Part shown: one piece after another, positions 1 through 64,000 of the stretch | Numbering within the stretch: the stretch's first letter is position 1 | How the letters are laid out: each line of letters begins with the position of its first letter | Source: a virus | Lineage: Duplodnaviria; Caudoviricetes | Reading direction: 5' to 3' (one strand) | IMG/VR virus record: IMGVR_UViG_3300025924_000017 | Location: 128,001 to 192,000 of that record | DNA: 64,000 nt | Made by a program: the position numbers and the translations under genes | The notes under the pieces: generated by a model | Told to the model about the DNA's origin: nothing | The model's input: only the letters and a program-made list of their open reading frames with translations | Database searches by the model: none

Positions 1-32
1 TCTGGTTCACGCCGACACTCGGCCCCGCGTAT

Positions 33-359
33 TTGTTGAGTCTCGCGACCGACGCTCGTGTGTGGATCGGAATCGCCTTGGTTGTCGGCGGGATTGTGCT
101 CTGGCACAGCAGCCAGACTATCCAGAAGCAGCAGCAGGTGATCGCCGTACAGCAGCAGAACACGCAGGCCAGCACCGACACGCAGGCGGTCATCACCGAC
201 GACGTGAAGAAGAAGCAGACGCGTGTAGTGCAGCAGCAGAACGAGCAGCATGCCATCGACACTGCGCCGGTCGGCGATCAGGAAGACGCGCTTTTGGACG
301 TGATCGCGAGGGAAAACGGTCAGCCGACCGTTGCCCCGACCCCGGCCCCGCAGAAATAA
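33..359 (+). CDS. Inner-membrane spanin (Rz-like); probably 5'-truncated, frame is open to the window edge
   Basis: N-terminal TM helix (VWIGIALVVGGIVLW), Gln-rich coiled coil, directly followed by a lipoprotein gene. Confidence 0.7.
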   Translation: MLSLATDARVWIGIALVVGGIVLWHSSQTIQKQQQVIAVQQQNTQASTDTQAVITDDVKKKQTRVVQQQNEQHAIDTAPVGDQEDALLDVIARENGQPTVAPTPAPQK

Positions 360-369
360 GGATTATCCG

Positions 370-714
370 ATGAAGAAGTTTGTTCTCGCAGCCGTTGTTG
401 CGGTGTCCCTTGCAGGATGCGCGACCGCGCCATCCGGCCTTATCGACCCCAACAACCTCTACCCGCAGGCGCTCACGAAGTGCACCGACGAGCCGGTTGT
501 CCCCACGCGTCCGGCGGACGGCAAACCGCGCTCAGAGAGCGCCAAGACGGCGTACGAAAAGAATCTCCACGCCGCCTATGAGGATTGCCACGACACGGTT
601 GCAAGCTGGGCGGAACGCCGCGCGCTCTACGTGAAGCAGTACGAGCAAGCCACGGAAGGCTACTTCACGCGGCTGTGGCACGCCGTCACCGACGAGACCG
701 ACGCCGCGAAGTAA
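370..714 (+). CDS. Outer-membrane spanin lipoprotein (Rz1-like)
   Basis: Signal peptide MKKFVLAAVVAVS with lipobox LAGC; Pro-rich linker; adjacent to the i-spanin. Confidence 0.75.
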   Translation: MKKFVLAAVVAVSLAGCATAPSGLIDPNNLYPQALTKCTDEPVVPTRPADGKPRSESAKTAYEKNLHAAYEDCHDTVASWAERRALYVKQYEQATEGYFTRLWHAVTDETDAAK

Positions 715-729
715 GCCTCAGCGAGGCTT
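713..729. terminator. Hairpin between convergent genes
   Basis: AAGCCTC-AGC-GAGGCTT between the spanin stop and the convergent ORF ending at 718. Confidence 0.45.
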
Positions 730-1002
730 CCTATCGACCGGTGGGCTGTTCCTCAGAGGGCGTCCGACTTTCGGCTCCTGATCATATTTTTTCAGGAAGG
801 TGCGCATGATCTTGGTCGCCTTTTCAGACCACCGAAGTTGGCCGCGAACGCGGGCGAAGAATTCCGGATGCGACCAAGGCGGCGCACCGTCGCTGAAGTG
901 CGCATAGCCTTGGGCCATTTGAATTTCGCTGAAAAGCTCATCGACAAGTTCGGCGACGCTCGGTAGCTGGGGCGCGTTTTCTTTCTGCGCCTTCACCGTC
1001 AC
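718..1002 (-). CDS. Hypothetical protein
   Basis: 94 aa ORF overlapping the upstream gene by 4 nt. Confidence 0.6.
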   Translation of the reverse strand: MTVKAQKENAPQLPSVAELVDELFSEIQMAQGYAHFSDGAPPWSHPEFFARVRGQLRWSEKATKIMRTFLKKYDQEPKVGRPLRNSPPVDRKPR

Positions 1003-1409
1003 GCCGCCTTCTTGCGCTTTTTACGCTTCGGCTCGATCTCCGCATCGAACTCACGCGTCGCCGAGTCGATCATGTTCATGACCGGCGCCGGTTGCTGAGA
1101 GCGCAGCAGTTCACATCCTTGCGCGATCAGCTTCATCCCACGCTCTGTCTTGGCGTCGTCGGCATGCGGCAACCCGGCCGCCGTGAAATTCGCGTTCACC
1201 GCTTCGATACGGGCGATCATCGCACCGCGAAAGCGGATGAAGAATTCCTCGTCCGGTGAGCGTGATGCGTTGAGCGCTCGCGTCAAGAGCGATTTCGAAT
1301 ATCGGATCGCACGGGCAAGGTCTGCCTGCCAGTGTGTGCCTCCGATGGCCCGGCCGATCCGTTTGGTCACCTGCGGATCGACAAGCTGCTCGTTCTTCAG
1401 TCTCGGCAT
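999..1409 (-). CDS. Hypothetical protein, possible HTH DNA-binding
   Basis: WQADLARAIRYSKSLLTRAL resembles an HTH; basic C-terminus. Confidence 0.55.
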   Translation of the reverse strand: MPRLKNEQLVDPQVTKRIGRAIGGTHWQADLARAIRYSKSLLTRALNASRSPDEEFFIRFRGAMIARIEAVNANFTAAGLPHADDAKTERGMKLIAQGCELLRSQQPAPVMNMIDSATREFDAEIEPKRKKRKKAA

Positions 1410-1415
1410 TTCAGT

Positions 1416-2000
1416 TCATTCTCCCTTCTTGATTACCATTCCACGCAGAAATGCCGCGTGTTGAAAAATACTGGCTGGCGCCGTACTACTGCGTGATCTC
1501 CATGCAGAAGCCGTTCCACCGACCTGAACACTGGTTCCGACACCGAACATCTCCGCGATCCCGAGGACTTGCGAGCCGAGTTCGGTCGGATAGTAGGACG
1601 TTCGATTGCTTGCCCATCCAACACTGGTTTTCTTGGCTCGCACGATGCTGTTCCGAATCAGCGTTGCCAGAATAGTACGGACGCTGCCGACCGCTTTTCC
1701 AGCGGTCTCGGCGATCTCCGCCACCCCGACGCCCGGGTCTGCTTCCCCGGTGACCCGTTTTGCGGCCCAAAGCCGCCAAAGAACCCCGAAAAGGTCCAGA
1801 TGCGGTAGGGATATCTTGGTCACCCCGAGAGGTCCCCGAACCATGGTGAATTCTTGCCGTGTCTGGGCCGCTGCGGCGCGCGCACGCGCCAGTCTCCCGC
1901 CGACAGGCTGGGCAGCCGCCTCGGCAGCCGAGGCCGTCCTGAACGTCTTACGGGGCGGCTGAGCGCCATCCCCCGTGTCTCGCGTGGGTTCATCCATCAT
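1416..2000 (-). CDS. Putative winged-helix DNA-binding protein
   Basis: VGVAEIAETAGKAVGSVRTILATLIRNSIVR...YYPTELG fits a wHTH pattern. Confidence 0.55.
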   Translation of the reverse strand: MMDEPTRDTGDGAQPPRKTFRTASAAEAAAQPVGGRLARARAAAAQTRQEFTMVRGPLGVTKISLPHLDLFGVLWRLWAAKRVTGEADPGVGVAEIAETAGKAVGSVRTILATLIRNSIVRAKKTSVGWASNRTSYYPTELGSQVLGIAEMFGVGTSVQVGGTASAWRSRSSTAPASIFQHAAFLRGMVIKKGE

Positions 2001-2282
2001 TCTGTCAACGAATTAGATCAAATCGAGTCCGTTGTCAAGTGCAAGTGTTGACAAATCAGTCAGAATGTCGTAGATCGCGACTTCCCAAACGGAGCCCGAG
2101 ACCCTGACCCGCCCCAGATCGCCCATTACCCTGCAAGGAATTCTCCTTCTGGTCGCGTGTTCATGCGTTCTGGTCCGGCTTGTCGCCTTCCATTCCACCC
2201 CGTGGGTCTACTTTGCGTTCCCCGGGATCGTCTGGATCGTCTCGTTCGTCGTCAACGTCATCAAAGAGAGTAGAAAATAGCC

Positions 2283-2531
2283 TTGGACCCTCTGCCATTC
2301 CCTCCGAAAATCATCGAGCACCGCGAGCGCACCCACCATCGCGAGTATGCCGTCCAGAACAACCTCTACGCCGAACTGGTCAGACCGCAGCGCTCAGCCC
2401 CGCGACGCGGCTCCAAACGGACACCGAAGCCCGAGGAACTCTTCGCGGACGCCATCAAGGCCGGTCACGTGAAGGTCATCCGCCGCCGGGGCAAGCCACC
2501 TCAGATCGTCTGGCTGAAGAATGTTCGTTGA
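2283..2531 (+). CDS. Hypothetical protein
   Basis: 82 aa ORF with phage-like codon usage, coupled to the next gene. Confidence 0.55.
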   Translation: MDPLPFPPKIIEHRERTHHREYAVQNNLYAELVRPQRSAPRRGSKRTPKPEELFADAIKAGHVKVIRRRGKPPQIVWLKNVR

Positions 2532-2757
2532 ACTCGAATTCGGTAAAGGTCAGGTTGTCGTCGCCCGGACGATGGACCGCCCCGGCGTGGTGATCGCCCC
2601 CGCGCGCTCCGCCGGAACCGTTGGTGCGGATGCGTCTTGCGAATTACCGCTCATGGGCGGGGTCATTCTTCGTTTCGACACCCACGAGCAGGCCATTGTC
2701 GTTCGCGAGGCCCTGCGTTCTCCCCAAGAGTCACAGACCACGACAGCAAATCCGTAA
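2521..2757 (+). CDS. Hypothetical protein
   Basis: 78 aa ORF. Confidence 0.55.
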   Translation: MFVELEFGKGQVVVARTMDRPGVVIAPARSAGTVGADASCELPLMGGVILRFDTHEQAIVVREALRSPQESQTTTANP

Positions 2758-2840
2758 TTCTTGACACTCCGGGCCGATTGGGGAATGGTGCTGGCCGCTG
2801 CCGGTCCCCACACGGCTCACCCCGATTCCCCGCATGGTGC

Positions 2841-5800
2841 ATGTCTCAAGCCGCTGAATTCCTCAACGCCGTTTTTTCTTCTACCGACGCGGCAATCTCA
2901 TTCGACCTGAACGGTCAGATCATCACGGACGCCGAAGAAATTGATCGGGATACGATCAAGGAGCGGCTGAGCGAAGCGTATGTCGGCCCGTTCACCGATC
3001 AGGGCGTTTGCTTCGTCCACGGCTTTCTCGATGGTGCGACGGTGGACGATGTGGCGTCCTGCCGCTTGCAGCCCACCGCTGTTCTGAAGAAGCACGGCGA
3101 AGACAAATTGATCTTCGTCTGGGCATTCGACGCCCCGGTCGATGATATCCGCATTTCGCTGCTCACCGACGCTCTCGGCATGGCCTCGCCGGAGGAGTTC
3201 ATTCCGCTCCCGGGCGTGGACGGCTGGGAGCTTTTGGAGACGACTCCCGAGTGCGTCTATTCGTTCGACGTTCTTGCCGAAGTCTATGTGCTCGATGACA
3301 CAGTCGTCGAAGCCGATCCCAACGCGGATAGCGCGTTCGCCACCGAACCGGAAACACCTGCGACGTATGGTGATGCCGTTTGCGTCACGCCCTACAACGA
3401 AACCGATCACTTCAACGAGATCACTGTCGCCCTCGGCCCGAACCGCGAGTCGAAGCAGTGGAAGCCGATGTCGATGCCAGCAGGCGCCTTCATCGCGCGC
3501 CTCTGCCAGCATCAGGTCGGCAGGAAAGACGGCCCGGCGTTTGTGCTCGGTGACATGGTTCCGGGCCAGCGCTTCAAGAACCGGGTCAAGTCTCTCTACG
3601 GCGTGGGACTCGATATCGATACCGGCACGCCGTCGAGCACGGTCGATACCGCATTGGCCGCGCTTCAGGTTCAAGCAGTCCGGTACACTACACACTCGCA
3701 TCTTAAGACGCACACCGACTTCAACAAGGATCGCGTCATCAAGTGGTCCGAAGGTCGCGAGATCAATGACGATCTCATCCGCGAATTCCTGACGACGGTC
3801 GAGCAGTGGGACGCAGACATTGTCGCATCCGCCGAATATCTCGGCACGGATCACACCGAGAAAGGCATCGTCTGTCAGGTCAGCCACAACCCGATGCCGA
3901 AGCATCGTGTGGTTCTCCTGTTCAAGGAGCCTTTCGTCATCGAGAACGAAGGTAAGACGCAGAAAGAAGCGATGGACAAGTGGGCGAAGGTGCCGGAAGC
4001 ACTTGCGCGTCTGCTCAACGTCCCCTTCGACACGTCCTGTACCGATCCTTCACGCCTGTTCTATTTCCCGCGCCACGCGGACGGCAAGCCGTTCGAGATC
4101 AGCGTCTTTGGCGGCCCGTACTTCGACTGGCGCACGCTGGAACTTGACGATCCGATGGAGCGCCTTGCCGCGACTCTCGACAAGGGCAAGTCCAAGTCCA
4201 AAACCAAGGAAGGTAAGGAACTCGGCCGCTGGTCGTTGAAACGCGCCCACGGCTTCCAGATCGCCGATGTGATCGAAGCCAATGCGCCGGATCGCATTCG
4301 CCACAACACAGGTCACGGACTGGAGATCGAGTGCCCGTTCGACGAGAGCCATTCCAACGCCGGTGATCCCGAAGACCGCGCCTGCTTGGTTGTGAACGCG
4401 GGCGAGGGGCCGAGCGAGTGGTTCACGATCTCCTGCCGTCACGAGACCTGCCGCGACAAGACCAATCTCGACATGCTGGGCAAGATGATTGCGGACGGCT
4501 GGTTCGAGAAGGACGTGCTCGAAGATGAGCAATTCAATGCCATCCTCGAAGAGGATCAGAAGCCCGAAGTCGCCGTCCAGATCGAAAAGCAGGACGAAGC
4601 GAAGAAGGACTACATCACCGCAATCGAAGCCTTGGAAGGCGACTCCAGCGAGGAGACGGTCCAACACGCGATCACGCTGTTGTTGGATGCGAAGCTCGGA
4701 ACATTGGAGCAGGTCAAGGCCGAGAAGCTCCTCAAGAAGGTCCTCGGCGTCAATTCGACCGATGTCCAGAAGCTCCTCAAGCGCGCGCGAACCGACCGAA
4801 TGCGCGACACGAAGCATGAGGAGATGGACGGCGAGCGGATGATCTTCCGCTATCAGGGCGAGTTCAACTTCGACGACGCCTTCAACATCTGCGTCAAGTC
4901 GCTCAAGGCGACGAATGACCGCGCCAAGAAACCTGTGTTCTCGTGCATCGACTCCGAGCCGGTTCGGTTCATGACGAAAAGGAACGAAGGCAAGGAAAGC
5001 GTTTCATTCGAACCCATCTCGAACCGCACTTTGTGGTCGGAGCTTTGTCGTTATGTGGCGTTTGTCCGCACCAGCGATCAAGGCGACGGCGCACGCGGCA
5101 AGGTCCCGGAGGACGTGGCGAACCTTGTGTTCGAGCAGGCGTACCATAAGCTCCCGCAGGCGCCCGAAGTCATTTATACCCCGCTGTTTTTGCGTGATGG
5201 TACGCTGCTTGCGGCGGATGGCTATCACTTTGATCCGAAGCGCCCCGATTACAAGAACCTGCTTTTGATCTCGAATGGCCTGCTTGACGCGATGCCTCAG
5301 GTGCCGCGTGCGCCGAGCGCCGAAGACGTCGAGGAAGCACGCGACTGGATCATCACCGAACTGCTGAGCGACTTTCCGTTCCTCGACACCGATAGTCAGG
5401 GTAGCGAGCGTCGGGAACCGTCGCTGGCGAACGCACTTGCCATGCTCATTACACCGTTCATGCGGCGCATGATCAATGGGCGTACGCCGGTGTTCTTCGT
5501 CTACAAGCCCCAGCCGGGCACCGGCGGCACGCTCTTGGGGCAGCTTCCCATGTGGCTGTTCGACGGCGCGGCGGGCTCCGCAACGCGCTATTCGCAGAAC
5601 GAAGAAGAAATGCAGAAGGGCTTGATCGCGGCCGTGCAGGAACCGCGCTCGCATCTGTTCTTCGACGACGTCAAGGACTTCAACAACCGCGAGCTTCTGC
5701 GCGCCATCACGCAGGACAATATCTCCGGGCGCCTCCTCGGCGCGTCCCGCAACATCAGCGTGCCCAACCGCTTCAACTGGGTCGGCACCGGCAACAACAC

Positions 5801-6416
5801 CGTCATCCTCGACGAAATGCGCCGCCGGACGGTCTACATCCGCCTGAACGCGCAGATGCCCGACGCCACCACGCGTATCTTCCGCCATCCCGACATCTCA
5901 GGCATGGGCTATACGGAATTCGTCAAGAAGAATAGGCACATCGCGGTTCGCCACATCCTGACGCTGATCCAGTACTGGATCAGCATGGGCATGCCGCTCT
6001 TCAGCGAGCGTCGGCGCGCGTCGTTTGAGGACTGGTCGGCGAAGGTCGGCGGCGTTCTCCAAGCCTGCGCCGTGGAAGGCTTCATCGACAACTTCGACGT
6101 GGTCTCGTCGGACTTCGAAGATGCGGCGTCGCGTCAATTCGTGCGCGATCTCTTCCACTATAAGGGCTCGAACTTCGTCCATACACCGAACGCGTTGTTC
6201 GACTGGGCGAGCGAGAACCGCTTCGACATCATCAGCGGCAACAACGAAGATCAGAAGCGTTCGCGCTTCATGAAGAACTCGCTGCCGTCGATGCAGGACC
6301 GCACCTATCGCATTGATGGTGAAGACTTCATGTTCCAGCAGGCGATGGACAACCAGCAGAACCTCGGTTTCCAGCTTGTGAAATTGGAGCGCGAGGATGA
6401 AGCCCGCGCGGCGTAG
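2841..6416 (+). CDS. Large primase-like replication protein (primase-like N-terminus, Cys/His Zn-binding region, degenerate P-loop domain)
   Basis: Likely ATG at 2841 (MSQAAEF); GLDID and TDPSRLFY primase-like motifs; CPFDESH...CRHETC; KPQPGTGGTLL and LFFDDV Walker A/B-like motifs. Confidence 0.65.
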   Translation: MSQAAEFLNAVFSSTDAAISFDLNGQIITDAEEIDRDTIKERLSEAYVGPFTDQGVCFVHGFLDGATVDDVASCRLQPTAVLKKHGEDKLIFVWAFDAPVDDIRISLLTDALGMASPEEFIPLPGVDGWELLETTPECVYSFDVLAEVYVLDDTVVEADPNADSAFATEPETPATYGDAVCVTPYNETDHFNEITVALGPNRESKQWKPMSMPAGAFIARLCQHQVGRKDGPAFVLGDMVPGQRFKNRVKSLYGVGLDIDTGTPSSTVDTALAALQVQAVRYTTHSHLKTHTDFNKDRVIKWSEGREINDDLIREFLTTVEQWDADIVASAEYLGTDHTEKGIVCQVSHNPMPKHRVVLLFKEPFVIENEGKTQKEAMDKWAKVPEALARLLNVPFDTSCTDPSRLFYFPRHADGKPFEISVFGGPYFDWRTLELDDPMERLAATLDKGKSKSKTKEGKELGRWSLKRAHGFQIADVIEANAPDRIRHNTGHGLEIECPFDESHSNAGDPEDRACLVVNAGEGPSEWFTISCRHETCRDKTNLDMLGKMIADGWFEKDVLEDEQFNAILEEDQKPEVAVQIEKQDEAKKDYITAIEALEGDSSEETVQHAITLLLDAKLGTLEQVKAEKLLKKVLGVNSTDVQKLLKRARTDRMRDTKHEEMDGERMIFRYQGEFNFDDAFNICVKSLKATNDRAKKPVFSCIDSEPVRFMTKRNEGKESVSFEPISNRTLWSELCRYVAFVRTSDQGDGARGKVPEDVANLVFEQAYHKLPQAPEVIYTPLFLRDGTLLAADGYHFDPKRPDYKNLLLISNGLLDAMPQVPRAPSAEDVEEARDWIITELLSDFPFLDTDSQGSERREPSLANALAMLITPFMRRMINGRTPVFFVYKPQPGTGGTLLGQLPMWLFDGAAGSATRYSQNEEEMQKGLIAAVQEPRSHLFFDDVKDFNNRELLRAITQDNISGRLLGASRNISVPNRFNWVGTGNNTVILDEMRRRTVYIRLNAQMPDATTRIFRHPDISGMGYTEFVKKNRHIAVRHILTLIQYWISMGMPLFSERRRASFEDWSAKVGGVLQACAVEGFIDNFDVVSSDFEDAASRQFVRDLFHYKGSNFVHTPNALFDWASENRFDIISGNNEDQKRSRFMKNSLPSMQDRTYRIDGEDFMFQQAMDNQQNLGFQLVKLEREDEARAA

Positions 6417-6445
6417 AACTACAGTAGCATGAAAAGGAAGAGTGC

Positions 6446-6751
6446 ATGAAGAAGTCTTGGCGTACGTCCAAGCGCGCTTTGTTTGTCAAAGGCATCGCAT
6501 ATTTACTCGGAGTTTCGAGTCACGTCATCACCAAGGTCGCGCGGATGCCCGGCGATCCGCATTTCCCGGGTGAGTGTTGCCGACCGGCGGCGCACGGCGG
6601 CCCATGCAACGGCTATCCAGCGGAGACCTGCCCCGGCTACCACGCGTGGCGCGTCGGCCGCGCAGAACTCGACGCCGAGCGATCCTATTTGAAGAGGCGC
6701 TCGGACGTACCGCCACCGCCTCCACCTCTGGAGGGCAGGGGACGCCCATGA
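6446..6751 (+). CDS. Hypothetical Cys-rich protein
   Basis: 101 aa ORF, stop overlaps the next start. Confidence 0.5.
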   Translation: MKKSWRTSKRALFVKGIAYLLGVSSHVITKVARMPGDPHFPGECCRPAAHGGPCNGYPAETCPGYHAWRVGRAELDAERSYLKRRSDVPPPPPPLEGRGRP

Positions 6752-7137
6752 AGGTTTTCAAGCTCATGAAGGACGGCGGCCCGCTGTCCCGCGTCTGGGG
6801 CTTCTTCTTGATCGAAGCCAAGACACTCTTCTCCATCGCGTTCCTCTATTTCAAGAACGGCTCTCGTGAGGCGTATCACACCCACGCGTTCAACGCGATC
6901 TCGTGGGTGCTGTGGGGCAAGCTGATCGAGCGTACGATTGACGGCCGCGAGTTCGTCTACACGCCGAGCCTGATCCCGATCTACACACCGCGTGACCGGT
7001 TCCACAAGGTGACGAGCGAGGGCAACACGCTTGCGATCACGTTCCGGGGACCTTGGATCGCGAAGTGGAAGGAATTCCTTCCCCACCTCCGCGCATTCAT
7101 CACACTGACTCACGGTCGGAAAGAGGTCGCGGCGTGA
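6748..7137 (+). CDS. Cupin-like phage protein
   Basis: HTHAFNAISWVLWGKLIE...FHKV cupin metal-binding pattern. Confidence 0.6.
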   Translation: MKVFKLMKDGGPLSRVWGFFLIEAKTLFSIAFLYFKNGSREAYHTHAFNAISWVLWGKLIERTIDGREFVYTPSLIPIYTPRDRFHKVTSEGNTLAITFRGPWIAKWKEFLPHLRAFITLTHGRKEVAA

Positions 7138-7313
7138 TACCGGTCGTAGAGCCCAAGCACCTCAACGGTGTCGCCGCGCTCATCGCCGCTGAAGGGACAG
7201 CTTTGAAGAAGCTCCCAAACGAGATGGACACGGCGTTCGTCAAGCGGATCGTGTGCGCTTACCTGAATGCGACGATTGGCATGGGTGTTGAACCGGTGCA
7301 CCTGCCGCGTTAG
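7134..7313 (+). CDS. Small hypothetical protein
   Basis: GTG start overlapping the upstream TGA. Confidence 0.5.
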   Translation: MIPVVEPKHLNGVAALIAAEGTALKKLPNEMDTAFVKRIVCAYLNATIGMGVEPVHLPR

Positions 7314-7585
7314 TCGGCGATAGGATATTCCCGGTCAACAGCCGCCATAGCCGCTTGAGGCGTCTTCCAGCGGCGCGGCCAGCCCAGTCGTCCGTTCCCC
7401 ATTCGCAGGTATTTCTCGCTGGGATCAGGCTCCCATGCGGTCCACATACGCGCGTTCGAGTTTTCCGGGTTCGGATACGGCGACCGTCGATCCCAAAGAA
7501 CCACGGCGCCGTCAGAGCGTCGCCATTTGTGATCCTTTTGGACCTCTTTCCAGTGATGAGACGTTTGTGGACTCATCCTCACCAC
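7310..7585 (-). CDS. Hypothetical Trp-rich protein
   Basis: 91 aa ORF, end of the minus-strand block. Confidence 0.5.
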   Translation of the reverse strand: MVRMSPQTSHHWKEVQKDHKWRRSDGAVVLWDRRSPYPNPENSNARMWTAWEPDPSEKYLRMGNGRLGWPRRWKTPQAAMAAVDREYPIAD

Positions 7586-7717
7586 AATGCGTGGACAACG
7601 ACGGCGTCCGCCGGGTCTTTGGGTTTACGGCCACAGCTACGATCTTCGCGCCGGTTCACGTAGCCTTGCACGACGCACGAGCAGCGGGGCCAGACCTTAC
7701 ACATCTTCGGCTTGCGC

Positions 7718-8176
7718 TCAGACGAGGACCCACTCGACCGTGATGCCGAGTGACTTCGCGAACTTGGTCTCTTCGATGACACCTTCGGATTCCTCCCAGT
7801 TGTGGGCCATGAGGACGCGGACTTTCTTGCATCTGCGGATCAGGGCCTCAGAGTATTCCTTCCAGAACTTCCAGTCCTTGCCGAGCCCGGGGACCTGTTG
7901 GAGTGCGTAGTGGAACCAGAGCACGCCGATGACGCGTTCACCTTTCAAGGCGAACTTCCCCATCTCGCGGCAATAGATTGCCATCCGCGCCTCGATCACT
8001 TCCGGCGACGGATCGGAGTAGGGCATCGAGACGAAGATCAAATCATCCGCCTTCGATGTTGTCTCCTCGCCGAGGATTTTCCGTATTTCGATGAGTGTGG
8101 CCTGAAGGTTGTGGCCCTTCTCACAAGCCTTGTAGCCTAACTCGGCAGCGAAGAGCGCGACTGCATTGACGCTCAT
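7718..8176 (-). CDS. DUF1937-like (nucleoside deoxyribosyltransferase-like fold) protein
   Basis: IFVSMPYS...W...SEALIRRC..VRVL...WEESEGVIEE..FA pattern. Confidence 0.6.
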   Translation of the reverse strand: MSVNAVALFAAELGYKACEKGHNLQATLIEIRKILGEETTSKADDLIFVSMPYSDPSPEVIEARMAIYCREMGKFALKGERVIGVLWFHYALQQVPGLGKDWKFWKEYSEALIRRCKKVRVLMAHNWEESEGVIEETKFAKSLGITVEWVLV

Positions 8177-8349
8177 TGAGATGCCTCACCTAGGATGTCG
8201 TTGACGACCTCCACCATGCGCGGGTCTTGCTCGGAGAATTTCCGCAGCACGCTGGTGACAACAATCGCCGCCGTTTCATCATCCAGCTTGCCGGAAGACG
8301 AGGCTTTGGCGGCGCGGATGAGGGCCTTCATGTCGTTGGTCTGCTTCAT
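8173..8349 (-). CDS. Small hypothetical protein (58 aa, not in the ORF track)
   Basis: MKQTNDMKALIRAAK...GEASQ; both ends overlap neighbours in ATGA fashion. Confidence 0.55.
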   Translation of the reverse strand: MKQTNDMKALIRAAKASSSGKLDDETAAIVVTSVLRKFSEQDPRMVEVVNDILGEASQ

Positions 8350-8618
8350 CAGCGCACCCGATGCGTCCCGTTCGCCATGAGCAGCCCTGTGAACCCATCG
8401 TCATGAATGACGTGGAACGTACGACCGATGGCGCGTTCCGAGATGCTCTTCACGTCCGAGATGTCATGCCATCCGCGCATGTTGTAGCCGCCAGCATCGT
8501 GGCTGAAGCAGTACCAGACGGTTCCGTTGATCCCGAAGACAAAGTTGTGACCGACGACCCAGTGGTCTGGATGACTCTCCGGCGTGATGTCGGGAGGAAG
8601 CGCTTCACACATCGTCAA
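8349..8618 (-). CDS. Hypothetical protein
   Basis: 89 aa ORF, translationally coupled. Confidence 0.55.
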   Translation of the reverse strand: MTMCEALPPDITPESHPDHWVVGHNFVFGINGTVWYCFSHDAGGYNMRGWHDISDVKSISERAIGRTFHVIHDDGFTGLLMANGTHRVR

Positions 8619-10090
8619 TGGGCTCCCTCCAGTAAGCTCTCCGCATACAGCGGCCCGAAAAGGGCAGGATGTGTCAGCGCCAGAATGGTCATCTTGGCGC
8701 CGATCTCCGTGAGCGCGTCGTAGTAGTCGGCGCTCAGGTGATTGCCGGACTTCTCGTGACCGAGTTCGTGGATCACGAGGTCGATGATCTTGTGTAACGG
8801 CCCGCTGAAGAAGCCGTACCCGAGGCGCCCGACATTGAAGTCCAGATTGCGGTGCCCGTAAGTCGCGACTTCGCCCACCGTGGTATTGTTACTGAACGAC
8901 ACGTTGATCTTGACGCCGATGACATGCGGTGCAGCGGCTTCGCAGAACGCGGCAATCGCGACCATCGATTCCGTCCACTTGCTGCGCGGGATCGTGATGC
9001 GGGGAACGGTATTGTCCGGGCGCGACGGTGTGACCTTGCCAGCAGGCAGGATCGCATTTGCCCGGCGCATCAGCCCCCACTCGACGCCGGACAGGTTGCC
9101 GCCATGGACGACCTGATAGCCCTGCGAGACGGCGATGTTGTTCGCTTCCGGATCGGACGGATCATACGCGACACGATGCGTGCCGAAGCGCAGGTCCGCA
9201 ATCTTGCGGATCGTGTCGTCCGAGAGATCGTCGCCGCCTTCCTGCACGGCGATCTTGATCCACGATTCGTTGACATCCTCGACCTTGAGGCTGTCACGCA
9301 TATGCTCGACCGTGAGTGCGTGCACCTTGGCGAGGTAAGCCGGTGTGACGTTGTCGCGGTCTAGGTTCAGCGGAACCTTCTGATGGACGTTGACATGATA
9401 GCGTCCGTCGATCTCGACCACCGGGATGCCCATCTCGTAGAGATACGCCTGATCGGCCGCGTGGTGGATCGTGACCTTGGTCTTGCGGGTCGTACGCCGC
9501 ATGACGCCTTCACTGTCAGCGACTTCCGTGGGCAGCGACTCGGCGAAAGACACCTCGGGAGGCAACGGCTGGAGGTATTGAACCCCGGCGCCGAAGTCGA
9601 AGCTGGTCGTCACGCCTTCCGGCGGGATCAGAAGATGAAGCGCTTCCTCGCAAGCCGCGATGTCGTCGTTCGTCATGCGAAGTTCGCCGACGAATTCGGT
9701 ACCACTGTTGCGGCAGTTGCTTGTGGAGGACCGGCGCCCGGACTCCTCGAAGTACACAGCGCCCTTCGTAGAGCGGATAGACGCTTTGCGGCACATCGCC
9801 AGTACGAGCTTTTCGCCGAGATTGAAACGGCCACGCTTTTCTGCATCGACTTTCTTGGCGGATTCGGCGAACAACGTGAACGCGTGCGTGAGATCGACGA
9901 AGCCTTCCGGGTTGTCGTCGATGACGATCAGGCGGACGTATGGACTGGAGCCGATGCGCTCGATCTTGACCGAAACGTTATTCGTCTTCTCGTCGTAGGC
10001 GTTTTGCAGCAGTTCGTATAGGATGAACCATTTGGGCTTGCCCTCGCGGAGCTTCGCCAAGCCGTCTTTGGAGACTTCGAACCAATCCAT
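8615..10090 (-). CDS. GHKL (HATPase_c) ATPase with C-terminal HExxH zincin motif
   Basis: YELLQNAYDE (N box), DDNPEG, RGRFNLGEK, GTEF; C-terminal IHELGH. Confidence 0.7.
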   Translation of the reverse strand: MDWFEVSKDGLAKLREGKPKWFILYELLQNAYDEKTNNVSVKIERIGSSPYVRLIVIDDNPEGFVDLTHAFTLFAESAKKVDAEKRGRFNLGEKLVLAMCRKASIRSTKGAVYFEESGRRSSTSNCRNSGTEFVGELRMTNDDIAACEEALHLLIPPEGVTTSFDFGAGVQYLQPLPPEVSFAESLPTEVADSEGVMRRTTRKTKVTIHHAADQAYLYEMGIPVVEIDGRYHVNVHQKVPLNLDRDNVTPAYLAKVHALTVEHMRDSLKVEDVNESWIKIAVQEGGDDLSDDTIRKIADLRFGTHRVAYDPSDPEANNIAVSQGYQVVHGGNLSGVEWGLMRRANAILPAGKVTPSRPDNTVPRITIPRSKWTESMVAIAAFCEAAAPHVIGVKINVSFSNNTTVGEVATYGHRNLDFNVGRLGYGFFSGPLHKIIDLVIHELGHEKSGNHLSADYYDALTEIGAKMTILALTHPALFGPLYAESLLEGAH

Positions 10091-10092
10091 GA

Positions 10093-10266
10093 TCAGGCCC
10101 TCACTGCGATGGGGTTGGTGAACGCATCGACGCCGGAGCGGCGCAGACGTGCAACCAGCTTACGCGCCACCGCGTACGGGCGCAGGCGCGGGTTGTTGCC
10201 GACATGCCTGCTGTAGGCCGTGGCAGAAGGCCAGTAGCGCACCTCATGCATTTTGCGCATTTTCAT
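10093..10266 (-). CDS. Small basic hypothetical protein (57 aa, not in the ORF track)
   Basis: MKMRKMHEVRYWPS...; fills the gap between genes. Confidence 0.5.
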   Translation of the reverse strand: MKMRKMHEVRYWPSATAYSRHVGNNPRLRPYAVARKLVARLRRSGVDAFTNPIAVRA

Positions 10267-10268
10267 GA

Positions 10269-10634
10269 TCAAAACTTCCCTTCGAGTGAGAAACCGTGGC
10301 GCTGGATGATCGGCTCGATGGTCTCGACAGTGAGCATCGCAGAGCCGAGCGACGACACGAGCTTCGCCAAATTCTTCTCGCGCTGTTTGTCTTGATCGAG
10401 CACGCGCTCAAAGGCCTCGATCAGGCGCGACTTGAACTCGTAGCTGTTGAGTCCTTCGATGAGAGCAGGCTCTTCCTGATCGCATTCGTGCAGGTTCGTT
10501 TGACGGTCGGCGAGGATGTCCAGAACGCGATCCACCAGCGGGCCGGTGATTGTGACCGTGAGGCCGGGCTGTTTCGCCTTGTGGACACCGAGGTAGTCCA
10601 CGGCGAGGCTGCGAATTAGCGGAGCGTGAGCCAT
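10269..10634 (-). CDS. Hypothetical protein
   Basis: 121 aa ORF in operon. Confidence 0.55.
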   Translation of the reverse strand: MAHAPLIRSLAVDYLGVHKAKQPGLTVTITGPLVDRVLDILADRQTNLHECDQEEPALIEGLNSYEFKSRLIEAFERVLDQDKQREKNLAKLVSSLGSAMLTVETIEPIIQRHGFSLEGKF

Positions 10635-10635
10635 G

Positions 10636-10884
10636 TTACTCCTCCACCGCGTCGTCGTTCATGTGGGCGCGATAGATATCGCGGCCGAATTCGGTACCGA
10701 CGTTGTGCCAGCGCCAGTCCTTCGGCAGCTTGCCGGTCTGCGCCTTCGTCGGGGAGGCGTAGTAGTAATCCCCGATGGCATAGAGGGCGACCTGATAGCT
10801 GCCCGGCTGGTAGGTATAGTCTTTCATCTCGGCGAGATCGAAGCCGAGGTGCGTTGCGATGATCTCCGGTGCTCGTTTTGCCAT
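10636..10884 (-). CDS. Hypothetical protein
   Basis: 82 aa ORF downstream of a promoter. Confidence 0.6.
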   Translation of the reverse strand: MAKRAPEIIATHLGFDLAEMKDYTYQPGSYQVALYAIGDYYYASPTKAQTGKLPKDWRWHNVGTEFGRDIYRAHMNDDAVEE

Positions 10885-10914
10885 TTGCGACTCCGTTTGC
10901 GATTGAACGGATAC

Positions 10915-10943
10915 CTTATAGCGAGCCCGAATTCAATTGTCAA
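10915..10943 (-). promoter_or_regulatory. Sigma70-like promoter
   Basis: Minus strand TTGACA-17 nt-TATAAG. Confidence 0.65.
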
Positions 10944-10966
10944 CAGTCGAGTGACGAATTAACCTA

Positions 10967-11167
10967 TTATATATTCGGGGCTGCCGGGGTTGTGGGCAGC
11001 GGAATTGCTGAAAAACGCCGCTGGGCGTGCCAAAGTGTGATGTGGTTGGCGGTGCCTTCAATGGTTACGTTCTTGATGGTGTGGGCGCCTTGGAGGTGAG
11101 CCTTGAACGCACCGCCGTCAGTAAACCACTTGGGGCAAAATGGGCATTTGAACGACATCCCACCCAT
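10967..11167 (-). CDS. C2H2 zinc-finger small protein
   Basis: CPFCPKWF...AHLQGAH. Confidence 0.6.
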   Translation of the reverse strand: MGGMSFKCPFCPKWFTDGGAFKAHLQGAHTIKNVTIEGTANHITLWHAQRRFSAIPLPTTPAAPNI

Positions 11168-11641
11168 TTACTTCTGCCCTTCCGCGATATCGATCAGTTT
11201 TTGGCGGAGCGCGACTGCGTCCCACCACGCGTTATGCTGGACGGCGTCTGCCAGTCGCGTCGGATAGGCATCGACGCGACGCATCTCGAATTTAAGGCTT
11301 GGAATCCCTGAGACCATTTCGCCCGGCTTCGTGATCACAGCCCGGCAGAAGTATGCAATATCGTCGGGCCAGTCGGTGACGATCACCGGGTCATTGTCTC
11401 GGGAAAGGAACGTCTCGATCATCCGGGCGAGTTCTGCCGGTTCGTTGTAGCGCAGGATCGTGATGGACGGCAGCACTTTGTCCATGAACGGATGCACGTT
11501 CTTCTTCACCCACGGATGGAGCTTGCGTGCGTCGTATTTTGCGACGGCGTAGAAGTGATCCATGAGATCGTCGCGCACGAGCGCGAGGCTCAGGAGTTCG
11601 CCACCATGGCCGTTGAATTCGCAATCGAGATAGTAGCGCAT
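11168..11641 (-). CDS. DEDD 3'-5' exonuclease, Rv2179c-like
   Basis: YLDCEFNG...DWPDDIAYF...HNAWWDA. Confidence 0.75.
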   Translation of the reverse strand: MRYYLDCEFNGHGGELLSLALVRDDLMDHFYAVAKYDARKLHPWVKKNVHPFMDKVLPSITILRYNEPAELARMIETFLSRDNDPVIVTDWPDDIAYFCRAVITKPGEMVSGIPSLKFEMRRVDAYPTRLADAVQHNAWWDAVALRQKLIDIAEGQK

Positions 11642-11722
11642 GTAATCCTCGTAGCACGGATGATGCTAATTGTCAACTTGTAGCGGACAAATCAAAATTC
11701 ATACCGCCGATTTCTCTTTCGC

Positions 11723-12133
11723 CTATTCAGGCTTGAGGAAGGGAACACGGCTCCCACCGAAAATATCTTCCTCCACGAGCTTTCTTTCGAGAACGCTCGG
11801 CGCGTACTTTTTCCGCTGCTCGGCGTTTAGCTGCTTGACACGTCTGACTGTGAAGCTATCCGGCGATGAGAACCAGTCACCTGCGGCGTTGATGCGCATA
11901 CGCAAAAGGTTGGTGTCGGGGGCAAAATTCAGCACGCCGATATCATCCGCACTCGCCAATTCACCCCGAATGTCGTATCTGTGTTCGTCGGGCGACCATA
12001 TGACTTGAAGGTAACGAATGACGCCTGCGTTCGCTAACTGGGGATAGGACCTCTTCTCCTCGATGGCTGCGACAGGAACACGGCGCAACTCACGACCGGC
12101 CCCAATGTAGAATCTGATTTTCGTACTCGACAT
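11723..12133 (-). CDS. Hypothetical protein
   Basis: 136 aa ORF. Confidence 0.55.
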   Translation of the reverse strand: MSSTKIRFYIGAGRELRRVPVAAIEEKRSYPQLANAGVIRYLQVIWSPDEHRYDIRGELASADDIGVLNFAPDTNLLRMRINAAGDWFSSPDSFTVRRVKQLNAEQRKKYAPSVLERKLVEEDIFGGSRVPFLKPE

Positions 12134-12163
12134 CAGTGATTCCTTTTAAGTCCGCGCAGCCGC

Positions 12164-12445
12164 TCAAAGCCAGTCTTCAAGTCTCTTTATTGTCGCCGCG
12201 TCGAGCTTGCGCCGCGTTCCCTTGATAGGCTTGTGCCCGTTGGTGTAATCGGTCATGTCGGTGATCCACCACTGGACCTTCGGATAGAACGCGACCTCGA
12301 CGCTGACCCATTGGATTGTCTTCTTCGCGCCCTTGCCGGTAGTGATCTTGTAGAGACCCTCGCGAGGGAGTCCGATCTTCTTGGCTTCCTCGGTGGCCCT
12401 CTTCTCGCGAGCGCGTTCGATCTGGCGACGATCAACCACGAGCAT
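12164..12445 (-). CDS. Hypothetical protein
   Basis: Start trimmed to MLVVDRR to avoid overlap. Confidence 0.5.
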   Translation of the reverse strand: MLVVDRRQIERAREKRATEEAKKIGLPREGLYKITTGKGAKKTIQWVSVEVAFYPKVQWWITDMTDYTNGHKPIKGTRRKLDAATIKRLEDWL

Positions 12446-12812
12446 TTCTCCGATTGATTTCACGCTGTTTGGCGTCCATCTCGGCGACGATGGTATTTGG
12501 CCCTTCGCATTCCTCGACGAGATCGCGGTGCCTGCCCCAAATTTTCCACCACCGTGAGCGCCCATTGAGGTCCCAGCAGCCGAAGCAGGTGTGATCGTCC
12601 CAATAGTAAGGCCAGCCCGCCCAACGCTCGCCTTTCACACGCGGACGGTCTTGACGTAGCCCCATCGGACCGCAGACGTTCTCTCCGTCACGCGTCCGAT
12701 AGAATTTCCCAGCCTCGATCTTCGACAGGATCGTGACGGACGTGTCGGAGTGCTCAAATGGAGCCAACGTTTGCTCTTTGGCGCCCAGTAACTTGGAGAT
12801 AAAAGCGAGCAT
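12432..12812 (-). CDS. Hypothetical protein
   Basis: Start MLAFISK coupled to the upstream stop. Confidence 0.5.
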   Translation of the reverse strand: MLAFISKLLGAKEQTLAPFEHSDTSVTILSKIEAGKFYRTRDGENVCGPMGLRQDRPRVKGERWAGWPYYWDDHTCFGCWDLNGRSRWWKIWGRHRDLVEECEGPNTIVAEMDAKQREINRRNARG

Positions 12813-13045
12813 CAGGCCGATTCCTCGACGTCGAGGTGAACCAAGGCGAGCGGATTGGCGAGCTTCGCGAGGTGGATCGCGAACGTCGCCTCGATTTCCG
12901 AGAAACCCGTCGCGCGCTTCTTGCAATCATCCCAAGTGGGATAGTTGCTGGTCGGGAGCCAGATCAACGTGAAGTCATCAACGGCGAGATACGAGCGTTC
13001 GCCACCACGAACCGGCTCCTCACGGTAAACAACGAACTTCGCCAT
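12812..13045 (-). CDS. Hypothetical protein
   Basis: Start MAKFVVY coupled to the upstream stop. Confidence 0.55.
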   Translation of the reverse strand: MAKFVVYREEPVRGGERSYLAVDDFTLIWLPTSNYPTWDDCKKRATGFSEIEATFAIHLAKLANPLALVHLDVEESA

Positions 13046-15081
13046 CAGTAACGCACTCCATAGACTGTACCGCCGCCGGAATCGCGCACCTTTCCAGCAT
13101 GATAATCCTCGGCCGCCAGCAGCAACGGCGCCCACTTCAAATACTCCCGTCGCGTACGCGGATCGGAAAAGAACTGTTTGAAGTCCCCCGGTTTGTACGC
13201 CGAGACGTTCAGTAGTTCATTCGCCGGAACCTCGACGGATTGTTTGACCGCGTCGGGGCGCTCGTAGCGCGGACGACGCCAGTCACGACTTTCGCGAGTC
13301 CACCGAAATACAGCCTTGCGAGAGCGTGCTTTCCACTCAGTCGCTTTGCCAACGTATCCCGGTCCCGGACTGTCATCCGGGCGATAGCGCTTATAATTCG
13401 GATGGGTTCCGCGATGCCGGTAATCGTTCCGGATGCGTTTGTTTTCGCGTTCGGCTTCCCGGCGTAGCCAGTAGTCTTCCTGACCGACGAGTATGCTGTC
13501 GGGCGTGATCTGCGCGTTCAACTTCTCGCGAAACGCCTCGAAGTCCGGTTTGTCGCCGTGGGTCAGAGTCACCGCATCGTAGACAAGTTCAACCGAACGG
13601 GCGAAACTGTCAGGCTCCCACATGCGAACCGGCACGTGCGGATGGAGGACCTCCGAGCGGTCGAATAGGCCCTGCACGATCACCGCGATCCGGTTGTATT
13701 TCTTGATCTCGGCCTCGATCTCCCGGAGCACATCGTCGAAGTAGACATTCGTTTGATCGAACGGCTTCCATTCGTGTTTGTACTCGTGGCGGAAGCCAAT
13801 GCTCTTGTGAAACGGGTTCTCGATCCAATTGTTGTCACCCGGATTGGCTTTTTCCCATTCCTTATACTTGCGGTACTGCTCCGCCTCCTCGGCGACGAGC
13901 GACTCCCAACGCTTCTTGGGCATCATTTCATCGATGCGCCCAAACGATACCTTGACCATCATCGGCTCGCCGGGATCGAATTGATCCTTGTTCGGGATGA
14001 TCATCTCGTCAAACACGAAGTCGCAATCGACGCGCCAGAGTTGCTCCCCGTTGCGCACATAGAGGAACGTGGTCTTGTCAGCGTCTTCCAGTGAAAAATT
14101 GACGAACATCGTTCGAATGTTGCCGTCACTCTCGCGATCCTTGGTGTGACGGCGGACGCGAAATGCCACCAACGTCCGTGGGAACGGAAGAAGACGGTCA
14201 CGATTTTCAGGACGGGAGAGCCACGCATCGAACTTTTCGATGTCTTTGAACTCCATCCCACCGGCCTCGTAGTTGGCGAGGCACTCTTCATCCATATACA
14301 ATCGACGCTGCATCACGTGCAGTTTCTCGGCGATGGCTGCGGGTTCGCCGTCGCAGCATTTCACGGCTTCCTCGGTCAACCCGGCGTAAAGCTCGATGGT
14401 ATAGATGCGCTCTTTGACGGCGCCGATGCTCTGCTCCATCGGCCCGATGGAGGCTTCAAGGGGCATTGTGGGTGCGAGCATCCACTTCGCCAATTGCTGA
14501 TTGGCTTCCTTGATCTGTGCGAACAGTGCGGGCAAAGTTTTCTCGGCGGCCTTTACGAGGGCGTTCTTGTAGGCCTTGGTGTCTGGCTGGCTGGAGACAA
14601 CCACGAGCGCGTTTTGACCTTCACCGCTCGCAGTATCGTCATCATCATCGGAATCGTCCGCAATCTGCCGGGTAGGAACGACGCCCAGCTTTGCCGTAAG
14701 CGCCCTGACTTCCTCCAAGAGCGACCGCACTTGCAACCGCGCGCGACCTTGGCGGTCGGCGATGTATTGATCCGCTTCGGGAGCAGGCGTCAGTTCCTTG
14801 TCGAATTCGTCGAAGTGCACACGGACCGAACTGGACCCGCGTTCCCCGGGAGGAGACTTGAGCTTGACGTAATTCGACCCGATTTCCATGACGCAGCCGA
14901 GCCAGCGATACTTCTGACCCTCCTTCAGCTTCTTCCCATCGTCATCGGTCTCGCCGCCCCACGACGCTTCATCGTTGACCCAATACCATTGCCCGAGCTT
15001 GAGATCGTCCACTCGACCGGCGTCGAACGGCTCGGTCGTCTTGATTGGTGCGGGTGTGTTTTTGTTCTTGTCTTTTTTCAT
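13045..15081 (-). CDS. Large hypothetical protein (about 680 aa) with coiled coils
   Basis: Long ORF with phage codon usage; likely start MKKDKNK. Confidence 0.7.
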   Translation of the reverse strand: MKKDKNKNTPAPIKTTEPFDAGRVDDLKLGQWYWVNDEASWGGETDDDGKKLKEGQKYRWLGCVMEIGSNYVKLKSPPGERGSSSVRVHFDEFDKELTPAPEADQYIADRQGRARLQVRSLLEEVRALTAKLGVVPTRQIADDSDDDDDTASGEGQNALVVVSSQPDTKAYKNALVKAAEKTLPALFAQIKEANQQLAKWMLAPTMPLEASIGPMEQSIGAVKERIYTIELYAGLTEEAVKCCDGEPAAIAEKLHVMQRRLYMDEECLANYEAGGMEFKDIEKFDAWLSRPENRDRLLPFPRTLVAFRVRRHTKDRESDGNIRTMFVNFSLEDADKTTFLYVRNGEQLWRVDCDFVFDEMIIPNKDQFDPGEPMMVKVSFGRIDEMMPKKRWESLVAEEAEQYRKYKEWEKANPGDNNWIENPFHKSIGFRHEYKHEWKPFDQTNVYFDDVLREIEAEIKKYNRIAVIVQGLFDRSEVLHPHVPVRMWEPDSFARSVELVYDAVTLTHGDKPDFEAFREKLNAQITPDSILVGQEDYWLRREAERENKRIRNDYRHRGTHPNYKRYRPDDSPGPGYVGKATEWKARSRKAVFRWTRESRDWRRPRYERPDAVKQSVEVPANELLNVSAYKPGDFKQFFSDPRTRREYLKWAPLLLAAEDYHAGKVRDSGGGTVYGVRY

Positions 15082-15181
15082 CTGTGTGTGATGTACCAAA
15101 GCATGACGCCCCAGCCGGTGAAGAGCACGATCCCGAAGATGCAATAGCCGTAGATCAGAATGTCTTCAGTCGGGGGCAGTT

Positions 15182-15718
15182 TCATTCGGGTTTCAACTCC
15201 GCAGCGTCCATGAACTCCCACGAGTCGAACTGATCGCTCTCGGAGTCTTCCACATCGAGGTCTTCAGCCATCTCTTTGGCCTCGGCCTCGCTATCGGCTT
15301 CGACGTGGAAATGATAGACGCGGCATTCGCGTTTTCGGACGAGGAAGGTCTTCTTCCCCTTCGATGCTGTCGCTCTTGCTTTGGCCTCTTTGCGTTCTTT
15401 CGTCGCGTCTTCCCTCAAGAGTTCTTCGGGGTCATCCAAAGCTGCGGTGATGCGTCGGGCGAGATCGGCCATGAGGTCCGCAATCTTTGCCACCGGCTTG
15501 TGCTCCATGAAGACCCACGCTTCATTGGGATGCGCGAGCGCCCATTCGACTTCAGCCTCATTATGCGTGACTGACGCGAAGTGTTGCATCTCATGGGACG
15601 AGACGCCGATCAACTTTCCTGCACGGGTGCGAGAAGTTGCTGCAACAACCGCCCGGGCGCGGGGATAGCGATGATCGATGTAGCGAACGCCGAAGACTTT
15701 GAGCTTCGACTTTGCCAT
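15182..15718 (-). CDS. Hypothetical protein
   Basis: 178 aa ORF in operon. Confidence 0.55.
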   Translation of the reverse strand: MAKSKLKVFGVRYIDHRYPRARAVVAATSRTRAGKLIGVSSHEMQHFASVTHNEAEVEWALAHPNEAWVFMEHKPVAKIADLMADLARRITAALDDPEELLREDATKERKEAKARATASKGKKTFLVRKRECRVYHFHVEADSEAEAKEMAEDLDVEDSESDQFDSWEFMDAAELKPE

Positions 15719-15984
15719 CAGCGATCCTCCTCACGGAGCTTTGCAGCAGCCGCAGCGAAGTCGATGACCTTGCCCTCAGGCAGACCCGTCAGATGTTTCT
15801 TCTGGAGGCCGATCACCACCATGGCACCCGAAAGCGCGGTCACGCTCAGTTCATTATCGAAGTACCCGTGATACGCGACGCCGGTCGGAGTCGTCACGAC
15901 ATAGACCTGAAACAGGCCCTTGTCGTGCCGGGTCTCGAACAGAAGCCGTCCGCGCTTGTCTGGGTCAACCTTCAAAATCATCAT
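15718..15984 (-). CDS. Hypothetical protein
   Basis: 88 aa coupled ORF. Confidence 0.55.
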   Translation of the reverse strand: MMILKVDPDKRGRLLFETRHDKGLFQVYVVTTPTGVAYHGYFDNELSVTALSGAMVVIGLQKKHLTGLPEGKVIDFAAAAAKLREEDR

Positions 15985-16163
15985 TCCTTTCGTTTTACTT
16001 CGCTACTCTGTTTCTGCTCGACCGCCTCGCGTACGCACGACGGATGCGCTTTATCTCCGGGTATCCCCAGACTTGCCAGCGTGGTGTGAAATCCTAAGGT
16101 CGTTTCGTTGGAGCCGTCCGGGGCTCGCCGAAGACGCTTCTTGCAGATTTCACACACTCTCAT
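15981..16163 (-). CDS. Small Cys/His hypothetical protein
   Basis: CEIC...HPSC. Confidence 0.5.
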   Translation of the reverse strand: MRVCEICKKRLRRAPDGSNETTLGFHTTLASLGIPGDKAHPSCVREAVEQKQSSEVKRKE

Positions 16164-16177
16164 CCGGCATCCTTATA

Positions 16178-16924
16178 TCAGAACACCAGCCCGACCATCT
16201 TGTGTTCGCGGTCGGACGGCTCGATGTATGCCTCGGTCGTCACCAGCGAGCGATGCCCGAGCAAATGCTGCACGTCACGGACCGAGCCGCCGACTTCATT
16301 ACACCGGCGCGCCATATTGGTGCCGAACGTCCGGCGACCGCTGTGACTGGTGCAGCCAATGAACCCCGCCGCCGCGTACATGCGCCGGAGGAACTGCACG
16401 ATGGTGTTCGGCGGGCACTTGTGCTTGCTCGGATCGCGGTGCTGAGGCTTCAGCGTCGGGATCACGTAGACATCGTTCGGCCGCAACGTGCGCAACGCCT
16501 TGAGAGCTTTCCGCACATTGGGGTGCAAGGGGATTTCACGCGCCACGGTGCGCTTGCCGATATCCTTGGTCACGTGAAGGAACTTCCCGATCTCGGCGTC
16601 CGAGGTCAGGATGTTGCGCTTCCATTTGAGACCGGCGATTTCCTGCGCGCGCAGGCCACAGTAGAAGGAGAGGAGCACCATCGCGGTGTCGCGCAGGAGC
16701 TTGAACTCGTCGATGCCCACGGCAATGCCGTTCTTGTAATCGGTCGCGGTCTCGCGGATATGGGCGAGCAGGCGGTCGAACTGGTCGGCGTTCAGCGTCT
16801 TGGCGCGGGTCGCCGAGACGAGCTTATGGCGGGCTTGGGCGTCCCGAGCCTCGCCGGTCAGGGGCGGTGGTGCGCGGTAGAACTGCACCCGCTTGCCACT
16901 GCCGATTTTTGCCACAACGTTCAT
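16178..16924 (-). CDS. Tyrosine recombinase, catalytic domain only
   Basis: GLRAQE (R), HSGRRT (HxxR), LLGH, TEAY (Y). Confidence 0.85.
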   Translation of the reverse strand: MNVVAKIGSGKRVQFYRAPPPLTGEARDAQARHKLVSATRAKTLNADQFDRLLAHIRETATDYKNGIAVGIDEFKLLRDTAMVLLSFYCGLRAQEIAGLKWKRNILTSDAEIGKFLHVTKDIGKRTVAREIPLHPNVRKALKALRTLRPNDVYVIPTLKPQHRDPSKHKCPPNTIVQFLRRMYAAAGFIGCTSHSGRRTFGTNMARRCNEVGGSVRDVQHLLGHRSLVTTEAYIEPSDREHKMVGLVF

Positions 16925-16955
16925 TCGTCAACGCTCCAATGTCAGAACTGGAGGC

Positions 16956-16984
16956 GATATAGCCGGGTCGGGGCATTTTGTCAA
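16956..16984 (-). promoter_or_regulatory. Sigma70-like promoter of the recombinase
   Basis: Minus strand TTGACA-17 nt-TATATC. Confidence 0.6.
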
Positions 16985-17016
16985 CACTCGGCGTCAGAAA
17001 AAGTGACATGCCCAAA

Positions 17017-17397
17017 TCAGGCCCGATATTGTTTACCATCCGGGCGCCCGTCATGCGATAGGGCCGGGGCAGGGCTTTCCTCGGTTTTGCCGTCTTTGAA
17101 CTTGGCGAGGCGGTCGGCGCGGCAGGCTGCGAGCGCCTTGTCGAGAACGGAGGGATCGCTCTCGATGTACTTCGACCAGAGATCGTCGAACTTGCGCATG
17201 GCGTCGGGAAGCTGCGTGCGGAGTTTGACTTCGTAGACAGGGACGCCGTCGATCACGAACTGGGTCCATGACTGGCGACTGCGGCCCTGAGAATCGAAGC
17301 CGGGCTTGATCACATCGATCTGAAGATCGCCGCGTGTAAAGCAGCCGACGCGGTTTCCTTGGATGGAGCCGTCGTAGAGCGGAATGCGGTCGGACAC
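17017..17397 (-). CDS. Hypothetical protein
   Basis: 126 aa ORF. Confidence 0.55.
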   Translation of the reverse strand: MSDRIPLYDGSIQGNRVGCFTRGDLQIDVIKPGFDSQGRSRQSWTQFVIDGVPVYEVKLRTQLPDAMRKFDDLWSKYIESDPSVLDKALAACRADRLAKFKDGKTEESPAPALSHDGRPDGKQYRA

Positions 17398-17661
17398 TTA
17401 GAACGTAATCCAGCCGACATGAACGTTCTTGAAATCTTCCTGAGCCTTGTCGGTGACCGTCCATGCGCCCGGACGCTCCGCCGGTTCGAGCCAACCGAAG
17501 CGTTCGCAGATCAGAAGATTGGGGCAAATTCGCCACCCCCCATCACCCTCTTCGTGGGCGTATCGTGTTTCACCCTTCGCGAGCAGGCCGCCAATGAGAG
17601 CGACGGCGTTGACGTGTTGGAAACCGTCGATGGCACTTTCAGGGATATTGTACGCGTTCAT
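17398..17661 (-). CDS. Hypothetical protein
   Basis: Start trimmed to MNAYNIP. Confidence 0.5.
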   Translation of the reverse strand: MNAYNIPESAIDGFQHVNAVALIGGLLAKGETRYAHEEGDGGWRICPNLLICERFGWLEPAERPGAWTVTDKAQEDFKNVHVGWITF

Positions 17662-17882
17662 TTGTTCGGTCCTTGATCCTCGAAGATTTCTCTGACCCCG
17701 TGATCGGGGCAATCCTTGCGTGCCCACCACGCAATCTTGCCGTCCGGCCCAATAGCAACGATGAAATCCTTGCTCTTGTCCCCGGGCTTCGCGCAGTGTT
17801 CGCATTCCATTTTCGGCATGGCGGGACCATCGCGGAATAGGGCTTCAATGTCAAGATCGGCGGCAGTGGCGTTAATTTCCGG

Positions 17883-17911
17883 TTGACACCGTCGCGAACG
17901 GCGGCTAAAGC
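17883..17911 (+). promoter_or_regulatory. Promoter upstream of rIIA
   Basis: TTGACA-17 nt-TAAAGC, followed by a palindrome variant at 17911-17927. Confidence 0.5.
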
Positions 17912-17944
17912 GTCATGAACCACGACATTGGATAGCACACCTGC

Positions 17945-20092
17945 ATGCGCCACGCTACTAACGCGACCCGGCTAGAGACCGGCGGAGCGGTAGAACAAAC
18001 CGGTTTCAAGATCAACGCGAACGGCAAAGCCTTTCGTATCCTGATCGACGGGCTGTATTCGAACAAGAAAGAGTCCATCGTTCGCGAACTCTCGTCGAAT
18101 GCGTGGGACAGTCACAAGAAGCTCGGAACGACCAAGCCGTTCTTCGTCCACTGCCCAACACCGTTCCGGCCCGAATTCTTCGTCCGCGACTACGGCGTTG
18201 GCATGACCCACGCTACGGTCATGGACCTCTATTCGACGCTGTTCGCCTCGGACAAAGATGAGACTGATGATCTTGTCGGGATGTTCGGGCTCGGCTCGAA
18301 GTCGCCTTTCGCCTACACCGACCAATTCTGCGTTTCCTGCTACGACGGGGTCAACGTCCGCCATTACGGCGCCGGTATCGGCGAAGGCGGTGTGCCCCAG
18401 ATCATCCTCATGTCCACCGAGCCGTGTAACGAGCCGTTGGGCGTGCGTGTCTCCTTCGCGGTCGAGAGCAAGGACTTCGACGACTTCGAGAAGGCGATCA
18501 ACCGCGTATCCTTGGCCTTCGATCCCCTGTTCGAGACGAACAAGAAGCTCACCAGCGAGCTAGGCTTTGCCGAAATCTCCGGCGACGGCTGGCAGGCTTA
18601 TCGTGGCGGCAATCTGCCCAGCGAATTCAATGTCCGACAGGGTTGCGTCATCTACCCGCTCGAAGGCGTCGGCGGCATCAAGCTGCCGTCCACGTATAGC
18701 TACGGCGACAAAGCAGGACGGAAATACCTGTTCGAGTGTCCAATCGGGACCGTCGAAGTCACCTCGTCGCGGGAGAAGATCGCCTATTCGACCAAGGTGG
18801 TCGATTATCTGAAGGGACGGCTCGCCAAGTTCCTCAAGGAATACCCGACGCTGATCGCGGAAAAAGCGAAGCACATCGAGAACGTCCACGACTATTTCAA
18901 GATGATCGAAGGGCTGAAGCCGTCTTTCGTCAAGGACGGCTACGCCCACCCGGAGACAGGCCTGACAAGCGAAACGATCAAGATCGAATCGCCAGCCTGC
19001 ATCATGAACGTCGGCTACTCGTCGAGCGGGAACCGCTGGGAATACTCGACCGAAAAGCAGGTCGAGGCACGCCCGGCGGATGCTGCGAAAGACTTCGTCA
19101 TCGAAATCAAGGACATCACACTGCTGCTCGACGTGGCGCGTGATCCGAAGTCCGCGCTGAATGAACGCGAGCATCGGCGCGTCAGTCGTCTGCTGCGTGC
19201 CTACGTCGAAGCCCACATGCCCACGGCGATGGTGACGTTCTGGCTCGGCCTCAAATGGACGGATCGCTTCATCGAAATCTGCCTGCCGAACATTGAGCGC
19301 AAAACGCTCACGGTGAAGGACCTCTTCAATATAGTCCCCGGCCGCCGGGGAGAACGGCCTGCGGAGCAAATTCGCGGCGTCGCGATGATCAAAGGCGACT
19401 CCAACGAACAACGCCCGGTCACAAGCCTCGAAGGTACGCCCAAAGAATGCGCATGGGTGATGGCCGATCACTTCCGCGCACACCAGCGCGGATTACGAGC
19501 GCTTGCGACCTATTTCGGCGTCACGGAGTTCTATGTCGCTTCGAGCAACGCCGTGAAGCAGTTGAAGGAATCGCATATCCCGTCGTTACAGGAACACATC
19601 GATGCGTACCTGCGTGAGAACTACAAGATCGGCTGGAGCGATTGGGTTGCGCTTCACAACGCGTGCAATCGGCTGACCTACAACTCCAGAAACATTTTCA
19701 ACTTCGTGAAAGTGCTGGAGGAAAACTCCCCTGACCAGTTCAAGAGACTGACCGCGTCGAAGACCTTCATCGCCGTTTTGGTAAAGGCGTTGGCGCCGTT
19801 TGTCCGCAACGGCCTCGTACCTTTCAACAGGCTTTCCAACTTGGAGTCCGTTATCGAACTGTTGAACAAGCGAGCCGTCAAACAGCCGCTTGAGCCTCAT
19901 ACGCAGAACCTCGTGAAATGCACTGAGGTCTATGCCGCCCACGACGGCAGCCCGCAGTTCTGCTTTCTTCACGCGCTGACCGACCGCACGGAGTATTCGG
20001 TCAAGCAGATGAAACTCGCCGTCACCGCGCTGATCGCCGCGTTCACAACCATCCCCGTCACCGAAAAATCCAAAAAGTGGAAGGACCTTTAG
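17945..20092 (+). CDS. rIIA: RIIA-like protein (GHKL ATPase domain)
   Basis: AFRILIDGLYSNKKESIVRELSSNAWDSH...GMFGLGSKSPFAYTD; upstream of rIIB. Confidence 0.85.
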   Translation: MRHATNATRLETGGAVEQTGFKINANGKAFRILIDGLYSNKKESIVRELSSNAWDSHKKLGTTKPFFVHCPTPFRPEFFVRDYGVGMTHATVMDLYSTLFASDKDETDDLVGMFGLGSKSPFAYTDQFCVSCYDGVNVRHYGAGIGEGGVPQIILMSTEPCNEPLGVRVSFAVESKDFDDFEKAINRVSLAFDPLFETNKKLTSELGFAEISGDGWQAYRGGNLPSEFNVRQGCVIYPLEGVGGIKLPSTYSYGDKAGRKYLFECPIGTVEVTSSREKIAYSTKVVDYLKGRLAKFLKEYPTLIAEKAKHIENVHDYFKMIEGLKPSFVKDGYAHPETGLTSETIKIESPACIMNVGYSSSGNRWEYSTEKQVEARPADAAKDFVIEIKDITLLLDVARDPKSALNEREHRRVSRLLRAYVEAHMPTAMVTFWLGLKWTDRFIEICLPNIERKTLTVKDLFNIVPGRRGERPAEQIRGVAMIKGDSNEQRPVTSLEGTPKECAWVMADHFRAHQRGLRALATYFGVTEFYVASSNAVKQLKESHIPSLQEHIDAYLRENYKIGWSDWVALHNACNRLTYNSRNIFNFVKVLEENSPDQFKRLTASKTFIAVLVKALAPFVRNGLVPFNRLSNLESVIELLNKRAVKQPLEPHTQNLVKCTEVYAAHDGSPQFCFLHALTDRTEYSVKQMKLAVTALIAAFTTIPVTEKSKKWKDL

Positions 20093-21507
20093 TTCCCGTG
20101 CCCAACCCCATCCAAGTTGCATACATCGCCACCGATCATTCCATCAGCGTCACGTTGAACGGCCGCTTCCGCTGCCTGAAACTCAATACCGAACAGGGCA
20201 CGAAGCTGCACGAAGCCTGCAAGAAGCGCCCGCAGGACATCGACGAGATCGCAATGCTGGCGGACGTGACGCTCTTCATCGCCAAGCACACCTTCGGCCG
20301 CGTTCAGGTCGATGAGAACGATCAGCTTCGCCTCGACGGCAAGGTGATCGACTACGGGCTTTCCTCGATCATCCTGCGGATGGTCAACGAGGGCGACGAT
20401 GTCTCGCATCTTGTGCGGTTCGTCGAGAACGTGGCGGAAAACCCGGACCCCGAGATCGCCGAGCACGTCTATTCGTTCCTCCACAAGGGCCTGATGCCGA
20501 TCACGCCGGACGGCTGTTTCCACGCGTTCAAGAAGGTGGACAACGACTACAAATCTTTTGCGTGTGGGAGCGAAAACGTGGAAGTCACAGTCTGGGAGGA
20601 CGACATCCTCCAAGGCGGCTTCCAGCATACCTTTGTGACCCTCGGCCACATCCCATATCCGGTCGGCGGCACTCTCACGATGGACCGTACTCTTTGTGAT
20701 CCGAAGCGCAATAAGACCTGTTCGGTCGGCCTTCACGCCTGCTCGCCCGGCTACCTGAATCACTGGTACGGCATGCAGGGGCGTCTCCTGATCGTGAAGA
20801 TCAATCCCCGCGACGTGACGGCGGTCCCGAACGACTACAACGATGCCAAGCTCCGCTGCTGTCGTCTCGAAGTGCTCGCCGAAATCCCTGAAGAAGATGC
20901 CGTGACGCACTTCGACCGTGCCGTGGAGCATCGCTACACGCCCGGCTGGGAGGATCGGAAGATCGAAGAGCCGAAGCCCACGCTGACGATCCACGGCGAG
21001 ACCTACCCGGTGGAGGAAATTACGCTAACCACCGGCAACACGTTGTGCCCCACGCCACCACTGCCGCCCACGATGATCACGGGCGAGATTATCCCGAACC
21101 TCAGCATCGCGCCGCCCGAGACGCTGGATCAGGTGATGCAGATCGCTGTGGAAGACGGGCACACCGATGCCTCGCTGGATGGCGAATTCTGGTGCGATCC
21201 GCTGACCGGCGACTCCTACAGGTGGATTCCGAAAGGCTTCCGCGAAGCGTACTGCATGATGTACTCCGCCGCCTATTGCGACGGCTTCGTGCTCGAAGAT
21301 CACACGCCTCGCGCATACCGGCGCGGCGTCAAAGACGGCAAGACACAGGCCCGCGCGGATGTGGGTAACGATACGTTCTTCCGGATAGACCCGGGCCTCG
21401 GCCTTCATTGGCTCCAGTGGGGCAAAGCAGAAGCGTGCGACGCGGATGCCTACTGCAAGGGCTTCTACGAAGGCTACTTCGAAATTCTGGACGCGCTCTT
21501 GGACTGA
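20077..21507 (+). CDS. rIIB: RIIB-like protein with C-terminal extension
   Basis: ITPDGCFHAFKKV, CSVGLHAC, VKINPRDVTAVPNDYNDAKLRCC. Confidence 0.85.
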   Translation: MEGPLVPVPNPIQVAYIATDHSISVTLNGRFRCLKLNTEQGTKLHEACKKRPQDIDEIAMLADVTLFIAKHTFGRVQVDENDQLRLDGKVIDYGLSSIILRMVNEGDDVSHLVRFVENVAENPDPEIAEHVYSFLHKGLMPITPDGCFHAFKKVDNDYKSFACGSENVEVTVWEDDILQGGFQHTFVTLGHIPYPVGGTLTMDRTLCDPKRNKTCSVGLHACSPGYLNHWYGMQGRLLIVKINPRDVTAVPNDYNDAKLRCCRLEVLAEIPEEDAVTHFDRAVEHRYTPGWEDRKIEEPKPTLTIHGETYPVEEITLTTGNTLCPTPPLPPTMITGEIIPNLSIAPPETLDQVMQIAVEDGHTDASLDGEFWCDPLTGDSYRWIPKGFREAYCMMYSAAYCDGFVLEDHTPRAYRRGVKDGKTQARADVGNDTFFRIDPGLGLHWLQWGKAEACDADAYCKGFYEGYFEILDALLD

Positions 21508-21947
21508 TGCCTGTCCTGTTTCAGAAGGTCTATTACCGAGAAGATGCCCGGCGTAACCCCGACGTTCTTTACGTCTTCGGGGACAACGTCCGGCGCATCG
21601 GTCTCGGCGGGCAGGCGAAGGAGATGCGTCATGAGCCGAACGCAATCGGCGTAGCGACGCTCTATGCGCCCGGCGATTACTTCGGCAGCGACAGGGCTGA
21701 AGTGGTGGCTCAGAACCGCATCGTGGATCAGGACATGAAGCCTCTGTTCGCCCAGCTTGTCAGGGGCGGCATCGTGGTCTGGCCTACGGACGGGATCGGA
21801 ACCGGGCTCGCCAATCTGGAGACTTATGCCCCCGACACTTTCCAGCATGTCCGTGAGAAGCTCGCCGCGTTGATCCGTGTCGGCAAGTTGTTCGACAGAG
21901 GCCGCGTCGAGGAAGCGAAGAGCGAAGCGGCGCCGCACCTCTCATGA
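21507..21947 (+). CDS. Conserved phage protein (VFGDN...GGQA...PNAIG motif)
   Basis: NPDVLYVFGDNVRRIGLGGQAKEMRHEPNAIGVAT. Confidence 0.6.
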   Translation: MPVLFQKVYYREDARRNPDVLYVFGDNVRRIGLGGQAKEMRHEPNAIGVATLYAPGDYFGSDRAEVVAQNRIVDQDMKPLFAQLVRGGIVVWPTDGIGTGLANLETYAPDTFQHVREKLAALIRVGKLFDRGRVEEAKSEAAPHLS

Positions 21948-22138
21948 TCCCCGGTCTGAAAGTCGGCCATCAGATCATCACGCCGCAGTGCCGTATCAAT
22001 CGTGGTGCGACGCCCGCTTTTCTCGAAGCGGCGCGGCGCCTGCAAGAAGCCTATGACGAATACGCGCGCGATCCGTGCAACGCGAATGTCAAATGGCATC
22101 TCGTAATGATCAGGGACGATCCGGCCGACGCAGCCTAG
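21944..22138 (+). CDS. Hypothetical protein
   Basis: 64 aa coupled ORF. Confidence 0.55.
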   Translation: MIPGLKVGHQIITPQCRINRGATPAFLEAARRLQEAYDEYARDPCNANVKWHLVMIRDDPADAA

Positions 22139-22836
22139 GCGACAATCTGGCCGAAGAAGTTGACACCGAGCTTTTCTTCGAGCCCATGCGGTAGGAACGG
22201 GTTGTAGACGCGGGGATTGGTCCCCCGTTTCCAGCATCCGGCGAGCCATTCCTTGAGAGGGACTTCCTCGCGATAGCGTAAAACTTCGACGCCGAGTTCG
22301 TTGGTCGCTACCACGGTTTCGAAGTCCTGATATGTGCAGCCGCAGGAGTGCTCAGGCTCACCAACCGGGCGCACTTCGGCTTTGACGCCGTAATGCTCGG
22401 CCTTCGCTGCGAAGTCGAGAGCATCGCCGCGAGCATATTTCATCGCGCCGTAGCCCTGTGTATGATGCTTGGACCCATGCACGAAATACCCCCGGATCAT
22501 TTCCGGGCTCGCCGGAATGTCCGTCACGGCGGCGAGCGCCCGTAATTCGGTCTTGAACCGCCCGATCTCAGCGTTGCGGGCGTCGATCATCGCCTCAGCC
22601 TCCACCTTGTAGGGCTCGTGGAAGGCGGCGAAATCCGGGTGACCTGCGACCTTTGAGAGGTCGAATTTCTTGCGCGGGAACCGGGGTTTCCAGAAAACCT
22701 TCAGGTCTTCATTGTAGCGATCCCGGTAGGCCACGATTTCGGCCCAACTGGACTGCTCGAATGCTGCGAGCGCAGCCAATACCTCGGCGAATTTTTCGGA
22801 CACTTGCGGTTCCATCTTGTTTCGAGTAAACGCCAC
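22135..22836 (-). CDS. Hypothetical protein, lone minus-strand gene
   Basis: 233 aa ORF with its own TTGACA-17-TATGTG promoter at the divergent region. Confidence 0.6.
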   Translation of the reverse strand: MAFTRNKMEPQVSEKFAEVLAALAAFEQSSWAEIVAYRDRYNEDLKVFWKPRFPRKKFDLSKVAGHPDFAAFHEPYKVEAEAMIDARNAEIGRFKTELRALAAVTDIPASPEMIRGYFVHGSKHHTQGYGAMKYARGDALDFAAKAEHYGVKAEVRPVGEPEHSCGCTYQDFETVVATNELGVEVLRYREEVPLKEWLAGCWKRGTNPRVYNPFLPHGLEEKLGVNFFGQIVA

Positions 22837-22934
22837 ATATCACGGCACATATCGTCTGTCAAGTGTTGACGACTAGCCCTTCAAGTTCTGCTATTGACAC
22901 AGTGACGTCGTTCGTGACAGTGTCGCCGCCAACA

Positions 22935-23123
22935 ATGACAAAGCGCAAACCCAAGCTCTCAACCGACGACGAGACGTTCGTGAAGATCGTCCGTGCCGCG
23001 ACCATCATTGGCGACGGCCGCGCCCGGCACATCCGGAATTACAAGCGCTTGGTTACCATCATCGACAAACTGACGCCGAAGCCGATTTCTTTTGGCGCAC
23101 CGAAAGGCCGTGTCAAATGCTGA
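22935..23123 (+). CDS. Small hypothetical protein
   Basis: MTKRKPK start downstream of a promoter. Confidence 0.5.
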   Translation: MTKRKPKLSTDDETFVKIVRAATIIGDGRARHIRNYKRLVTIIDKLTPKPISFGAPKGRVKC

Positions 23124-23662
23124 TCACTGTCGATGTCGAAAGCGATGGCCCGGCGCCGGGCATCTATTCGATGGTGAGCTTCGGCGCTGTCATCGTCGAG
23201 CCGACATTATCGCATAAGTTCCGCGCGGAGACTGCGCCGATCTCGGGCCTCTGGATACCAAAATCATTGGCAATCTCGGGTGTTACCCGGGAAGAGCATG
23301 AAAAATTTCCACACCCTTCAACAGTGATGCCAACATTCAAGCGGTGGCTTGAGAGTAAGCTACGCATCTTCGACGTTGAACGCTTCGTCATGATCTCGGA
23401 CAATCCGGCGTTCGATCATGCCTTCATCAACTGGTACGGCTGGAAATTCTGCGGCAAGGACCTCCTCGGGCACTCAGGCCGCCGCATCAACGATCTCTTC
23501 GCAGGCTCGCAGAACAACGCAAGCGCGACGCAGGGCTGGAAGAAATTCCGCAAGACGCCGCACAATCACGATCCGCTCGACGACGCCATGGGCATGGCTG
23601 AGGCACTCCTCGGCATGAAAGAAAGCGGCATGCGGTTTTCCATGATCCCGGAGACTGCGTGA
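23117..23662 (+). CDS. DEDD 3'-5' exonuclease, Rv2179c-like (second copy)
   Basis: TVDVESDG...NPAFDHAF...HDPLDDA. Confidence 0.75.
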   Translation: MLITVDVESDGPAPGIYSMVSFGAVIVEPTLSHKFRAETAPISGLWIPKSLAISGVTREEHEKFPHPSTVMPTFKRWLESKLRIFDVERFVMISDNPAFDHAFINWYGWKFCGKDLLGHSGRRINDLFAGSQNNASATQGWKKFRKTPHNHDPLDDAMGMAEALLGMKESGMRFSMIPETA

Positions 23663-23868
23663 TGCGGAAAATCATTCAGGGTGTCGGGGCCGCGCTACTT
23701 GGTATCTTCGTCGTTCAGCTTATCGTCACATGCTGCTTGGCGTTGGACCAGAAGAGCGTTCATTGCCCGCCGGGCTCGAAGCGGGAGTTCGGGCAATATA
23801 TCGGCGTGGTCTGCGTCGTCCCGCCGCTCAAAGAACCCACCTACAACAAGGTAACAGCGCCGCAATGA
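23659..23868 (+). CDS. Small membrane or secreted protein
   Basis: N-terminal hydrophobic helix. Confidence 0.5.
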   Translation: MMRKIIQGVGAALLGIFVVQLIVTCCLALDQKSVHCPPGSKREFGQYIGVVCVVPPLKEPTYNKVTAPQ

Positions 23869-24029
23869 CATTCGAGCGCGGGCGCTTCGAGTTCATCCTG
23901 AAATCACAACGCCAAGACGACCCCGATCCAGATGCGAAGCCGATCAAAGAGCTTTCAGACGACGAGCTTATTGCGGAAGTCGATCATCGGTTCGGGAAGA
24001 ACTGGGCACGACATGCGGAGTGGAAGTAA
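23865..24029 (+). CDS. Small hypothetical protein
   Basis: MTFERGRFEF; coupled at both ends. Confidence 0.5.
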   Translation: MTFERGRFEFILKSQRQDDPDPDAKPIKELSDDELIAEVDHRFGKNWARHAEWK

Positions 24030-24292
24030 TGCGTAAACGTTCCTACTTTCTGATCGGCAACTCGCTTCTCGCAGCATTCGTCTGCGGGTTCACGATCTCG
24101 ACGGGCTCGAAGGCCCAGTCGGTCCCTCCACCCACGCGCTGTGACGCACCATCAGCAGCGCAGGAACCGGCACCAGCCCAACCACCACATCCGAAGTTCG
24201 TCTTCGGATCGATGATCTGGGCGCCGGTCGCGCCGGGCTCGTCTCAGTATCACTGGTGCGACCCGAGCAAGTCGAAGGATTGCGTCGAATGA
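24029..24292 (+). CDS. Small secreted or membrane protein
   Basis: Signal-like N-terminus, Pro-rich linker, Cys pair. Confidence 0.5.
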   Translation: MRKRSYFLIGNSLLAAFVCGFTISTGSKAQSVPPPTRCDAPSAAQEPAPAQPPHPKFVFGSMIWAPVAPGSSQYHWCDPSKSKDCVE

Positions 24293-24486
24293 AAAAGTTT
24301 TTCGCAGGATTTTTCACCTGCTACCTGTTCGCCGGTTACGCGATTGGCGGCGCGCTCGCCCACTTCGTCCCCGCGACCAACTTCATCGGCGTCACCTACA
24401 TCGCGGCGATTTGGCCTTATTGGGTCATCGCGCCGGTGTTTGGCTTCGATCCGCCGGTGCCACCCGCATCGTTCACGTTCAACTAG
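24289..24486 (+). CDS. Small membrane protein
   Basis: Two hydrophobic segments. Confidence 0.55.
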   Translation: MKKFFAGFFTCYLFAGYAIGGALAHFVPATNFIGVTYIAAIWPYWVIAPVFGFDPPVPPASFTFN

Positions 24487-24498
24487 TACGAGGAATTC

Positions 24499-25002
24499 AT
24501 GAAAAAAGAAATCAAACTCGGGATGACGGTCCGTGACAAAGTCACGGGACTGAAGGGCACAGCTTCACTGTTCGCTGAGTTGCTAAGCGGCACGCGGCAG
24601 ATCGCAATCCAGCCGAGTGGTAAGGGCACCGATTATCCGGAAGGTCGTTATATCGACGACCATCTGATCGAATACATTGACGATGGCGTGAGTCGAATCG
24701 TGCCGCCCATCGACAACTCCGTCACAATCAGGCTGGGGCAGAAAGTCCGCGACATCGTTTCCGGATTCGAAGGTATCGCCGTCGAGAAGCTCATTTACCA
24801 GAACGGCTGCGTGCATTTCACTGTCCAGCCGAAGGGGAAGATGAAGGAAGAGATTCCGGAATCCATCAGCCTCGATCACAAGCGACTCGAAGTCGCGGGC
24901 GTCGGCATTCTCCCCAAGATCGCGAAGGCAAAACCAAGGCGGAACACCAAAAAGCCACCGGGTGGCCCGTCACGTTCCATGAACAGCATTAGGACGGCAT
25001 AA
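24499..25002 (+). CDS. Hypothetical protein with internal tandem domain duplication
   Basis: LGMTVRDKVTGLKG...IQP and LGQKVRDIVSGFEG...VQP. Confidence 0.65.
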   Translation: MKKEIKLGMTVRDKVTGLKGTASLFAELLSGTRQIAIQPSGKGTDYPEGRYIDDHLIEYIDDGVSRIVPPIDNSVTIRLGQKVRDIVSGFEGIAVEKLIYQNGCVHFTVQPKGKMKEEIPESISLDHKRLEVAGVGILPKIAKAKPRRNTKKPPGGPSRSMNSIRTA

Positions 25003-25005
25003 GCC

Positions 25006-25437
25006 ATGGGCCTCTCCACCGATCTCGGACATCACGTCTTCCGCCACGACACGCCGTGGATAATCAGCGGAAATTCGCAAATCCCGCAGTTGACGCCCAT
25101 CCAAAAAGCGGCCGTCGTGCCGTGGGATATCAAACGGCTCAAGAGCTTTCTCTTGATCCTCCAAAAAGCACAGGCGACGGAGCAGCAAGTTGCTGGCGTG
25201 TCGTACCCTGCCGATCCAATCGACTACGTCAAACTGTTCGAGGAGCGCATCGCCTACCTCGAACGCGAGGAGGATCGCACCAACCGCATCGCGAGGCTGG
25301 GTGGCGCGCTGTACCACGAGTTCGGTGAAAATGCGCCTGCCGGAAAAGGTGGTCGTGATTATTGGGAGGCTGTAGCCACCAAAGCCTTCAAGGAGACGGA
25401 AGAGATGACCGCCCTTTTGGGTCCGCTGAAGACATGA
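25006..25437 (+). CDS. Hypothetical protein
   Basis: 143 aa ORF. Confidence 0.55.
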   Translation: MGLSTDLGHHVFRHDTPWIISGNSQIPQLTPIQKAAVVPWDIKRLKSFLLILQKAQATEQQVAGVSYPADPIDYVKLFEERIAYLEREEDRTNRIARLGGALYHEFGENAPAGKGGRDYWEAVATKAFKETEEMTALLGPLKT

Positions 25438-25688
25438 AGCGGGAACCGCACACGCCTGCGCCTCCACCGACTTTGCGAACCCCGGGGAATGATATGCCTC
25501 GTGTTCTTCTGGCGTTCGACGGCGAGAAGTGGCGCTGGTATTCCATCAGCCTTATTGAGCACGCAAGTTACGCCGATGTCTTCAACTGCTGCGAAGTTCT
25601 GGCCGATGCCACCCCAAGCGACTGCGTCAAGCTGTTCGAAGAGCGCATTGCCCTAGAAGCCGCCGAGTTGGAGCCACTGAAGAAATGA
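25434..25688 (+). CDS. Hypothetical protein
   Basis: Start MKREPH overlapping the upstream stop. Confidence 0.5.
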   Translation: MKREPHTPAPPPTLRTPGNDMPRVLLAFDGEKWRWYSISLIEHASYADVFNCCEVLADATPSDCVKLFEERIALEAAELEPLKK

Positions 25689-25915
25689 AGCAGGACCCGC
25701 ACATCGTCCTCGGCGGCGAGATCGTCGATGTCAACGGCGATGATGTCGAATTCGCCGATCTGACGAAAGTCGATCTCGTCGGCATCTACCCGAGCTATGA
25801 GGCCGCGCTGCCTGTCTGGCGCGGCAAGGCGCAGTTCACCGTAGACAACGCGCATATGCGGTACTTCGTACTGCCGGTGCGGAAGCTGTTGGAGCCGAAG
25901 CATGGAGTGGGATGA
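25685..25915 (+). CDS. DUF4170 family protein (alphaproteobacterial host-like)
   Basis: HIVLGGE...F.DL...D.VG.YP.Y..A...W..KAQ.TVDNAHMRYF. Confidence 0.8.
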   Translation: MKQDPHIVLGGEIVDVNGDDVEFADLTKVDLVGIYPSYEAALPVWRGKAQFTVDNAHMRYFVLPVRKLLEPKHGVG

Positions 25916-26016
25916 TCGCTGCCCATGCTGTAACCCCAAAGTTGCCGCATGGTTGGAAGAACTGCGGCAGAAAGAGATCGAGCGTCTTACCGGCAAAAAG
26001 GCGCCCAAGGATGTCG

Positions 26017-26241
26017 ATGAGCGATGAACGCCTGACAGCAGCCGAACCCGTCCAGCGCGACGACGGCCGCTATTACATCCCGATCTGCACGACTCATCCT
26101 CGGCAAGGCAAGTCGGAAGTCGTCATGCGCGTTGCCAGCGACGCTTTTCACACAATGCGGGAAGCCGAGCAATTCGCCGATGAGATCGTCGGCATCGTCA
26201 ACGCGCATCTGGCGAACTATGGAGGATGGTTGTTGCCATGA
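26017..26241 (+). CDS. Hypothetical protein
   Basis: MSDERLT start. Confidence 0.5.
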   Translation: MSDERLTAAEPVQRDDGRYYIPICTTHPRQGKSEVVMRVASDAFHTMREAEQFADEIVGIVNAHLANYGGWLLP

Positions 26242-26789
26242 ACATCGTGCTTCTCATGGAAGTCACCGGCGTGCTCTTCAGCATCGTCGGCACCACGCTG
26301 CTCGCGCTGAACATCCCGATCTCGCGCTGGGCATACCTCGTCATGCTGGGCGGCTCGGTCACGATGACCATTGTATCCGTCAAGATACACAATATCCCGG
26401 AGGTCGGGCTCTGGGGCTACTACACCGCCGTAAATCTGCTCGGCATTTGGCGCTGGATCGTGAAGAACGAAACTGCGGAGAATGAGTCAGCTTTTATCGC
26501 GGTGATCGAGGACCTGCTCGATGAACTGGCGGGTACCAAGGCTGCCCTCTCTTGCAAGACGGCTGTGGCGGGATCGCTGCATGAGCAGTTGATGAAGACG
26601 GACGTCGATCTCGCGCATTACCGCGATCTCGAACTCCCGCTTCGCACCAACAGCTACGAAGTCGAGCAGAAGAAACGCCTGCGTGCCTATGCAGCGCTTC
26701 GGACCATCGCCGCAAAGGGCGATGACGCGATGACCGACATCACCGCAATCAAGAAACTCGCCGAAGACACATTGAGGATTATTCCGTGA
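26238..26789 (+). CDS. PnuC-like three-TM membrane domain fused to a soluble helical domain
   Basis: TGVLFSIVGTTLLALN...WAYLVM...YYTAVNLLGIWRW. Confidence 0.5.
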   Translation: MNIVLLMEVTGVLFSIVGTTLLALNIPISRWAYLVMLGGSVTMTIVSVKIHNIPEVGLWGYYTAVNLLGIWRWIVKNETAENESAFIAVIEDLLDELAGTKAALSCKTAVAGSLHEQLMKTDVDLAHYRDLELPLRTNSYEVEQKKRLRAYAALRTIAAKGDDAMTDITAIKKLAEDTLRIIP

Positions 26790-26983
26790 CCACACCGCAA
26801 GAGCACGCAAACAAGATCGGCGCTCTCTGCACCGAACTGAATCGAGCAATGACGCGCGCATCGAATGACGGGTTGCGTGTTGAGGTCCGGACAAACGTTC
26901 GCGAGTGCATCGGCTATGAACCCGTACCGACCCTCGTGATCAAAGCATTGCTACCGCTAGACCCTACGGAGAACATCGCCTGA
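26786..26983 (+). CDS. Hypothetical protein
   Basis: 65 aa coupled ORF; resembles 30415-30669. Confidence 0.5.
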   Translation: MTTPQEHANKIGALCTELNRAMTRASNDGLRVEVRTNVRECIGYEPVPTLVIKALLPLDPTENIA

Positions 26984-27471
26984 TGTGTGACGAAGACGAC
27001 GATATCCCTGAGCCCATCGACGGCTCCCGGTTCTATATCATCCACGGCATGATTCACGACCGAAAGACCGGCCGTCATGTCACGACTGCCCCCGACGAAG
27101 ATATCTTCATGGGGATGACGGTTACCGAGACCTGTCAACTTCTGAACAATCTCGCGGACCAACCGGGCATCGAAGATTACAAGAAGTGGGCTGAACAGAA
27201 TGCCCATCATGTGAAGCGCTTGGACATCGCCCTCAATGGCGAGGCGGGCGCCGCGCAGGCGCCACTTATCATCGACATCCTGAGTCAGGTGGAAGACCTG
27301 CGACGCAAGAACGGAGGCCAACCACTTCTGTTGGCGCCGCCCTTCAAACAAGCGCATGTTACCATCGTCGGCGGCGAAGTGACCGGCGTGTTCTTCGACA
27401 AGGTGGCAGCAAAACGCGATACAGGGGAACGTGCAGGCACAGGGATCATCACAGTCGGGGTGAAAGGCTGA
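26983..27471 (+). CDS. Hypothetical protein
   Basis: 162 aa coupled ORF. Confidence 0.55.
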   Translation: MCDEDDDIPEPIDGSRFYIIHGMIHDRKTGRHVTTAPDEDIFMGMTVTETCQLLNNLADQPGIEDYKKWAEQNAHHVKRLDIALNGEAGAAQAPLIIDILSQVEDLRRKNGGQPLLLAPPFKQAHVTIVGGEVTGVFFDKVAAKRDTGERAGTGIITVGVKG

Positions 27472-27601
27472 TGTGCGCACGCTGCCCCAACACCCAATAC
27501 CCTGAAGATCAGCGTGGTCCGTTCGTATTCATGACAGTCGCCTTCTTCGCCCTCGCCCTGATTGTCTTCGGCGCTCCATTCGCATTGGTGCTGCTGTCGT
27601 A

Positions 27602-28057
27602 ATGAGCTACGACATCTGCTCCTCTGGCGGCTATCCGGGGAGAGTGGTCTCCAATTTCGCGAACAACGAGTTCACCTTCGACGGCGTGTACTGCGCTTCG
27701 ATGGAAGGCCTGCTTCAGGCCTTCAAGTTCGCCCGCGTCGAACATCAGACAGAACTCTGCGCTCTGATAGGGCTCGACGCCAAGTTCCGGGGGCTCGCCG
27801 GAAACGGTTGGCGCAAGCACCAGACGCTCCATTGGGCTGGAGTGAAATACGACCGGCACAGTCCAGAATATCAAAAGCTGCTCGACCGCGCTTACCGCGC
27901 TTTGAGTAAAAATAATGAATTCAGGATTGCCTTGCTGGACACCGGGAACAAAATTCTGACCCACCGCGTTGGCTCTACGGACCCATATTACACCGTGATC
28001 ACTCGGGACGAATTTACTGGGCGATTGATGGGAATTCGCGACAGACTTCGTGGGTAG
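27602..28057 (+). CDS. NADAR family protein, T4 gp30.3-like
   Basis: SNFANNEFTFDGVYCASMEGLLQAFK...TLHWAG...R.S..YQ.L...AY...N..FR.ALL.TG...LTH. Confidence 0.8.
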   Translation: MSYDICSSGGYPGRVVSNFANNEFTFDGVYCASMEGLLQAFKFARVEHQTELCALIGLDAKFRGLAGNGWRKHQTLHWAGVKYDRHSPEYQKLLDRAYRALSKNNEFRIALLDTGNKILTHRVGSTDPYYTVITRDEFTGRLMGIRDRLRG

Positions 28058-28067
28058 GGGAGACAAC

Positions 28068-28445
28068 ATGAGGAAAATTGCCGTCATCGGTGACGATATT
28101 GCCCTCGGGGTGGCAGCTTTCATGCCGGGCTGTGACGTGAATGCCAAACCCCGGTTCCAGTCCGGCGACGTCGCGGGTTGCGTCATGGATGCCCGGATTC
28201 TTGTGGTTTCGGCGGGGACGAACGATCCCTACAACCCCCGTCTGGCGGACAATTTGAAGTCGATCCGCCAAAAGGCGACTGGACGCGTGCTGTGGATCAT
28301 CCCCGCCAACGGCGCGCGTCCGGTTGTCGAAAGAGTTGCCGCCCAGTACGGAGACCGGACTGTGCGGTTTAGCGCGAGCGAGAGCGGGCATCCGCAGTCT
28401 TTCCCCCGCCTCGCCGCGAGCGTCCTTGCGGAAGTCCGCACGTGA
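28068..28445 (+). CDS. SGNH/GDSL-like protein
   Basis: IAVIGDDIALG, SAGTND, C-terminal GHP. Confidence 0.55.
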   Translation: MRKIAVIGDDIALGVAAFMPGCDVNAKPRFQSGDVAGCVMDARILVVSAGTNDPYNPRLADNLKSIRQKATGRVLWIIPANGARPVVERVAAQYGDRTVRFSASESGHPQSFPRLAASVLAEVRT

Positions 28446-28687
28446 GCGCTGTGGGCGAGGACGATCCCATCGACGAAGGCGACTGGCACGAAGACTTCCC
28501 CGAAGGCGCCGAAGCTCTCTGGGACGTGGTCGCCAAAGCGTTGATGCTCCGCATCAACGAAGGCATCCTCACCTTCACAGAGGCCGAACTGAAGCTCGCG
28601 GCGCATACCCAGATGCAGATGCGGGTCGATCCCATTACCGGCGATCTGGAATTCTTCGTCAAACGCTCGGCGAGTTCGGAAAACTGA
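28442..28687 (+). CDS. Acidic hypothetical protein
   Basis: 81 aa coupled ORF. Confidence 0.55.
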   Translation: MSAVGEDDPIDEGDWHEDFPEGAEALWDVVAKALMLRINEGILTFTEAELKLAAHTQMQMRVDPITGDLEFFVKRSASSEN

Positions 28688-28884
28688 TGGAGCCCGAAGA
28701 AGAAGAGTTTTCCTCGGTCATCCACGTCTATCCTGTGGGCGATTTCCGGACGCACAGTTGCAGTCTCTCGGAACCGTGCTGGTGCGGGCCTGAGATAGAT
28801 GAAGACCATAATGGCACCTTGGTCGTCCATAAGAGCCTCGACGGCCGAGAAAAATACGAAACCGGCGAACGGGTTGTGTCGTAG
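28687..28884 (+). CDS. Small Cys/His hypothetical protein
   Basis: H.YP..D...H......CWC.P......LVVH.SLDGRE. Confidence 0.55.
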   Translation: MEPEEEEFSSVIHVYPVGDFRTHSCSLSEPCWCGPEIDEDHNGTLVVHKSLDGREKYETGERVVS

Positions 28885-28914
28885 CTGTTGACACGACTGT
28901 CGTGGTTTGCGACA
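28877..28914. promoter_or_regulatory. Tandem palindromic operator sites over a TTGACA promoter
   Basis: TGTCG-N7-TGACA (28877-28893) and TGTCG-N7-CGACA (28898-28914). Confidence 0.6.
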
Positions 28915-28921
28915 GTGCCTT

Positions 28922-29377
28922 ATGGTTTCGACTTCAATCATCCCCGCGATCACACTCTGGCAGCCGTGGGCAACGCTCATCGCGATCAAGGCCAAGCCTT
29001 GGGAGACCCGAGGAAAACCTCCGCCGAAGAAATTGATCGGCCAACGCATCGCGATCCACGCCGCCGCCCGCAAGATGCGCGCGAGCGATTACGACGACGA
29101 CACATTTGCAGCTATGACGGAGGTCTTGGAAGAAGACTGGCCGCATTGGTTCCATGAACTGCCGCTCGGCGTGGTGGTCTGCACCGCGATCCTGAGCGAA
29201 GCGCGCCCGGTCGAAGCCGTCTATCCGAAAGACCTGTTCGGCGATTACCGGCCCGGACGTTGGGCGTGGAAGCTCGACGACGTGGTTCCCATCGATCCCG
29301 TACCCGCGAAGGGTCAACAGTTGTGGGGATGGCCTTGGAAAGTGCCGCCCGGAATCCAGACCGAAGGAAAAATTTGA
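28922..29377 (+). CDS. ASCH domain protein
   Basis: AITLWQPWATLIA...K.WETR...IAIHAA...W.L......P.PAKG.Q.LW. Confidence 0.8.
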   Translation: MVSTSIIPAITLWQPWATLIAIKAKPWETRGKPPPKKLIGQRIAIHAAARKMRASDYDDDTFAAMTEVLEEDWPHWFHELPLGVVVCTAILSEARPVEAVYPKDLFGDYRPGRWAWKLDDVVPIDPVPAKGQQLWGWPWKVPPGIQTEGKI

Positions 29378-29586
29378 TGCCAATTCTTTTTCTCGTGATA
29401 GCGCTCATCGGCGCGGCAGCAGGCTGTATACTGGACGGTCTGTGGTGGAGCGGTGCGCTGCTCATCAACGCTGCGCTCCCGACACCTGATCAGGCGATGG
29501 CTCTGATTATCTTCTGCCCCTGTTTGGCGGTTGTCGCTGTGGCGCTGTGGATCGGCTTCTGCTTCATCGTGGACGCGGTGTTTTGA
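29377..29586 (+). CDS. Small membrane protein
   Basis: Two TM helices. Confidence 0.55.
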   Translation: MPILFLVIALIGAAAGCILDGLWWSGALLINAALPTPDQAMALIIFCPCLAVVAVALWIGFCFIVDAVF

Positions 29587-30122
29587 ATCGCGTCTTCACT
29601 TTCGAGTATACCGATCCGGATGAGGTTCTTCGGGTAGTTTGTCCGCAACCCAAGCAGGTCACCGGCGAGATCGTCGGCTCCTACTACGATCACGTGACGC
29701 ATCAACCGTGGCTGCTCGTGTACGTCTCCGGCAACGCCCGGCTTCAGCATATCCCCTCGCACGCCGATATCGTCCCGACGATGGAAACACAGGCCGACCG
29801 GTATGACCGCACGCAACTGCGTCATCTCGTCGATGTCGTTTGGAACGAAGCGCACGAGGATGAATCGGTGCCGGACACCGAGTGGGCCGACCGTATGATC
29901 GACTATGCGATGGGTCGGCGCACGCAGGTTGCAAAGACATCAAGCGAGCAGGAAGCAGCGAAGCAGCACGCGGACGAAGTTAACGGACGTACGCACCCGT
30001 GTGCGCACCCGAATCGCGGGCTTGAACCTTGCCTGCTCATGAACGTGGCGCCCTATGGTTCGTCACGCCCGGTGCTGGTGTGTGCGACAATGGACTGCCC
30101 TAAGATGCCAAGAGCGCTCTGA
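29583..30122 (+). CDS. Hypothetical protein
   Basis: TTG start overlapping the upstream stop. Confidence 0.55.
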   Translation: MNRVFTFEYTDPDEVLRVVCPQPKQVTGEIVGSYYDHVTHQPWLLVYVSGNARLQHIPSHADIVPTMETQADRYDRTQLRHLVDVVWNEAHEDESVPDTEWADRMIDYAMGRRTQVAKTSSEQEAAKQHADEVNGRTHPCAHPNRGLEPCLLMNVAPYGSSRPVLVCATMDCPKMPRAL

Positions 30123-30415
30123 TGGTTATGTTCAAATCGCTCACCTCATTCGTCGTCTTGGTGGCAATCTGCTGGTACGTGTTCGGCAGTCATGGCTATC
30201 GCAAAGGATGGATCGACGCGGCTTCACGCGACCCACAGGTCATCACCAAGATCGTGGCATGGGGCGTGGATAAGGGCGTCGTTCACCGACTCTGGCATAC
30301 CGAAAACGTGGAGAGCTTGTCGGCGTGCTTGACCATGAACCGCTATTTCACGGTCGGAGGCGTTAGAGGCGTCGTCACCGTACAATGCATTCCGACTGAT
30401 CCGAAAGCATCCTGA
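30122..30415 (+). CDS. Membrane-anchored hypothetical protein
   Basis: N-terminal TM helix. Confidence 0.55.
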   Translation: MVMFKSLTSFVVLVAICWYVFGSHGYRKGWIDAASRDPQVITKIVAWGVDKGVVHRLWHTENVESLSACLTMNRYFTVGGVRGVVTVQCIPTDPKAS

Positions 30416-30669
30416 TGGAAGATTATTCAATTCCTCCGAATGAGAGGTATCGCGTAAAAGCTCCCGGGCGCCCCACCATCGAAGAAGCCGACGCGCTCAG
30501 CGATGCCATCATCCAAGCCGTCATCACATTGAACCGTGTGGTGGATGAAGCTATCGGCCGTGGTTTGAAGGTCAAGCTGGACACGCTTAGCCGACAGAGC
30601 CCGAAGGGTGAGTACCCGGTTTTGCAGGTCGAGTTGTCGCTGCCGACCGGAACGGGACAACGCCGGTGA
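30415..30669 (+). CDS. Hypothetical protein
   Basis: 84 aa coupled ORF. Confidence 0.55.
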   Translation: MEDYSIPPNERYRVKAPGRPTIEEADALSDAIIQAVITLNRVVDEAIGRGLKVKLDTLSRQSPKGEYPVLQVELSLPTGTGQRR

Positions 30670-30953
30670 TTAACCCGAAGCTGCTCAATGTGGACTACGT
30701 GGAAGTCGAGCGCCGTATGCTCGCGCATACTCTCGAATATCTCACGGGAATTCAAAAAGCTGCCCACGATCTCATCCAAGACGTGAAGAGCCGCCATCCC
30801 GGCGAAGAATTGCATTGTCCGTTGATGCGCGCCCTCGACGAGGCGTTATACATCGAACGCGATTTCACCCGCTTGATCCACACCCCCACAGGACGCGCGC
30901 AGCCCGAACCTCCTCCCATGAAAGAGTTCCCGCGTCCAACACGACTCACCTGA
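30666..30953 (+). CDS. Hypothetical protein
   Basis: 95 aa coupled ORF. Confidence 0.5.
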   Translation: MINPKLLNVDYVEVERRMLAHTLEYLTGIQKAAHDLIQDVKSRHPGEELHCPLMRALDEALYIERDFTRLIHTPTGRAQPEPPPMKEFPRPTRLT

Positions 30954-30963
30954 AAGGATTTCT

Positions 30964-31140
30964 TTGCTCAAGATCATCTATTACCTCACCGGCGGTCGCC
31001 CCATGAAGTTCGTCGATGACCTTTTCATGGATGTGGTCACCGGATATTTTGTCGATCTCTACAAAGATCGGCGCGGTCGCTACTGGATGGCCCACGGCCC
31101 GTGGGCGCTGTGGCGGCTTCCACACGTTGGGTTGTCTTAG
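30964..31140 (+). CDS. Small hypothetical protein (58 aa, not in the ORF track)
   Basis: TTG start, MLKIIYYLTGGRPMKF... Confidence 0.5.
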   Translation: MLKIIYYLTGGRPMKFVDDLFMDVVTGYFVDLYKDRRGRYWMAHGPWALWRLPHVGLS

Positions 31141-31586
31141 CTATGGCTGAGAAACACGAGCCCAACACCAACGAACTCACCATCAGCGGTCTCACACTCA
31201 CCGCGTGGAAGGGCGTTCTGGAAATCGCCGGTAACACCTGCGTCGTCAACGGCGGCTCGAAGAAGAAGCCGTGCGATGCGTGCCTCGAAAATGCCGAGAA
31301 GCTGATGCGGTCGATGAAGACGATCCGCCCAGAGATGACCTGATGCCGGAGCCCGAATTCGTCCTAGTCGATCATCCCTGCATGGTCCCCGATAGCGATT
31401 TGCGTCACGTCGTTGCGGGGTTGCTCGAACATCTGAACCTGAGCGCCTATCGCCGCGAAGACACCAGCGGATACCCCGTCTACACATTCGAGAAAACAGA
31501 CACATGACATCAACCCAGCGCGTTGGCTTCGCGCTCATGATCCTCACTGCGCTCACCTTCATCATCTATATCGTGGCGACGGCGCC

Positions 31587-31856
31587 GTGAACAACGACCT
31601 CTACGTCCTGCGCAAATACGGCGCGTTTTATCGCCCTAACCGGTGCGGGTACACCATGCACATCGAGGCAGCCGGTCACTACACGAAGACGGAGGCCGAA
31701 GCCGAAGTTGCACTTGCGCGCTTCGATACCCAGCGCGTTACGATGCATCCTCTGTCCGATTATGCGCAGGAGTTGGCGCAGACCATCCAGCGGGCTGCCC
31801 GACTGATGCGCGTCATGGGCGCCGAAACCGAATTGATGAAGGCTGTGGAACCCTGA
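31587..31856 (+). CDS. Hypothetical protein
   Basis: YRPNRCGYT...AG.YT..EA conserved-looking motif. Confidence 0.6.
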   Translation: MNNDLYVLRKYGAFYRPNRCGYTMHIEAAGHYTKTEAEAEVALARFDTQRVTMHPLSDYAQELAQTIQRAARLMRVMGAETELMKAVEP

Positions 31857-31973
31857 TGGAAAAACACGTCTTCGCTGTGCATCCGAATTATCGGCGCACC
31901 GTAGCGATCAGCAACGGGGTGGTGTTGCTTGTTGTGCTGCTAGGTACCGTCGTCGCGGTGCTGTGGGGTTGAG

Positions 31974-32407
31974 ATGGTGAAGGGCCTTCCCAAACACGCG
32001 GACATCTTCGTGGTCTTCTGGGGACTCGCGTTCCTGATGGGCTGCACGAGTCTATTATTCTCGTGGGTGGCTCGGGCGACGACGACAATCCCCATCGAAT
32101 CCGAACTGGCTTGGATATGGTGGGTCCTTTGCGCGGTGGCCTCGCTTGAGTGCATCGCCTGCCTGATCGCGCCATTTCTTCTCCGCAGAATGCTGCCGGA
32201 GGGTGCATGACGAAAGACCGTGATCACTATCATTACTTCTCGTCGAAAAACAACGGCACATGGGTCTGGACACACTGTGCTTCCGGGATCGTCGGGCTCC
32301 TTCTGGTCGTCCTCACTGAAGGACCGGCGCAGATAATTGGTCTCGGATTGATTGCGGGCGTCACCCTCTCGTACGTGATCGTCCAAGTTCTGGAGCATTT
32401 CGACTGA
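31974..32407 (+). CDS. Two small membrane proteins (31974-32210 and 32207-32407)
   Basis: Hydrophobic two-TM ORFs, translationally coupled. Confidence 0.5.
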
Positions 32408-33143
32408 TGATCAGACTCGCTCCCCACGAGATCGCGCTGCATGCGGACGGACGCCTCGACTTCTGGCGGACGTTGTTTCGCTACTGGGCGCGGTTCATTC
32501 CGTTCTGGATCGTCGTCGGCTTCGGGCTCTGTCTTTGGGCGGCGTTTTCGCACCTGTGAGATATTACCACAAAACACCTGCCATCATACGTGCCGAGGCG
32601 TATGGGTGGAAATGGCGTCCTCGGAAGAAGAACGGCGGCTGGGTTGCTCCACTCCACTGGCCTCTTGAGGTGAAGCTCGTACGGAACCTCGCGGCCGTGC
32701 TGGTTCAGATCAACGCTTACCATGCCCATCTGGAGAACGAGAAATTCCTTGCTTGGGTGAACTCATGACCGAGCCAGCGAAGAAGAAAAAGCTCCCGCAT
32801 TGCCGGTTCTGTAGCGCCAAGAAGCCTGAGATCGTGACGACCGAGTTCGCAGACCGAAAGCGGTATCACGCCGAGTGCAAATGCGGCGCCCATGGCAAGT
32901 ATGCCGCGACCAAAGATGCCGCGCTGGCGAGTTGGAGTGATCCTTGGCAACACAAAGCATGAAGACGATGCAACGCACACTCTGTTATCGCTGCGAAGAA
33001 CAGGTAAAACTCAATAGGCTCAGGAGACTCCCGCGTCCAGCGGGCGGCCCTATGACACGTCGTTATTGCGCCGAGGAAGAAGGCAGGCTTCCCAAATGTA
33101 CGTGCGCGGCCGACGTGCGTCCTTCGAAATTCCCGGTGGCTGC

Positions 33144-33746
33144 GTGAACCCGATCCAGCACTGCATCAAAGCTTTCCTTTGGGTCCTCCTACGGTTCCTC
33201 TACCGGGTGCGCGTCCGCCACGCCGAGCGCATCCCCAGCACCGGCGCCGCGATCCTTGCGCCCAATCACATCGCCGCCATCGACGCCGGTCTGATCGCAG
33301 CGCATGTCTTCCGGCCCGTTCGCTATGCGACGTATTGGAAGATTTACGACCGGCTTTCATGGATCATGAAACCACTGGGCGCGTTTCCCATCGCGAGCAA
33401 GGAAGAAAACCCGGAGGTCTACAAACGCGCCTTCGAGATCATCGCCGAAACGCTCGACGAAGGCGGGCTGCTTTGCATCTTCCCCGAAGGGGCGCTTACG
33501 CTCGACGGCGAGATCGGCGAGTTCAAGAGCGGCATCCTCAAAATCCTCGACCGCAACCCGGTGCCGGTGATCCCCATCGGGCTGACAGGCCTGTGGGGCA
33601 CATACTTCTCGCGCAAGAAGCCCGGCATGTTCAAACTTCCCGACCGTTGGATGGCGAAAATCCAGATGATCGTCGGCGAGCCGATGAATCCGCTCACCGC
33701 CAACCAGTTGCGCGACCGTGTTGTGGCGCTGACGGAAGAAGCATGA
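33144..33746 (+). CDS. plsC: 1-acyl-sn-glycerol-3-phosphate acyltransferase-like protein (PlsC family)
   Basis: NHIAAID (HX4D catalytic motif), IFPEG, PVIPI. Confidence 0.85.
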   Translation: MNPIQHCIKAFLWVLLRFLYRVRVRHAERIPSTGAAILAPNHIAAIDAGLIAAHVFRPVRYATYWKIYDRLSWIMKPLGAFPIASKEENPEVYKRAFEIIAETLDEGGLLCIFPEGALTLDGEIGEFKSGILKILDRNPVPVIPIGLTGLWGTYFSRKKPGMFKLPDRWMAKIQMIVGEPMNPLTANQLRDRVVALTEEA

Positions 33747-34132
33747 CACCCGAAGAATTCTACGACGCCGTCGCCGCTATCTTCGACACGGTTCATCTTT
33801 ACGTCATCCCGCCGACGCCCGGCGCGAAGCGTCGATGGGGTCCTCGAACGCCCGGCAACGGTCGCTTCCCCGGTCACGGGATCGTGCGCTTCTTCTCACC
33901 AACTTCGATCCACGTCGTACTCCATGACCCGATCCTCTCCGGTGTTTTCAACGATCCGGAAATTGCGCTGAGGGAAATCCGCAAAGCCGAAGCGACTCGC
34001 AGAGTTCAGCACTGGTTCAATCGGACTGTGCCCGGCGAGGCTGACGTGAGACGCGTCTGGATCGATGGGTTCGAAATTTCTGAGACCGACTTAACTGAGG
34101 CCTTCTTTTCAACCGACCGGGAAGGAAACTGA
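33743..34132 (+). CDS. Hypothetical protein
   Basis: ATG overlapping the plsC stop. Confidence 0.55.
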   Translation: MTPEEFYDAVAAIFDTVHLYVIPPTPGAKRRWGPRTPGNGRFPGHGIVRFFSPTSIHVVLHDPILSGVFNDPEIALREIRKAEATRRVQHWFNRTVPGEADVRRVWIDGFEISETDLTEAFFSTDREGN

Positions 34133-34133
34133 C

Positions 34134-34409
34134 ATGACGGAACTACCCCTATCCTTTGAAGAGGCTCTTGAAGACGCCTTCGGGTTCGCCGCAGAAGATG
34201 CGCGAGAGAGCGGCGAACCAGCCACCGTCGTGTATTGTATGCGGTCGCGCACAGGTACTTGCGAAGAACCGCCAATTTCCCCGGGCTCGGGAGACAGACC
34301 GATTTCCAACGGCGCATGTCCGCACGGCGCTGACGGTACGTGCCCGTATCTCCGCAAGATCATCTACCACCCCAACGGCACAATCGAACACGTAGGAGGC
34401 TCCGCCTAA
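34134..34409 (+). CDS. Cys-containing hypothetical protein
   Basis: 91 aa ORF. Confidence 0.5.
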   Translation: MTELPLSFEEALEDAFGFAAEDARESGEPATVVYCMRSRTGTCEEPPISPGSGDRPISNGACPHGADGTCPYLRKIIYHPNGTIEHVGGSA

Positions 34410-34693
34410 TGGAAAACGAGAAAGTCGAATACATGGAAGACGACGAAGAAGACGTCGAAGAACGTTCAGTATACGACATCGCCAATGACCTTGAGAAATG
34501 GGCCAAGGGCGGTGGAACGCTTGCACTTGCCGGTCGGAGACGAGGCGCGATCTCCAACGCTCTCTACACATTGAGCGAAGGTAATAAGTTCGAGGAAGGC
34601 AGCGTCAGCGTCAACAGTGCATTGCTGATCCACAGCGTCATCGAGAAAATCTTGAAGAACGGCGGCGAGTTGCCGGACGAATTCAATCTGTAG
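34409..34693 (+). CDS. Acidic hypothetical protein
   Basis: MENEKVEY start coupled to the upstream stop. Confidence 0.55.
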   Translation: MENEKVEYMEDDEEDVEERSVYDIANDLEKWAKGGGTLALAGRRRGAISNALYTLSEGNKFEEGSVSVNSALLIHSVIEKILKNGGELPDEFNL

Positions 34694-35152
34694 ACATGGA
34701 AGACGAACATGCTGAAAGTCGCTGACAACAGCTTCGAACTCGCCTGCCGCGCCTATGCGGCCGGGGAGATCGATGTAGCCGAGTTGACGAGGCTCGCGCG
34801 CGAACGGGCGCAGCGGCGGATCGCCAATATGCAGGCTCGGCTTGAGGAACGGATGCGGGCGAAAGGGCTATCTGGCGACCGCAGGTAACGACCACCGCCG
34901 GGAGGCGGGTGGGAGTGGTGTCGTCGATCCGGACACAATGTCGTAGTTCTTGACAGACGATCCGGTTTCTGCTTCTATCCTCTCGTCCCCGCGCCGTCAC
35001 GCGCGGATTATCACCCCTCGGCGGACTGCCCACAAATTCTGGGGCGCCTGCGATGATCGCCGAGCAATTTGTTTCCTGCTGGACACGTTCGCCTGCGCAG
35101 CGACCCCAGCCGGTTTGTGTTTGATCGCGGCTTCGAATTGCGATCTCAGTCT

Positions 35153-35192
35153 GGAAGGCCCGAGGCGTTTTAGTTGCCGCCTCGGGCCTTCC
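35153..35192. terminator. Perfect 15 bp hairpin (terminator or processing site)
   Basis: GGAAGGCCCGAGGCG, 10 nt loop, CGCCTCGGGCCTTCC. Confidence 0.5.
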
Positions 35193-35219
35193 TATTTATG
35201 GAGGCTGCTGCCTTCACAT

Positions 35220-35294
35220 GGCGACATGCTCAGAGTGGTTATGGACCGGTCTGCAAAATCGGGTATGTGAGTTCGATCCTCACTGTCGCCTCCA
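35220..35294 (+). tRNA. tRNA-Cys(GCA)
   Basis: GGCGACA/TGTCGCC acceptor stem, CT-GCA-AA loop, TTCGATC T loop, encoded CCA. Confidence 0.9.
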
Positions 35295-35367
35295 AATTCA
35301 GATAGGGCACGTAGCGGCGGGATTACGAACCCCGGAATAGGGTGGGAGCGAGTCTCACATCTGCTGC

Positions 35368-35820
35368 GTGACCCTTCCAGTTGCACAACCCTTGACGGAA
35401 ATCGATTTCGCATACATCGCTGGTATGATCGACGGTGAGGGCACTATTACGCTCACACGTACCCATCCAAACCAGTTCCGGACACCCGTGCTCAGCCTTA
35501 GTAGTACGACGCCAGAATTGCTGCTTCCCGCACAAGAAGCGTTTGGCGGGCGCGTGCAGACCAAGAAAGCGTCTAAGGCACATCATGCGATCCCTTATGA
35601 ATGGAGATTGCGTGGTCATGCGGCCTTGCGAGCAATTGAGAGGCTGTTGCCATATCTAAGGCACCCGGAAAAAGCGAGGCGCGCTAAGCTACTCCTCGGC
35701 AACTATAACCGCGTGACGGTGCGCAACGGGAAATATACCGAAAGTCAACGCCACCAACGGCTGCTGTTCGAGAGCGAATTTCTTGGAGCGCCGGTGCAAA
35801 TATGTGTTGACAAAACATAA
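35368..35820 (+). mobile_element. Free-standing single-motif LAGLIDADG homing endonuclease gene
   Basis: FAYIAGMIDGEGTI motif; 150 aa; lies between tRNA-Cys and tmRNA. Confidence 0.85.
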
Positions 35821-35835
35821 TACTGCCGTTATACA
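35807..35835 (+). promoter_or_regulatory. Sigma70-like promoter of the tmRNA
   Basis: TTGACA-17 nt-TATACA overlapping the endonuclease stop codon. Confidence 0.7.
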
Positions 35836-35841
35836 CGACAA

Positions 35842-36198
35842 CATCGTTGTAACTCGGACTTCGAGGAGCACGGACCGGACTCGGGGGCAGTACCCGACCG
35901 CTCCACCAAAACCCCACCGGGGGTCTAACGCACGAACGGATCGGATAGACCCCGGCCCGTCTGACACAGTTCGGCCGCAATGCCGGATTGGGCGTCCCGG
36001 TGAGGTTTTGATGGGGCGGAAACAGGATCGACGGACGAGCGAGGCGCAGGGACGCAACGTGGATTGATCTCCAGTCCCTAACGGGATGCTCGATCAAAAA
36101 GACAGAAATGTCGCCAATGACAATGAGCCTGAGGCTCTGCGTTTCGCTGCCTAATAGGTAAGCGCGGTTGGGGAGAACCGGGCAACAGAATCTCCCCG
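35842..36198 (+). ncRNA. ssrA: Circularly permuted (two-piece) tmRNA; outer ends approximate
   Basis: Acceptor piece ends GGGGGCAGTACCC GA CCGCTCC A CCA (35908); coding piece starts GGGGCGGAAACAGGATCGAC (36013); tag (A)ANDNEPEALRFAA at 36113-36154; GGCAACAGAA 3' motif. Confidence 0.92.
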
Positions 36199-36204
36199 CT
36201 TAAT

Positions 36205-37830
36205 TCCCGGAGACGGGATAACGACTATCTCGCCTGCGGGCGAGGGATGGCGGCAAGTTAGATTCGTGGTTGATCCACGAACAGGTGCCTAAGTCAGGCG
36301 TCCGGGAGAACGCGACAAAGGAATCTCCCGACTGCTCTTTGACAATTTGGATCGAATGACACTGACGCCTGCCTTTGGCTTTGATCGTTGCAACGTGAAA
36401 AGCTGGTGAATTGGCGGACAATGGATTTGGTAGGGACTGACGATAGCGGCGAACCGCGCATAGTGGCGTTGTAACAATAGGGACCGATCCTGATCACACT
36501 CCGGTTCAAGTCCGGTACCGGTGAGCCGAAGTCAGGCGCCAGTGTCATGAGAACCTTCATAGGCGCATCACTCCACCGTAAGGCACGCCAAGGCCGGTCG
36601 GTGCAGAAGACGAGGGCTAGGGGCCTTGGCGGGCTCCGAAACAACGGGCCGGGCTTGTAACCCGGCAGTGGGACTAAGCCCCTCCCGGGCGGCGTGGGCC
36701 GTCTAACGTTGTAGTCGTGGTGTGTCTATGAAGGTTCTGAAACAGATAGGCCGATACAAGGGCTGTAAGACCTCACGAGGCATGCAGGCGTAGCGGCTAC
36801 CATTGTGCCACGGGATAAAACGCACCGTCGTCATGACACGGGAGCGCCGGGGTGAGCCGAGCGGGGAGCAGCTTGGGAACAGAATGCTCCAAGAATTTTG
36901 GCGGTTCGACTAAGGAAGTCGGCTCGATGATAGGTAGCACCCTTCGAGACAATCCGGTGTCAACTCCGGCCCGTCAGCCCAGTCAGTGTCGCCATTGCAG
37001 ACGGCGTGACACATTCCAAAACTAAATTGTCTGCAAGGCGTGTTTCTCGAAGCGCGAGTGCGGGGAGAGATGTAGCGATGAGCACCGGAAGAAGGCCAAC
37101 TCCAATCCGGCGCGACTGCGCAAACATGCGGTTGACTCTGAGCCGATAGTTGGTCTGTTGGCTCACAGACGCAGTCGAGAAGTCAACCGGCAGACCGGCC
37201 GTTGCGTTAGGTCACGAATTCCCGAAAGGGATAGCTGCGACGTCGAAAGACGCTAATGAGCAGGAAGGCCGTAACTCCTGTGCAGCGCAAACGGTCGCGA
37301 AATTCATAGCAGGGTCAACCCGACGAAGCTGAACGCGTCAGTGGAGGGTCGAAGCTAGGGCACGAGGACGACTCAAATCGTGTCTCTCTAGGGGTCAGGT
37401 AGATAATAGACCGTGCGGTGCGGTCTCCGATCCCAGCCGTTTGAATTCTCGGGGCGCATCAGAACGTCGAGCCCCATGCGAGACTTAAAGACGTGACGTT
37501 GGGAGAGGCCCATCCAGATTTGAGTTTGAGGACTCGGCGCGACCTTCACGGGTGCAAATCCCGATGGGTCCTCATTAGAGAGCTTTGGTTCGACCAATAT
37601 CGGTGATCGACGCAGGCGCAACGCCAATAAGGCGACCTGTACTAATCCGGAATAAGCTCTCGCCAGTTTTGAGTGTCACGACCCGTATCCCTACATTGGT
37701 CAAGATCGTGACGCGATAGTCTGTGGCAACCTGTGCCCGCGAGGGTGGCGTATCCAATCGCCTTAATGGCTAGACCACTGAGCGGTGTGGGCAAAGCAGC
37801 GAGATGGTGCAAGGCCATCGACAGAATTTA
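36205..37830 (+). ncRNA. Candidate giant structured ncRNA(s), GOLLD/ROOL-like class; boundaries uncertain
   Basis: No credible ORF; 15-16 bp long-range helices, several T-loop and GNRA hairpins; tRNA-cluster context. Confidence 0.65.
37803..37828 (+). repeat. 26 nt direct repeat, copy 1 (T-loop-like hairpin)
   Basis: GATGGTGCAAGGCCATCGACAGAATT. Confidence 0.9.
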
Positions 37831-37839
37831 AGGACGTGT

Positions 37840-38130
37840 ATGGACCTCAAGACTCTTCAGGACGAAGTTAGCAAGCGCTGGGCGCGTCAGGTTGGCAACC
37901 CGTGTCACAATTCGGCGGGAGCCAATCACGCTCTCGTCCACATGATGAAGGCCCTTGGTAAGGTCGCTTCTGCACTCAACGATGCCGAACATGAAGGCCG
38001 TGGTGTGCAAGCGAACGAAGTCGAAAATTACCTCGCCGATCTGGTGATCTGCGCAGCGCGATTTTCCGATGGTGTCGTCGATCTCGGCGCTGCATGCGCT
38101 GCTCGACTTGAGGAGAAATTTCCGATCTAA
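37840..38130 (+). CDS. MazG-like nucleotide pyrophosphohydrolase fold protein
   Basis: LKTLQDEV...HALVHMMKALGKVA...EVENYLADLVI...DL......LEEKF. Confidence 0.65.
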   Translation: MDLKTLQDEVSKRWARQVGNPCHNSAGANHALVHMMKALGKVASALNDAEHEGRGVQANEVENYLADLVICAARFSDGVVDLGAACAARLEEKFPI

Positions 38131-38138
38131 TCGGACGT

Positions 38139-38164
38139 GATGGTGCAAGGCCATCGACAGAATT
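38139..38164 (+). repeat. 26 nt direct repeat, copy 2
   Basis: Identical to 37803-37828. Confidence 0.9.
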
Positions 38165-38166
38165 AA

Positions 38167-38246
38167 AGCGGGGTAGAGGAGCCCGGTCGTCCTCGCCAGC
38201 CTCATAAGCTGGAAATCGTGTGGTTCGAATCCCACCTCCGCAACCA
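38167..38246 (+). tRNA. tRNA-Met(CAT), initiator-like
   Basis: AGCGGGG/CTCCGCA with 1:72 mismatch, CCAGC-CTCATAA-GCTGG, TTCGAAT, CCA. Confidence 0.8.
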
Positions 38247-38250
38247 GTTA

Positions 38251-38323
38251 GGGAGTGTCCCGGTTCGATTCCGGGGTGGCGCGGAAGTACCGCCCATTAG
38301 GCTTAGTGGTAGAGTCTTCTCCC
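38251..38323 (+). ncRNA. Circularly permuted tRNA-like element (YrlA/Y RNA-like topology)
   Basis: Order is T arm, loop-closed acceptor stem, D arm, all closed by GGGAG/CTCCC. Confidence 0.6.
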
Positions 38324-38457
38324 GCGAAAAAAGCGGAAACGGGCGGTTCGACTCCGCTCCCTGCATTATGTCGGTGAAGCTGACCGGCAGCCGAGGGTCG
38401 CTCCCACGGTGAAACCCGCAGGTCGTCTAAAGGTCAGGACGCCGCTGGACTTATTGA

Positions 38458-38534
38458 TGTGCTTTAGCTCAGTCAGACAGAGCGCCGGATTCATATCCCG
38501 GAGGTCGCCGGGGCGGAACCGGCAAGCACTACCA
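38458..38534 (+). tRNA. tRNA with CAT anticodon (Met or Ile2) and non-canonical T loop
   Basis: GTGCTT/AAGCAC acceptor stem, GCTC/GAGC D stem, TTCATAT loop, T loop GGCGGAA, CCA. Confidence 0.7.
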
Positions 38535-38760
38535 ACACCTGTCCCAATGTAGAGTTTCATTGAAAATGCCGCTGGTTTCATAGCGGTGACTTTCGCTTTT
38601 GCTACCTCGGCCAAAGCCGAATCGCTCCATTACGGCTCCTCTGAGCCTTCGATTCGGAAGTCGCCGACACACACGCAGGCTGTTGATGGAAATCGACAAC
38701 GGTCGCCCGTGCGATTGCAGTCGGCCCGAGCGCCTTACACCTCCAGCATTGGAGGTAAGC

Positions 38761-39072
38761 ATGTCCGACATTGTCGTCAGGGCTTTGATCAAGCGCCGCG
38801 CGAAACTCGCCCACGAGATCGAGGAAACCCACGAGCGCCTGCGTCAGATGGCGCTCGATTTGGTGAACCTCGACGCGACCCTGCTCCAATTTGATCCAAA
38901 ATTGGAAATCGAGACGATCCGGCCCCGCGCCTTCCGTCCGCCGATGGATTGGGCCAAGCGTGGCGGGATGATGCGGTTAATTTACGGCGTCTTGCGCCGG
39001 GCCGTCGAACCGCTCACCAACGCCGGACCGAAGGGCGCGCCAGATCGGAGAGCACGATCAGAGGGTGTGTAG
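38761..39072 (+). pseudogene. Probably truncated homolog of a common alphaproteobacterial hypothetical protein
   Basis: ALIKRRAKLA.EIE...LD..L..FDP...FRPP.DWAKRG.M.RL...LR.A.EPLT, then the sequence degenerates. Confidence 0.45.
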
Positions 39073-39244
39073 GCACAACCGATAGCCCACTACCGGTGGA
39101 AGTCCGGCTCATCGCCTACGAGGCGATTGGGGCGCCCTGCGGGGCGCTCCTCAAACACCCTTGACAGACTGCCGCCAAACATGACATTCAGAACGCCCGG
39201 TTTAACCAAACCGGGCATTTTGCGTTTGGGAGTGTTGACAAAAA

Positions 39245-39616
39245 GTGGTCGGACAGGCTCAATTCTTCACCGAAGATGAGGCGGCAGCGTTTTTGAAGAT
39301 GACGCCGCGCATGCTCGCGGAACGGCGTCGCGCCGGGAAGATCGGGCATCATAAAGAAGGCCGATACGTTTCCTACAATCTCGACGATCTGTTGGCTTAC
39401 AGCGCGCGCATCCGGGAGAATGGAACTTGTCAAGAAGTCGGAAAAGCACCGTCGCTCGGATTGGGCAGCACGGCCCATACTGGCTCAGCAAGCGCACCGG
39501 CTCAGCCAATTGGCACCTCACGTACTACGACGAACAAAGGCGGAAGACCGTCCAAGAGAGCCTTGGCACAACGGACACAGCAGCCGCAGAAGCCCAAGTT
39601 GTTGCCCATTATCTAG
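39245..39616 (+). CDS. Excisionase-like HTH protein
   Basis: FFTEDEAAAFLKMTPRMLAERRRAGKI...GR.V.Y...DL; overlaps the integrase start. Confidence 0.75.
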   Translation: MVGQAQFFTEDEAAAFLKMTPRMLAERRRAGKIGHHKEGRYVSYNLDDLLAYSARIRENGTCQEVGKAPSLGLGSTAHTGSASAPAQPIGTSRTTTNKGGRPSKRALAQRTQQPQKPKLLPII

Positions 39617-40608
39617 CGACACTCCCAAATAACAAACCGCTCAAGGAAGAGGAAGCGACGTTCCACAGCGTCCTTGACCTCTACTATGAGACCTATGGCA
39701 AAAAGCTTGCGAGCGCGGGCGATGTCAAGCTCTCGATCAAATACTGGAAGGAAGCCATCGGTCCCACTGTCACGCTGGATAAGGTGACGATTGGGCTCGT
39801 GGAGGCCTTCATCGAGCAACTGCGGGGACTGGGCTTCTCGGAAGGCTACATCAGCCGCATTCTTTCCGTAGCACGGGCGGCCGTAAAGCGCGCGCTTCGT
39901 ACCGGTAAGATCAGCGTCGCGCCCTTCATCCCCGACAACGAAAATCGCCGCCAGAAGCTCAACAAGAAGCCTAAAGGGCGTCCGCTGGAATTGCGCGAGA
40001 TGGCTATCCTCTTCCTGTGCGCCGATCCTGCACACCTGCGTGTGTTCATGAGCTTGATGATCAACACGCTCTGCCGCCCTGACGCCGCGCTCGATCTCGG
40101 ACCGGCTCAGATTGACCTCGACAAAGGGGTCATCTTCCTCAACCCCGAGGACCGCGCCCAGACCAACAAGTTCCGACCTGCGGTCCCGATCACGACCGGC
40201 GTCCGTCCCATCGTCGAGGGATGCCCGGCTGAGGCGTTCGTCAATGTGGATGGGCATAAGATCGGCGAGATCAAGAAGGCTTGGCGCACCATGGTGCGGC
40301 GGTCTGGCCTACCCAATGCCGACCGCATCAAGCCCTATTCGATCCGCCACACCATGGGGCGAGAGCTTCGCGCAGGCGGGGCGTCCGGGGAGGACGTGAG
40401 CCTCTTCCTCGGGCACATTCCGGTCGGCGCAAACGAGGTCACGAGCGTCTACAGCCCCTACGATCCCAACTACCTGAAGAAGGCCGTCACGATCATTGAG
40501 GCCTACTGGGATCGGCTGCGGTGGGAGGTCGAGAAGCAGGCTGCGGTATTCACGCCACCGCCACTTCAGCCCGGCAAGCGGAACGATCTCCTCCAGAACG
40601 CCGCGTGA
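39427..40608 (+). CDS. int: Tyrosine integrase
   Basis: 393 aa with arm-binding N-terminus; TLCRP (R), YSIRHT, LGH, VYSPY; adjacent to attP. Confidence 0.9.
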   Translation: MSRSRKSTVARIGQHGPYWLSKRTGSANWHLTYYDEQRRKTVQESLGTTDTAAAEAQVVAHYLATLPNNKPLKEEEATFHSVLDLYYETYGKKLASAGDVKLSIKYWKEAIGPTVTLDKVTIGLVEAFIEQLRGLGFSEGYISRILSVARAAVKRALRTGKISVAPFIPDNENRRQKLNKKPKGRPLELREMAILFLCADPAHLRVFMSLMINTLCRPDAALDLGPAQIDLDKGVIFLNPEDRAQTNKFRPAVPITTGVRPIVEGCPAEAFVNVDGHKIGEIKKAWRTMVRRSGLPNADRIKPYSIRHTMGRELRAGGASGEDVSLFLGHIPVGANEVTSVYSPYDPNYLKKAVTIIEAYWDRLRWEVEKQAAVFTPPPLQPGKRNDLLQNAA

Positions 40609-40821
40609 ACAAAACAGCATTCGAAATCGTCCAAGACGTTGAAAGTGCGCCGTGTTCTCTGTGGCGAAACTGCGACGAAAGTGCGGTGAAATGCACGTAA
40701 AGTCGTGTATCGTGACGTAACCAAATGTAACTGACGCGATCTACGGCAAAATCACCCCGAAATGTCAGACCCTAAAAATTACCGTAAAACCTTGATTTTC
40801 CTCGATTTTATCTGAATTCAC

Positions 40822-40870
40822 TGGTCGGAGAGAGAGGATTCGAACCTCCGGCCCCCACGTCCCGAACGTG
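40822..40870 (-). other. attP core: 3' half of host tRNA-Pro(CGG)
   Basis: Minus strand CACG-TTCGGGA-CGTG GGGGCC GGAGG-TTCGAAT-CCTCT CTCTCCG ACCA, no D arm or 5' half; about 210 nt downstream of int. Confidence 0.85.
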
Positions 40871-40939
40871 ATAATCCCAAGTTTAAGTGATTGATTTCAT
40901 TCAACTTTTTTGGAGGTTTGCGGCGCAATGCGGGTGAAA

Positions 40940-42889
40940 TCATTGAACTTTTGTTGGTCTGCGGCTGTCCATCACCGCAACAATATGTTCTTCCTTCTCG
41001 TACGCCCGCTGAGCCATCTTACAATCCAGAGACCCGTTCGCTGTCAAGAAGAAGCCCATCAGCTTGTCCGCCAACTGCCCGATACGGCAGATGCGGTCGA
41101 AGTCCTGTTCCAGCTTCGTGGGTACCCAGTCGCCCTCCAAGAAGGCGCAGTCCTTTGCCCGGGTGAGGGTGTAGCCGACGCCGCCGGAGTCGTGCTGGAG
41201 GAAGATGATCCGGCAGTTCTCGTCGTCTTGGAACTTATCGACGCGACCCTGCCGCTTGTTCGGCGCGACCCCGCCGTAGATCAGCATCGGGTCGTAGGCC
41301 GCCATAGCCTCCTGTGCAGCCTTGAGCACGTCGGTGTGGTAGCCGAAGCAGACCAGCTTTTCGCCGCCGTCTAGGAACGTCTTGAGCCACGGGATCGCAG
41401 CGGAGAGCTTTGCGAGGCCTAGCTCCCGGCGGACCGACGCCATCTCCTCGAACAGGACGGCGATGGCGGGCGGCTCCAGTCCGAGAACCGAGGTCGCATA
41501 GTCCATGTTGAGCGCCCGGCTGTTCGGCTTGTCGCGGTCGTACATGGCGTCCTCGAAGCCCAAGAGGCTCGCCGCCCTGACGATCTGGGAGCCTTCGACG
41601 CCCTCGCGCCGGATGCGGTCCGCCTCGCTCTCGTTCTCCCGGACCATCGCCTCGTAGAGCTTGAGCGCCTGTGCGAGTTCGTCCTCTCGCGCGACGACCT
41701 GCCTGATCTCCGGGCTGTCGAGGATGATGATCTGGCGCGACTTGGGTGGAAGCTCGGGGAGCACCTCCGCCTTGAGACGGCGGATCATGAAGGTCGAGCG
41801 AATTTTCTCGCCTAGCTCCTCCAGATTACTCGCGCCGGAGAAGTTGTAGTCGCCTTTCCGGCGCCCCTTCTCGTCGTAACCGCCGAGGGTCTGATCCCAA
41901 TAGCCGCCACAGTAGCGATAGCCGAACTGAACTCGACCGCTGTCGGGGTCACGCGGATCGGGATTTCGTCCGAGACCATCCGGGTCGAACGCCTTGATCA
42001 TCGGCCACAGTTCGATGGGCCGGTTCATCATCGGTGTGCCGGTCAGGAAGATGCGCCGGTTCGCTTCGATGGCGCTGTACCAGACGGGCTTCCATCCGGT
42101 GGACTTGTCGCGCTTCTTACCGCCGAGGATGAAGAGTGTGCGTCCGCTGTCGGCCGTCTTCAGCGCGTGCGCTTCATCGCAAATCAAAAGGTCCCACGAA
42201 ACGGCTTTGATCTGATCGTGGAAACGACTCAGGATGTCGTAGTTGATAATGACGACGTCAGTATCGGGCCAGAATTCCTTGATGATCTCTTTGGTGCGAA
42301 AGCGCGGCTGGCCTTTACGCTTGCCCGACTTGAAGACGCCGATCTGCTCTTTGACTTCGAGGTTTGTCTCAGCGATGCCGACCGAGACGTTCTTGGTCTT
42401 CCAGAGTTCAAACTCGCGGCGCCAGTGTTCCTTAAGCGACGCCGGGGCGACGACTAGGCAGCGGCGCGCTTTCGGGTCGCCATTGAACACGCCGACGCCC
42501 ATGGGGGACTTGCCGAGCCCCGGCTGATCGCCGATGAGCGTGTCTTTGCGTTGAAGCGCGTATTCGATGCCCGCACACTGATAAGGGAAGAAGGCGAACG
42601 GCAGCCCGGTGCGCGGATGCATCCCCGGTGGAACCGGCGGCTCGTAGTGTGTGCTGTTGGCGAAGGAGAGGTCGTAGGACGCCGCCAGCGTCTCTTGGCG
42701 CGCAATGACGTGCGCAAGCGCTGCGGGCGTCCATTCGACGCCCTGCACGCGCTCGGCGATTTCCTGACTGTCGGTGATCCATGCCTTGCGGACGGGAGAC
42801 CATTTGAACCCGGCGCCTTTCCATAGCGCTCGTTCGTCCCATGTCCCAAGGCCAAAGAAGAACCCGTTCTTGAAGTGAATGCGGGCCAA
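40940..42889 (-). CDS. SNF2/SWI2-family helicase-like ATPase
   Basis: DQPGLGKS, ICDEAH, LTGTPMMN, Q..DRI.RIGQ. Confidence 0.88.
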   Translation of the reverse strand: MARIHFKNGFFFGLGTWDERALWKGAGFKWSPVRKAWITDSQEIAERVQGVEWTPAALAHVIARQETLAASYDLSFANSTHYEPPVPPGMHPRTGLPFAFFPYQCAGIEYALQRKDTLIGDQPGLGKSPMGVGVFNGDPKARRCLVVAPASLKEHWRREFELWKTKNVSVGIAETNLEVKEQIGVFKSGKRKGQPRFRTKEIIKEFWPDTDVVIINYDILSRFHDQIKAVSWDLLICDEAHALKTADSGRTLFILGGKKRDKSTGWKPVWYSAIEANRRIFLTGTPMMNRPIELWPMIKAFDPDGLGRNPDPRDPDSGRVQFGYRYCGGYWDQTLGGYDEKGRRKGDYNFSGASNLEELGEKIRSTFMIRRLKAEVLPELPPKSRQIIILDSPEIRQVVAREDELAQALKLYEAMVRENESEADRIRREGVEGSQIVRAASLLGFEDAMYDRDKPNSRALNMDYATSVLGLEPPAIAVLFEEMASVRRELGLAKLSAAIPWLKTFLDGGEKLVCFGYHTDVLKAAQEAMAAYDPMLIYGGVAPNKRQGRVDKFQDDENCRIIFLQHDSGGVGYTLTRAKDCAFLEGDWVPTKLEQDFDRICRIGQLADKLMGFFLTANGSLDCKMAQRAYEKEEHIVAVMDSRRPTKVQ

Positions 42890-43038
42890 AAGTGCCTGAA
42901 CAAATAGCTTGTGGGGGGAGGCCGGAGTGTCGTAAAGTACGGCACTAAAGTCAAGAATTACGACTATTGGCCGGTGGCCGGTCGGCTAAGTGTTTGAATT
43001 TCTTGACGAGTGTCACGGATTATGACATTGCTCTGCCC

Positions 43039-43842
43039 ATGCCACTCTCCAACGCGGGTCAACGCGACCCGTCAATGCTGGCTCAAACCAGCTACGAGCG
43101 TCATGCGCTCGATTTCTACGCCACCCAAGAACGGACGGTCCTGTCACTCCTCGGCGTGATCGAGGACGATGTCGTTGGGTATCACGTCTGGGAACCGTTC
43201 TGCGGTACCGGCTCCTTCTCCATTCCGCTGGCCGGGATGGCTCGAAATGTTCTGTCTACGGACATCCACCGGCATGGCGATTTCCAGCCGGATGCGCTGA
43301 TCGATTTCTTCGAGATCAAGACGGTCGAAGAAGCGGAAGCTGCTCGCATTGCGTTCGACGAAGCCTACGAAACGCCTTGGGACAAACGCACAAAACAGCA
43401 AAACAAAATTCTGGAGGCTGGTGGCGAAACCGTCATCACCATGAATACAATCGCGGAACTGAAAGGCTTCATGCCGGACGCGATCATCACCAACCCGCCT
43501 TACACCGGCAAGGTCCCTGACGGTTTCTACACATCCGGAAAGAACGCAGGCAAGCCGAAGTTCAAGACCATCGATCTCGCCGGAAATTGCGCACGACGTG
43601 CGCTCAAACTGATGGAAGCACAGAAGGGAATGGTCATCTTCCTGTGCCGCCATGAATGGGATTGCGCGAAGAGCCGCCGTGATCTGTTCGACCACCCTGC
43701 CTTCGCAATGAAGATCGTCCTGCGCCACCGCCCGCGCTGGATCGCAGACTCCAGCGGCTCACCACGATTCCCCTATTCCTACTACGTCTGGAACTGGGCG
43801 AAACCCAAAGCAGCACGGCCCGAGATCATCTATGTCGCATAA
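43039..43842 (+). CDS. DNA N6-adenine methyltransferase
   Basis: DFYAT, WEPFCGTG (motif I), IITNPPY (motif IV). Confidence 0.8.
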   Translation: MPLSNAGQRDPSMLAQTSYERHALDFYATQERTVLSLLGVIEDDVVGYHVWEPFCGTGSFSIPLAGMARNVLSTDIHRHGDFQPDALIDFFEIKTVEEAEAARIAFDEAYETPWDKRTKQQNKILEAGGETVITMNTIAELKGFMPDAIITNPPYTGKVPDGFYTSGKNAGKPKFKTIDLAGNCARRALKLMEAQKGMVIFLCRHEWDCAKSRRDLFDHPAFAMKIVLRHRPRWIADSSGSPRFPYSYYVWNWAKPKAARPEIIYVA

Positions 43843-45487
43843 TCAGTTCGATATTCACTCGGTGTCGCCCGCCGAGTTGCTGAAGCTCGTCAAGCAGGCA
43901 GGTGGTCAGCGCGAGTTCGCGCGTAAACACGGCCTCGCACGCACCACGGTCCAAGACCGTCTCTACAAACTGCGCAAGCAACCGTTCGGCCATCGTCCGC
44001 CGCCGAAAGCACGACGTGTCGGTGAGAAGCGCGGTGTGCGCCGCTTCATTCTCACGTCCGCGCAAGACGGCACGGCGCCACACGAAGAATTCCTGTCAAA
44101 CCTCGAAGCCTATCGCACGTGGCTTCAGCAGTACGGCTCCTGCGAAATCCTGATCGGACCGTTCACGTACGGCAAAGGACTGTTCGAGGATCACGCGACC
44201 AAATCCAAGCAGGTCCACTATCACGAGCGCATCAAGCCGTATCTCGTCTTCGACCGTATCCGGATCGCCGACAAGATCGATTTCTGCGGCGAGATGAACA
44301 CGCTGCCGACTGCGTCAACACCGCTCTCAGGCTTTGCGACCTATACCCAGAATCGCTGGGGCGTCTTCCCGCACGCGAAGGTCCAGTTGGCCTCGATCCC
44401 GCGCATGCATCACGAGCCGCCGAAGCAGATCATGACGACCGGCGCCGTCACCAAGCCGAATTACATTCCGAAGAAGGCGGGCATCAAGGCGGCCTTTCAC
44501 CACGTGTTCGGCGCAGTGCTTGTCGAGGTGGATCGTGATGGCGACTTCTTCTGCCGTCATCTGATCGCTGACAGCGACGGCACGTTCTACGATCTCGACC
44601 GCAAGGTCGAAGGAGCCAAGGTCTCCGCCGGGCACCGACTTACGGTCCTCACTCCCGGGGATATTCACATCGCCGGAACCGACCCGGAGGTGATGCGCGC
44701 CGTGTTCGGCATCTATCCGACCGACACGAGCCGCTTCGGCATCCAGCGAAAATGGAAGACGGACGGCGTGGGGACGTCGCTGCTAACCACGCTCCGCCCG
44801 GAGCACGTGTTCTGCCACGACACGCTCGACTTCCGTGCCCGCAATCACCACGACATCAACAATCCCCACAAGCGGTTCGAGTTGTGGGTGACCGGCAGCG
44901 ACTCCGTGGGTGGCGAGGTCGAAGAAGTGGCGATGTTCTGCTCGCACCTTCCGAAGCTCTACCCCGAGACCGAGTTCTACACGGTCGATTCCAACCACGA
45001 TCAAGCGCTCGACACGTGGCTCAAGTTTGGTGATTACAGGTTCGATCCCGTCAACGCGATCTTCTTCCTGCGCAACCAGCTTGCGCGGTATGAGTCAATG
45101 CAGCGGCAGGACGACGGCTTCTCGATCTTCCAGCATGCCGTCAGCAGCTTCCCGAACTGGGATTGCTCGCGCATCCACTTCCTGCGCGAAGATCGCGATC
45201 CCATCGAGATCGGTGGCGTCCAGCACTCCTATCACGGACATCGTGGACCAAACGGTCGGCGCGGTTCGGTGGCATCGCTGGCTCAGGTGTGCGCGAAGCT
45301 CACCATCGGTCACGTCCACTCGCCAGCGGTCCTTGACGGTCTCTGCGCGGCAGGCATGTCGTGTCTCAACGACCAAGGCTACAACAAAGGCCCCTCAAGC
45401 TGGTCACCGACGCTCACAGCGCAATATGCGAGCGGTAAGCGTACGCTGATCACGTTGGTCGGTGAGAAGTGGTGCGTTCCGATCTGA
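43832..45487 (+). CDS. T5 A1-like metallophosphoesterase nuclease with N-terminal HTH
   Basis: FILTSAQ, GDIH, SNHD, YHGH, GHVHSP; 551 aa. Confidence 0.75.
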   Translation: MSHNQFDIHSVSPAELLKLVKQAGGQREFARKHGLARTTVQDRLYKLRKQPFGHRPPPKARRVGEKRGVRRFILTSAQDGTAPHEEFLSNLEAYRTWLQQYGSCEILIGPFTYGKGLFEDHATKSKQVHYHERIKPYLVFDRIRIADKIDFCGEMNTLPTASTPLSGFATYTQNRWGVFPHAKVQLASIPRMHHEPPKQIMTTGAVTKPNYIPKKAGIKAAFHHVFGAVLVEVDRDGDFFCRHLIADSDGTFYDLDRKVEGAKVSAGHRLTVLTPGDIHIAGTDPEVMRAVFGIYPTDTSRFGIQRKWKTDGVGTSLLTTLRPEHVFCHDTLDFRARNHHDINNPHKRFELWVTGSDSVGGEVEEVAMFCSHLPKLYPETEFYTVDSNHDQALDTWLKFGDYRFDPVNAIFFLRNQLARYESMQRQDDGFSIFQHAVSSFPNWDCSRIHFLREDRDPIEIGGVQHSYHGHRGPNGRRGSVASLAQVCAKLTIGHVHSPAVLDGLCAAGMSCLNDQGYNKGPSSWSPTLTAQYASGKRTLITLVGEKWCVPI

Positions 45488-45663
45488 TGGCAGATTGCAC
45501 CTGCACCGATTGCGATTTCATGCGCAAAGCCCGAGACGCCATGGCCGATTTTACGGAGAGGCAGAAGAGCTTCACGCAAGAAGAAGCCCGTGCGTGGCTC
45601 GTCAAGCTCGGCACACATAACCCGGATGGAACACTGACACCTGAGTATGGCGGCGAAGCGTGA
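45487..45663 (+). CDS. Small hypothetical protein
   Basis: MADCTCTDC...LGTHNPDGTLTPEYGG. Confidence 0.55.
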   Translation: MADCTCTDCDFMRKARDAMADFTERQKSFTQEEARAWLVKLGTHNPDGTLTPEYGGEA

Positions 45664-45983
45664 AGGCAAGCTCCCCCTACGATCTCTCCCGGACGGATCG
45701 CAACCCGCGTCCCGAATATCCGGTGCTCATCGTCGTCTCGTCACAACGAGAAGCCGAAGAGTTGCAGAAGAGGCTTCACCCGTCCGAGTTCTATGTAACG
45801 TCGGTCAATGGCCCTCTGGTAGGCCACCGCTTTCGCATGATTCAGGTCTGTATCTCCGCTTGGGAAAACAAAATGAGAGCTTCCCCGAGTAGGATGGAGA
45901 TAGAGTCGGTCAATCGGTTTCTCACCGAGTATCTCCCCACGAAGCTCGCGGCCGGGTGCGAGCAGTATATTTTCCGGCTCTGA
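45660..45983 (+). CDS. Hypothetical protein
   Basis: 107 aa coupled ORF. Confidence 0.5.
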   Translation: MKASSPYDLSRTDRNPRPEYPVLIVVSSQREAEELQKRLHPSEFYVTSVNGPLVGHRFRMIQVCISAWENKMRASPSRMEIESVNRFLTEYLPTKLAAGCEQYIFRL

Positions 45984-46189
45984 TGGATCGCAACGACTTC
46001 CTCGCCAGCGATACCAAAGGCGATCCAGCACACCCCGAACGTTTCCCGCAACGCTTCCAATCGATCCGTTGTGCGCAATGCACCGCGTGCACGTTTGATC
46101 GTCTCGCGGGACGCTGTCTTTCCGGCGGTCCGTACAATTCCAACCTCGAAGTCTCGTTTTCCGAGTGTCACCATTTACGGAATTCTTGA
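45980..46189 (+). CDS. Small Cys-rich hypothetical protein
   Basis: CAQC..C......C pattern. Confidence 0.5.
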   Translation: MMDRNDFLASDTKGDPAHPERFPQRFQSIRCAQCTACTFDRLAGRCLSGGPYNSNLEVSFSECHHLRNS

Positions 46190-46220
46190 CGCAATTCACG
46201 ACATTCGATAACACCCTCGC

Positions 46221-48623
46221 ATGACGTTGCATACCGGCCGCTCCCTCGTATGGGATATTGAAACAGACGGCCTCCTCCGAGAACTCACCAAGGTCCACAT
46301 TCTCTGCATCAAGGATGTCGAGAGCGGAGAGCGTTGGGTTTTCCACAACACCACCGGCGGTGAAGGCGTCAACGATCCCGAGGACAACATCCTCGACGGC
46401 ATCGCGATGCTCAATGAGGCAGAGTGCATCATCGGGCACAACATCGAAGGCTTCGACTGCGAGGCGATGACGAAGGTCTATGGGGCGGCGTTCAATCCCC
46501 AAGGCATCGTGCGCGACACGCTTGTTATGGTCCGCATGCTGTTCGCCGACGAGAAGGAACGTGACTTCCGGCGCATTGCCCGTGGCGATCTCGAAGGCAA
46601 GTACATCGGAAGCCACGAACTCGGTGCGTGGGGTCAACGCCTAGGCTTTCCGAAGGGCGATTACTCCGATGTGAAGAAGGCTCAACTTCTTGAGCAATTC
46701 CCGCATCTTGGACGCGGTGACACCAAAGAAGAGCGCGCTGCGAACAAGGCAGAACTCAATCGTCTCGTCTGGGAAAAGTGGTCTCCGGAGATGGAGGCCT
46801 ACGCCGAGCAGGACGTGGAAGTCACCTTCCATCTCTGGAAGAAAATCCTGTCCAAACCGTGGCCCGATCTTGCCACCAAACTTGAACACGCCGTCCACTC
46901 GGAGATGGAGCGCGTTCAACGGAACGGCTTCCCCTTCGATCTGGAACTAGCCCGCAAACTCGAAGCCGACCTTCTCGTTCACCACGAGACGCTCTCTCAG
47001 AAGGCCATCGATCACTTCGGGTCGTGGTGGGTGCCGTCGCGTTGGCTGCACGTCAACAACAAGAAGAGCACGAGCTACGTCTCGCCCGCGACCGGCAAGA
47101 AGGAGAAAGACCTCGCGCCGTTCCGCCCGCGTCCCGAATTCGGCGAAGACGACACGCGTTCGCACTGGGGTGAAATTCAAATCCCGAAGCGCACGGTTCG
47201 CTTCAAGCCGATCATCAACGAAGAGACCGGCGAAGTTCGTCACAAAGGCGATACCGAAGAAGGCTGCCCGTTCACCCCGGTCGAACTCAAAGAGTTCAAT
47301 CCGAACTCCCGTCCGCAGATTATCGACCGTCTCACCACGATTTACGGTTGGGAGCCGCAGGAATTTACGGAAGAGGGTAATCCCAGCGTCAACGACGATG
47401 TTCTGCGCGATCTCGCCAAGGACATCCCGATCTGCGACGAGCTTGCCGAAATCTTTTATTACTCCAAGCGCCTCGGCCAGCTTGCTGATGGCCGCAACGC
47501 CCTCATCGGTAAAGCCGAGGAGTGGGGCGACGGCAAAATCCATCCGCGTATCGTATCGGGCGGCACCGTCACCAACCGCGCCTCGCATTCCAATCCGAAC
47601 ATCGCGCAGGTTCCGCGCGTCGTGTTCAAGAACATCCTCCAGTGGGAGGAAGAAGACGCGACCTATTCCTTCGCCCAGAACAAGATCATCTACGGCCGCA
47701 TCATCGACGGCGAGTTCGTCGAAGGTGGGCTCACCCCGCTTCTCGATCCGAACGGAAAGCAATGGAAGGGAAAGCCCAAGCGCGATAAGCAGGGCAACTT
47801 CATCCAGAACGCCGAAGGGCAATACGAGGTCTCCAAGTCCCTGTTGAGGGGACGTGCTGGCGATCACGGCTGGGACTTCCGCCATCTCTTCTACGTGCCG
47901 CCGGGCTGGAAGCTCATGGGTGCCGACCAAAAAGGCATCGAACTTCGCGCTCTCGGTCACTACATGGCCGAGTTCGACGGTGGCGACTATTTGCGCCTCG
48001 TCGTCGAAGCCGACCCGCACGATCTCCACCAGTCCGTTATGGAATTGGACAATCGTGACACCGCGAAGACCTTCATCTACGCGCTGATCTACGGCGCTCA
48101 GGACTTCAAGCTCGGGACCATCATCGATCCTTCGCTGGCGATGAAGCCGAACGCGGCGAAGGCGCTCGGCGCCGAAATGCGCCGTCGTCTTATGACCCGA
48201 ATTCCCGCGCTTGGGAAGGTCGTGCAGGCAGTCCAGCGCATGGCTGGTCGCGGATACGTCGATGGTCTCGATGGCCGTCAGCTTTATGTCCGCGCCAAAC
48301 ACTCAGCACTGAACACCCTGCTTCAGGGTGCGGCGGCGACCGTCGCAAAGATGTGGTGCGTCAACTTCGAGAACTTCTGCGAAGAGGACGGCCTTACACA
48401 CGGCTGGACCGGCGTGAACTCCGAAGACGGTCCGGGCGACTTCGCCATCCTCGCATGGATTCACGACGAATTGCAGGTCGCGGTCCGCGAAGAGATCGAC
48501 ATCATGGAAATCGCGCGCCGCAACGTGGTCGATGCTGCGGCGAGTGCTGGTCAACGTCTCGGTTTCCGGGCGCCCGTCGATATCGACGTGAAGTGGGGCC
48601 AGCGCTGGAATGAAACTCACTAA
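46221..48623 (+). CDS. Family A DNA polymerase, T7 gp5-like, with 3'-5' exonuclease
   Basis: DIETDG, GHNI, ADQKGIELR (motif A), AKTFIYALIYG (motif B), HDELQ (motif C). Confidence 0.95.
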   Translation: MTLHTGRSLVWDIETDGLLRELTKVHILCIKDVESGERWVFHNTTGGEGVNDPEDNILDGIAMLNEAECIIGHNIEGFDCEAMTKVYGAAFNPQGIVRDTLVMVRMLFADEKERDFRRIARGDLEGKYIGSHELGAWGQRLGFPKGDYSDVKKAQLLEQFPHLGRGDTKEERAANKAELNRLVWEKWSPEMEAYAEQDVEVTFHLWKKILSKPWPDLATKLEHAVHSEMERVQRNGFPFDLELARKLEADLLVHHETLSQKAIDHFGSWWVPSRWLHVNNKKSTSYVSPATGKKEKDLAPFRPRPEFGEDDTRSHWGEIQIPKRTVRFKPIINEETGEVRHKGDTEEGCPFTPVELKEFNPNSRPQIIDRLTTIYGWEPQEFTEEGNPSVNDDVLRDLAKDIPICDELAEIFYYSKRLGQLADGRNALIGKAEEWGDGKIHPRIVSGGTVTNRASHSNPNIAQVPRVVFKNILQWEEEDATYSFAQNKIIYGRIIDGEFVEGGLTPLLDPNGKQWKGKPKRDKQGNFIQNAEGQYEVSKSLLRGRAGDHGWDFRHLFYVPPGWKLMGADQKGIELRALGHYMAEFDGGDYLRLVVEADPHDLHQSVMELDNRDTAKTFIYALIYGAQDFKLGTIIDPSLAMKPNAAKALGAEMRRRLMTRIPALGKVVQAVQRMAGRGYVDGLDGRQLYVRAKHSALNTLLQGAAATVAKMWCVNFENFCEEDGLTHGWTGVNSEDGPGDFAILAWIHDELQVAVREEIDIMEIARRNVVDAAASAGQRLGFRAPVDIDVKWGQRWNETH

Positions 48624-48833
48624 ATGAAAATCTTCTCAGCCCGACGCGCAAAGAACGAATACGGGAGCACCTTCGCATTTACCGGCGTGGTCAAACCCGA
48701 CTCTACCGGTCGCTGCGATCACGTTTCCATCCAAGGGGGCGCCTGCGGTGCACGGCGCGTTGACCTGACGCTCTCAATCACAGAAGCCGCTAAACTCCGC
48801 GATTTTCTGACCGAAATACTGGAGACGCCGTGA
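48624..48833 (+). CDS. Hypothetical protein
   Basis: 69 aa ORF directly after the polymerase. Confidence 0.5.
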   Translation: MKIFSARRAKNEYGSTFAFTGVVKPDSTGRCDHVSIQGGACGARRVDLTLSITEAAKLRDFLTEILETP

Positions 48834-48984
48834 TGCTGCGTCTTCCCGTCATCCGCCACATCCGCTGGCTCATCCATTCCTATCTCGTCGAACGTCACTA
48901 CCGCCGCTGGGCGCAAGTCGGAGCGTTGCCGGTCAACCGCGACCGCGATGAGGCCGTCTTGGATATGATCTGGCGCGGCGAGTA

Positions 48985-49392
48985 TTGATGCTCAATCCGC
49001 GTACTGCGATCCGGCGCATCAAACGCGTCCTCACACCCGATTTGCTGAAGCCCGCATATCGCTTCATGGCGTCGGCTACCAACCCGACCGCCGGTCATTG
49101 CTACCACGCGACCGAAGCACTCTTTCACATACTCGGCGGCTACGAGAGTGACTGGGTCCCGATGCGTGTGCGTGAAGAAGACGGCATGACCCATTGGTGG
49201 CTGCGCAATCGCAAGACCGGCAAGCGCGCCGATCCCACTGAAGATCAATATCGCCTCGTCGGCGAAGAGCCACCGTACGAGCACGGCAAAGGCGGAGGCT
49301 TTCTCACGCGCCAGCCTTCCAAGCGTGCCGCCGAGATCATTCGGCGTGTCATGAAAACTGACTATGGTGACGTAATTCTTGACACACTCTGA
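48985..49392 (+). CDS. Conserved phage hypothetical protein
   Basis: GHCYHATEA...HWWL...DPT.DQY motif. Confidence 0.6.
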   Translation: MMLNPRTAIRRIKRVLTPDLLKPAYRFMASATNPTAGHCYHATEALFHILGGYESDWVPMRVREEDGMTHWWLRNRKTGKRADPTEDQYRLVGEEPPYEHGKGGGFLTRQPSKRAAEIIRRVMKTDYGDVILDTL

Positions 49393-49449
49393 AACCCACG
49401 CTATCACCTTGCCACACTTAGTTTTTCTTCGTTCGAGTAGTTCTCCCCT

Positions 49450-50061
49450 TTGATCCTCTTCTACGACACCGAAACGTCAGGCTTCCTCAACAAGTCTTGG
49501 CCGCTTCACGATCCCCGACAGAATCGCATCGTCCAGCTTGGCGCGATCCTCGATTATCCGGACGGCCGCGAAGCGATGCGCCTCGACGTGATTGTCGCGC
49601 ACAAGGATATCCCGCAGCACGTGGCGGACTCGTGGCCCGGCGCCGAGAAATTCCATCTCATCTCCCGCGAGACATCCGAGAAGATCGGCATCAACGAGAC
49701 GACCGTCATGGAGATGTTCCTCGACATGATCGAGGTCGCCGACACCATCGTCGGACAGAACATCAAGGGTTTCGACAACGACATGGTCACAGCCGTCGCT
49801 CGGCGCGTGATCGCGAACGAAGCGTTCACGCCGTTCGCCGGTAAGAACATCTTCGACACCATGTTCGCCGGGCAGCCGCTCTGCCGCATTCCGAACCCCA
49901 GAGGCGGTGGTCTCAAGAAGCCCAACCTCACCGAGCTTCACAAACACCTGTTCAACGGCGAAGGTTTCGACAAGGCGCACTCCGCGATCAATGACGTGCT
50001 CGCAACGCGTCGCTGCTTCTACAAGATGCAGGAACTTCTCAACGCACAGGCGCCTCAATGA
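49450..50061 (+). CDS. DEDDh exonuclease (DNA pol III epsilon-like)
   Basis: YDTETSG, QN..GFD, DTM, AHSA.NDV. Confidence 0.85.
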   Translation: MILFYDTETSGFLNKSWPLHDPRQNRIVQLGAILDYPDGREAMRLDVIVAHKDIPQHVADSWPGAEKFHLISRETSEKIGINETTVMEMFLDMIEVADTIVGQNIKGFDNDMVTAVARRVIANEAFTPFAGKNIFDTMFAGQPLCRIPNPRGGGLKKPNLTELHKHLFNGEGFDKAHSAINDVLATRRCFYKMQELLNAQAPQ

Positions 50062-51179
50062 GCAAGCCTGAGGCGAAGCCCAATCCAAACATCCTCGATT
50101 TCGAGAAAGGCCTGAACGCCTACGTCGCGGCGCACCAGAAGGTCTGGAAGCACGACCGTAGCCAGTCGGTCGGCGCCTCGGAAGCATTCGGCTGCATTCG
50201 CAAAGCTTTCTTCAGCAAGAGCGGAGCCGAGAAGGACAAGGATCACAAGGACTCGTGGGGCGCGCTTCAACGCGGCGACCTGATCGAGAACCATTTTGTC
50301 GAACCCGCCGTCAGTTGGTTTGTTGAAAACCTTCACGGCGAAGCGAGGTTGGTCTGGGGTGGCGCGAAGCAACGCACACTCATCGAAGGTAGGCTCTCAG
50401 CCACCCCAGACGGACTTCTCATCGGTCTCGCTGACGACGCACTCGCCAATTACGGCATTCCGTCGCTTGGCGGTACCGGCTGCGCCAACTTCGAGGTCAA
50501 GTCTATTGACCCTCGCGTCAACCTGAAGGAAGAAAAAGCCATCCACCGTGGGCAGACCATCGTGCAGATGGGCCTCACCCGGTTAAAGACGCGCTACAAG
50601 CCGAACTACGCCATCATCCTCTACGTCGATGCGAGCTTCTTCGACGACATCGATGTGTTCATCGTCCCGTACGATCAGAAGGCATTCGAGGTTGCGCAGG
50701 CTCGGGCCAATGAGGTCTTTACGACCACGAACGCCGCATCACTGCTTGCGGAAGGCAAGATCGACGGCACCTGCCAATACTGCCCCTTCACGGTCGCGTG
50801 TGCACGGGCAAACGAAATCCACACCCCGCAAGACGGGATGGCGAATAGCGAGAATACCGACTTCGAACTTCTTGAAGAATTCGAGGAACTGGTTCGTGCG
50901 GAGCGGGTCGCTTCTGCGAACAAAAAGGCCCTCGTAGCGGCCCACAGTGAAGCCTCGGAGAGGTTGAAGCAGTGGTTCCGCGACACCGGAGTGAAGCGGG
51001 CAGTTGCTCACGACGCATCGGTGAAAGCGTCCATCTCTTGGGTCAAAGGTCGCAAGACTTACGACATCGAGGCCATGCGCGCTGACGGTATCGATGTCGA
51101 GAAATATACCAAAGACGGTGAAGGACACGACAGGCTGACCATCTCTGAGAAGGGAGCCCAACGTGCTGACGCAGATTAG
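50058..51179 (+). CDS. Cas4-like PD-(D/E)xK exonuclease
   Basis: GASEAFGCIRK, ATPDG, FEVKS, Q...QM, CQYCPF...C. Confidence 0.8.
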   Translation: MSKPEAKPNPNILDFEKGLNAYVAAHQKVWKHDRSQSVGASEAFGCIRKAFFSKSGAEKDKDHKDSWGALQRGDLIENHFVEPAVSWFVENLHGEARLVWGGAKQRTLIEGRLSATPDGLLIGLADDALANYGIPSLGGTGCANFEVKSIDPRVNLKEEKAIHRGQTIVQMGLTRLKTRYKPNYAIILYVDASFFDDIDVFIVPYDQKAFEVAQARANEVFTTTNAASLLAEGKIDGTCQYCPFTVACARANEIHTPQDGMANSENTDFELLEEFEELVRAERVASANKKALVAAHSEASERLKQWFRDTGVKRAVAHDASVKASISWVKGRKTYDIEAMRADGIDVEKYTKDGEGHDRLTISEKGAQRADAD

Positions 51180-51334
51180 CGCTTAGGATTAGCAATTAGG
51201 AATCGAACGACAACAAGAAGCAGCTTCGCAACCGCTTAGTTAGCTTTAGACCAGACGAAGGTCTTAGCACGCCCACCGGGCGCAAGTCCGGTGGGTTCTC
51301 CTCAAACCCAAAACGAAAGTAGCATAGCCTAGAC

Positions 51335-52207
51335 ATGAGTAACGATTTGGTTCCCGCACAGAGCGGCGGTTTTCTCGCTCAGAGTGACGACGACTTCCTC
51401 GCACGTCTTTCCAACGTCGTCGATAACATGAAAGGGAGCGGTGGCTCCCATGCGTTCCTGAAGTTCGACGGCAAGCGAGGCGTCTACAGCTACGGCGCCG
51501 ACGATGTCGAGCTTCAGCCCGGCACGCAACTGGTTCTCGATTACCGCAGCCTGCGTCAGGGCTGGATCATCTGGCTGAACGGCAACGTCGCCGACGAGAT
51601 CATGGTCGATCCGATGACCACGGCCATCCCGACGATCCGCGAACTGCCGGATCATGGCCCGTATGGCAAGGACGACGGCCCGCGCGAACAGCAGACCGTC
51701 ATGCTCAAGATGATCGAAGACCCGTTCGTCGAACTCAAGTTCCAAGCCAACAACAAGTCGAAGATGTACGCGCTCGGCGGCGTCATGAAGGACTTCATCA
51801 AGTCCTACAAGATGCACCCCGGATGCTATCCGATCATCGACATCGACTCGAACTCGTTCGAGGGTAAGGACAAGGAGACCGGCCGCAAGTACAAGCAGTT
51901 TGCGCCGAAGTTCAAGATCGTCTCGTGGATGTCCGCCGACGAACTGAACGCAATGTCCGAAGGCAACCCCGAGGACTACGATCAGGCTGAGGAAAATCAG
52001 GTCGAGGAAGAAGTGCAAGCTCTTCCGGAGCCGGAGCCCACGCCTGCCCCGCAGCAGCAGCAGACGCGTCCTGCGCCTGCCCGTACCGCCGCCCCGCGTA
52101 CAACTGCCCCGCGCCCGACGCCTGCGACAGCGCCCCAGAACGCTCCGCAGTCTTCGGCCGCGCCCAGCACCGCCGCTGCGCCACCCGCCCGCCGGAGTCG
52201 CTTCTAA
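51335..52207 (+). CDS. Putative single-stranded DNA-binding protein
   Basis: LKFDGKRG.Y, GWI.W, APKFKIVSW; acidic and Pro/Ala-rich tail; position in the replication module. Confidence 0.6.
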   Translation: MSNDLVPAQSGGFLAQSDDDFLARLSNVVDNMKGSGGSHAFLKFDGKRGVYSYGADDVELQPGTQLVLDYRSLRQGWIIWLNGNVADEIMVDPMTTAIPTIRELPDHGPYGKDDGPREQQTVMLKMIEDPFVELKFQANNKSKMYALGGVMKDFIKSYKMHPGCYPIIDIDSNSFEGKDKETGRKYKQFAPKFKIVSWMSADELNAMSEGNPEDYDQAEENQVEEEVQALPEPEPTPAPQQQQTRPAPARTAAPRTTAPRPTPATAPQNAPQSSAAPSTAAAPPARRSRF

Positions 52208-52234
52208 GCACCACCGACTCTGAACGACGCGAAA

Positions 52235-52260
52235 TCGCCCACGCAGAAATGCGTGGGCGA
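52235..52260. terminator. 11 bp hairpin with GAAA loop after the SSB-like gene
   Basis: TCGCCCACGCA-GAAA-TGCGTGGGCGA. Confidence 0.5.
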
Positions 52261-52280
52261 TAACGGCGGAGGCTTCTCAA

Positions 52281-52766
52281 ATGCCCCTCATCCCTGACGG
52301 TCTGCGCAACCCAATCCGGTTGCGAGACGCCGAACCCATCATCAACGGCGCGGTGTCGGCGAACGAACAGCATCACCCGGGCTGGACAAATAAAGCACGC
52401 CACGTCGTGCTCCATTTCGCACGCTCGTGCGGCAAACCCTTCAGTATCAACGACATCAATGAGACGTCCGAAAAGCGTGCTCTTGATGGCATCACCAAAA
52501 CCAAGTCCGGTATCGGTGGTGTGTTGAAGGCGCTCGCCAAAGAAGGCGAGATCATCAAACTCGAACAACTCACTCACGACGATAGCGGCGCGGTTTTGCG
52601 CCGCGATGTCGGGCTTTGGGCGACGCCTCAGATCGCCGCCACTTACAACCCTGTGCTCGTGGTGCGTCCGCATCGCGTGAACAAGGTCATCGATCTCCTC
52701 AAGCAGTGCAGCGCGGAAGAGCGCAGCATGGTCTTCGAGGAACTGGCGTCCATGGAGGTTGCGTAA
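52281..52766 (+). CDS. Hypothetical protein, possible wHTH
   Basis: 161 aa; PFSINDI...GGVLKALAKEGEI. Confidence 0.55.
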   Translation: MPLIPDGLRNPIRLRDAEPIINGAVSANEQHHPGWTNKARHVVLHFARSCGKPFSINDINETSEKRALDGITKTKSGIGGVLKALAKEGEIIKLEQLTHDDSGAVLRRDVGLWATPQIAATYNPVLVVRPHRVNKVIDLLKQCSAEERSMVFEELASMEVA

Positions 52767-52772
52767 GCCTCT

Positions 52773-54188
52773 ATGGAGCTTTCTGACCAGCAGGGCTCGT
52801 GCGTTAAGCACATCACCACTGCTCTGAAAAACGGTACGTCGAACTTCGACGCACAAGCGATTTTCGGCCCAAACTGCCCGCCGACGCAACTGGTGCGTAT
52901 CGATGGCTTTGCCGGTACAGGCAAATCCACCATCCTGCCCTTCATTCTCGACGACATCGGGTTCGATCCCAAGACCATTGCATTCTGCGCGCCGACCGGC
53001 AAAGCGGCGAAGGTCATGCGCACGAAGCTGCGCGACCAGAATTTCCCGAACGCCGAAGCACGCACGATCCACAGCGCGATCTATCGCGCCAAACCCGCGC
53101 CAATCTCCAAGCTGGAGGCCGATCTCGCGAACCATAAGGAACAGCTTGCAAAAATCACGAGTGAAATTCGAGACTATCACGCTGAGAAATATGGCAACGA
53201 CGAGACAGCCCCCAAGGTCTCGCTCGATCAGCATCCGAAGGTCCAGCAGCAACGCAACCTGATCGCACGTCTCGAACGCGAACTCGACAACGCGTACGAC
53301 GCGGACGAACTCGCGTTCCAGATCAATCCCGACAGTTCGATTGCCGACGCCCAACTGATCGTCGTGGACGAGTTCTCGATGGTGGGACGGCGCATGGCGG
53401 AGGACCTGATGTCCTTCGGCGTGCCGATCCTTGCCATGGGCGACCCGGGCCAGCTTCCGCCGGTCAAGGACGAGGACTTCCTCGCGCTCGGCGATCCGGA
53501 CTTCTTCCTCTCGGAAATTCACCGTCAGGCCGCCGACAATCCGATCATCTATCTGTCGAGGCTCGCTCGTGAGGGTGAGGACTTGCCGTACGGCGATTAC
53601 GGCAACGGCGTCATCGTCATGGACCGTCAGCGGTTCGATTACACCGGCAGCTTCGAGGACCGTCCGCAGTTCATCTGCGGAAAGAACGATACGCGCTGGA
53701 GAGTCACGCAGATGCTCCGGCAGGACTTCGGCTTCACCGATGATCCGCGCAACGTCATCGGCCCACGTCGTGGTGAGCCTCTCGTCGTCAAGAAGAACAC
53801 GAAGGAATATCCGAACCTCGTCAACGGGACCGACTGCATCGCGCTGACGGACTTCGATCTGATCCCCGGCAATTGCGTGTACCCCATGTCGTTCCAAGAC
53901 GACGAAGGCACACGATACGAAGAGAAGAAGGTCTTTCAGGGTCGCTTCGAGGAGCACTACTCGCGCAAGGCCGGGAAGTTCACCGGTCCGAAATTCCAGA
54001 CCTATCGCGCCCAGAAGAACTCCATCGTCATGGACTGGAACTACGTCGCGACGGCGCACAGCGCGCAGGGCTCGCAGTGGGACAATTGCGTCATCATCGA
54101 CGAGTCCTCGGTTTTCCGCGCCGATGCTAACCGGTGGCTCTACACCGCCGTCACTCGTGCAGCGAAGACGCTCGTGGTGCTGCGCTGA
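52773..54188 (+). CDS. RecD/Dda-like SF1B DNA helicase
   Basis: GFAGTGKS, APTGKAA, VDEFSM, GDPGQLPPV, TAHSAQGSQW, YTAVTRA. Confidence 0.9.
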   Translation: MELSDQQGSCVKHITTALKNGTSNFDAQAIFGPNCPPTQLVRIDGFAGTGKSTILPFILDDIGFDPKTIAFCAPTGKAAKVMRTKLRDQNFPNAEARTIHSAIYRAKPAPISKLEADLANHKEQLAKITSEIRDYHAEKYGNDETAPKVSLDQHPKVQQQRNLIARLERELDNAYDADELAFQINPDSSIADAQLIVVDEFSMVGRRMAEDLMSFGVPILAMGDPGQLPPVKDEDFLALGDPDFFLSEIHRQAADNPIIYLSRLAREGEDLPYGDYGNGVIVMDRQRFDYTGSFEDRPQFICGKNDTRWRVTQMLRQDFGFTDDPRNVIGPRRGEPLVVKKNTKEYPNLVNGTDCIALTDFDLIPGNCVYPMSFQDDEGTRYEEKKVFQGRFEEHYSRKAGKFTGPKFQTYRAQKNSIVMDWNYVATAHSAQGSQWDNCVIIDESSVFRADANRWLYTAVTRAAKTLVVLR

Positions 54189-54691
54189 TGTGGCAACACC
54201 GCAAATATAAATCCGGGACCGACTGGTGCCTCTGGCGCTGGACGCGCGTTCCATCCGAATTCATCACACGCCTACACGTCGTGATGATCGCCGGTTACGC
54301 GTTGATGGTGCACTGGATCGACAGGCCCGATCCGGAGCCATTCCGTCACGATCATCCCGTCACGTTCCTCTCGTTGATTGCGAAAGGCTGGTACGTCGAA
54401 GATCGCCTGACAAACGGCAAGCTGCGCGAACGCAAGAAGCGTAGCTGGTTCAACTTCATCAAGGCCAGCCCCAGCGACCGTCATCGCATCATCGAAGTCG
54501 CGGTGGGTGGGGCAGTCACCATCGTCTTCGCTGCGCCCGCATCCCGCAATTGGGGCTACCACACCGTCTATCCTGAGTGGACTTACTGGCGCGACTACCA
54601 AGCCGCCGAGCGTAAAGCCGCCGAGCAAGGCGGCTCATGGCGCGACCACCTCGTCCCCACCATCACCGACAAGCACAACCATCACAAGTAA
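54188..54691 (+). CDS. Cupin-like phage protein (second copy)
   Basis: HDHPVTFLSLIAKGWYVE...HRI. Confidence 0.6.
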   Translation: MWQHRKYKSGTDWCLWRWTRVPSEFITRLHVVMIAGYALMVHWIDRPDPEPFRHDHPVTFLSLIAKGWYVEDRLTNGKLRERKKRSWFNFIKASPSDRHRIIEVAVGGAVTIVFAAPASRNWGYHTVYPEWTYWRDYQAAERKAAEQGGSWRDHLVPTITDKHNHHK

Positions 54692-54701
54692 GAGGATCAG
54701 T

Positions 54702-55487
54702 TTGACTCAATTTGTTGCATTCACCGGTAAGCGCGGTTGCGGAAAAGACACTGCCGCGAAAGCCCTTGCCGATCTTGGCTTCGTCTCCATGAGCTTCGCC
54801 GATCCTCTCCGCGAAATCCTGACCATCGTGTACGGCCTAACCGACGAGGAGATGAACGACCGCGTACTCAAGGAAAAAACGCTGGAGCGTTTTCCGTGGA
54901 TCAGCCCGCGCAAGCTGATGACCACCATCGGCACGCAGGGCTTCCGCGATCTCATTCATCAGGAAACGTGGGTGAAGGCACTTGAGCGTCGTGCACTGGC
55001 GCACGAGAAGGTCGTCGTTCCGGACCTGCGCTTCCTGACCGAAGAAGCCATGCTCAAGGAAAACAACGCGATCATTATCCGCGTCGTTAGCCCATCACGT
55101 GAAATGACTGACGCGCACGCGCAGCATCGCTCCGAAACGGAGATGGATCAGATCGTGCCGACGTTCACCGTCGTGAATGAGGGGACCATCGAGTCCCTAC
55201 ACGCGAACGTGCGTTCGATCCTCAAGTGGGCACCCCATCTCGAAGATGCTTGCCGCCTACGAGATGCGCGCATGAAGGAAAACGACGGAGAAGACGTCCA
55301 CTTCATAAGCTTCAGTGAGGCGGCGCTGAAACACATGATCCCGAACAACAGTGGGGGCCATTTCGACGTCCTTATCAAAGAGGGGTTGGAATTGCTCGCC
55401 AATCCTAGGGCTTACAAACTCGACGAGTCCAAATTCCCAACATTCAAACTCAGCGCGCAACGCGGCGCAGAGTGGGTCGAAGAATAA
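54702..55487 (+). CDS. Deoxynucleoside monophosphate kinase
   Basis: FTGKRGCGKDT, SFADPL, SPR..M..IGT...R, DLRF..E, H.SE. Confidence 0.85.
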   Translation: MTQFVAFTGKRGCGKDTAAKALADLGFVSMSFADPLREILTIVYGLTDEEMNDRVLKEKTLERFPWISPRKLMTTIGTQGFRDLIHQETWVKALERRALAHEKVVVPDLRFLTEEAMLKENNAIIIRVVSPSREMTDAHAQHRSETEMDQIVPTFTVVNEGTIESLHANVRSILKWAPHLEDACRLRDARMKENDGEDVHFISFSEAALKHMIPNNSGGHFDVLIKEGLELLANPRAYKLDESKFPTFKLSAQRGAEWVEE

Positions 55488-56419
55488 TGTCGCTTCTTCC
55501 TCTCTTCCGCAACGACATCACCGCCAAATACATCCTCGGCTCGGTGACCGAGGATGGTCATAAGCTCTATACGCTCCAACTCCGCTATCCGCGCATCGTC
55601 CACGCCGACTTCATGACGCACCGCGTATTCTCGCGGAATGCATCGTCAAGCCGCGCGATTCCGGTGCAATCAATTCTCGTGCGCGACGCGGATATGTTCA
55701 TTCCGAATTTCCGCAAAAACCAGCCGGGCATGATCCCGGGAGATTATCTCACGCCGGAAGAGCAGGAAGAAGCGACACTCATCTGGCAGGACTGCGCCAA
55801 ATACTGCATCGAGGGTGCGAAGAAGCTTTCCGACAAGCACGGCCTGAACGTCCACAAGCAGTGGGCCAACCGGATGCTCGAATGGTTCGGTTACATCGAC
55901 GTGCTCGTATCCGCCACCGAGTGGGCCAACTTCGATGCTCTTCGCGATCACGGAGCGGCGCAGGATGAAATCCGTCTTCTGGCTCGTGTGATCAAGGTCG
56001 CACGACGCTTCCACTGCAACATACTCAATGAACACGATTGGCATCTTCCGTACATCACGGATGCAGATCGCTTTCTTGCGCGTACGGCCGCGTTGGACCT
56101 GCACAAGGAAATCAACGAAGTCCTCGAACTCCACGAAGACCTGCAAGAAGTCTCCATCACGGATGCGCTCTTGTTGATCGCGAGCGCCGCGCGCTGTTGC
56201 CGTCTCTCGTATTCCAAGCTCGACGGCGAGCCGACAACGTTTGAAGACGATCTGCGGCGGTTCAAGCAACTCGTTCCGACAGACGATCCCGTCCACGCCT
56301 CACCGCTGGAGCATCAGGCAACGCCGTTCTTCCCGGGCATGGACCCGGCCCGGCAGGCGAACTTCCGTGGTTTCGGTCAGTTCCGGCAGTTCGTCAAAGG
56401 CCATTCGGTTCCGGGTTGA
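55487..56419 (+). CDS. thyX: Flavin-dependent thymidylate synthase (phage type)
   Basis: THRVFSRNASSSRAIP, HKQWANR.LE, HASPLEH. Confidence 0.85.
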   Translation: MSLLPLFRNDITAKYILGSVTEDGHKLYTLQLRYPRIVHADFMTHRVFSRNASSSRAIPVQSILVRDADMFIPNFRKNQPGMIPGDYLTPEEQEEATLIWQDCAKYCIEGAKKLSDKHGLNVHKQWANRMLEWFGYIDVLVSATEWANFDALRDHGAAQDEIRLLARVIKVARRFHCNILNEHDWHLPYITDADRFLARTAALDLHKEINEVLELHEDLQEVSITDALLLIASAARCCRLSYSKLDGEPTTFEDDLRRFKQLVPTDDPVHASPLEHQATPFFPGMDPARQANFRGFGQFRQFVKGHSVPG

Positions 56420-56533
56420 TAAATAATCCTGAAAAATCAACCTGTTAGATCGTTAAAAAGCTTGACACGAATGTCGTGAATTGCGACATTGCGGCCACAC
56501 CAGAGCACATAACCCACGGAAACACCAGAGCAA

Positions 56534-56821
56534 ATGTCATCCCAGTCCGGCGAGGACGCCATCATCCCGTCCTTCGCCCTGTCCGTCTACGAAAGTGAAG
56601 ACGGCCTTACACTTCGCACACACACGACCGAGCAGCCCAGCGTTCGGAAGTTCGCCAGCCTCGGACTTTTCTTCGGCCTCGCGATCATGACCCTCGAACG
56701 TGAGGGCGTGATCGAGGCCAAGGTCAATGAGTTGATGAGCGGCGACCCGGTCAACGAGGTCGATGTCGTCAATCGGATCACGCTTCTCCTGAAGGAGGAT
56801 TCGAATGTCCTCCCGGCTTAA
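56534..56821 (+). CDS. Hypothetical protein
   Basis: 95 aa ORF downstream of a promoter and operator. Confidence 0.55.
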   Translation: MSSQSGEDAIIPSFALSVYESEDGLTLRTHTTEQPSVRKFASLGLFFGLAIMTLEREGVIEAKVNELMSGDPVNEVDVVNRITLLLKEDSNVLPA

Positions 56822-57230
56822 CGCCCGTTGCCCTGATTGTGGCATCTTCAAGTCAGAGGTCGCGAAGCATCCGGAAGGCCTTCATCACTCGGAATGCCAG
56901 AGCGAATGCGAAGTCAACGTCCGCTGGGGCTTGGCACACTACGACCGCGACGAATACCGCTTCGGCAAGCGACCGAAGAAGGAGCGCAAGACCGGCAAGC
57001 GCTTCGGCAACACCGAAGGGCTCACCAAGGAGACGAACCCGCGCCTCGCAAATCGTCTACCGCGAGAGAAGGGTGGTCTTGTCGTCGGCGCCGGTGACGG
57101 CTTCACACCGTTCGAGCGCGCTCTCATCATCCTTGGCCCGCGTGTCCGGGAGACGAAGGACGCTTATCTGCTCGACGGCAAGCCGTGCAATGCGACACGG
57201 ATCATGGAAGTCGCGGGGATCGTCGTCTGA
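56805..57230 (+). CDS. Hypothetical Cys-containing basic protein
   Basis: CPDC...C...C. Confidence 0.55.
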   Translation: MSSRLNARCPDCGIFKSEVAKHPEGLHHSECQSECEVNVRWGLAHYDRDEYRFGKRPKKERKTGKRFGNTEGLTKETNPRLANRLPREKGGLVVGAGDGFTPFERALIILGPRVRETKDAYLLDGKPCNATRIMEVAGIVV

Positions 57231-57619
57231 TGCCCGGCGGTTACGGTAGCTGGAACATCATCGGATGGATCATTCTCATGATCCCGGTGACCGTGCTGCT
57301 TTTAACCGTCAGGATTTGGCTCACGAATCTATTTTACGCGGTGCGCTACTGCATCGACAACTGGTTCTGCTCTCGTGGGTGGCACTGGGCGAATTCACAG
57401 CCGCTTAAAGAGGTCAGTTGCCTCTACTCCCCTGCCAATATGGATTACGTGTTGGAAGCGCACAAATACTTTCGCTGTAGGAATTGCCTGACACGAATTA
57501 AAGGCTCCGGAGAGCGGCTGGAAGAAGTTCGGGTGTCGAAGTTCGATATTCAGAAAGACCGAAACGCGCTCTCGGACAAAATTCTCGGACTGAAACGAAA
57601 ACACGGGTTATGGAGATGA
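57230..57619 (+). CDS. Membrane-anchored hypothetical protein
   Basis: N-terminal TM helix, Cys motifs. Confidence 0.5.
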   Translation: MPGGYGSWNIIGWIILMIPVTVLLLTVRIWLTNLFYAVRYCIDNWFCSRGWHWANSQPLKEVSCLYSPANMDYVLEAHKYFRCRNCLTRIKGSGERLEEVRVSKFDIQKDRNALSDKILGLKRKHGLWR

Positions 57620-57996
57620 GCGGCCCGGAATACATCGAAATCCCCAAGGGCCATCTCTTCTCACCGGAAGAAGCCGAGCGCCGAAAGCTCTGGGCCGAGT
57701 ACTGGTTCAGCAACTTCAAAGGTGTCGCGAGAGCGAACGGCTATGGCGCCTTCATCGGCGGCAGTATGGTCCGCGACATCGATGTGGTCATTGTCCCGTG
57801 GGTTGATCCGATGGATCAAACGCCGGACGAATTCGTCTTGAGCCTCGTCCACACGATGAACATGACGTTCGGGAATCATGGATACACGCTCAACGGCCAC
57901 CGGTGGTTCGCCCTCTGGGACAAGGATCATCCGGATCAGCAAATCGATCTGAAGATCATCCGTAAGGCAGAATCGCTCAGTCAAGAAAACAATTAG
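57616..57996 (+). CDS. Nucleotidyltransferase-like hypothetical protein
   Basis: GGSMVRDIDVVIVPW resembles a pol-beta NTase GS..DxD motif. Confidence 0.5.
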   Translation: MSGPEYIEIPKGHLFSPEEAERRKLWAEYWFSNFKGVARANGYGAFIGGSMVRDIDVVIVPWVDPMDQTPDEFVLSLVHTMNMTFGNHGYTLNGHRWFALWDKDHPDQQIDLKIIRKAESLSQENN

Positions 57997-58081
57997 CGTC
58001 GCGAACCGCGACTTCACTGTCCCAAATCTTGACTTTCCGAGCCTCCAGAAGTACCCTCCACATCCTTCCAAAATCACCCCG

Positions 58082-58103
58082 AGGGCGCGAGAGCGCCCTT
58101 TTT
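58082..58103 (+). terminator. Intrinsic terminator-like hairpin just upstream of nrdA
   Basis: AGGGCGC-GAGA-GCGCCCT followed by TTTT. Confidence 0.55.
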
Positions 58104-58116
58104 CTTCGAGTTCACG

Positions 58117-60837
58117 ATGGCTGTTGACGCGTCACAAATTACAATCGATCTCACACGCGACAGCCTCCTCGACAATTTCACACAGCAGACCCTAAAAGAG
58201 CGCTATATGTTGCCGGGCGAGACTTCGCCGCAGCATGCATTCGCGCGCGCCGCCGCCGCATTCGCCGACGACGAGGCCCACGCCCAGCGCCTCTATGACT
58301 ACGTCTCCAAGCTCTGGTTCATGTTCGCAACGCCGCTCCTGTCCAACGGTGGATCGACGCGTGGGCTGCCGATCTCCTGCTTCCTGAACGTCGCCGAGGA
58401 CAGTCGCGAAGGTATCTTCGATCACTGGGCGGAGACCGGCTGGCTTTCATCCGTGGGCGGCGGCGTTGGTGGCTATTGGGGTCTCCTGCGCTCGACCGAC
58501 GAGACGACCTCCAAGGGCTCGCGCTCGACCGGCACGATCCCCTTCATCGCCGCTGTGGACAGAATCATTCTGGCCGTCAGTCAAGGTGGCACGCGGCGCG
58601 GCTCATATGCCGCCTACCTCGATATCCATCATCCGGAGATCGAAGAATTTCTCACCATGCGGAAGCCCACCGGCGGCGACCAGAACCGCAAGGCGACCAA
58701 CCTCCACAACGCCGTCAACATCACCGACGAATTCATGCAGGCGGTCGAGAATGACGGCCCGTTCCATCTGCGGTCGCCCAAAGACAACTCGATCCGCAAG
58801 ACCATCCGCGCCCGCGATCTCTGGCGTCTCCTGATCGAGACCCGGATGCAGACTGGCGAACCTTACATGGTGTTCATCGACACCATGAACCGCGCTCTTC
58901 CCGAGCCCCAGAAGGCGCTCGGGCTCAAGGTCCGGCAGTCTAATCTCTGCGTCGCGCCATACACCGAAATTCTGACGGACAAGGGCTACAAGCCCATCGC
59001 AGGGCTCGTGGATCAGACGGTCGATGTCTGGAATGGGTCCGAATTGACGCCCGTCACGGTGCGTAAAACAGCCGATAGCGCAGAGCTTGTCCGCGTGTGG
59101 TTCTCGGACGGCGATTACATCGACTGCACCCCAGAGCACAACTTCTATCTGACGGACGGCTCCAAAGTTCCCGCCGCCGCTCTGCGCCTCGGAATGGCCC
59201 TTGAGGGTCATGCGGGCGGTGGCGCGCCCGCCATCGATCATGCGCCACTCGACGCCGACCCCGAGAAGTCCGCCTGCCTCGCCTATGCCGCCGGGTGGGC
59301 AACTTTTGCCGGGTACGAAGAGAACGGCCGCCTGACAGTCCACGTCCCACACCAGCGGATCATGGAAGACGACAGCGATCCGCGCATGAAAGCCATGTTG
59401 CGGTTTTCGGTCGATTCCAGCGAAGACGAGACCGGCATGACGATCCGCTACGAGCCCGGCTCGATCCCATCCGGCTTCGTTCCCATGGCGTGGTCGATTG
59501 ACGACCGGCGCCAGTGGCTCCGCGCCGTGATCGATGCCATCGGCGATCAGGATGAGAAGACGCTCGACGTGCGCATCGGCTCGACCGATGTGGACATGAT
59601 CCGCGAAATGCGTCTCATGGGGCTGGAGATCGGTCTCACGCCGCAAGTGCGTCTGACAGAGACGACGAACGTCCTCATCCTCGACGAACAAAACCTCGCC
59701 TCGCTGTGGACGCGGATGCAGGCCGATACGCCTACGATCACCGTCGCCGACATTCACCCGCTGCCATTCAAATCAGCAACCTATTGCGCCACGGAACCCA
59801 AGCGCGGTCGCCTGACGTTCAACGGCTATGTGACCGGCAACTGCACCGAGATCACGCTGCCCACCGGCCGCGACATCTTCGACAAGATGCGTACAGCCGT
59901 GTGCTGCCTGTCGTCGATCAATGGTGAGAAGTTCGACGAGTGGCAGCCTGTGATCGAGACGTTCGTCGGCGACCTCGCCCGGATGCTGGACAACGCCCTC
60001 AACATTTTCATCTCGAACGCGCCGCCACAGCTTCACAATGCCGTCTACTCTGCGATGCGCGAGCGCTCCATTGGTCTCGGCTTGCTCGGCTTCCAAGCCT
60101 ATCTGCAATCCAAGGGCATCGCGATGGAGAGCGCAGAAGCACGTGCGATCAATATCGAGATGTTCAGCATGATCCGGGCGGCGGCGGATAAGGCGTCGCT
60201 TGCACTCGGCGCCGAGCGCGGCGAGGCTCCAGACATGGCGGGGACCGGTGAGCGCTTCGCCCACAAGCTTGCCATCGCTCCAAACGCGTCATCCTCGATC
60301 ATCTGCGGCGGCACGTCACCGTCCATCGAGCCTCACCGGGCGAACGCCTATCTCCACAAGACGTTGTCCGGTTCGTTCCCTGTCCGAAACCACTGGCTGG
60401 TCGATGCGCTTCAGGACCTCGGGATCGACAACGACGAGACATGGCAATCGATCATCGCGCACGAAGGTTCGGTTCAGCAACTCGATATCCCGCAGCATAC
60501 CAAGGATGTGTTCAAGACGGCGCCCGAGATCGACCAGATGGCGCTCGTGCGCCTCGCCGCCGACCGTGCTCCTTATATCTGTCAGGCGCAGTCGCTAAAT
60601 CTGTTCTTCGAGCACGATACCGATGCGGCCAAGCTGACCGAGGCGCATTTCATGGCATGGAAGCTAGGCGTGAAATCGCTCTATTACCTGCGCTCGACGA
60701 CGCCGAAGCGGGCGGAGAATACGAATACGAAAGTTGAGCGGGTCGTCATGGCTACCGCAGGCCCCGAAGGGGCGAGCGAGGCGCAGCCCGTGAGTGCTCC
60801 TGCCGTCGATGAAGGATGTTTGGCCTGCGAAGGCTGA
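58117..60837 (+). CDS. nrdA: Ribonucleotide reductase class Ia alpha subunit with intein, no ATP cone
   Basis: FATPLL, ISCFL, QSNL|CTEI, AIAPNASSS, SLYY, C-terminal CLAC. Confidence 0.95.
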   Translation: MAVDASQITIDLTRDSLLDNFTQQTLKERYMLPGETSPQHAFARAAAAFADDEAHAQRLYDYVSKLWFMFATPLLSNGGSTRGLPISCFLNVAEDSREGIFDHWAETGWLSSVGGGVGGYWGLLRSTDETTSKGSRSTGTIPFIAAVDRIILAVSQGGTRRGSYAAYLDIHHPEIEEFLTMRKPTGGDQNRKATNLHNAVNITDEFMQAVENDGPFHLRSPKDNSIRKTIRARDLWRLLIETRMQTGEPYMVFIDTMNRALPEPQKALGLKVRQSNLCVAPYTEILTDKGYKPIAGLVDQTVDVWNGSELTPVTVRKTADSAELVRVWFSDGDYIDCTPEHNFYLTDGSKVPAAALRLGMALEGHAGGGAPAIDHAPLDADPEKSACLAYAAGWATFAGYEENGRLTVHVPHQRIMEDDSDPRMKAMLRFSVDSSEDETGMTIRYEPGSIPSGFVPMAWSIDDRRQWLRAVIDAIGDQDEKTLDVRIGSTDVDMIREMRLMGLEIGLTPQVRLTETTNVLILDEQNLASLWTRMQADTPTITVADIHPLPFKSATYCATEPKRGRLTFNGYVTGNCTEITLPTGRDIFDKMRTAVCCLSSINGEKFDEWQPVIETFVGDLARMLDNALNIFISNAPPQLHNAVYSAMRERSIGLGLLGFQAYLQSKGIAMESAEARAINIEMFSMIRAAADKASLALGAERGEAPDMAGTGERFAHKLAIAPNASSSIICGGTSPSIEPHRANAYLHKTLSGSFPVRNHWLVDALQDLGIDNDETWQSIIAHEGSVQQLDIPQHTKDVFKTAPEIDQMALVRLAADRAPYICQAQSLNLFFEHDTDAAKLTEAHFMAWKLGVKSLYYLRSTTPKRAENTNTKVERVVMATAGPEGASEAQPVSAPAVDEGCLACEG
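58948..59841 (+). mobile_element. Intein (298 aa) inserted before the active-site Cys of NrdA
   Basis: Begins CVAPYTEILTDKG, ends FNGYVTGN, C+1 Cys; degenerate LAGLIDADG blocks. Confidence 0.92.
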
Positions 60838-60889
60838 TAACAAATTCCTTATCAAAACCTCCTGAAATAATAACAAAAAGGTTATCGTT

Positions 60890-62119
60890 ATGTCGCTGCT
60901 GAAAGCGCGCGATCACTATAAGCCGTTCGAATATCCTTGGGCTTATGAGGCCTACCGCACAATGCAAGCCATGCACTGGCTGCCGCATGAGGCGCCCATG
61001 GCCGAAGACATCAAGGACTGGAACCTGAGGCTCTCCGACAACGAGCGCTCACTGCTCACGCAGTTGTTCCGCTTCTTCACGCAGGCTGACGTGGACATCG
61101 CCAAGGGCTACTATGAGAAGTACGCCCCACGCTTCCCGCATCCGGAAATCCGCATGATGATCGGCGCGTTCATCGCGGCCGAGGCAAATCACATCGATGC
61201 GTACTCGACGCTGATCGACACGCTCGGCCTTCCTGAGGGCGAGTACAAGGCGTTCCAGCAGTATGCCGCCATGCGCAAGAAGCACGATTATATGTTCGAG
61301 CGGGACGGCGGTAAAAGTATCGCCGATCTCGCCGTGGACATCGCTGTGTTCTCGGCGTTCGGTGAGGGGATGCAATTGTTCTCCTCCTTCGCGATCCTCC
61401 TGAGCTTCCAGAAGCGTGGATTGATGAAGGGTATGACGTCCATCGTCGAGTGGAGCTTGCGCGACGAAAGTCATCACGTGGAGTCCATGATCAAGCTGTT
61501 CCACGAGCTTGTGAAGGAAAACCCACGCATCTGGAACGATGAGACAAAGAAACGCATCTACGAGACGTGCCGTGACATGGTGAAACTCGAAGACGCCTTC
61601 ATCGATCAAGCCTTCTCTCTGGGAGAGGTTTCGGGGATTTCTCCGGAGGAAACCAAGCGATATATCCGATACATCGCCGACCGGCGTCTCTTGCAACTTG
61701 GTTTGAAACCGAACTATAGGGTGAAGGACAATCCGCTCCCGTGGCTGGATTGGATCATGAATGCACCTACCCACACCAATTTCTTCGAACAGAGATCGAC
61801 TGAATACGGAAAAGGCGCTATCGAAGGCTGGGAAGGTGCGTTCGCTTTCCTGAAACCGAATTCACAGGGGGCTAAGAAATACCGGGTGTATACAATGCCG
61901 GGCTGCCCTCACTGCTCTCGGGCCGTGACGGCTTTGGTCGATGGTGGCTTTGACCACGAGGTGATCTTGATCGAGGACGCAACCGAGCGGACTCGAATGA
62001 AGGCAGTCGAGAATGGCTGGAAGACATTTCCTATGGTCTATGCCTTCGAGGGTGACACTGTCGCTCGCTTTGTTGGAGGTGCTGACGCTCTTGTCCAAGA
62101 GCTTGCCAGTCCTTCATAG
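60890..62119 (+). CDS. nrdB: Ribonucleotide reductase beta subunit with C-terminal glutaredoxin fusion
   Basis: FFTQAD, EANHIDAY (radical Tyr), FGEG, RDESHH, NFFE; then YTMPGCPHC...TFPMV...VGGAD. Confidence 0.92.
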   Translation: MSLLKARDHYKPFEYPWAYEAYRTMQAMHWLPHEAPMAEDIKDWNLRLSDNERSLLTQLFRFFTQADVDIAKGYYEKYAPRFPHPEIRMMIGAFIAAEANHIDAYSTLIDTLGLPEGEYKAFQQYAAMRKKHDYMFERDGGKSIADLAVDIAVFSAFGEGMQLFSSFAILLSFQKRGLMKGMTSIVEWSLRDESHHVESMIKLFHELVKENPRIWNDETKKRIYETCRDMVKLEDAFIDQAFSLGEVSGISPEETKRYIRYIADRRLLQLGLKPNYRVKDNPLPWLDWIMNAPTHTNFFEQRSTEYGKGAIEGWEGAFAFLKPNSQGAKKYRVYTMPGCPHCSRAVTALVDGGFDHEVILIEDATERTRMKAVENGWKTFPMVYAFEGDTVARFVGGADALVQELASPS

Positions 62120-62502
62120 GCGTGCCTAACTTCGTGATCGATTCGCAGGGTGAAGCCTTCAAGGACTGGGAAAATTCCATCTTTTAGCCAAACTTGGTTA
62201 AGAGAACTTTTATGGTAATAAACCCTAACAACGTCGGGAACCGTGGCATAAACCCCACTAAGTGTCTGGCGTTGTTGTCTTTATGGCACGCCACATCCCC
62301 AAAAACGGGACACATCCGCGACTTTGTGTCAAATCTTAACACCAAATCCGCGCTATTGCCTAGTTTGAGAACTTCTGTATGATGCAAATCGTGACGGAAA
62401 GGGAAGACAATTTCCTGATTCGTGACAAAAATGTGTGACGGAGTCCGGAACGGTGAGAGATAACGTTCGTTATGTCGTTGAACCTCTCACAGGATATGGA
62501 CA

Positions 62503-63333
62503 ATGTCGAAAAGTGAACTGTCGCCAGAGGGGCGCCAGACATACGAAGGAAGCGAAACAATGGCCGCGACATCAGTCGTGAGAAAAGCCTCCGGCAGGAA
62601 AACTGCGAAGGTGAAGAGCGGACGCGGCACCAAGCCAGCGCCCGAAGAGCGTCGTAAGCTCAATCGAGTCGGCACGCAGGTGCATGAAAATCTGTCCGAG
62701 CCTAGCTCGGTCGGCGCGCGTATGTCCAAGCGCCGTCTCGAACTCGGACTGACGCAGGCACAGGTCGCCGACAAAGTGACGTTCACCCCGCAATCTGGAC
62801 GGCGCCTCGGGCAAGACGTTCCGCTCAGCAGAAGCGGCTACTGCATGTATGAAACAAGCGGCTTGGTGCCGGACATCGACAAGATCATCGGCATCGCGCG
62901 CGCGCTCAAGACGACACCGCAATACATCGCGTTCGGCGTGGTCGAGGACGAAGACGTCCAAGAATATCTGTTCGACTCCAAGCGCGGGTTCTATGCGGAT
63001 GGAAAATGGCGTCTTCCGGCGGCGTGGCTGCGGCAGCAGTACGATCTCAACGCGGAAGCGCTCGGCGCCTTCATGATCTCGGACTACTCCGAGAGCTTCG
63101 TTGCCGGTGACGTTGCGCTCTTCCATAAGAGCGTCGAGCCGACTGGCTCCGGCGGCTCTTTCATCTTCGCGTTGAAGGGTGAGGTCAAGATCGCTCACAT
63201 TTCACGGCCGCCACGCAGCGATGTCTACCGTATCTTCCACGCGGACCTTAAGGGTCACGACGAGTATCCGATCAAGCAGGTCACGATCCTCGGCCGCGTC
63301 GTCGGAAAGATCGGAAGTCTGGAACGTAGCTGA
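62503..63333 (+). CDS. XRE-family HTH transcriptional regulator with C-terminal S24-like domain
   Basis: RRLELGLTQAQVA...SRSGYCMYETSG..PDIDKI..IARAL; alternative ATG at 62560. Confidence 0.8.
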   Translation: MSKSELSPEGRQTYEGSETMAATSVVRKASGRKTAKVKSGRGTKPAPEERRKLNRVGTQVHENLSEPSSVGARMSKRRLELGLTQAQVADKVTFTPQSGRRLGQDVPLSRSGYCMYETSGLVPDIDKIIGIARALKTTPQYIAFGVVEDEDVQEYLFDSKRGFYADGKWRLPAAWLRQQYDLNAEALGAFMISDYSESFVAGDVALFHKSVEPTGSGGSFIFALKGEVKIAHISRPPRSDVYRIFHADLKGHDEYPIKQVTILGRVVGKIGSLERS

Positions 63334-63335
63334 AC

Positions 63336-63358
63336 GACGCCCGGCCCCGCCGGGCGTC
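63336..63358. terminator. Hairpin between convergent genes
   Basis: GACGCCCGG-CCCCG-CCGGGCGTC. Confidence 0.5.
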
Positions 63359-63362
63359 CCGT

Positions 63363-63578
63363 TCACTCCTGTACCGCGTCCGCCCAGTGTAAGAAGAGGG
63401 TGTGATGCGCGATCATCTCTGACACCATCCCATTATGAGCATACCACGAGACGGTCATCAGACCGGCCTCATCGAAATCCACCACCTTCATCTTGAAACT
63501 ACCGGTTTTCAGGCAGACGTCGTCCCCGATCTTGAAAGGGAAGCGATGGAAACCGGGTTTGCCGCGTGTGTCGAACAT
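63363..63578 (-). CDS. YodC/DUF2158-like small protein
   Basis: FKIGDDVCLKTGSFKMKV...V.W. Confidence 0.6.
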   Translation of the reverse strand: MFDTRGKPGFHRFPFKIGDDVCLKTGSFKMKVVDFDEAGLMTVSWYAHNGMVSEMIAHHTLFLHWADAVQE

Positions 63579-63587
63579 CGGGCCTAG

Positions 63588-63788
63588 TCAGCGACCGTTC
63601 GACAGTGCGGAGGTGATGCGTTCCGGACAACCATCAGTCGGGCACTTGATCCACACGTAGTCGCCGTCGCGGGGATCGCGTACGACCTCACCTTCGCCAC
63701 GTTCGAAACGAACTTCACAGTGGCAATTCGTGCACTTACCCGTGTGCATGTAGTTCTCGGGCAATTTACCGGGGCGCGTAATCTTCAC
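63588..63788 (-). CDS. Zinc-ribbon small protein
   Basis: CTNC...CPTDGC. Confidence 0.6.
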   Translation of the reverse strand: MKITRPGKLPENYMHTGKCTNCHCEVRFERGEGEVVRDPRDGDYVWIKCPTDGCPERITSALSNGR

Positions 63789-63812
63789 GCCGTTCTTCCT
63801 TCTTTATTGATA

Positions 63813-63998
63813 TCAGCAGGCAATGGCGATCTCCGAACCGGCGAACATGACTTCGCTGCCTGTTAGGGCGGTGCGCTTCCAGACGAAATCCTCGACCGTG
63901 GACTTATTGAAGGGATTCATCCAACCGCGAGTGATCTTGACCTCGATCTCCAGCGTAGTCTTCGGACCAAGAAGCCCGTTGAGCAGCCAGCGCGGTTT
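63813..63998 (-). CDS. Partial hypothetical protein (start outside the window)
   Basis: Open frame from the window end: KPRWLLNG...IAIAC*. Confidence 0.5.
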   Translation of the reverse strand, partial: KPRWLLNGLLGPKTTLEIEVKITRGWMNPFNKSTVEDFVWKRTALTGSEVMFAGSEIAIAC

Positions 63999-64000
63999 GA

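What the first reader, a model, noticed from the sequence alone, without database searches (positions are those of the whole stretch)
34939..40870. RNA island next to the integration module: possible translation-protection system
Seen: an operator-overlapped promoter (34939-34955) heads a co-oriented series of structured leader, tRNA-Cys, HEG, tmRNA, giant RNA candidate, MazG-like gene, tRNA-CAT, permuted tRNA mimics and a second tRNA-CAT, ending at xis/int/attP. Only three tRNAs are present against about 2.5 kb of other structured RNA. Inference: this is a co-processed RNA toolkit (ribosome rescue, decoys, scaffold RNA, nucleotide or alarmone hydrolase) instead of a codon-supplementing tRNA cluster.
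Basis: inference. Interest (0 to 1): 0.7.

Follow-up and report, generated by a model that had tools for sequence, protein, structure and literature searches.

The report
Phage RNA-gene island beside integrase
A 225-kb temperate relative of Caulobacter phage phiCbK keeps a family-conserved cluster of translation RNAs (tRNA-Cys, its own tmRNA, two tRNA-CAU) next to a working integration module. In this lineage a 1.5-kb untranslated, apparently folded RNA of no known family sits in that cluster, while some relatives carry the giant GOLLD RNA at another position in it.

Summary

Corrections:
- The genome holds 28 more tRNAs 60 kb away. The island supplies the only tRNA-Cys and two of three CAU tRNAs.
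- The tmRNA has its own promoter-like -35 box, kept in seven phages. Terminator-like hairpins separate xis/int from the RNA genes.
- The endonuclease and MazG-fold genes are lineage-specific inserts.
- The MazG-fold family lacks conserved catalytic glutamates.

Synteny: Cys, tmRNA and two CAU tRNAs beside the same helicase recur in most of 12 relatives examined. GOLLD sits in this island in phiCbK, BL57 and Bajun. X matches no Rfam family. Its one relative shares collinear blocks and a closing helix with compensatory changes, and an rrn-type boxA precedes X.

attP is real: another assembly holds the phage integrated at tRNA-Pro(CGG).

"Translation-protection system" remains inference. I read this as a conserved translation-RNA locus with insertions, one a candidate new large RNA. 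The scan showed nothing like it on other DNA.

The parts
34939..34955 (+). Promoter-class motif TGTCGTAGTTC + TTGACA (the -35 box is at 34950-34955)
   Evidence: 3 copies in the window against 0.02 expected. Conserved in L086.
34980..35219 (+). Untranslated leader with a 15-bp perfect hairpin (35153-35192) followed by a weak U tract, directly in front of tRNA-Cys
   Evidence: z = -4.9 for 35100-35219. Inverted repeat I10. L086 has a different strong hairpin plus a T-rich tail at the same place.
35220..35294 (+). tRNA-Cys(GCA), the only Cys tRNA in the genome
   Evidence: ARAGORN and Rfam 47.5 bits. The main array lacks Cys.
35305..35374 (+). Conserved long-stem, two-hairpin RNA element just after tRNA-Cys; it overlaps the endonuclease start codon
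   Evidence: z = -4.1; the L086 counterpart has z = -2.6 and a different stem sequence, although L086 has no endonuclease gene.
35368..35820 (+). Free-standing single-motif LAGLIDADG homing endonuclease gene (150 aa)
   Evidence: phrog_5046 E 1.5e-22. Pfam LAGLIDADG_3 at 17 bits is below cut-off. Weak matches to I-MsoI and I-CvuI. Absent from L086.
35807..35812 (+). -35 box (TTGACA) of the tmRNA's own promoter, inside the 3' end of the endonuclease ORF
   Evidence: TTGACA at the same distance upstream of the tmRNA in all 7 phages compared.
35803..36245 (+). Two-piece (circularly permuted) alpha-type tmRNA, tag VANDNEPEALRFAA
   Evidence: RF01849 102.8 bits, RF04321 84.6 bits, ARAGORN permuted tmRNA.
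36333..36345 (+). rrn-type boxA TGCTCTTTGACAA between the tmRNA and X
   Evidence: Single exact match in 64 kb, 0.14 expected. Not conserved in L086.
36245..37800 (+). X: about 1.55 kb untranslated region, candidate large structured RNA
   Evidence: No Rfam hit at E<=10. No genes called. GC by codon position is flat at 0.59/0.55/0.57. No Pfam or PHROG hits for its ORFs. G>C and A>T skew on the + strand. Collinear conserved blocks with L086 at 36440-36489, 37216-37236 and 37467-37480.
36352..36552 (+). X domain D1: long closing helix around the conserved blocks ACGATAGC and ACAATAGGGACCGA and a T-loop-like hairpin
   Evidence: z = -2.85. RNAalifold with L086: 35 pairs, 9 with both sides changed, 3 of them in the closing helix.
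36548..36740 (+). X domain D2: 22-bp closing stem around a multi-hairpin junction; lies in the stretch that is about 500 nt longer than in L086
   Evidence: z = -5.17, 0 of 200 shuffles fold as well. Inverted repeat I3.
37800..37832 (+). First copy of a 33-nt direct repeat (small hairpin) bracketing the 96-aa gene
   Evidence: 94% identical to 38136-38168. Hairpin z = -2.4.
37840..38130 (+). 96-aa protein with the all-alpha NTP-pyrophosphohydrolase (MazG/DCTPP1) fold
   Evidence: Gene called in two assemblies. pLDDT 93.6. Nearly all of the top 50 PDB fold matches are MazG, DCTPP1 or HisE, TM 0.6-0.75, but E about 0.15 and none at E<=0.001. No Pfam hit. Family invariants are W14, H30, H34, K37, K41, H51, A66, D67 and R89.
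38136..38168 (+). Second copy of the 33-nt repeat, abutting the 5' end of tRNA-CAU-1
38167..38246 (+). tRNA-CAU-1, initiator-like acceptor end (1:72 mismatch, ...CCGCAACCA), one bulged base in the T stem
   Evidence: ARAGORN and Rfam 45.4 bits. 83% identical to phiCbK tRNA-Met. Features read from the sequences.
38247..38457 (+). Spacer with two T-arm-like hairpins and GGGAG/CTCCC closures ('tRNA mimic')
   Evidence: Blocks shared with L086, including a compensatory change in the second hairpin stem (GCGG/CCGC against CGAG/CTCG). Fold z only -0.5 to -1.1. No Rfam family.
38458..38534 (+). tRNA-CAU-2 with a non-canonical T loop (GGCGGAA) and a D loop without GG
   Evidence: Rfam 43.7 bits. ARAGORN finds it only at a relaxed threshold. 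Loop features read.
38567..38597 (+). Terminator-like hairpin plus T-rich tail after the last tRNA
38761..39072 (+). ORF of 103 aa, no known family
   Evidence: Called in two assemblies. GC3 0.74. No Pfam or PHROG hit.
39195..39225 (+). Terminator-like hairpin in front of the xis promoter-like TTGACA (39235)
39245..39430 (+). Excisionase-type HTH gene (xis)
   Evidence: Pfam HTH_17 E 1.2e-5. PHROG excisionase families. 64% nucleotide identity with L086.
39427..40608 (+). Tyrosine integrase (393 aa)
   Evidence: Pfam Phage_integrase 32.4 bits. phrog_1 E 1e-36.
40821..40869 (-). attP core: the 3' 49 nt or so of a host tRNA-Pro(CGG) gene
   Evidence: Identity with the integrated copy ends exactly at 40820 on one side (L087). 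On the other side the core completes a full host tRNA-Pro (L151).

Best explanation
This is the conserved second RNA locus of the phiCbK-like jumbo phages. It is a small set of working translation RNAs that completes the phage's own decoding set: the only tRNA-Cys, an initiator-like tRNA-CAU, a second tRNA-CAU and a two-piece tmRNA.

In this temperate lineage several unrelated pieces have been inserted into it:
- a free-standing LAGLIDADG homing endonuclease gene;
- a MazG-fold gene cassette bracketed by a 33-nt duplication;
- a roughly 1.55-kb untranslated segment, X;
- the xis/int/attP module next door.

Likely working (inferred):
- There are at least three transcription units. The 34950 promoter drives the leader, tRNA-Cys and possibly the endonuclease gene. 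The tmRNA's own promoter at 35807 drives the tmRNA. Read-through, protected by the boxA at 36333 as in rRNA operons, would carry RNA polymerase through X, the 96-aa gene and both tRNA-CAU to the hairpin at 38567. xis/int are expressed separately.
- RNase P, RNase Z and RNase E would release the tRNAs and tmRNA pieces.
- Together with the 28-tRNA array and an RtcB ligase elsewhere in the genome, the locus would make phage translation less dependent on host tRNAs and ribosome rescue.
- X is most likely a folded RNA of its own family. Some relatives carry GOLLD elsewhere in this island. What X does is unknown.
For: - Core synteny beside the helicase in 12 relatives.
- The island tRNAs do not duplicate the main array, which has no Cys and one CAU.
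- A tmRNA-specific TTGACA is kept in 7 phages.
- boxA has one exact match against 0.14 expected.
- Terminator-like hairpins lie at 38567 and 39195.
- The endonuclease and 96-aa genes are missing from L086. A 33-nt duplication brackets the 96-aa gene, and its homologues lie in unrelated contexts.
- X has no genes, no codon periodicity and no protein families. It shares collinear blocks with L086 and a closing helix with compensatory changes. Its subdomain D2 folds with z = -5.2.
- GOLLD lies in this island in phiCbK, BL57 and Bajun, on the other side of the tmRNA and on the opposite strand; a fourth match lies about 14 kb from the helicase in an IMG/VR relative.
- Integration is shown by both junctions.
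- RtcB and RlaP are in the genome.
Against: - No expression data: promoters, boxA function, read-through and processing are all inferred.
- boxA is not conserved in L086.
- X has only one known relative, so covariation rests on two sequences.
- Most 300-nt windows of X have unremarkable fold z-scores, -0.5 to -1.2, and L086's X has z = -1.0.
- X does not sit where GOLLD sits in relatives. X is between the tmRNA and tRNA-CAU-1 on the same strand. GOLLD is on the other side of the tmRNA on the opposite strand.
- tRNA-CAU-1 has a bulge in its T stem, and its L086 counterpart scores only 24.5 bits, so one or both may be decaying.
Confidence: 0.6

Rival explanations
1. One reading: the island is one co-evolved, co-processed translation-protection system. 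Its parts would be ribosome rescue by the tmRNA, tRNA decoys or mimics, a scaffold RNA and a nucleotide or alarmone hydrolase, and it would act against tRNA- or ribosome-targeting host defences and toxins.
For: - All parts are co-oriented and tightly packed.
- The core is syntenic across the family.
- tRNA-CAU-2 has an altered T loop and D loop, and the spacer has T-arm-like hairpins conserved in L086.
- The genome also carries RtcB, a ligase for broken tRNAs.
- Published work shows that phage tRNAs can defeat anticodon nucleases, retron effectors and PARIS (PMC10264068, PMC11555353, PMC11464382).
- GOLLD, present in relatives' islands, pulled down ribosomes according to PMC12286853.
Against: - The hydrolase and endonuclease are lineage-specific inserts that occur elsewhere without RNA genes.
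- The MazG-fold family does not conserve the acidic metal-binding motif.
- There are several promoter-like and terminator-like sites rather than one operon.
- The island tRNAs fill gaps in a 28-tRNA set, so they look like ordinary decoders.
- The spacer matches no Y-RNA or other Rfam family, and the phage has no Ro gene.
Confidence: 0.2
2. X is not a functional RNA. It would be fast-evolving spacer built from decayed RNA genes or insertion scars (old tRNAs, remnants of mobile elements), with a few functional signals such as boxA, processing hairpins and small stems.
For: - BLAST and nhmmer find nothing alike in the family relatives' loci. Against L086 only short blocks of 14-21 nt match, while neighbouring genes are 70-77% identical.
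- X length differs two-fold between the two phages, 1.55 kb against 0.82 kb.
- Other relatives have only 21-275 nt at this position.
- Most windows have weak fold z-scores.
- Relaxed ARAGORN settings give weak tRNA-like calls inside X.
- A covariance model of D1 finds no further copies.
Against: - The conserved blocks are collinear.
- The closing helix of D1 is kept through compensatory changes.
- D2 folds far better than shuffles.
- A boxA in front is what a long untranslated transcript needs.
- A phage that packs genes tightly elsewhere keeps 1.5 kb here.
- A strict scan for tRNA architecture finds no excess of tRNA-like units.
Confidence: 0.25
3. X is a very divergent GOLLD or ROOL that the Rfam models miss.
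For: - GOLLD occurs in this same island in phiCbK, BL57 and Bajun. GOLLD also lies elsewhere in a 278-kb IMG/VR relative.
- Bajun's copy scores only 104 bits, below the family cut-off, so divergence inside the family is large.
- The GOLLD 5' half is known to vary (PMC12286853).
Against: - No match even at E<=10 in a 4.6-kb search, and none in the whole genome.
- No sequence similarity to the phiCbK GOLLD region.
- Different position and strand relative to the tmRNA.
Confidence: 0.07

Closest known systems
Phage and prophage tRNA islands that carry GOLLD or ROOL giant ornate RNAs (Weinberg 2009; Kretsch et al. 2025, PMC12286853; Mycobacterium tRNA arrays, PMC6582537)
   Same: A large, ORF-free, apparently folded RNA lies among phage tRNA genes. 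Relatives of this phage (phiCbK, BL57, Bajun) carry a true Rfam GOLLD in the same island, with a tRNA-like unit inside its linker, as described for GOLLD.
   Different: X matches neither the GOLLD nor the ROOL model. It shares no sequence with the relatives' GOLLD, lies on the other side of the tmRNA, is preceded by a boxA, and has only one known relative.
The tRNA-Cys / tmRNA / tRNA-Met locus of phiCbK-like phages (Dolichocephalovirinae: phiCbK, Rogue, Colossus, Bajun)
   Same: The same gene set sits beside the same convergent SNF2-type helicase (52% identical). The tmRNA is the same two-piece type with a related tag (…ANDN…AA). The first tRNA-CAU is 83% identical.
   Different: Here tRNA-Cys is co-oriented with the tmRNA. 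X and a MazG-fold gene separate the tmRNA from tRNA-CAU-1. An endonuclease gene and a working xis/int/attP module have been added. The phiCbK paper reported no RNA genes other than tRNAs (PMC3556154).
T4 tRNA cluster with co-transcribed stable 'species 1 and 2' RNAs and homing endonuclease genes (textbook knowledge)
   Same: Phage tRNAs are transcribed together with non-tRNA stable RNAs and released by host RNases. Free-standing homing endonuclease genes sit among them.
   Different: T4 has no tmRNA, no kilobase-sized RNA and no integration module.
Phage tRNAs as counter-defence against anticodon nucleases, retron effectors and PARIS (PMC10264068, PMC11555353, PMC11464382)
   Same: Phage-borne tRNAs, some with altered loops, could keep translation running when host tRNAs are cut. 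An RtcB ligase is also in the genome.
   Different: No defence target is known for tRNA-Cys or tRNA-CAU in this host. Nothing here was tested functionally.
Bacterial Y RNAs (YrlA) with a tRNA-like domain
   Same: The spacer at 38247-38457 has T-arm-like and D-arm-like pieces in a non-tRNA order.
   Different: It matches no Rfam Y RNA family at E<=10. No Ro (TROVE) gene is in the phage. Fold statistics are unremarkable.

Membership tests
Two-piece (permuted) tmRNA, Rfam RF01849 / RF04321 | Covariance-model score above the gathering cut-off; acceptor piece before coding piece; tag ORF ending in ...AA | tested here: met
   102.8 bits (cut-off 50) and 84.6 bits (cut-off 47). ARAGORN calls a permuted tmRNA with tag VANDNEPEALRFAA.
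tRNA (RF00005) | Cloverleaf covariance-model score above 29 bits | tested here: met
   47.5, 45.4 and 43.7 bits for 35220, 38167 and 38458. No other match in 34700-39300 at E<=10.
GOLLD RNA (RF02032) | Match to the conserved 3' domain model (cut-off 150 bits) | tested here: not met
   No match at E<=10 in the island or in the whole 225-kb genome. The same model gives 165-170 bits in phiCbK and BL57 and 104 bits in Bajun.
ROOL and all other Rfam 15 families | Any covariance-model match | tested here: not met
   A scan of 34700-39300 against 4227 families at E<=10 gave only chance-level hits in 36245-37800.
rrn-type boxA antitermination site | Sequence TGCTCTTTAACAA or a close variant on the transcribed strand ahead of a long untranslated RNA (consensus from established knowledge of E. 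coli rrn operons) | tested here: met
   TGCTCTTTGACAA at 36333-36345 on the + strand is the only match in 64 kb, 0.14 expected. Binding of NusB/NusE cannot be tested with these tools.
LAGLIDADG homing endonuclease | LAGLIDADG motif and family profile match | tested here: inconclusive
   The motif IAGMIDGEGTI is present. Pfam LAGLIDADG_3 scores 17 bits, below the 22.5 cut-off. phrog_5046 matches at E 1.5e-22. PDB matches to I-MsoI and I-CvuI are weak, E 0.06-0.1.
MazG / all-alpha NTP pyrophosphohydrolase | Four-helix fold | tested here: inconclusive
   The model has pLDDT 93.6. Nearly all of the top 50 Foldseek matches are DCTPP1, MazG, YpjD or HisE with TM 0.6-0.75, but E is about 0.15 and none reaches E<=0.001.
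MazG / all-alpha NTP pyrophosphohydrolase | Conserved acidic metal-binding motif (EExxE ... ExxD) and Pfam PF03819 or PF12643 match | tested here: not met
   No Pfam hit for the protein. Only 1 of 43 family members hits each of MazG and MazG-like, at E 0.002-0.005. The family invariants are W14, H30, H34, K37, K41, H51, A66, D67 and R89, with no invariant glutamate.
Tyrosine-integrase integration module | Integrase domain, excisionase-type HTH, attP sharing a core with a host tRNA gene, and observed attL/attR junctions | tested here: met
   Phage_integrase scores 32.4 bits and HTH_17 has E 1.2e-5. The integrated copy in a 389,787-bp contig has junctions at window 40820 and at a complete tRNA-Pro(CGG).
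Y RNA (YrlA-like) tRNA mimic | Rfam Y RNA model match and a Ro (TROVE) partner gene | tested here: not met
   No such match at E<=10. No TROVE domain in the phage genome. A host Ro gene was not examined.

The most novel reading that the evidence does not exclude
X (36245-37800) and its shorter counterpart in contig L086 are the first two members of a new class of giant phage RNA. It would be made as a boxA-protected untranslated transcript downstream of the phage tmRNA, and it would do in this temperate lineage what GOLLD does in phiCbK and Bajun, for example forming a multimeric particle that engages ribosomes or tRNAs.
Probability: 0.3. Interest if true: 0.75.

Novelty: new variant of a known kind. 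Interest (0 to 1): 0.5.

Why it matters
- Phage tRNA islands that hold giant RNAs (GOLLD, ROOL) are known, but the function of those RNAs is not. One phage family that carries GOLLD in some members, an unrelated large RNA in others and neither in the rest, all in one island, offers a natural swap experiment. phiCbK and its Caulobacter host are genetically tractable.
- The tmRNA and GOLLD of phiCbK itself were not reported in the original genome paper.
- The window documents, with both junctions, that a 225-kb phiCbK-like phage can integrate at tRNA-Pro. Until now temperate behaviour in this group was only suggested from recombinase genes (PMC13459779).

Tried and rejected
- The 96-aa protein and the helicase as single-protein queries in IMG/VR found no close relatives. 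A helicase alignment found only relatives at 53% identity or less, none with X.
- Motif scans for X blocks gave nothing usable. The 56 IMG/VR hits for ACAATAGGGACCGA look like chance: apart from this genome's own stretch and L086, only four had a T-arm-like or GATAGC motif nearby, and none looked like X (L124/L138 lie in an unrelated tRNA array). The metagenome scan returned only a duplicate of L086 and an unrelated tRNA-Tyr. The genome collection returned none.
- 401 sampled genomes of the order that includes Bradyrhizobium held no prophage with this helicase.
- A covariance model of X domain D1 found only its two training sequences in 21 sources.
- A strict scan for tRNA architecture in the island gave no excess over shuffles (6 against a mean of 4), so X is not an array of canonical tRNA-like units. 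Relaxed ARAGORN calls inside X, including a 'CTA' tRNA at 37353, are treated as chance.
- I looked for a Cys-codon leader peptide in front of tRNA-Cys. A 23-codon ORF with two Cys codons exists at 35054, but L086 has no counterpart, so I dropped the idea.
- Sliding-window fold z-scores do not separate X from its neighbours.
- Relatives at 63-65% helicase identity (L089, L180, L181) have no RNA island on the short contigs available. L180 again has an integrase beside the helicase.

Full report
**Where the window lies.** The window is bases 128001-192000 of a 225,611-bp IMG/VR virus record. Its SNF2-type helicase (40940-42889, minus strand) is 50-53% identical to that of phiCbK, Rogue, Colossus and Brevundimonas phage Bajun. 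The phage is therefore a distant member of the phiCbK-like group (Dolichocephalovirinae). ARAGORN on the whole record finds 28 tRNAs at 93-102 kb, outside the window, plus the three RNA genes of this island.

**Checking the parts.**
- ARAGORN and Rfam agree on tRNA-Cys (35220-35294), a permuted alpha-type tmRNA (35803-36245; 102.8 and 84.6 bits; tag VANDNEPEALRFAA) and a tRNA-CAU (38167-38246).
- Rfam adds a second tRNA-CAU (38458-38531, 43.7 bits) that ARAGORN sees only at a relaxed threshold.
- The motif at 34939-34955 (TGTCGTAGTTCTTGACA) is one of three copies of TGWCGTANNTNTTGACA in the window, against 0.02 expected. It is conserved in the nearest relative.
- The leader folds strongly: z = -4.9 for 35100-35219, with a 15-bp perfect hairpin just before tRNA-Cys.
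- ORF 35368-35820 carries the motif IAGMIDGEGTI and matches phrog_5046 at E 1.5e-22. It matches I-MsoI and I-CvuI weakly, and Pfam LAGLIDADG_3 is below cut-off.
- The small gene is 37840-38130 (96 aa), as called in two independent assemblies.
- Pfam finds HTH_17 in the xis ORF and Phage_integrase in the 393-aa ORF.

**The integration module works.** The same phage occurs in an ENA contig of 389,787 bp.
- On the helicase side, identity (99.98%) ends exactly at window 40820 and unrelated genes follow (L087).
- On the integrase side, the 49-nt core (40821-40869) continues into a complete tRNA-Pro(CGG), followed by GST, spermine-synthase-like and LemA genes (L151).
- One flanking protein is 76-77% identical to Bradyrhizobium proteins, so the host is probably a related alphaproteobacterium.
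- The prophage span in that contig, roughly 14 kb to 239 kb, equals the record length.
- The window shows the attP form, and a second assembly breaks inside the core (L088).

**Synteny.**
- In phiCbK, BL57, Karma (L031), Colossus, PW, Bajun, Rogue, BL10 and the metagenomic contigs L007, L086 and L149, tRNA-Cys and two tRNA-CAU lie just beyond the same helicase. L007 shows only one tRNA-CAU. ARAGORN or Rfam finds the tmRNA in all but Rogue and BL10.
- L086 (helicase 78% identical) also has an integrase beside the helicase. So does L180 at 65%.
- L086 lacks the endonuclease gene and the 96-aa gene. It has another ORF and a tRNA with a CUA anticodon instead.
- A 33-nt direct repeat (37800-37832 and 38136-38168, 94% identical) brackets the 96-aa gene. 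The second copy abuts tRNA-CAU-1, as expected for a cassette inserted just upstream of that tRNA.
- Close homologues of the 96-aa protein (62-72% identical) lie in a plasmid-like context and in a phage NUDIX/chaperonin/sigma block, with no RNA genes nearby.

**The MazG-like gene.**
- It has no Pfam or PDB sequence match, only phrog_27761 of unknown function.
- An AlphaFold model built from 43 homologues is confident (pLDDT 93.6). Nearly all of its top 50 PDB fold matches are DCTPP1, MazG, YpjD and HisE (TM 0.6-0.75, but E about 0.15).
- The family's invariant residues are W14, H30, H34, K37, K41, H51, A66, D67 and R89. No glutamate is invariant, so the usual acidic metal site of MazG enzymes is not conserved.
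- The fold is supported. The enzymatic activity is doubtful.

**Transcription units.**
- A TTGACA sits at the same place upstream of the tmRNA in all seven phages compared. In this phage it lies inside the end of the endonuclease ORF.
- Plus-strand terminator-like hairpins follow the last tRNA (38567-38588) and precede the xis promoter-like TTGACA (39195-39216 and 39235).
- I first read the TTGACA at 36339 as another -35 box. A first-stage note pointed out that 36333-36345, TGCTCTTTGACAA, is an rrn-type boxA. It is the only match in 64 kb, with 0.14 expected.
- A boxA on the plus strand after the tmRNA fits read-through into a long untranslated RNA. It is not conserved in L086.
- The island is therefore co-oriented, but it is not one promoter-headed operon.

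**The 1.55-kb region X (36245-37800).**

Evidence that it is non-coding:
- No gene is called in either assembly.
- GC by codon position is flat at 0.59/0.55/0.57, against 0.61/0.44/0.75 in the integrase gene.
- Its ORFs hit no Pfam family and give only chance-level PHROG matches (E 0.013 and above).
- It has no internal repeats.

Strand: G>C and A>T skews and lower fold energies favour the plus strand.

Family membership:
- No Rfam family matches at E<=10, and GOLLD is not found anywhere in the genome.
- GOLLD scores 165-170 bits in phiCbK and BL57 and 104 bits in Bajun, in this island. It scores 164 bits in a 278-kb IMG/VR relative, about 14 kb from the helicase.
- In phiCbK, BL57 and Bajun, GOLLD lies on the other side of the tmRNA, on the opposite strand, just before tRNA-Cys. 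In phiCbK and BL57 a tRNA-like unit sits in its linker, as published for GOLLD (PMC12286853).
- Rogue, BL10, Colossus and PW have no GOLLD.
- In relatives the spacer between the tmRNA and tRNA-CAU-1 is 21-275 nt. In L086 it is 821 nt, and here about 1920 nt including the 96-aa gene.

Comparison with L086:
- X and the L086 spacer show no BLAST-level similarity but share collinear blocks. These are ACGATAGC and ACAATAGGGACCGA plus a T-loop-like hairpin (36440-36517), GAATTCCCGARAGGGATAGC (37216-37236) and TCGAGCCCC (37467-37480).
- RNAalifold on the first domain predicts a long closing helix kept in both, with three compensatory double changes. Overall 9 of 35 pairs changed on both sides.
- D1 has z = -2.85. 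The adjacent 193-nt domain D2, with a 22-bp closing stem, has z = -5.2. D2 lies in the stretch that is about 500 nt longer than in L086.

Weak points:
- Other windows of X and the whole L086 spacer fold no better than shuffles.
- Only two members exist. All motif scans, a covariance model and a 401-genome search found no more.

I put X as a real structured RNA at roughly 0.5-0.6, and as a new functional class of large phage RNA at about 0.3.

**Smaller RNA elements.**
- A long-stem, two-hairpin element directly after tRNA-Cys (35305-35374, z = -4.1) is conserved in L086 with a different stem sequence, even though L086 has no endonuclease gene. It is therefore an RNA feature in its own right.
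- The spacer between the two tRNA-CAU genes shares several features with L086: TTAGGGAG, a T-arm-like hairpin, CTCCCGCG, a second T-arm-like hairpin with a compensatory stem change, and GGGTCGCTCCC.
- That spacer's fold statistics are ordinary and it matches no Rfam family. The phage has no Ro gene, so a Y-RNA-like reading is not supported.
- Read by eye, tRNA-CAU-1 and its relatives keep a 1:72 mismatch and an fMet-like acceptor end but lack the three G-C pairs of initiator anticodon stems.
- tRNA-CAU-2 has a GGCGGAA T loop and a D loop without GG.

**What it means.** The main array has no Cys tRNA and one CAU tRNA. With the island, the phage has Cys and three CAU species, the number a bacterium needs for initiator Met, elongator Met and Ile2. 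That argues for working tRNAs rather than decoys. The genome also carries RtcB and RlaP. The phage clearly invests in its own translation machinery, and published work shows that phage tRNAs can defeat tRNA-cutting defences (PMC10264068, PMC11555353, PMC11464382). Nothing here links this particular island to a defence, and the two protein genes are recent passengers. I file it as a conserved translation-RNA locus with lineage-specific insertions, one of which is a candidate new large RNA.

**Literature.** The phiCbK genome paper states that Rfam found no RNA elements other than tRNAs (PMC3556154). The tmRNA is annotated in later records such as Bajun. I found no paper that links GOLLD with Caulobacter phages. 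Phages Senya and Shash were called temperate on the strength of a recombinase gene alone (PMC13459779).

Noticed in passing
window 39245-40869; L087:11950-12100; L151:11180-11480: A 225-kb phiCbK-like phage is found both as the attP form and integrated at a host tRNA-Pro(CGG) in a 389,787-bp contig. Both junctions are exact, and the host flank is Bradyrhizobium-like. This looks like the first sequence-level proof of lysogeny in this phage group.
   Followed up: yes
L002:13406-13892 (phiCbK NC_019405), L003:13569-14055 (BL57), L005:13071-13489 (Bajun): An unannotated GOLLD RNA lies between the tmRNA and tRNA-Cys. The annotated 'tRNA-Gly' of phiCbK and BL57 lies inside the GOLLD linker.
   Followed up: partly
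L002:11952-12319 and the same spacer in L003, L004, L006, L008, L010: Caulobacter phages share a conserved block of about 250 nt between their two tRNA-CAU genes that is not a tRNA (GCGTGACA...GGAGAGAACG...TATGAGGCCGGA). It is probably another unnamed structured RNA.
   Followed up: no
L086:15156-15228 and L086:11009-11083: The nearest relative carries a tRNA with a CUA (amber-reading) anticodon between tRNA-Cys and the tmRNA. It also has a complete tRNA-Thr(GGU) beside its integrase.
   Followed up: no
genome 211068-212237 (-) and 7793-8587 (+), outside the window: RtcB RNA ligase (435 bits) and an RlaP nucleotidyltransferase are encoded by the phage. No Ro/TROVE gene is present.
   Followed up: partly
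window 28877-28893, 34939-34955, 49368-49384: A shared promoter-class motif TGWCGTANNTNTTGACA occurs 3 times against 0.02 expected. It suggests one regulator for three units.
   Followed up: partly
window 35054-35125: A 23-codon ORF with two Cys codons lies in the leader before tRNA-Cys and ahead of a terminator-like hairpin. It is not conserved in L086, so an attenuator reading was dropped.
   Followed up: partly
L124:10412-10975 and L138:10562-11125: AT-rich phage contigs hold a 560-nt insert that is not a tRNA inside a tRNA array. The array includes a tRNA with a UUA (ochre-reading) anticodon.
   Followed up: no
window 38761-39072: A 103-aa gene with no known family and strong codon bias lies between the last tRNA and xis. 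No equivalent gene is called in L086.
   Followed up: no

What the first reader, a model, noticed from the sequence alone, without database searches (positions are those of the whole stretch)
36205..37830. About 1.6 kb ORF-free, densely folded region: candidate giant ornate ncRNA
Seen: there is no credible ORF between the tmRNA and the MazG-like gene. Long-range helices: 36356-36371 with 36533-36548 (16 bp, one mismatch), followed at once by 36550-36564 with 36724-36738 (15 bp); 37129-37137 with 37181-37189; 37527-37534 with 37567-37574. T-loop-like hairpins: CCGG-TTCAAGT-CCGG near 36501, CGGG-TGCAAAT-CCCG at 37549-37563, GATGG-TGCAAGG-CCATC at 37803. GAAA tetraloop hairpins at 37220-37231 and 37241-37252. 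Established: GOLLD and ROOL are large T-loop/GNRA-rich RNAs of unknown function, often in phages, and GOLLD often sits near tRNA genes. Inference: this is one very large member of that class, several tandem RNAs, or a new class. It is longer than a typical GOLLD.
Basis: partly seen in the sequence, partly recalled or inferred. Interest (0 to 1): 0.9.

Follow-up and report, generated by a model that had tools for sequence, protein, structure and literature searches.

The report
Patchwork of folded phage RNA modules
The gene-free 1.6 kb after the phage's tmRNA gene is real non-coding DNA, but it looks like a fast-changing string of separate folded RNA modules, three of them well supported, and not one conserved giant RNA of the GOLLD/ROOL type.

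Summary
The window comes from a 225.6 kb phiCbK-like (Dolichocephalovirinae-related) phage that is also seen integrated in a bacterial contig.

Region 36205-37830 is non-coding. It has no ORF under three genetic codes, no codon-phase signal and no protein-family hit. It matches no Rfam family even at E<=10, so it is not GOLLD or ROOL.

Parts of the observation hold:
- The two long helices beat all 200 shuffles.
- T-loop hairpins are enriched (3 found, 0.15 expected) and occur on the + strand only.

Excess folding stability is limited to 36205-36738. The remaining 1.1 kb folds like shuffled or coding DNA.

Only three modules have support:
- M1 (36349-36555) is shared with the closest relative.
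- M2 (36550-36738) is hyperstable and found only here.
- P (37214-37306) is a GNRA-hairpin, three-way-junction and pseudoknot motif shared by three phages, with 5 compensatory pairs of 17.

In relatives the same tmRNA-to-tRNA-Met slot is roughly 0.02-0.86 kb long and mostly unalignable.

My best reading is a modular set of structured RNAs inside a stable-RNA operon, probably cut out like the T4 RNAC and RNAD RNAs. Their function is unknown. Other first readers in this scan noted the same stretch, but no look-alike DNA turned up in other genomes.

The parts
35803..36200 (+). Two-piece (permuted) alpha-type tmRNA gene. This is the upstream neighbour and gives context.
   Evidence: Rfam RF01849 102.8 bits and RF04321 84.6 bits. 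ARAGORN tag peptide.
36205..36348 (+). Run of small hairpins after the tmRNA. It includes a diverged second copy (36304-36329) of the tmRNA's terminal hairpin and a boxA-like 13-mer, TGCTCTTTGACAA, at 36333-36345.
   Evidence: Direct repeat D2, 81%. z=-2.5. The boxA-like word is the only exact match in the 225 kb genome, but it is not conserved in L059.
36349..36555 (+). Module M1, a ~207 nt domain closed by a 25-32 bp helix (arms 36349-36380 and 36524-36555). Inside are ACGAUAGC followed by a hairpin (36440-36456), ACAAUAGGGACCGA (36474-36487), and a canonical T-arm CCGG-UUCAAGU-CCGG (36501-36515).
   Evidence: Helix. z=-3.0. Homologous domain in L059 14016-13803 (-), with nhmmer E of 1e-52 and 1e-54 on the two training rows and no other hits. 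73% mean column identity. The closing helix and T-arm keep pairing through changed bases (and by eye).
36550..36738 (+). Module M2, a ~189 nt hyperstable multi-hairpin domain closed by a 22 bp helix (arms 36550-36571 and 36717-36738). It abuts M1 and is seen only in this phage.
   Evidence: MFE -99.7 to -100.9 kcal/mol, z=-4.8. No copy in the rest of the genome or in relatives.
36739..37213 (+). Unsupported stretch. It has local hairpins only, with no conservation and no excess stability.
   Evidence: z=+0.26 and -1.17. No significant block against L059, G3, G5, L081 or L082.
37214..37306 (+). Module P.
- GNRA hairpin 1: 37220-37231.
- 5 bp junction stem: 37234-37238 with 37282-37286.
- GNRA hairpin 2: 37241-37252.
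- Hairpin 3: 37260-37281.
- The hairpin 3 loop GGCCGU (37267-37272) pairs with ACGGUC (37291-37296) to form a pseudoknot.
   Evidence: RNAalifold of W against L059 gives 17 pairs, 5 compensatory and 0 broken. Pseudoknot and hairpin 3 are 95.5% paired, against 25-50% when slid. A covariance model built from W+L059 finds the untrained copy in L038 7844-7757 at 49.6 bits, E=1e-11. A 49 nt block is 90% identical to G3.
37311..37799 (+). Unsupported stretch. It contains a small acceptor-like stem plus a T-loop-like arm (37527-37574; arm 37549-37563, CGGG-UGCAAAU-CCCG).
   Evidence: z=-0.34, -0.32 and +0.85. T-loop hairpin listed. No conserved block.
37800..37832 (+). First copy of a 33 nt direct repeat carrying the T-loop hairpin GAUGG-UGCAAGG-CCAUC followed by ACAGAAUU. 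The second copy, at 38136-38168, runs into tRNA-Met. The two copies bracket the 96 aa ORF at 37840-38130.
   Evidence: Repeat D1, 94%. Second hit in the own genome. The same UGCRAGU loop type occurs in the phage's own tRNA T-arms.
38136..38246 (+). Second copy of the 33 nt repeat, followed by tRNA-Met (38167-38246). This is the downstream end of the slot.

Best explanation
The stretch is the non-coding filling of a phage stable-RNA operon on the + strand. The operon runs tRNA-Cys, tmRNA, this region, a small inserted ORF, tRNA-Met, then another tRNA.

The region is not one conserved giant RNA. It is a lineage-variable chain of independently folding modules:
- M1 is ~207 nt, closed by a long helix, with tRNA-like features inside.
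- M2 is ~189 nt, hyperstable, and specific to this phage.
- P is ~93 nt: a GNRA-capped hairpin followed by a three-way junction that holds a second GNRA hairpin and a pseudoknotted hairpin.
- T-arm-like hairpins of the same type as the phage's own tRNAs complete the set.

These are joined by about 1 kb that shows neither conservation nor excess structure.

Inferred mechanism (not shown): the island is transcribed as one long untranslated precursor. Strong structure, and in this phage a boxA-like word, may protect it from premature termination. Host RNases then cut it. RNase P and RNase Z would act at the tRNA and tRNA-like parts. A double-strand-specific enzyme such as RNase III would act at the >=22 bp closing helices. 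The products would be discrete stable RNAs of 100-200 nt, like the RNAC and RNAD RNAs of the T4 tRNA region.

What M1 and P do is unknown. Their tRNA-like features suggest they bind or decoy a tRNA-recognising factor.
For: Non-coding: and 40 (no genes called in an independent assembly).

Strand: all flanking RNA genes are on the + strand. T-loop hairpins occur only on +. M1 and M2 are more stable on + than on -. The region is 55% purine.

One transcription unit is plausible: there is no + strand terminator-like site from 34800 until 38567, just after the last tRNA.

Modularity:
- The only helices above chance are two local ones that close adjacent ~200 nt domains.
- Fold z-scores are significant only for 36205-36738.
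- M1 is conserved only in the nearest relative L059, whose helicase is 78% identical.
- P is conserved in three phages, with 5 of 17 compensatory pairs, a supported pseudoknot, and covariance-model detection of an untrained copy.
- Slot length varies widely: 1.97 kb here, 0.86 kb in L059, ~0.8 kb in G3, ~0.55 kb in G5, 0.21 kb in CcrBL10 and CcrRogue, and ~0.02 kb in L061.
- The slots of G3, G5 and L081 also contain long stems above their shuffle range, with unrelated sequence. In L059 the best ungapped stem stays just inside that range.

Against: - There are no expression data.
- Only 2-3 independent sequences exist for M1 and P, so covariation cannot be tested statistically. The inner fold of M1 is ambiguous, because three alignments gave different inner helices.
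- M2 has no homolog at all. Its stability alone does not prove function.
- The boxA-like word is absent from L059. With one mismatch allowed, 13 of 100 shuffles contain such a word.
- The RNase III idea rests on helix length alone.
Confidence: 0.55

Rival explanations
1. One giant ornate RNA of a new class, ~1.2-1.6 kb. M1, M2, P and the T-loop hairpins would be domains of a single functional molecule, perhaps self-assembling like GOLLD or ROOL.
For: - Contiguous ORF-free 1.6 kb with no internal + strand terminator.
- Enrichment of T-loop and GNRA hairpins on one strand.
- M1 and P keep the same order in W and L059.
- A boxA-like word lies just before M1, as in rRNA operons.
- GOLLD also has a variable half and sits near tRNAs (PMC5737381).
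Against: - No long-range helix above chance beyond the two local closures.
- 1.1 kb of the 1.6 kb folds like shuffled sequence.
- The nearest relative has half the length and shares under 20% of it. Other relatives have 0.02-0.8 kb.
- No Rfam match.
Confidence: 0.13
2. Mostly non-functional filler. The slot would be a recombination and insertion hot spot that collects duplicated and decaying pieces of tRNA and tmRNA genes and insertion scars. The few conserved pieces would persist by recent common descent or act only as processing signals.
For: - Extreme length and sequence turnover of the slot.
- A diverged duplicate of the tmRNA terminal hairpin.
- A 33 nt T-arm-like repeat brackets an inserted ORF whose homologs sit in unrelated contexts.
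- G3 carries a partial duplicate of the tRNA-Met 5' half.
- T-loop hairpins are of the phage tRNA type.
Against: - Pairing is kept through compensatory changes in P and in the M1 closing helix.
- M1 is about as conserved as the tmRNA itself between W and L059 (73% mean column identity against 62% blastn identity).
- There is no significant similarity of the region to the tmRNA, and none to any of the 28 tRNAs beyond T-arm-length matches.
Confidence: 0.24
3. A member of the GOLLD or ROOL family.
For: Phage location next to tRNA genes, and T-loop/GNRA content.
Against: No hit to RF01998, RF03087 or any other family at E<=10 on 4 kb or on 1.6 kb alone. The architecture differs.
Confidence: 0.01
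4. A long cis-acting leader (riboswitch-like) for the downstream 96 aa ORF, or a hidden or recoded protein gene.
For: The region lies directly upstream of the ORF on the same strand. P is riboswitch-sized and pseudoknotted.
Against: L059 and G3 carry P without that ORF. The ORF looks like an insertion between 33 nt repeats. No frame opens under codes 11 or 4 or with TAG=Q. There is no codon-phase signal.
Confidence: 0.04

Closest known systems
Phage T4 RNAC and RNAD (stable RNAs 'species 1 and 2') of the T4 tRNA region
   Same: Structured RNAs of unknown role encoded among phage tRNA genes and transcribed with them (PMC3014915). M1, M2 and P are roughly 90-210 nt and lie in line with tmRNA and tRNA genes on one strand.
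   Different: No sequence or Rfam relation. Expression and processing are not shown here. The modules are embedded in a much longer untranslated stretch next to a tmRNA gene.
GOLLD (RF01998) and ROOL (RF03087) large ornate RNAs
   Same: Large non-coding tracts in phages or prophages near tRNA genes, possibly co-transcribed with them (PMC5737381). Rich in GNRA and T-loop-type motifs.
   Different: No covariance-model match at E<=10. There is no conserved multi-junction core spanning the region. Two thirds of the region has no fold signal. The host group is alphaproteobacterial phages.
Bacterial Y RNAs (YrlA-type tRNA mimics)
   Same: M1 is a domain closed by a long terminal helix that encloses a T-arm and other tRNA-like words.
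   Different: No Rfam Y RNA or YrlA hit. No Ro/Rsr (TROVE) gene in the phage. The order of elements inside M1 does not follow the YrlA permutation as I recall it from memory.
rRNA-operon design: boxA antitermination plus long processing stems around each mature RNA
   Same: TGCUCUUUGACAA differs by one base from the E. coli rrn boxA core GCUCUUUAACAA (that string is held in PMC2724277). It sits 3 nt before the 5' arm of a >=25 bp helix that brackets M1.
   Different: The word is not conserved in L059. Nus-factor binding and RNase III cleavage are untested.

Membership tests
GOLLD RNA (RF01998) | Match to the family covariance model | tested here: not met
   No hit at gathering threshold or at E<=10.
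GOLLD RNA (RF01998) | Location in phages or prophages, often next to tRNA genes | tested here: met
   The region lies between tmRNA and tRNA-Met in a 225 kb phage. This context is not specific to GOLLD.
ROOL RNA (RF03087) | Match to the family covariance model | tested here: not met
   No hit at E<=10.
ROOL RNA (RF03087) | [quoted passage not shown] | tested here: not met
   Conserved parts are two separate modules of ~200 and ~93 nt. One pseudoknot is supported.
Y RNA / YrlA | Rfam model match | tested here: not met
   No hit.
Y RNA / YrlA | Partner Ro/Rsr (TROVE domain) gene in the same genome | tested here: not met
   PF05731 is absent from the 225 kb phage. The control genomes did score. 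A host-encoded Rsr cannot be excluded.
tRNA / tRNA pseudogene | Cloverleaf recognised by the tRNA models | tested here: not met
   No RF00005 or ARAGORN hit inside 36205-37830. Only T-arm-length similarity to the phage's own tRNAs.
Phage tRNA-region stable RNAs (T4 RNAC/RNAD kind) | Encoded within a tRNA or stable-RNA gene cluster on the same strand | tested here: met
Phage tRNA-region stable RNAs (T4 RNAC/RNAD kind) | Accumulates as a discrete processed RNA during infection | not testable with these tools
rrn-type boxA antitermination site | boxA consensus word on the transcribed strand upstream of the structured RNA | tested here: met
   TGCTCTTTGACAA at 36333-36345 is the single exact match in the genome.
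rrn-type boxA antitermination site | Conservation in relatives | tested here: not met
   Absent from the islands of L059, G3 and G5, allowing up to 2 mismatches.
rrn-type boxA antitermination site | NusB/NusE binding | not testable with these tools
   No tool here tests protein-RNA binding of this kind.

The most novel reading that the evidence does not exclude
M1, M2, P and the T-loop elements are domains of one ~1.3-1.6 kb phage RNA. It would be transcribed under boxA-type antitermination and matured through rRNA-like processing stems. That would make it the largest non-ribosomal structured RNA known from a phage, possibly a scaffold that captures tRNA- or tmRNA-handling factors.
Probability: 0.12. 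Interest if true: 0.85.

Novelty: new variant of a known kind. Interest (0 to 1): 0.45.

Why it matters
Giant phages often carry tRNA and tmRNA genes, and the DNA between them is usually ignored. In this case that DNA holds at least two uncatalogued structured RNA motifs, M1 and P, whose pairing is kept through compensatory change. They sit in a slot that expands from about 20 nt to 2 kb within one phage group.

This makes the slot a natural place to study how phage stable-RNA operons gain and lose RNA modules. The P motif is small enough (93 nt, pseudoknotted) for direct biochemical and structural work.

The result also cautions against reading a long ORF-free, hairpin-rich tract as one giant RNA.

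Tried and rejected
- Rfam at three levels of stringency gave nothing.
- blastn of the region against 50,697 GenBank phages gave no match.
- Pattern scans:
  - The P motif in IMG/VR found only G3.
  - The P motif in metagenomes gave 12 hits. One was real (L049, the same phage as G3) and 11 were chance coding hits.
  - M1 patterns in IMG/VR gave 0 hits.
  - The hairpin 1 pattern gave one chance hit.
- The neighbouring 96 aa protein is widespread, but its homologs lie in unrelated gene neighbourhoods, so it was useless as an anchor.
- Helicase-anchored retrieval gave L059, L061, L081 and L082 with islands. L060, L063 and L064 had none.
- GTDB genome contigs held only distant helicases, at most 40% identical.
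- The P covariance model found nothing in 151 sampled alphaproteobacterial genomes.
- nhmmer profiles of M1 and P found no further copies in the phage genome or in 12 related loci.
- No tandem repeats.
- The antisense ORFs of W and L059 are not homologous, E=0.32.
- The exact word GCTCTTTGACAA was not found in three alphaproteobacterial genomes. Drafts may lack rrn operons, so this is uninformative.
- A search among relatives is not available for virus records.
- A possible extra P-like copy at ~37084 that I saw by eye was not supported by the profile or the covariance model.

Full report
**Origin and setting**

The window is bases 128001-192000 of a 225.6 kb IMG/VR phage record. Its DNA polymerase I is about 60% identical to that of Caulobacter phages CcrRogue, CcrBL10 and phiCbK (Dolichocephalovirinae).

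The exact protein of the ORF at 37840-38130 also occurs on a 389,787 nt ENA contig. There the phage genes end at the integrase and are followed by genes that look bacterial (GST, resolvase, spermine synthase, LemA). The phage therefore also exists integrated.

The region lies in a + strand island of RNA genes:
- tRNA-Cys at 35220
- tmRNA at 35803-36200
- the region itself
- a 96 aa ORF at 37840-38130
- tRNA-Met at 38167
- a further tRNA at 38458

The first + strand terminator-like hairpins come at 38567 and 39195.

**Is it non-coding?**

Yes, on every test available.
- The longest start-to-stop ORFs are 60 aa (+) and 116 aa (-).
- Reading TAG as Gln or TGA as Trp opens nothing convincing.
- The GC spread over the three codon phases is 0.09 in the region, against a genome median of 0.23.
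- None of the nine longest stop-to-stop frames hits PHROGs convincingly, and the frames tested against Pfam hit nothing.
- The antisense frames of this phage and of its closest relative are not homologous.
- An independent assembly has no gene call there.

**Is the observation more than chance?**

Partly.
They score 20.5 and 19.0 on an ungapped stem score. In 200 dinucleotide shuffles the best stem never passed 18.5 and the second-best never passed 13. Five coding controls scored 10-14.5.
- The third-best stem (12.0) is at chance level.
- T-loop-type hairpins (loop U-G/U-C-R-A-N-N, stem of at least 4 bp) number 3 on the + strand against 0.15 expected. None of 300 shuffles reaches that, and there are none on the - strand.
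- GNRA hairpins with at least 4 bp number 5 against 1.5 expected, P=0.013.
- Thermodynamic excess is confined to the 5' third. Segment z-scores are -2.5 (36205-36348), -3.0 (M1) and -4.8 (M2). Every segment from 36739 to 37835 lies between +0.85 and -1.2, the same as the coding controls.

**Known families**

cmscan against Rfam 15 finds only the tmRNA and the tRNAs. Inside the region nothing reaches E<=1 even when the 1.6 kb is searched alone. GOLLD, ROOL, Y RNA/YrlA, group I and II introns, RNase P RNA and tRNA are all absent. The phage has no TROVE (Ro/Rsr) gene.

**Relatives**

I anchored on the SNF2 helicase and the polymerase that flank the island, and recovered the homologous island from nine relatives.

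The distance from tmRNA to the first tRNA-Met varies widely:

| Source | Slot length |
|---|---|
| This window (includes the 0.29 kb ORF) | 1.97 kb |
| L059 (closest relative; helicase 78%) | 0.86 kb |
| G3 (L038 = L049) | ~0.8 kb |
| G5 (L055) | ~0.55 kb |
| CcrBL10, CcrRogue | 0.21 kb |
| L061 | ~0.02 kb |

The slots of G3, G5 and L081 also hold long stems above their shuffle range, with unrelated sequences. In L059 the best ungapped stem stays just inside that range.

Between the window and L059 the flanking RNA genes align (tmRNA 62%, tRNA-Met region 70%). Inside the slot only short blocks pass a shuffle threshold.

**Module M1 (36349-36555)**

The window and L059 (14016-13803, - strand) align over the whole domain with 73% mean column identity. 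They share the words GUUGCAA, ACGAUAGC and ACAAUAGGGACCGA, and a T-arm. In both, the domain is closed by a long helix of 22 bp or more.

Read directly:
- In the closing helix, CGCCUG/CAGGCG becomes AGCCUG/CAGGCU.
- In the closing helix, ACACUG/CAGUGU becomes ACGCUUG/CAAGCGU.
- The T-arm CCGG/CCGG becomes GCAGG/CCUGC.
- The small hairpin GCGG/CCGC becomes GCAG/CUGC.

RNAalifold on two different alignments keeps the closing helix and finds 1-7 compensatory pairs. It disagrees on the inner helices, so the inner fold is unresolved. nhmmer finds M1 nowhere else in the genome or in 12 related loci.

**Module M2 (36550-36738)**

M2 starts one base after the well-paired part of the M1 helix. It is closed by a 22 bp helix, is very stable (about -100 kcal/mol, z=-4.8), and has no counterpart anywhere.

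**Module P (37214-37306)**

RNAalifold of the window against L059 predicts 17 pairs, 5 of them with both bases changed and none broken. The predicted structure is GNRA hairpin 1, then a 5 bp junction stem (GCUGC/GCAGC against GCCAC/GUGGC) that encloses GNRA hairpin 2 and hairpin 3.

The loop of hairpin 3 (GGCCGU) pairs with ACGGUC 19 nt downstream. In L059 a C-G pair there is replaced by U-A. Over four copies 95.5% of cells pair, against 25-50% when the partner is slid by 1-3 columns.

A covariance model built from the window and L059 alone finds the copy in G3 at 49.6 bits (E=1e-11). In that copy the stem of hairpin 1 is wholly replaced (GUGUC/GACAC) and hairpin 2 is deleted. G3 holds a second, partial copy 165 nt downstream.

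P was not found in IMG/VR or in the metagenome contigs beyond these phages. It was also not found in 151 sampled alphaproteobacterial genomes.

**T-loop hairpins**

The loops UGCAAAU and UGCAAGG are of the same unusual type (G at the second loop position) as the T-arms of at least eight hairpins in this phage's own tRNA clusters. They are best read as T-arm derivatives or mimics.

One of them is part of a 33 nt direct repeat that brackets the 96 aa ORF. Homologs of that ORF are common but lie in unrelated neighbourhoods. L059 and G3 lack the ORF at this position. The ORF therefore looks like a cassette inserted in front of tRNA-Met. Its 'MazG-like' label has no support from Pfam or PDB sequence search. 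It matches only a PHROG of unknown function.

**boxA-like word**

A first-stage note pointed to a boxA-like word. TGCTCTTTGACAA occurs once in the whole 225 kb genome, on the + strand at 36333-36345, 3 nt before the M1 helix. It differs by one base from the E. coli rrn boxA core (string held in PMC2724277).

It is not present in the islands of L059 or the other relatives. With one mismatch allowed, 13% of shuffles contain such a word. I treat it as a lead only.

**Conclusion**

The tract is genuinely non-coding and contains real structured RNA. The evidence favours a chain of separate modules inside a stable-RNA operon over a single giant ornate RNA:
- The significant helices are local.
- Only two modules are conserved, and they are separated by variable DNA.
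- Two thirds of the tract has no signal of any kind.
- The slot length varies about a hundred-fold among relatives.

[quoted passage not shown] The resemblance to GOLLD and ROOL (PMC5737381) is one of context, not of family.

Transcription, processing and function are inferred, not shown. The data set (2-3 independent sequences per module) is too small for a statistical covariation test.

Noticed in passing
window 39427-40940; ENA contig: The same phage (identical 96 aa and 649 aa proteins) is seen integrated in a 389,787 nt contig. Genes that look bacterial (GST, resolvase, spermine synthase, LemA) follow directly after the integrase. This would be a temperate phiCbK-like jumbo phage.
   Followed up: partly
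genome 96336-97366 and 101588 (outside the window); window 37549, 37803, 38139: At least eight T-arm-like hairpins in the phage's tRNA clusters carry the loop UGCRAGU, with G where tRNAs normally have U55. The T-loop hairpins of the studied region are of the same type.
   Followed up: partly
window 37800-37832 and 38136-38168: A 33 nt direct repeat (94% identical) brackets the 96 aa ORF. Homologs of the ORF are widespread in unrelated contexts. This looks like a cassette insertion into a T-arm-like site just before tRNA-Met.
   Followed up: partly
window 36333-36345: TGCTCTTTGACAA is one base from the E. coli rrn boxA core. It is the only exact copy in the 225 kb genome and is not conserved in relatives.
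   Followed up: partly
L038 7508-7312 (- strand): In phage G3 a ~115 nt unit is duplicated in tandem. Each copy has a long stem enclosing two hairpins, one GNRA-capped, followed by the 5' half of tRNA-Met. The stems differ by compensatory changes (GUAACAC/GUGUUAC against GUAAGGCC/GGCCUUAC; GGAA against GUGA loops).
   Followed up: no
L059 13564-13514 and 13340-13291 (- strand): Two mini tRNA-like elements not called by ARAGORN. Each has a 7 bp acceptor-like stem (GCGGGAC/GUCCCGC; GCGGGUA/UACCCGC), one or two hairpins including a T-arm-like one, and ends in UCCA.
   Followed up: no
L039 7905-8040; L055 19040-19160: CcrBL10 and G5 carry a repeated motif (GAACGCC ... GGCGUGACA ... GGAGAG ... AGCACU) between their two tRNA-Met genes. 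It may be another uncatalogued structured RNA of phiCbK-like phages.
   Followed up: no
L038 9523-9596, L059 15156-15228, L081 10769-10839: Relatives encode a tRNA with anticodon CUA (amber suppressor type) between tRNA-Cys and the tmRNA. This window has a weak LAGLIDADG-like ORF there instead (35368-35820, Pfam E=0.007), which was not called as a gene in the ENA assembly.
   Followed up: no
genome 39359-40550 (outside the window): Another 1.19 kb stretch with no open frame of 120 codons or more on either strand, outside the tRNA clusters.
   Followed up: no
It is clearly conserved. The only Rfam hit is a weak one to RAGATH-36 (E=0.43).
   Followed up: no

What the first reader, a model, noticed from the sequence alone, without database searches (positions are those of the whole stretch)
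38251..38447. Tandem circularly permuted tRNA mimics with YrlA (Y RNA)-like topology
Seen, element 1 in 5'-3' order: GGGAG (38251-55); T arm CCCGG-TTCGATT-CCGGG; acceptor-like stem GTGGCG/CGCCCAT closed by a loop, so no CCA end; TA; D arm GGCT-TAGTGGTAG-AGTC; CTCCC (38319-23) closing the domain. A second T arm (GCGG-TTCGACT-CCGC) and a second CTCCC near 38356 give an alternative closure. A more degenerate copy at 38388-38447 has the same order, with D arm CGTC-TAAAGGTCAG-GACG. Established: bacterial YrlA Y RNAs carry a permuted tRNA-like domain with a capped acceptor stem and bind Ro60. No Ro60 gene and no clear GNCGAA Ro-binding motif are visible here. Inference: these are Y RNA relatives, or non-chargeable tRNA decoys for host tRNA-targeting enzymes.
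Basis: partly seen in the sequence, partly recalled or inferred. Interest (0 to 1): 0.78.

Follow-up and report, generated by a model that had tools for sequence, protein, structure and literature searches.

The report
Two back-to-front tRNA look-alikes in phage
Between two tRNA genes, this large soil phage encodes two adjoining tRNA-shaped RNA units with a sealed acceptor end and no anticodon loop, built like the tRNA-mimic part of bacterial Y RNAs but without their Ro60-binding stem or a Ro60 gene. No relatives were found, so whether they function is unproven.

Summary
The core observation holds, and I redraw the second element.

**Structure.** It is the minimum-energy fold of its own 73 nt. 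The second T arm does not give an alternative closure for element 1. It belongs to module 2 (38332-38446), together with the CGTC...GACG D arm. Module 2 has its own 5-bp closure and an acceptor-like stem carrying a 53-nt insert. The two modules together have 53 base pairs in 11 helices, with no mismatch and one bulge.

**Family tests.**
- Architecture is YrlA-type, but Rfam YrlA gives no hit.
- There is no Ro-binding helix.
- The phage has no TROVE/Ro60 gene and no DUF7873 hit among the 52 ORFs tested.

**Context.**
- The attP core points to Rhizomicrobium as host. About 10% of genomes in that genus carry tandem YrlA-like RNAs followed by rsr, with rtcB next in the one locus checked.
- The phage itself encodes RtcB and RlaP.

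**Limits.**
- No homologue of this spacer exists in any collection searched, so covariation cannot be tested.
- The fold of the whole 211-nt spacer does not reproduce the modules.

**Verdict.** This is most likely a handle-less variant of tRNA-mimic RNAs, cut out by tRNA processing. A relic of tRNA duplications remains possible. Earlier notes from this scan describe similar tandem mimics on other DNA.

The parts
38167..38246 (+). Flanking tRNA-Met(CAU), 80 nt, with an A1/A72 mismatch and an encoded CCA. Its 3' end lies 4 nt before module 1.
   Evidence: ARAGORN; Rfam tRNA 45.4 bits.
38251..38323 (+). Module 1, a permuted tRNA body resembling tRNA-Gly. Closure 38251-55 / 38319-23; UGU; T arm 38259-75; capped stem 38276-97 (bulged C at 38280, loop AAGUA); U; D arm 38299-38317; U.
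   Evidence: Sequence. It is the MFE of the segment alone (frequency 0.49). R1 scores it 25.2 bits. The Gly assignment is my recollection of tRNA-Gly(GCC) sequences and was not tested.
38324..38331 (+). 8-nt linker GCGAAAAA between the modules. Together with its flanks it can form the hairpin CCGC-GAAAAAA-GCGG (38321-38336), which competes with both closures.
   Evidence: fold of 38247-38365.
38332..38446 (+). Module 2, a permuted tRNA-Glu-like body. Closure 38332-36 / 38442-46; AAAC; T arm 38341-59; acceptor-like stem 38360-64 / 38418-22; UC; D arm 38424-41.
   Evidence: It is the MFE of 38324-38457. All pairs were checked. R1 scores it 32.9 bits. The D arm is identical to phage tRNA-Glu D arms.
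38365..38417 (+). 53-nt insert capping the acceptor-like stem of module 2. It has hairpins at 38369-89 (which contains GGUGAAG) and 38390-38410.
   Evidence: Fold of the insert alone: frequency 0.52.
38458..38534 (+). Flanking tRNA(CAU) number 2. It has an odd T loop (GGCGGAA), no GG in the D loop, a U1/U72 mismatch and an encoded CCA. Its RNase P site would set the 3' end of the spacer RNA.
   Evidence: Rfam tRNA 43.7 bits. ARAGORN does not call it.
38567..38588 (+). Terminator-like hairpin followed by a T-rich tail, closing the transcription unit. No promoter-like site lies in 37400-38900.

Best explanation
The 211-nt spacer between the two tRNA(CAU) genes encodes a small structured RNA made of two abutting, circularly permuted tRNA bodies. 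One resembles tRNA-Gly and the other tRNA-Glu.

Each body keeps the T arm, the D arm, the elbow nucleotides and the anticodon stem. The acceptor end is sealed by a loop (module 1) or by a two-hairpin insert (module 2). The anticodon loop is missing, so the RNA ends sit where the loop would be.

Shown: the sequence, the pairings and the context.

Inferred:
- The spacer is transcribed with the flanking tRNAs.
- It is released when RNase P and the 3' tRNA-processing enzymes cut those tRNAs out.
- The product acts as a non-chargeable, non-decoding tRNA-body mimic. It would resemble the effector domain of YrlA, without the Ro60-binding handle.
- It engages a protein that recognises the tRNA elbow or body. 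The most likely setting is the tRNA damage and repair conflict, since the phage carries RtcB and RlaP and the likely host genus has YrlA-rsr-rtcB operons.
For: **Structure**
- There are 53 base pairs in 11 helices, with no mismatch and one bulge.
- Each module is the MFE of its own segment.
- Both T loops are canonical (UUCGAUU, UUCGACU). Both D loops have A14, G18, G19 and A21.
- Both closures are 5/5 Watson-Crick, against 1.1% for unrelated halves.

**Not ordinary tRNAs, and not a recent copy**
- Joining the 5' half of module 1 to the 3' half of module 2 gives no pairing. No tRNA is called in the spacer.
- The halves are not recent copies of the phage's own tRNAs. Best local alignment scores are 9-15 (match +1, mismatch -1) for halves of 28-34 nt. 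Intact stems therefore argue against decay.

**The same design is real elsewhere**
- My set of 25 cores shows compensatory changes in all 7 acceptor-stem pairs (the set was chosen for pairing).
- Such cores sit next to TROVE genes.
- One sits in Sinorhizobium phage phiM12, which has no Pfam TROVE hit; its element has z -5.8.
- They occur in tandem upstream of rsr in the putative host genus; rtcB follows rsr in the one locus checked.

**Transcription unit**
- No promoter-like site lies in 37400-38900, and a terminator-like site follows the second tRNA.

**Phage repair genes**
- RtcB (435 bits) and RlaP (218 bits) are present.
Against: - No homologue of this spacer was found in phage records, IMG/VR, JGI metagenomes, GTDB genomes or 229 Rhizomicrobium genomes. 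There is therefore no covariation evidence for this locus.
- The nearest relatives found carry an unrelated sequence in the same spacer.
- Rfam YrlA does not hit.
- My model R1 scores ordinary tRNA-tRNA junctions higher, at 31-48 bits.
- The MFE of the whole spacer is another fold, 7.9 kcal/mol better. In the ensemble, the closures have pair probability near 0.
- Module 1 departs from strict tRNA geometry: a 3-nt variable region, a bulged C and an extra nucleotide before the D stem.
- No partner protein gene is adjacent. Both neighbouring genes have no Pfam hit.
- There are no expression data.
Confidence: 0.5

Rival explanations
1. The modules are a non-functional relic. Two tandem duplications of tRNA genes (one Gly-like, one Glu-like) each lost the outer halves. 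What remains is a 3' half followed by a cognate 5' half, and these pair automatically because they come from the same tRNA species. The spacer is discarded during tRNA processing.
For: - The central part of any tandem duplicate of one tRNA is by construction a permuted tRNA. The one real junction with a 5/5 closure is between two paralogous tRNA-Gln genes.
- The phage does carry duplicated tRNA fragments: the tRNA-Pro 3' end is repeated at genome 95915 and 95961.
- The RNA island changes fast, and relatives hold other sequence in the same spacer.
- No homologue was found, and Rfam YrlA gives no hit.
Against: - It needs four deletions, each ending precisely at an anticodon loop.
- All 53 pairs and both T loops are intact, although no source tRNA is recognisable in the phage.
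- Module 2's acceptor stem carries a structured 53-nt insert in place of a discriminator-CCA-spacer.
- The same design is a conserved RNA in many other phages and bacteria.
Confidence: 0.27
2. It is a true Y RNA. The modules bind the host's Ro60 (Rsr) and redirect or block the host's Rsr / PNPase / RtcB RNA-quality-control machinery during infection.
For: - Ten of 101 sampled genomes of the putative host genus carry a TROVE gene.
- In the loci checked, 2-3 tandem YrlA-like modules lie upstream of it. In one locus, rtcB lies downstream.
- All six host YrlA leaders that I read contain GGUGAAG. The same 7-mer occurs at 38373-79 in module 2's insert. I estimate about a 1% chance of that in 211 nt; the comparison was made after the fact.
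- The phage's RtcB is 55% identical to the host RtcB encoded next to rsr.
Against: - No helix extends from either closure, and that is where every YrlA carries the Ro site. Module 1 starts 4 nt after a tRNA.
- The GGUGAAG sits half in a hairpin loop, not in a bulged helix.
- RF02553 gives no hit here, while the host's RNAs score 28-46 bits.
- About 90% of the sampled genomes of the genus lack a TROVE hit.
Confidence: 0.13
3. They are permuted tRNA genes that mature into working tRNAs. The ends would be joined, for example by the phage's RtcB, to make an anticodon loop, and the acceptor cap would be opened by RNase P and RNase Z. This is how permuted tRNA genes mature in the red alga Cyanidioschyzon merolae (my recollection of Soma et al. 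2007; I did not read it here).
For: - The phage encodes RtcB.
- M. smegmatis YrlA is cut by RNase P in its acceptor cap and receives CCA (PMC4201824).
Against: - No combination of the flanking nucleotides (GUUA upstream, GCGAAAAA downstream) gives a 7-nt loop with U33.
- Module 1's acceptor stem has a bulge. In the 7-bp register it has three mismatches.
- Module 2's acceptor stem has only 5 bp.
- The phage already has tRNA-Gly and tRNA-Glu genes.
Confidence: 0.03

Closest known systems
YrlA, the tRNA-like Y RNA of bacteria and mycobacteriophages (Rfam RF02553; Chen et al. 2014, PMC4201824; Wang et al. 2018, bioRxiv 10.1101/312249)
   Same: - The same permuted order: closure, variable region, T arm, loop-capped acceptor-like stem, two-nucleotide linker, D arm, closure.
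- Canonical T and D loops.
- No anticodon loop and no CCA end.
- Often found in tandem (YrlA with YrlB).
   Different: - No long stem with the GNCGAA Ro60 site.
- No adjacent or genome-encoded Ro60.
- No RF02553 hit (family threshold 69 bits).
- Embedded between tRNA genes, so its ends would be made by tRNA processing.
- Module 2's acceptor cap is a 53-nt insert.
Tandem YrlA-like RNAs of the yrlA-rsr-rtcB loci in Rhizomicrobium, the putative host genus (loci L169, L171-L174)
   Same: - Two or three tRNA-like modules in a row.
- Linked to RtcB, which the phage also encodes (55% identity).
   Different: - Each host RNA has a bulged helix (GCCGGUGGUGAAGAG paired with GUUCCCCGGC) and an AUACUUCG motif ahead of the tRNA-like domain.
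- The host RNAs score 28-46 bits with RF02553.
- The phage modules have neither feature.
Phage Y-like RNAs with an outer stem and an ACAGCAA-type 'handle'. Examples: the unannotated element of Sinorhizobium phage phiM12 at NC_027204 96467-96622; IMG/VR loci L206, L213, L261, L264, L270.
   Same: - A Glu-type permuted module whose D arm (UCGUCUAAAGGUyAGGACG) and AAAC variable region are nearly identical to those of module 2.
- Placed in or beside phage tRNA clusters.
- Often found in pairs.
   Different: - Each of those modules sits in its own RNA, closed by a long terminal stem (19 bp in phiM12) with a conserved single-stranded handle.
- The window's modules abut each other with only 5-bp closures, and have no outer stem or handle.
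Two-piece (permuted) tmRNA of Alphaproteobacteria, present in this same window at 35803-36200 (Rfam RF01849 and RF04321)
   Same: Gene order in which the T arm and the 3' acceptor strand precede the 5' acceptor strand.
   Different: In tmRNA the acceptor is opened and charged with alanine, and the RNA carries a tag reading frame and pseudoknots. Only the T arm of module 1 matches the model (11.4 bits).
RAGATH-36 RNA (Rfam RF03104)
   Same: This is the best Rfam hit to module 1. Its consensus starts with a T-arm-like hairpin, an adjacent hairpin and GCUUAGU.
   Different: The score is 20.6 bits against a threshold of 70, and the rest of the model is not matched. The held paper library has no text on this family.

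Membership tests
YrlA (RF02553) | tRNA-like domain in the order T arm, capped acceptor-like stem, D arm, closed by an anticodon-stem-like helix. | tested here: met
   R1 model scores: 25.2 and 32.9 bits.
YrlA (RF02553) | Score at or above Rfam's gathering threshold of 69 bits. | tested here: not met
   No hit at E <= 10 in a 501-nt search or in the genome search. The true YrlA-like RNAs next to TROVE genes that I found also score only 28-46 bits.
YrlA (RF02553) | Long stem formed by the 5' and 3' ends, carrying the Ro60 site GNCGAAN0-1G on its 5' strand. | tested here: not met
   Module 1 begins 4 nt after tRNA-Met, and the modules are 8 nt apart. No extended helix forms. The only related motif is GGUGAAG at 38373-79, inside a hairpin of the insert.
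YrlA (RF02553) | Encoded next to a Ro60 / TROVE gene. | tested here: not met
   No TROVE hit at E <= 1 in the 225.6-kb phage. tblastn with 6 TROVE-protein queries (3 from phage loci, 3 from host loci) found nothing below E 0.1.
YrlA (RF02553) | Binds Ro60 and carries tRNA modifications (dihydrouridine, pseudouridine). | not testable with these tools
   Needs immunoprecipitation and modification mapping.
Double tRNA-mimic RNA next to DUF7873 (known only from this scan's earlier notes) | Lies directly beside a gene for a DUF7873 protein of about 245 aa. | tested here: not met
   Both neighbouring genes have no Pfam hit. None of the 52 phage ORFs of 205-335 aa matches DUF7873; only 15 families were hit and all are listed.
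Double tRNA-mimic RNA next to DUF7873 (known only from this scan's earlier notes) | One RNA of about 330-400 nt with two permuted tRNA-like heads, alignable to the family. | not tested
   Two heads are present, but within 196 nt. I had no member sequence to align against.
Handle-type phage Y-like RNA | Terminal stem plus a conserved ACAGCAA-like single-stranded handle 5' of the module. | tested here: not met
   Read directly from 38247-38457 and compared with L206, L213, L261 and L270 and with phiM12.
tRNA (RF00005) | Linear cloverleaf with an anticodon loop and an open acceptor end. | tested here: not met
   No hit in 38247-38457 with ARAGORN or with Rfam at E <= 10.
Permuted tRNA gene that matures into a tRNA | Flanks that can be joined into a 7-nt anticodon loop, and a 7-bp acceptor stem that can be opened. 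| tested here: not met
   No loop with U33 can be made from the flanks. The acceptor stems are 8 bp with a bulge, and 5 bp.
RAGATH-36 (RF03104) | Score at or above 70 bits. | tested here: not met
   20.6 bits, E 0.053.

The most novel reading that the evidence does not exclude
The handle-less modules are mimics of broken tRNAs. Each is a tRNA body whose only free ends lie at the top of the anticodon stem, exactly where an anticodon nuclease leaves them. On this reading they work without Ro60. They could act as substrates or scaffolds for the phage's RtcB and RlaP. Alternatively they could act as decoys that occupy host sensors or nucleases that recognise cleaved or intact tRNA bodies. That would define a new, minimal class of phage tRNA-mimic RNA produced by the tRNA-processing machinery itself.
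Probability: 0.12. Interest if true: 0.8.

Novelty: new variant of a known kind. Interest (0 to 1): 0.5.

Why it matters
If the two modules are functional, they show that a phage can carry the tRNA-mimic 'effector' part of a Y RNA without the Ro60-binding part and without Ro60. The RNA would be cut out of a tRNA operon by the host's own tRNA-processing enzymes.

That would separate tRNA mimicry from Ro60 biology. It would also point to another partner, plausibly in the tRNA-cleavage and repair arms race, since this phage also carries RtcB, RlaP, PTH2, a tmRNA and about 30 tRNAs.

The redrawn structure and the putative host (Rhizomicrobium, in which some genomes carry yrlA-rsr loci, with rtcB next in the one locus checked) give concrete experiments. 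If the spacer turns out to be a relic, it would illustrate how permuted tRNA-like RNAs can arise from tandem tRNA duplicates.

Tried and rejected
- **Close relatives through neighbouring proteins.** The MazG-like gene and the integrase gave no relatives in IMG/VR. The PolA search found relatives (L046-L050), but their RNA islands lack the modules.
- **BLAST and pattern searches.**
  - BLAST of the spacer against phage records found only T-arm or D-arm sized matches.
  - IMG/VR was searched with three patterns.
  - JGI metagenomes gave one hit, an ordinary tRNA-Phe / tRNA-Gly pair.
  - GTDB genomes gave none.
- **BLAST in 229 Rhizomicrobium genomes.**
  - The 42-nt matches to the insert lie inside a protein-coding gene and are spurious.
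  - The 23-24-nt matches checked (loci L295 and L301) are the T arm of the host's tRNA-Cys.
- **The tRNA-Glu-type D arm as a marker.** Twenty-three of the 25 IMG/VR hits are ordinary phage tRNA-Glu genes.
- **Rfam.** There was no YrlA, Y RNA or tRNA hit in the spacer.
- **Thermodynamics of the whole spacer.** The MFE differs from the two-module fold and z is only -1.99. I do not use it as support.
- **DUF7873.** The family name was not accepted as a query. I tested for it indirectly by scanning ORFs against Pfam.
- **Reading the region as ordinary tRNAs or as tRNA dimers.** Rejected, because the halves pair only in the permuted sense.
- **Maturation into working tRNAs.** Rejected, because no anticodon loop can be made from the flanks.

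Full report
**Where the finding lies.** The window is bases 128001-192000 of a 225,611-base virus record that CheckV rates as complete. The phage has 28 ARAGORN-called tRNA genes at 93-102 kb. Three further RNA genes lie in an RNA island inside the window: tRNA-Cys, a two-piece alpha-type tmRNA, and tRNA-Met(CAU) at 38167-38246. Rfam adds a second tRNA(CAU) at 38458-38531. The finding is the 211-nt spacer between these two tRNA(CAU) genes. No promoter-like site lies in 37400-38900, and a terminator-like hairpin sits at 38567-38588. The two tRNAs and the spacer therefore look like one transcription unit.

**Checking the observation.** Element 1 is there base for base. GGGAG (38251-55) and CTCCC (38319-23) enclose these features:
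- T arm CCCGG-TTCGATT-CCGGG.
- A loop-capped stem GUGG(C)GCGG-AAGUA-CCGCCCAU, which is 8 bp with one bulged C.
- A D arm whose best fold is a 6-bp stem with the canonical 7-nt loop AGUGGUA.

Folded alone, the 73 nt give exactly this four-way junction as the minimum-energy structure. Its ensemble frequency is 0.49 and z is -2.0.

**Redrawing the second element.** The fold of 38324-38457 pairs AGCGG (38332-36) with CCGCU (38442-46). Inside that closure lie, in order:
- AAAC.
- The 'second T arm' GGGCGG-UUCGACU-CCGCUC.
- A 5-bp acceptor-like stem CCUGC / GCAGG, which holds a 53-nt insert with two hairpins.
- UC.
- The D arm GUCU-AAAGGUCA-GGAC.

I checked every pair. There are 53 base pairs in 11 helices, with no mismatch and one bulge.

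**Chance, or ordinary tRNA genes?**
- The spacer holds no tRNA by ARAGORN or by Rfam at E <= 10.
- Joining the 5' half of module 1 to the 3' half of module 2, as in a normal gene, gives no anticodon-stem or acceptor pairing. Only the permuted pairing works.
- As a null, I took the 30 tRNAs that ARAGORN calls in the phage and paired the 3' anticodon-stem strand of each with the 5' strand of every other. Five Watson-Crick pairs occur in 10 of 870 cases (1.1%). They occur at 1 of 16 real tRNA-tRNA junctions, the one between two tRNA-Gln paralogues. Both modules have 5/5.
- The halves of each module are therefore cognate. Either they are kept complementary by selection, or they descend from tandem copies of one tRNA species.
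- They are not recent copies of the phage's own tRNAs. Best local alignment scores are 9-15 (match +1, mismatch -1) for halves of 28-34 nt.
- Module 1's T arm and the next five bases match the tRNA-Cys of the putative host in 23 of 24 positions. Its 5' half does not match.

**Caveats on structure.**
- The MFE of the whole 211 nt is a different, long-range fold at -87.6 kcal/mol. The two-module fold is at -79.7 kcal/mol, and the closures have almost no weight in the computed ensemble.
- I treat thermodynamics of the whole spacer as neutral. Each module is the best fold of its own segment, and module 1 would fold first during transcription. That is an argument, not a result.
- Module 1 also departs from strict tRNA geometry. 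A parser that fitted 28 of the 31 YrlA-type cores I tested rejected it, because of the bulge and one extra base before the D stem.

**Comparison with Y RNAs.** The RF02553 consensus has the same order as both modules: closure, uGUu, T arm, capped stem, UA, D arm, closure. Chen et al. 2014 describe the same design (PMC4201824). They also warn that tRNA dimers can score as false positives.

RF02553 nevertheless gives no hit to the spacer. In the same genome it scores tRNA-tRNA junctions of the main array at 11.5-32 bits.

I built my own model, R1, from 25 cores. They came from these sources:
- Pattern searches of IMG/VR.
- Sinorhizobium phages phiM12 and phiN3.
- Ro60 loci of the putative host genus.

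R1 gives module 1 a score of 25.2 bits and module 2 a score of 32.9 bits. Ordinary junctions score 31-48 bits. Such models show the T arm / hairpin / D arm arrangement but cannot separate mimics from dimers. What separates them is the absence of full tRNAs and the cognate closures.

In the 25-core set, all seven acceptor-like pairs show changes on both sides. I chose those sequences for pairing, so this shows that the design exists as a family. It does not show that the window's copy is functional.

**Features of other Y-like RNAs that are missing here.**
- The cores next to TROVE genes (L034, L040, L203) and the host RNAs have a long bulged helix formed by the RNA's two ends.
- Many IMG/VR examples, and the unannotated phiM12 element, have a terminal stem and an ACAGCAA-like handle. 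The phiM12 stem is 19 bp and its fold has z -5.8.
- The window's modules have neither. Module 1 starts 4 nt after the CCA of tRNA-Met, the modules are 8 nt apart, and only 11 nt separate module 2 from the next tRNA.
- The phage has no TROVE gene.
- Earlier notes of this scan describe a 'double tRNA-mimic RNA' next to a DUF7873 protein. Here the two neighbouring genes have no Pfam hit, and none of 52 phage ORFs of 205-335 aa matches DUF7873.

**Host and context.** The 45-nt attP core matches the tRNA-Pro(CGG) of 86 species genomes exactly, and most of them are labelled Rhizomicrobium.
- Ten of 101 sampled genomes of that genus have a TROVE gene.
- In the five loci I scanned, each has two or three tandem YrlA-like RNAs upstream of it, scoring 28-46 bits. 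In the one locus checked, rtcB follows it.
- The leaders of those host RNAs share GGUGGUGAAGAG and AUACUUCG. The 7-mer GGUGAAG also occurs at 38373-79 in module 2's insert, but half in a hairpin loop. I count that as a weak, after-the-fact lead.
- The phage itself encodes a full-length RtcB that is 55% identical to that host RtcB. It also encodes RlaP and PTH2.
- RlaP and RtcB are described as RNA-repair enzymes of jumbo phages (PMC7824862).

**Relatives.** Searches with the neighbouring proteins found nothing. Relatives found through PolA (56-75% identity) include phiCbK-like phages of about 221-224 kb. These keep the tRNA-Met ... tRNA(CAU) pair but hold an unrelated two-part sequence in the spacer. 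No search found a homologue of this spacer.

**Verdict.** The anatomy is real and cleaner than first described: two abutting permuted, anticodon-less tRNA bodies. I put about 0.5 on a functional tRNA-body mimic released by tRNA processing and acting without a Ro handle. I put about 0.27 on a relic of tandem tRNA duplications, about 0.13 on a true Ro60-binding Y RNA, and very little on maturation into working tRNAs. By Rfam score, Ro site and gene context it is not a member of the YrlA family. By architecture it works like YrlA's tRNA-like domain. Earlier notes from this scan describe many permuted tRNA mimics on other DNA. This one differs in lacking every partner and handle seen there.

Noticed in passing
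window 38458-38534: The second tRNA(CAU) has a non-canonical T loop (GGCGGAA), a D loop without GG, a U1/U72 mismatch, an A31/C39 mismatch in an otherwise G-C-rich anticodon stem, and an encoded CCA. ARAGORN misses it; Rfam tRNA gives 43.7 bits.
   Followed up: partly
window 38167-38246: tRNA-Met(CAU) has an A1/A72 mismatch and ends ACCA, as bacterial initiator tRNAs do. It lacks the three G-C pairs of an initiator anticodon stem. It is about 83% identical to tRNA-Met of Caulobacter phage BL57 and Sinorhizobium phage NV1.1.1.
   Followed up: no
genome 211068-212237 (L304), 7793-8587 (L082), 6264-6686 (L070): Outside the window, the phage encodes a full-length RtcB RNA ligase (435 bits), an RlaP nucleotidyltransferase (218 bits) and a PTH2 peptidyl-tRNA hydrolase. 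Together they form an RNA-repair and translation-rescue set. No Rnl-type ligase was found with PF09414.
   Followed up: partly
window 40806-40864 (- strand); loci L083-L162: The attP core, a 45-nt 3' part of tRNA-Pro(CGG), matches 86 GTDB species genomes exactly. Most are labelled Rhizomicrobium, which points to the host genus of this uncultured phage.
   Followed up: yes
L171, L172, L173, L174, L169 (Rhizomicrobium genomes): Ro60 loci of this genus carry two or three tandem YrlA-like RNAs upstream of rsr. rtcB lies downstream of rsr in the one locus checked (L173). The RNAs share the leader motifs GGUGGUGAAGAG and AUACUUCG. All score below Rfam's YrlA threshold (28-46 bits against 69).
   Followed up: partly
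L003:1405-1562 (Sinorhizobium phage phiM12, NC_027204 96467-96622); also phiN3 (L028): An unannotated 158-nt RNA lies after tRNA-Cys. It has a 19-bp terminal stem, a small hairpin and a Glu-type permuted tRNA module (z -5.8). phiM12 has no TROVE hit. phiN3 differs by changes that keep the pairing.
   Followed up: partly
L002:3082-3349 (Caulobacter phage BL57); L047:3673-3915: In phiCbK-like relatives, the same tRNA-Met / tRNA(CAU) spacer holds an unrelated sequence of about 250 nt. It contains two repeated GGCGUGACA...GGAGAGAACGGGCAC-like units, which suggests another structured RNA.
   Followed up: no
genome 96131-96215, about 101250-101340, and 95915 / 95961: The main tRNA array holds three features of note:
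- A tRNA-Pro(GGG)-like gene with an odd T loop (GGCAGUG), missed by ARAGORN.
- A type II tRNA-Tyr(GUA)-like gene, also missed.
- A 46-nt direct duplication of the 3' end of tRNA-Pro(CGG).
   Followed up: partly
window 38321-38336: The hairpin CCGC-GAAAAAA-GCGG bridges the two modules. It uses bases of both closures, so it cannot form together with either closure.
   Followed up: no
window 37804-37830 and 38138-38164: A near-identical repeat of about 27 nt (GATGGTGCAAGGCCATCGACAGAATT) lies before the 96-aa gene at 37840-38130 and again just before tRNA-Met. That gene has no Pfam hit.
   Followed up: no
L036:1-700 (- strand): An IMG/VR contig of 208 kb carries a series of Y-like RNAs. Each has the handle UUCAGCAAAUUAU and a terminal stem, and two of them have permuted tRNA modules. 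One acceptor cap contains UCCA. A skipping-rope RNA lies 2.6 kb away.
   Followed up: no
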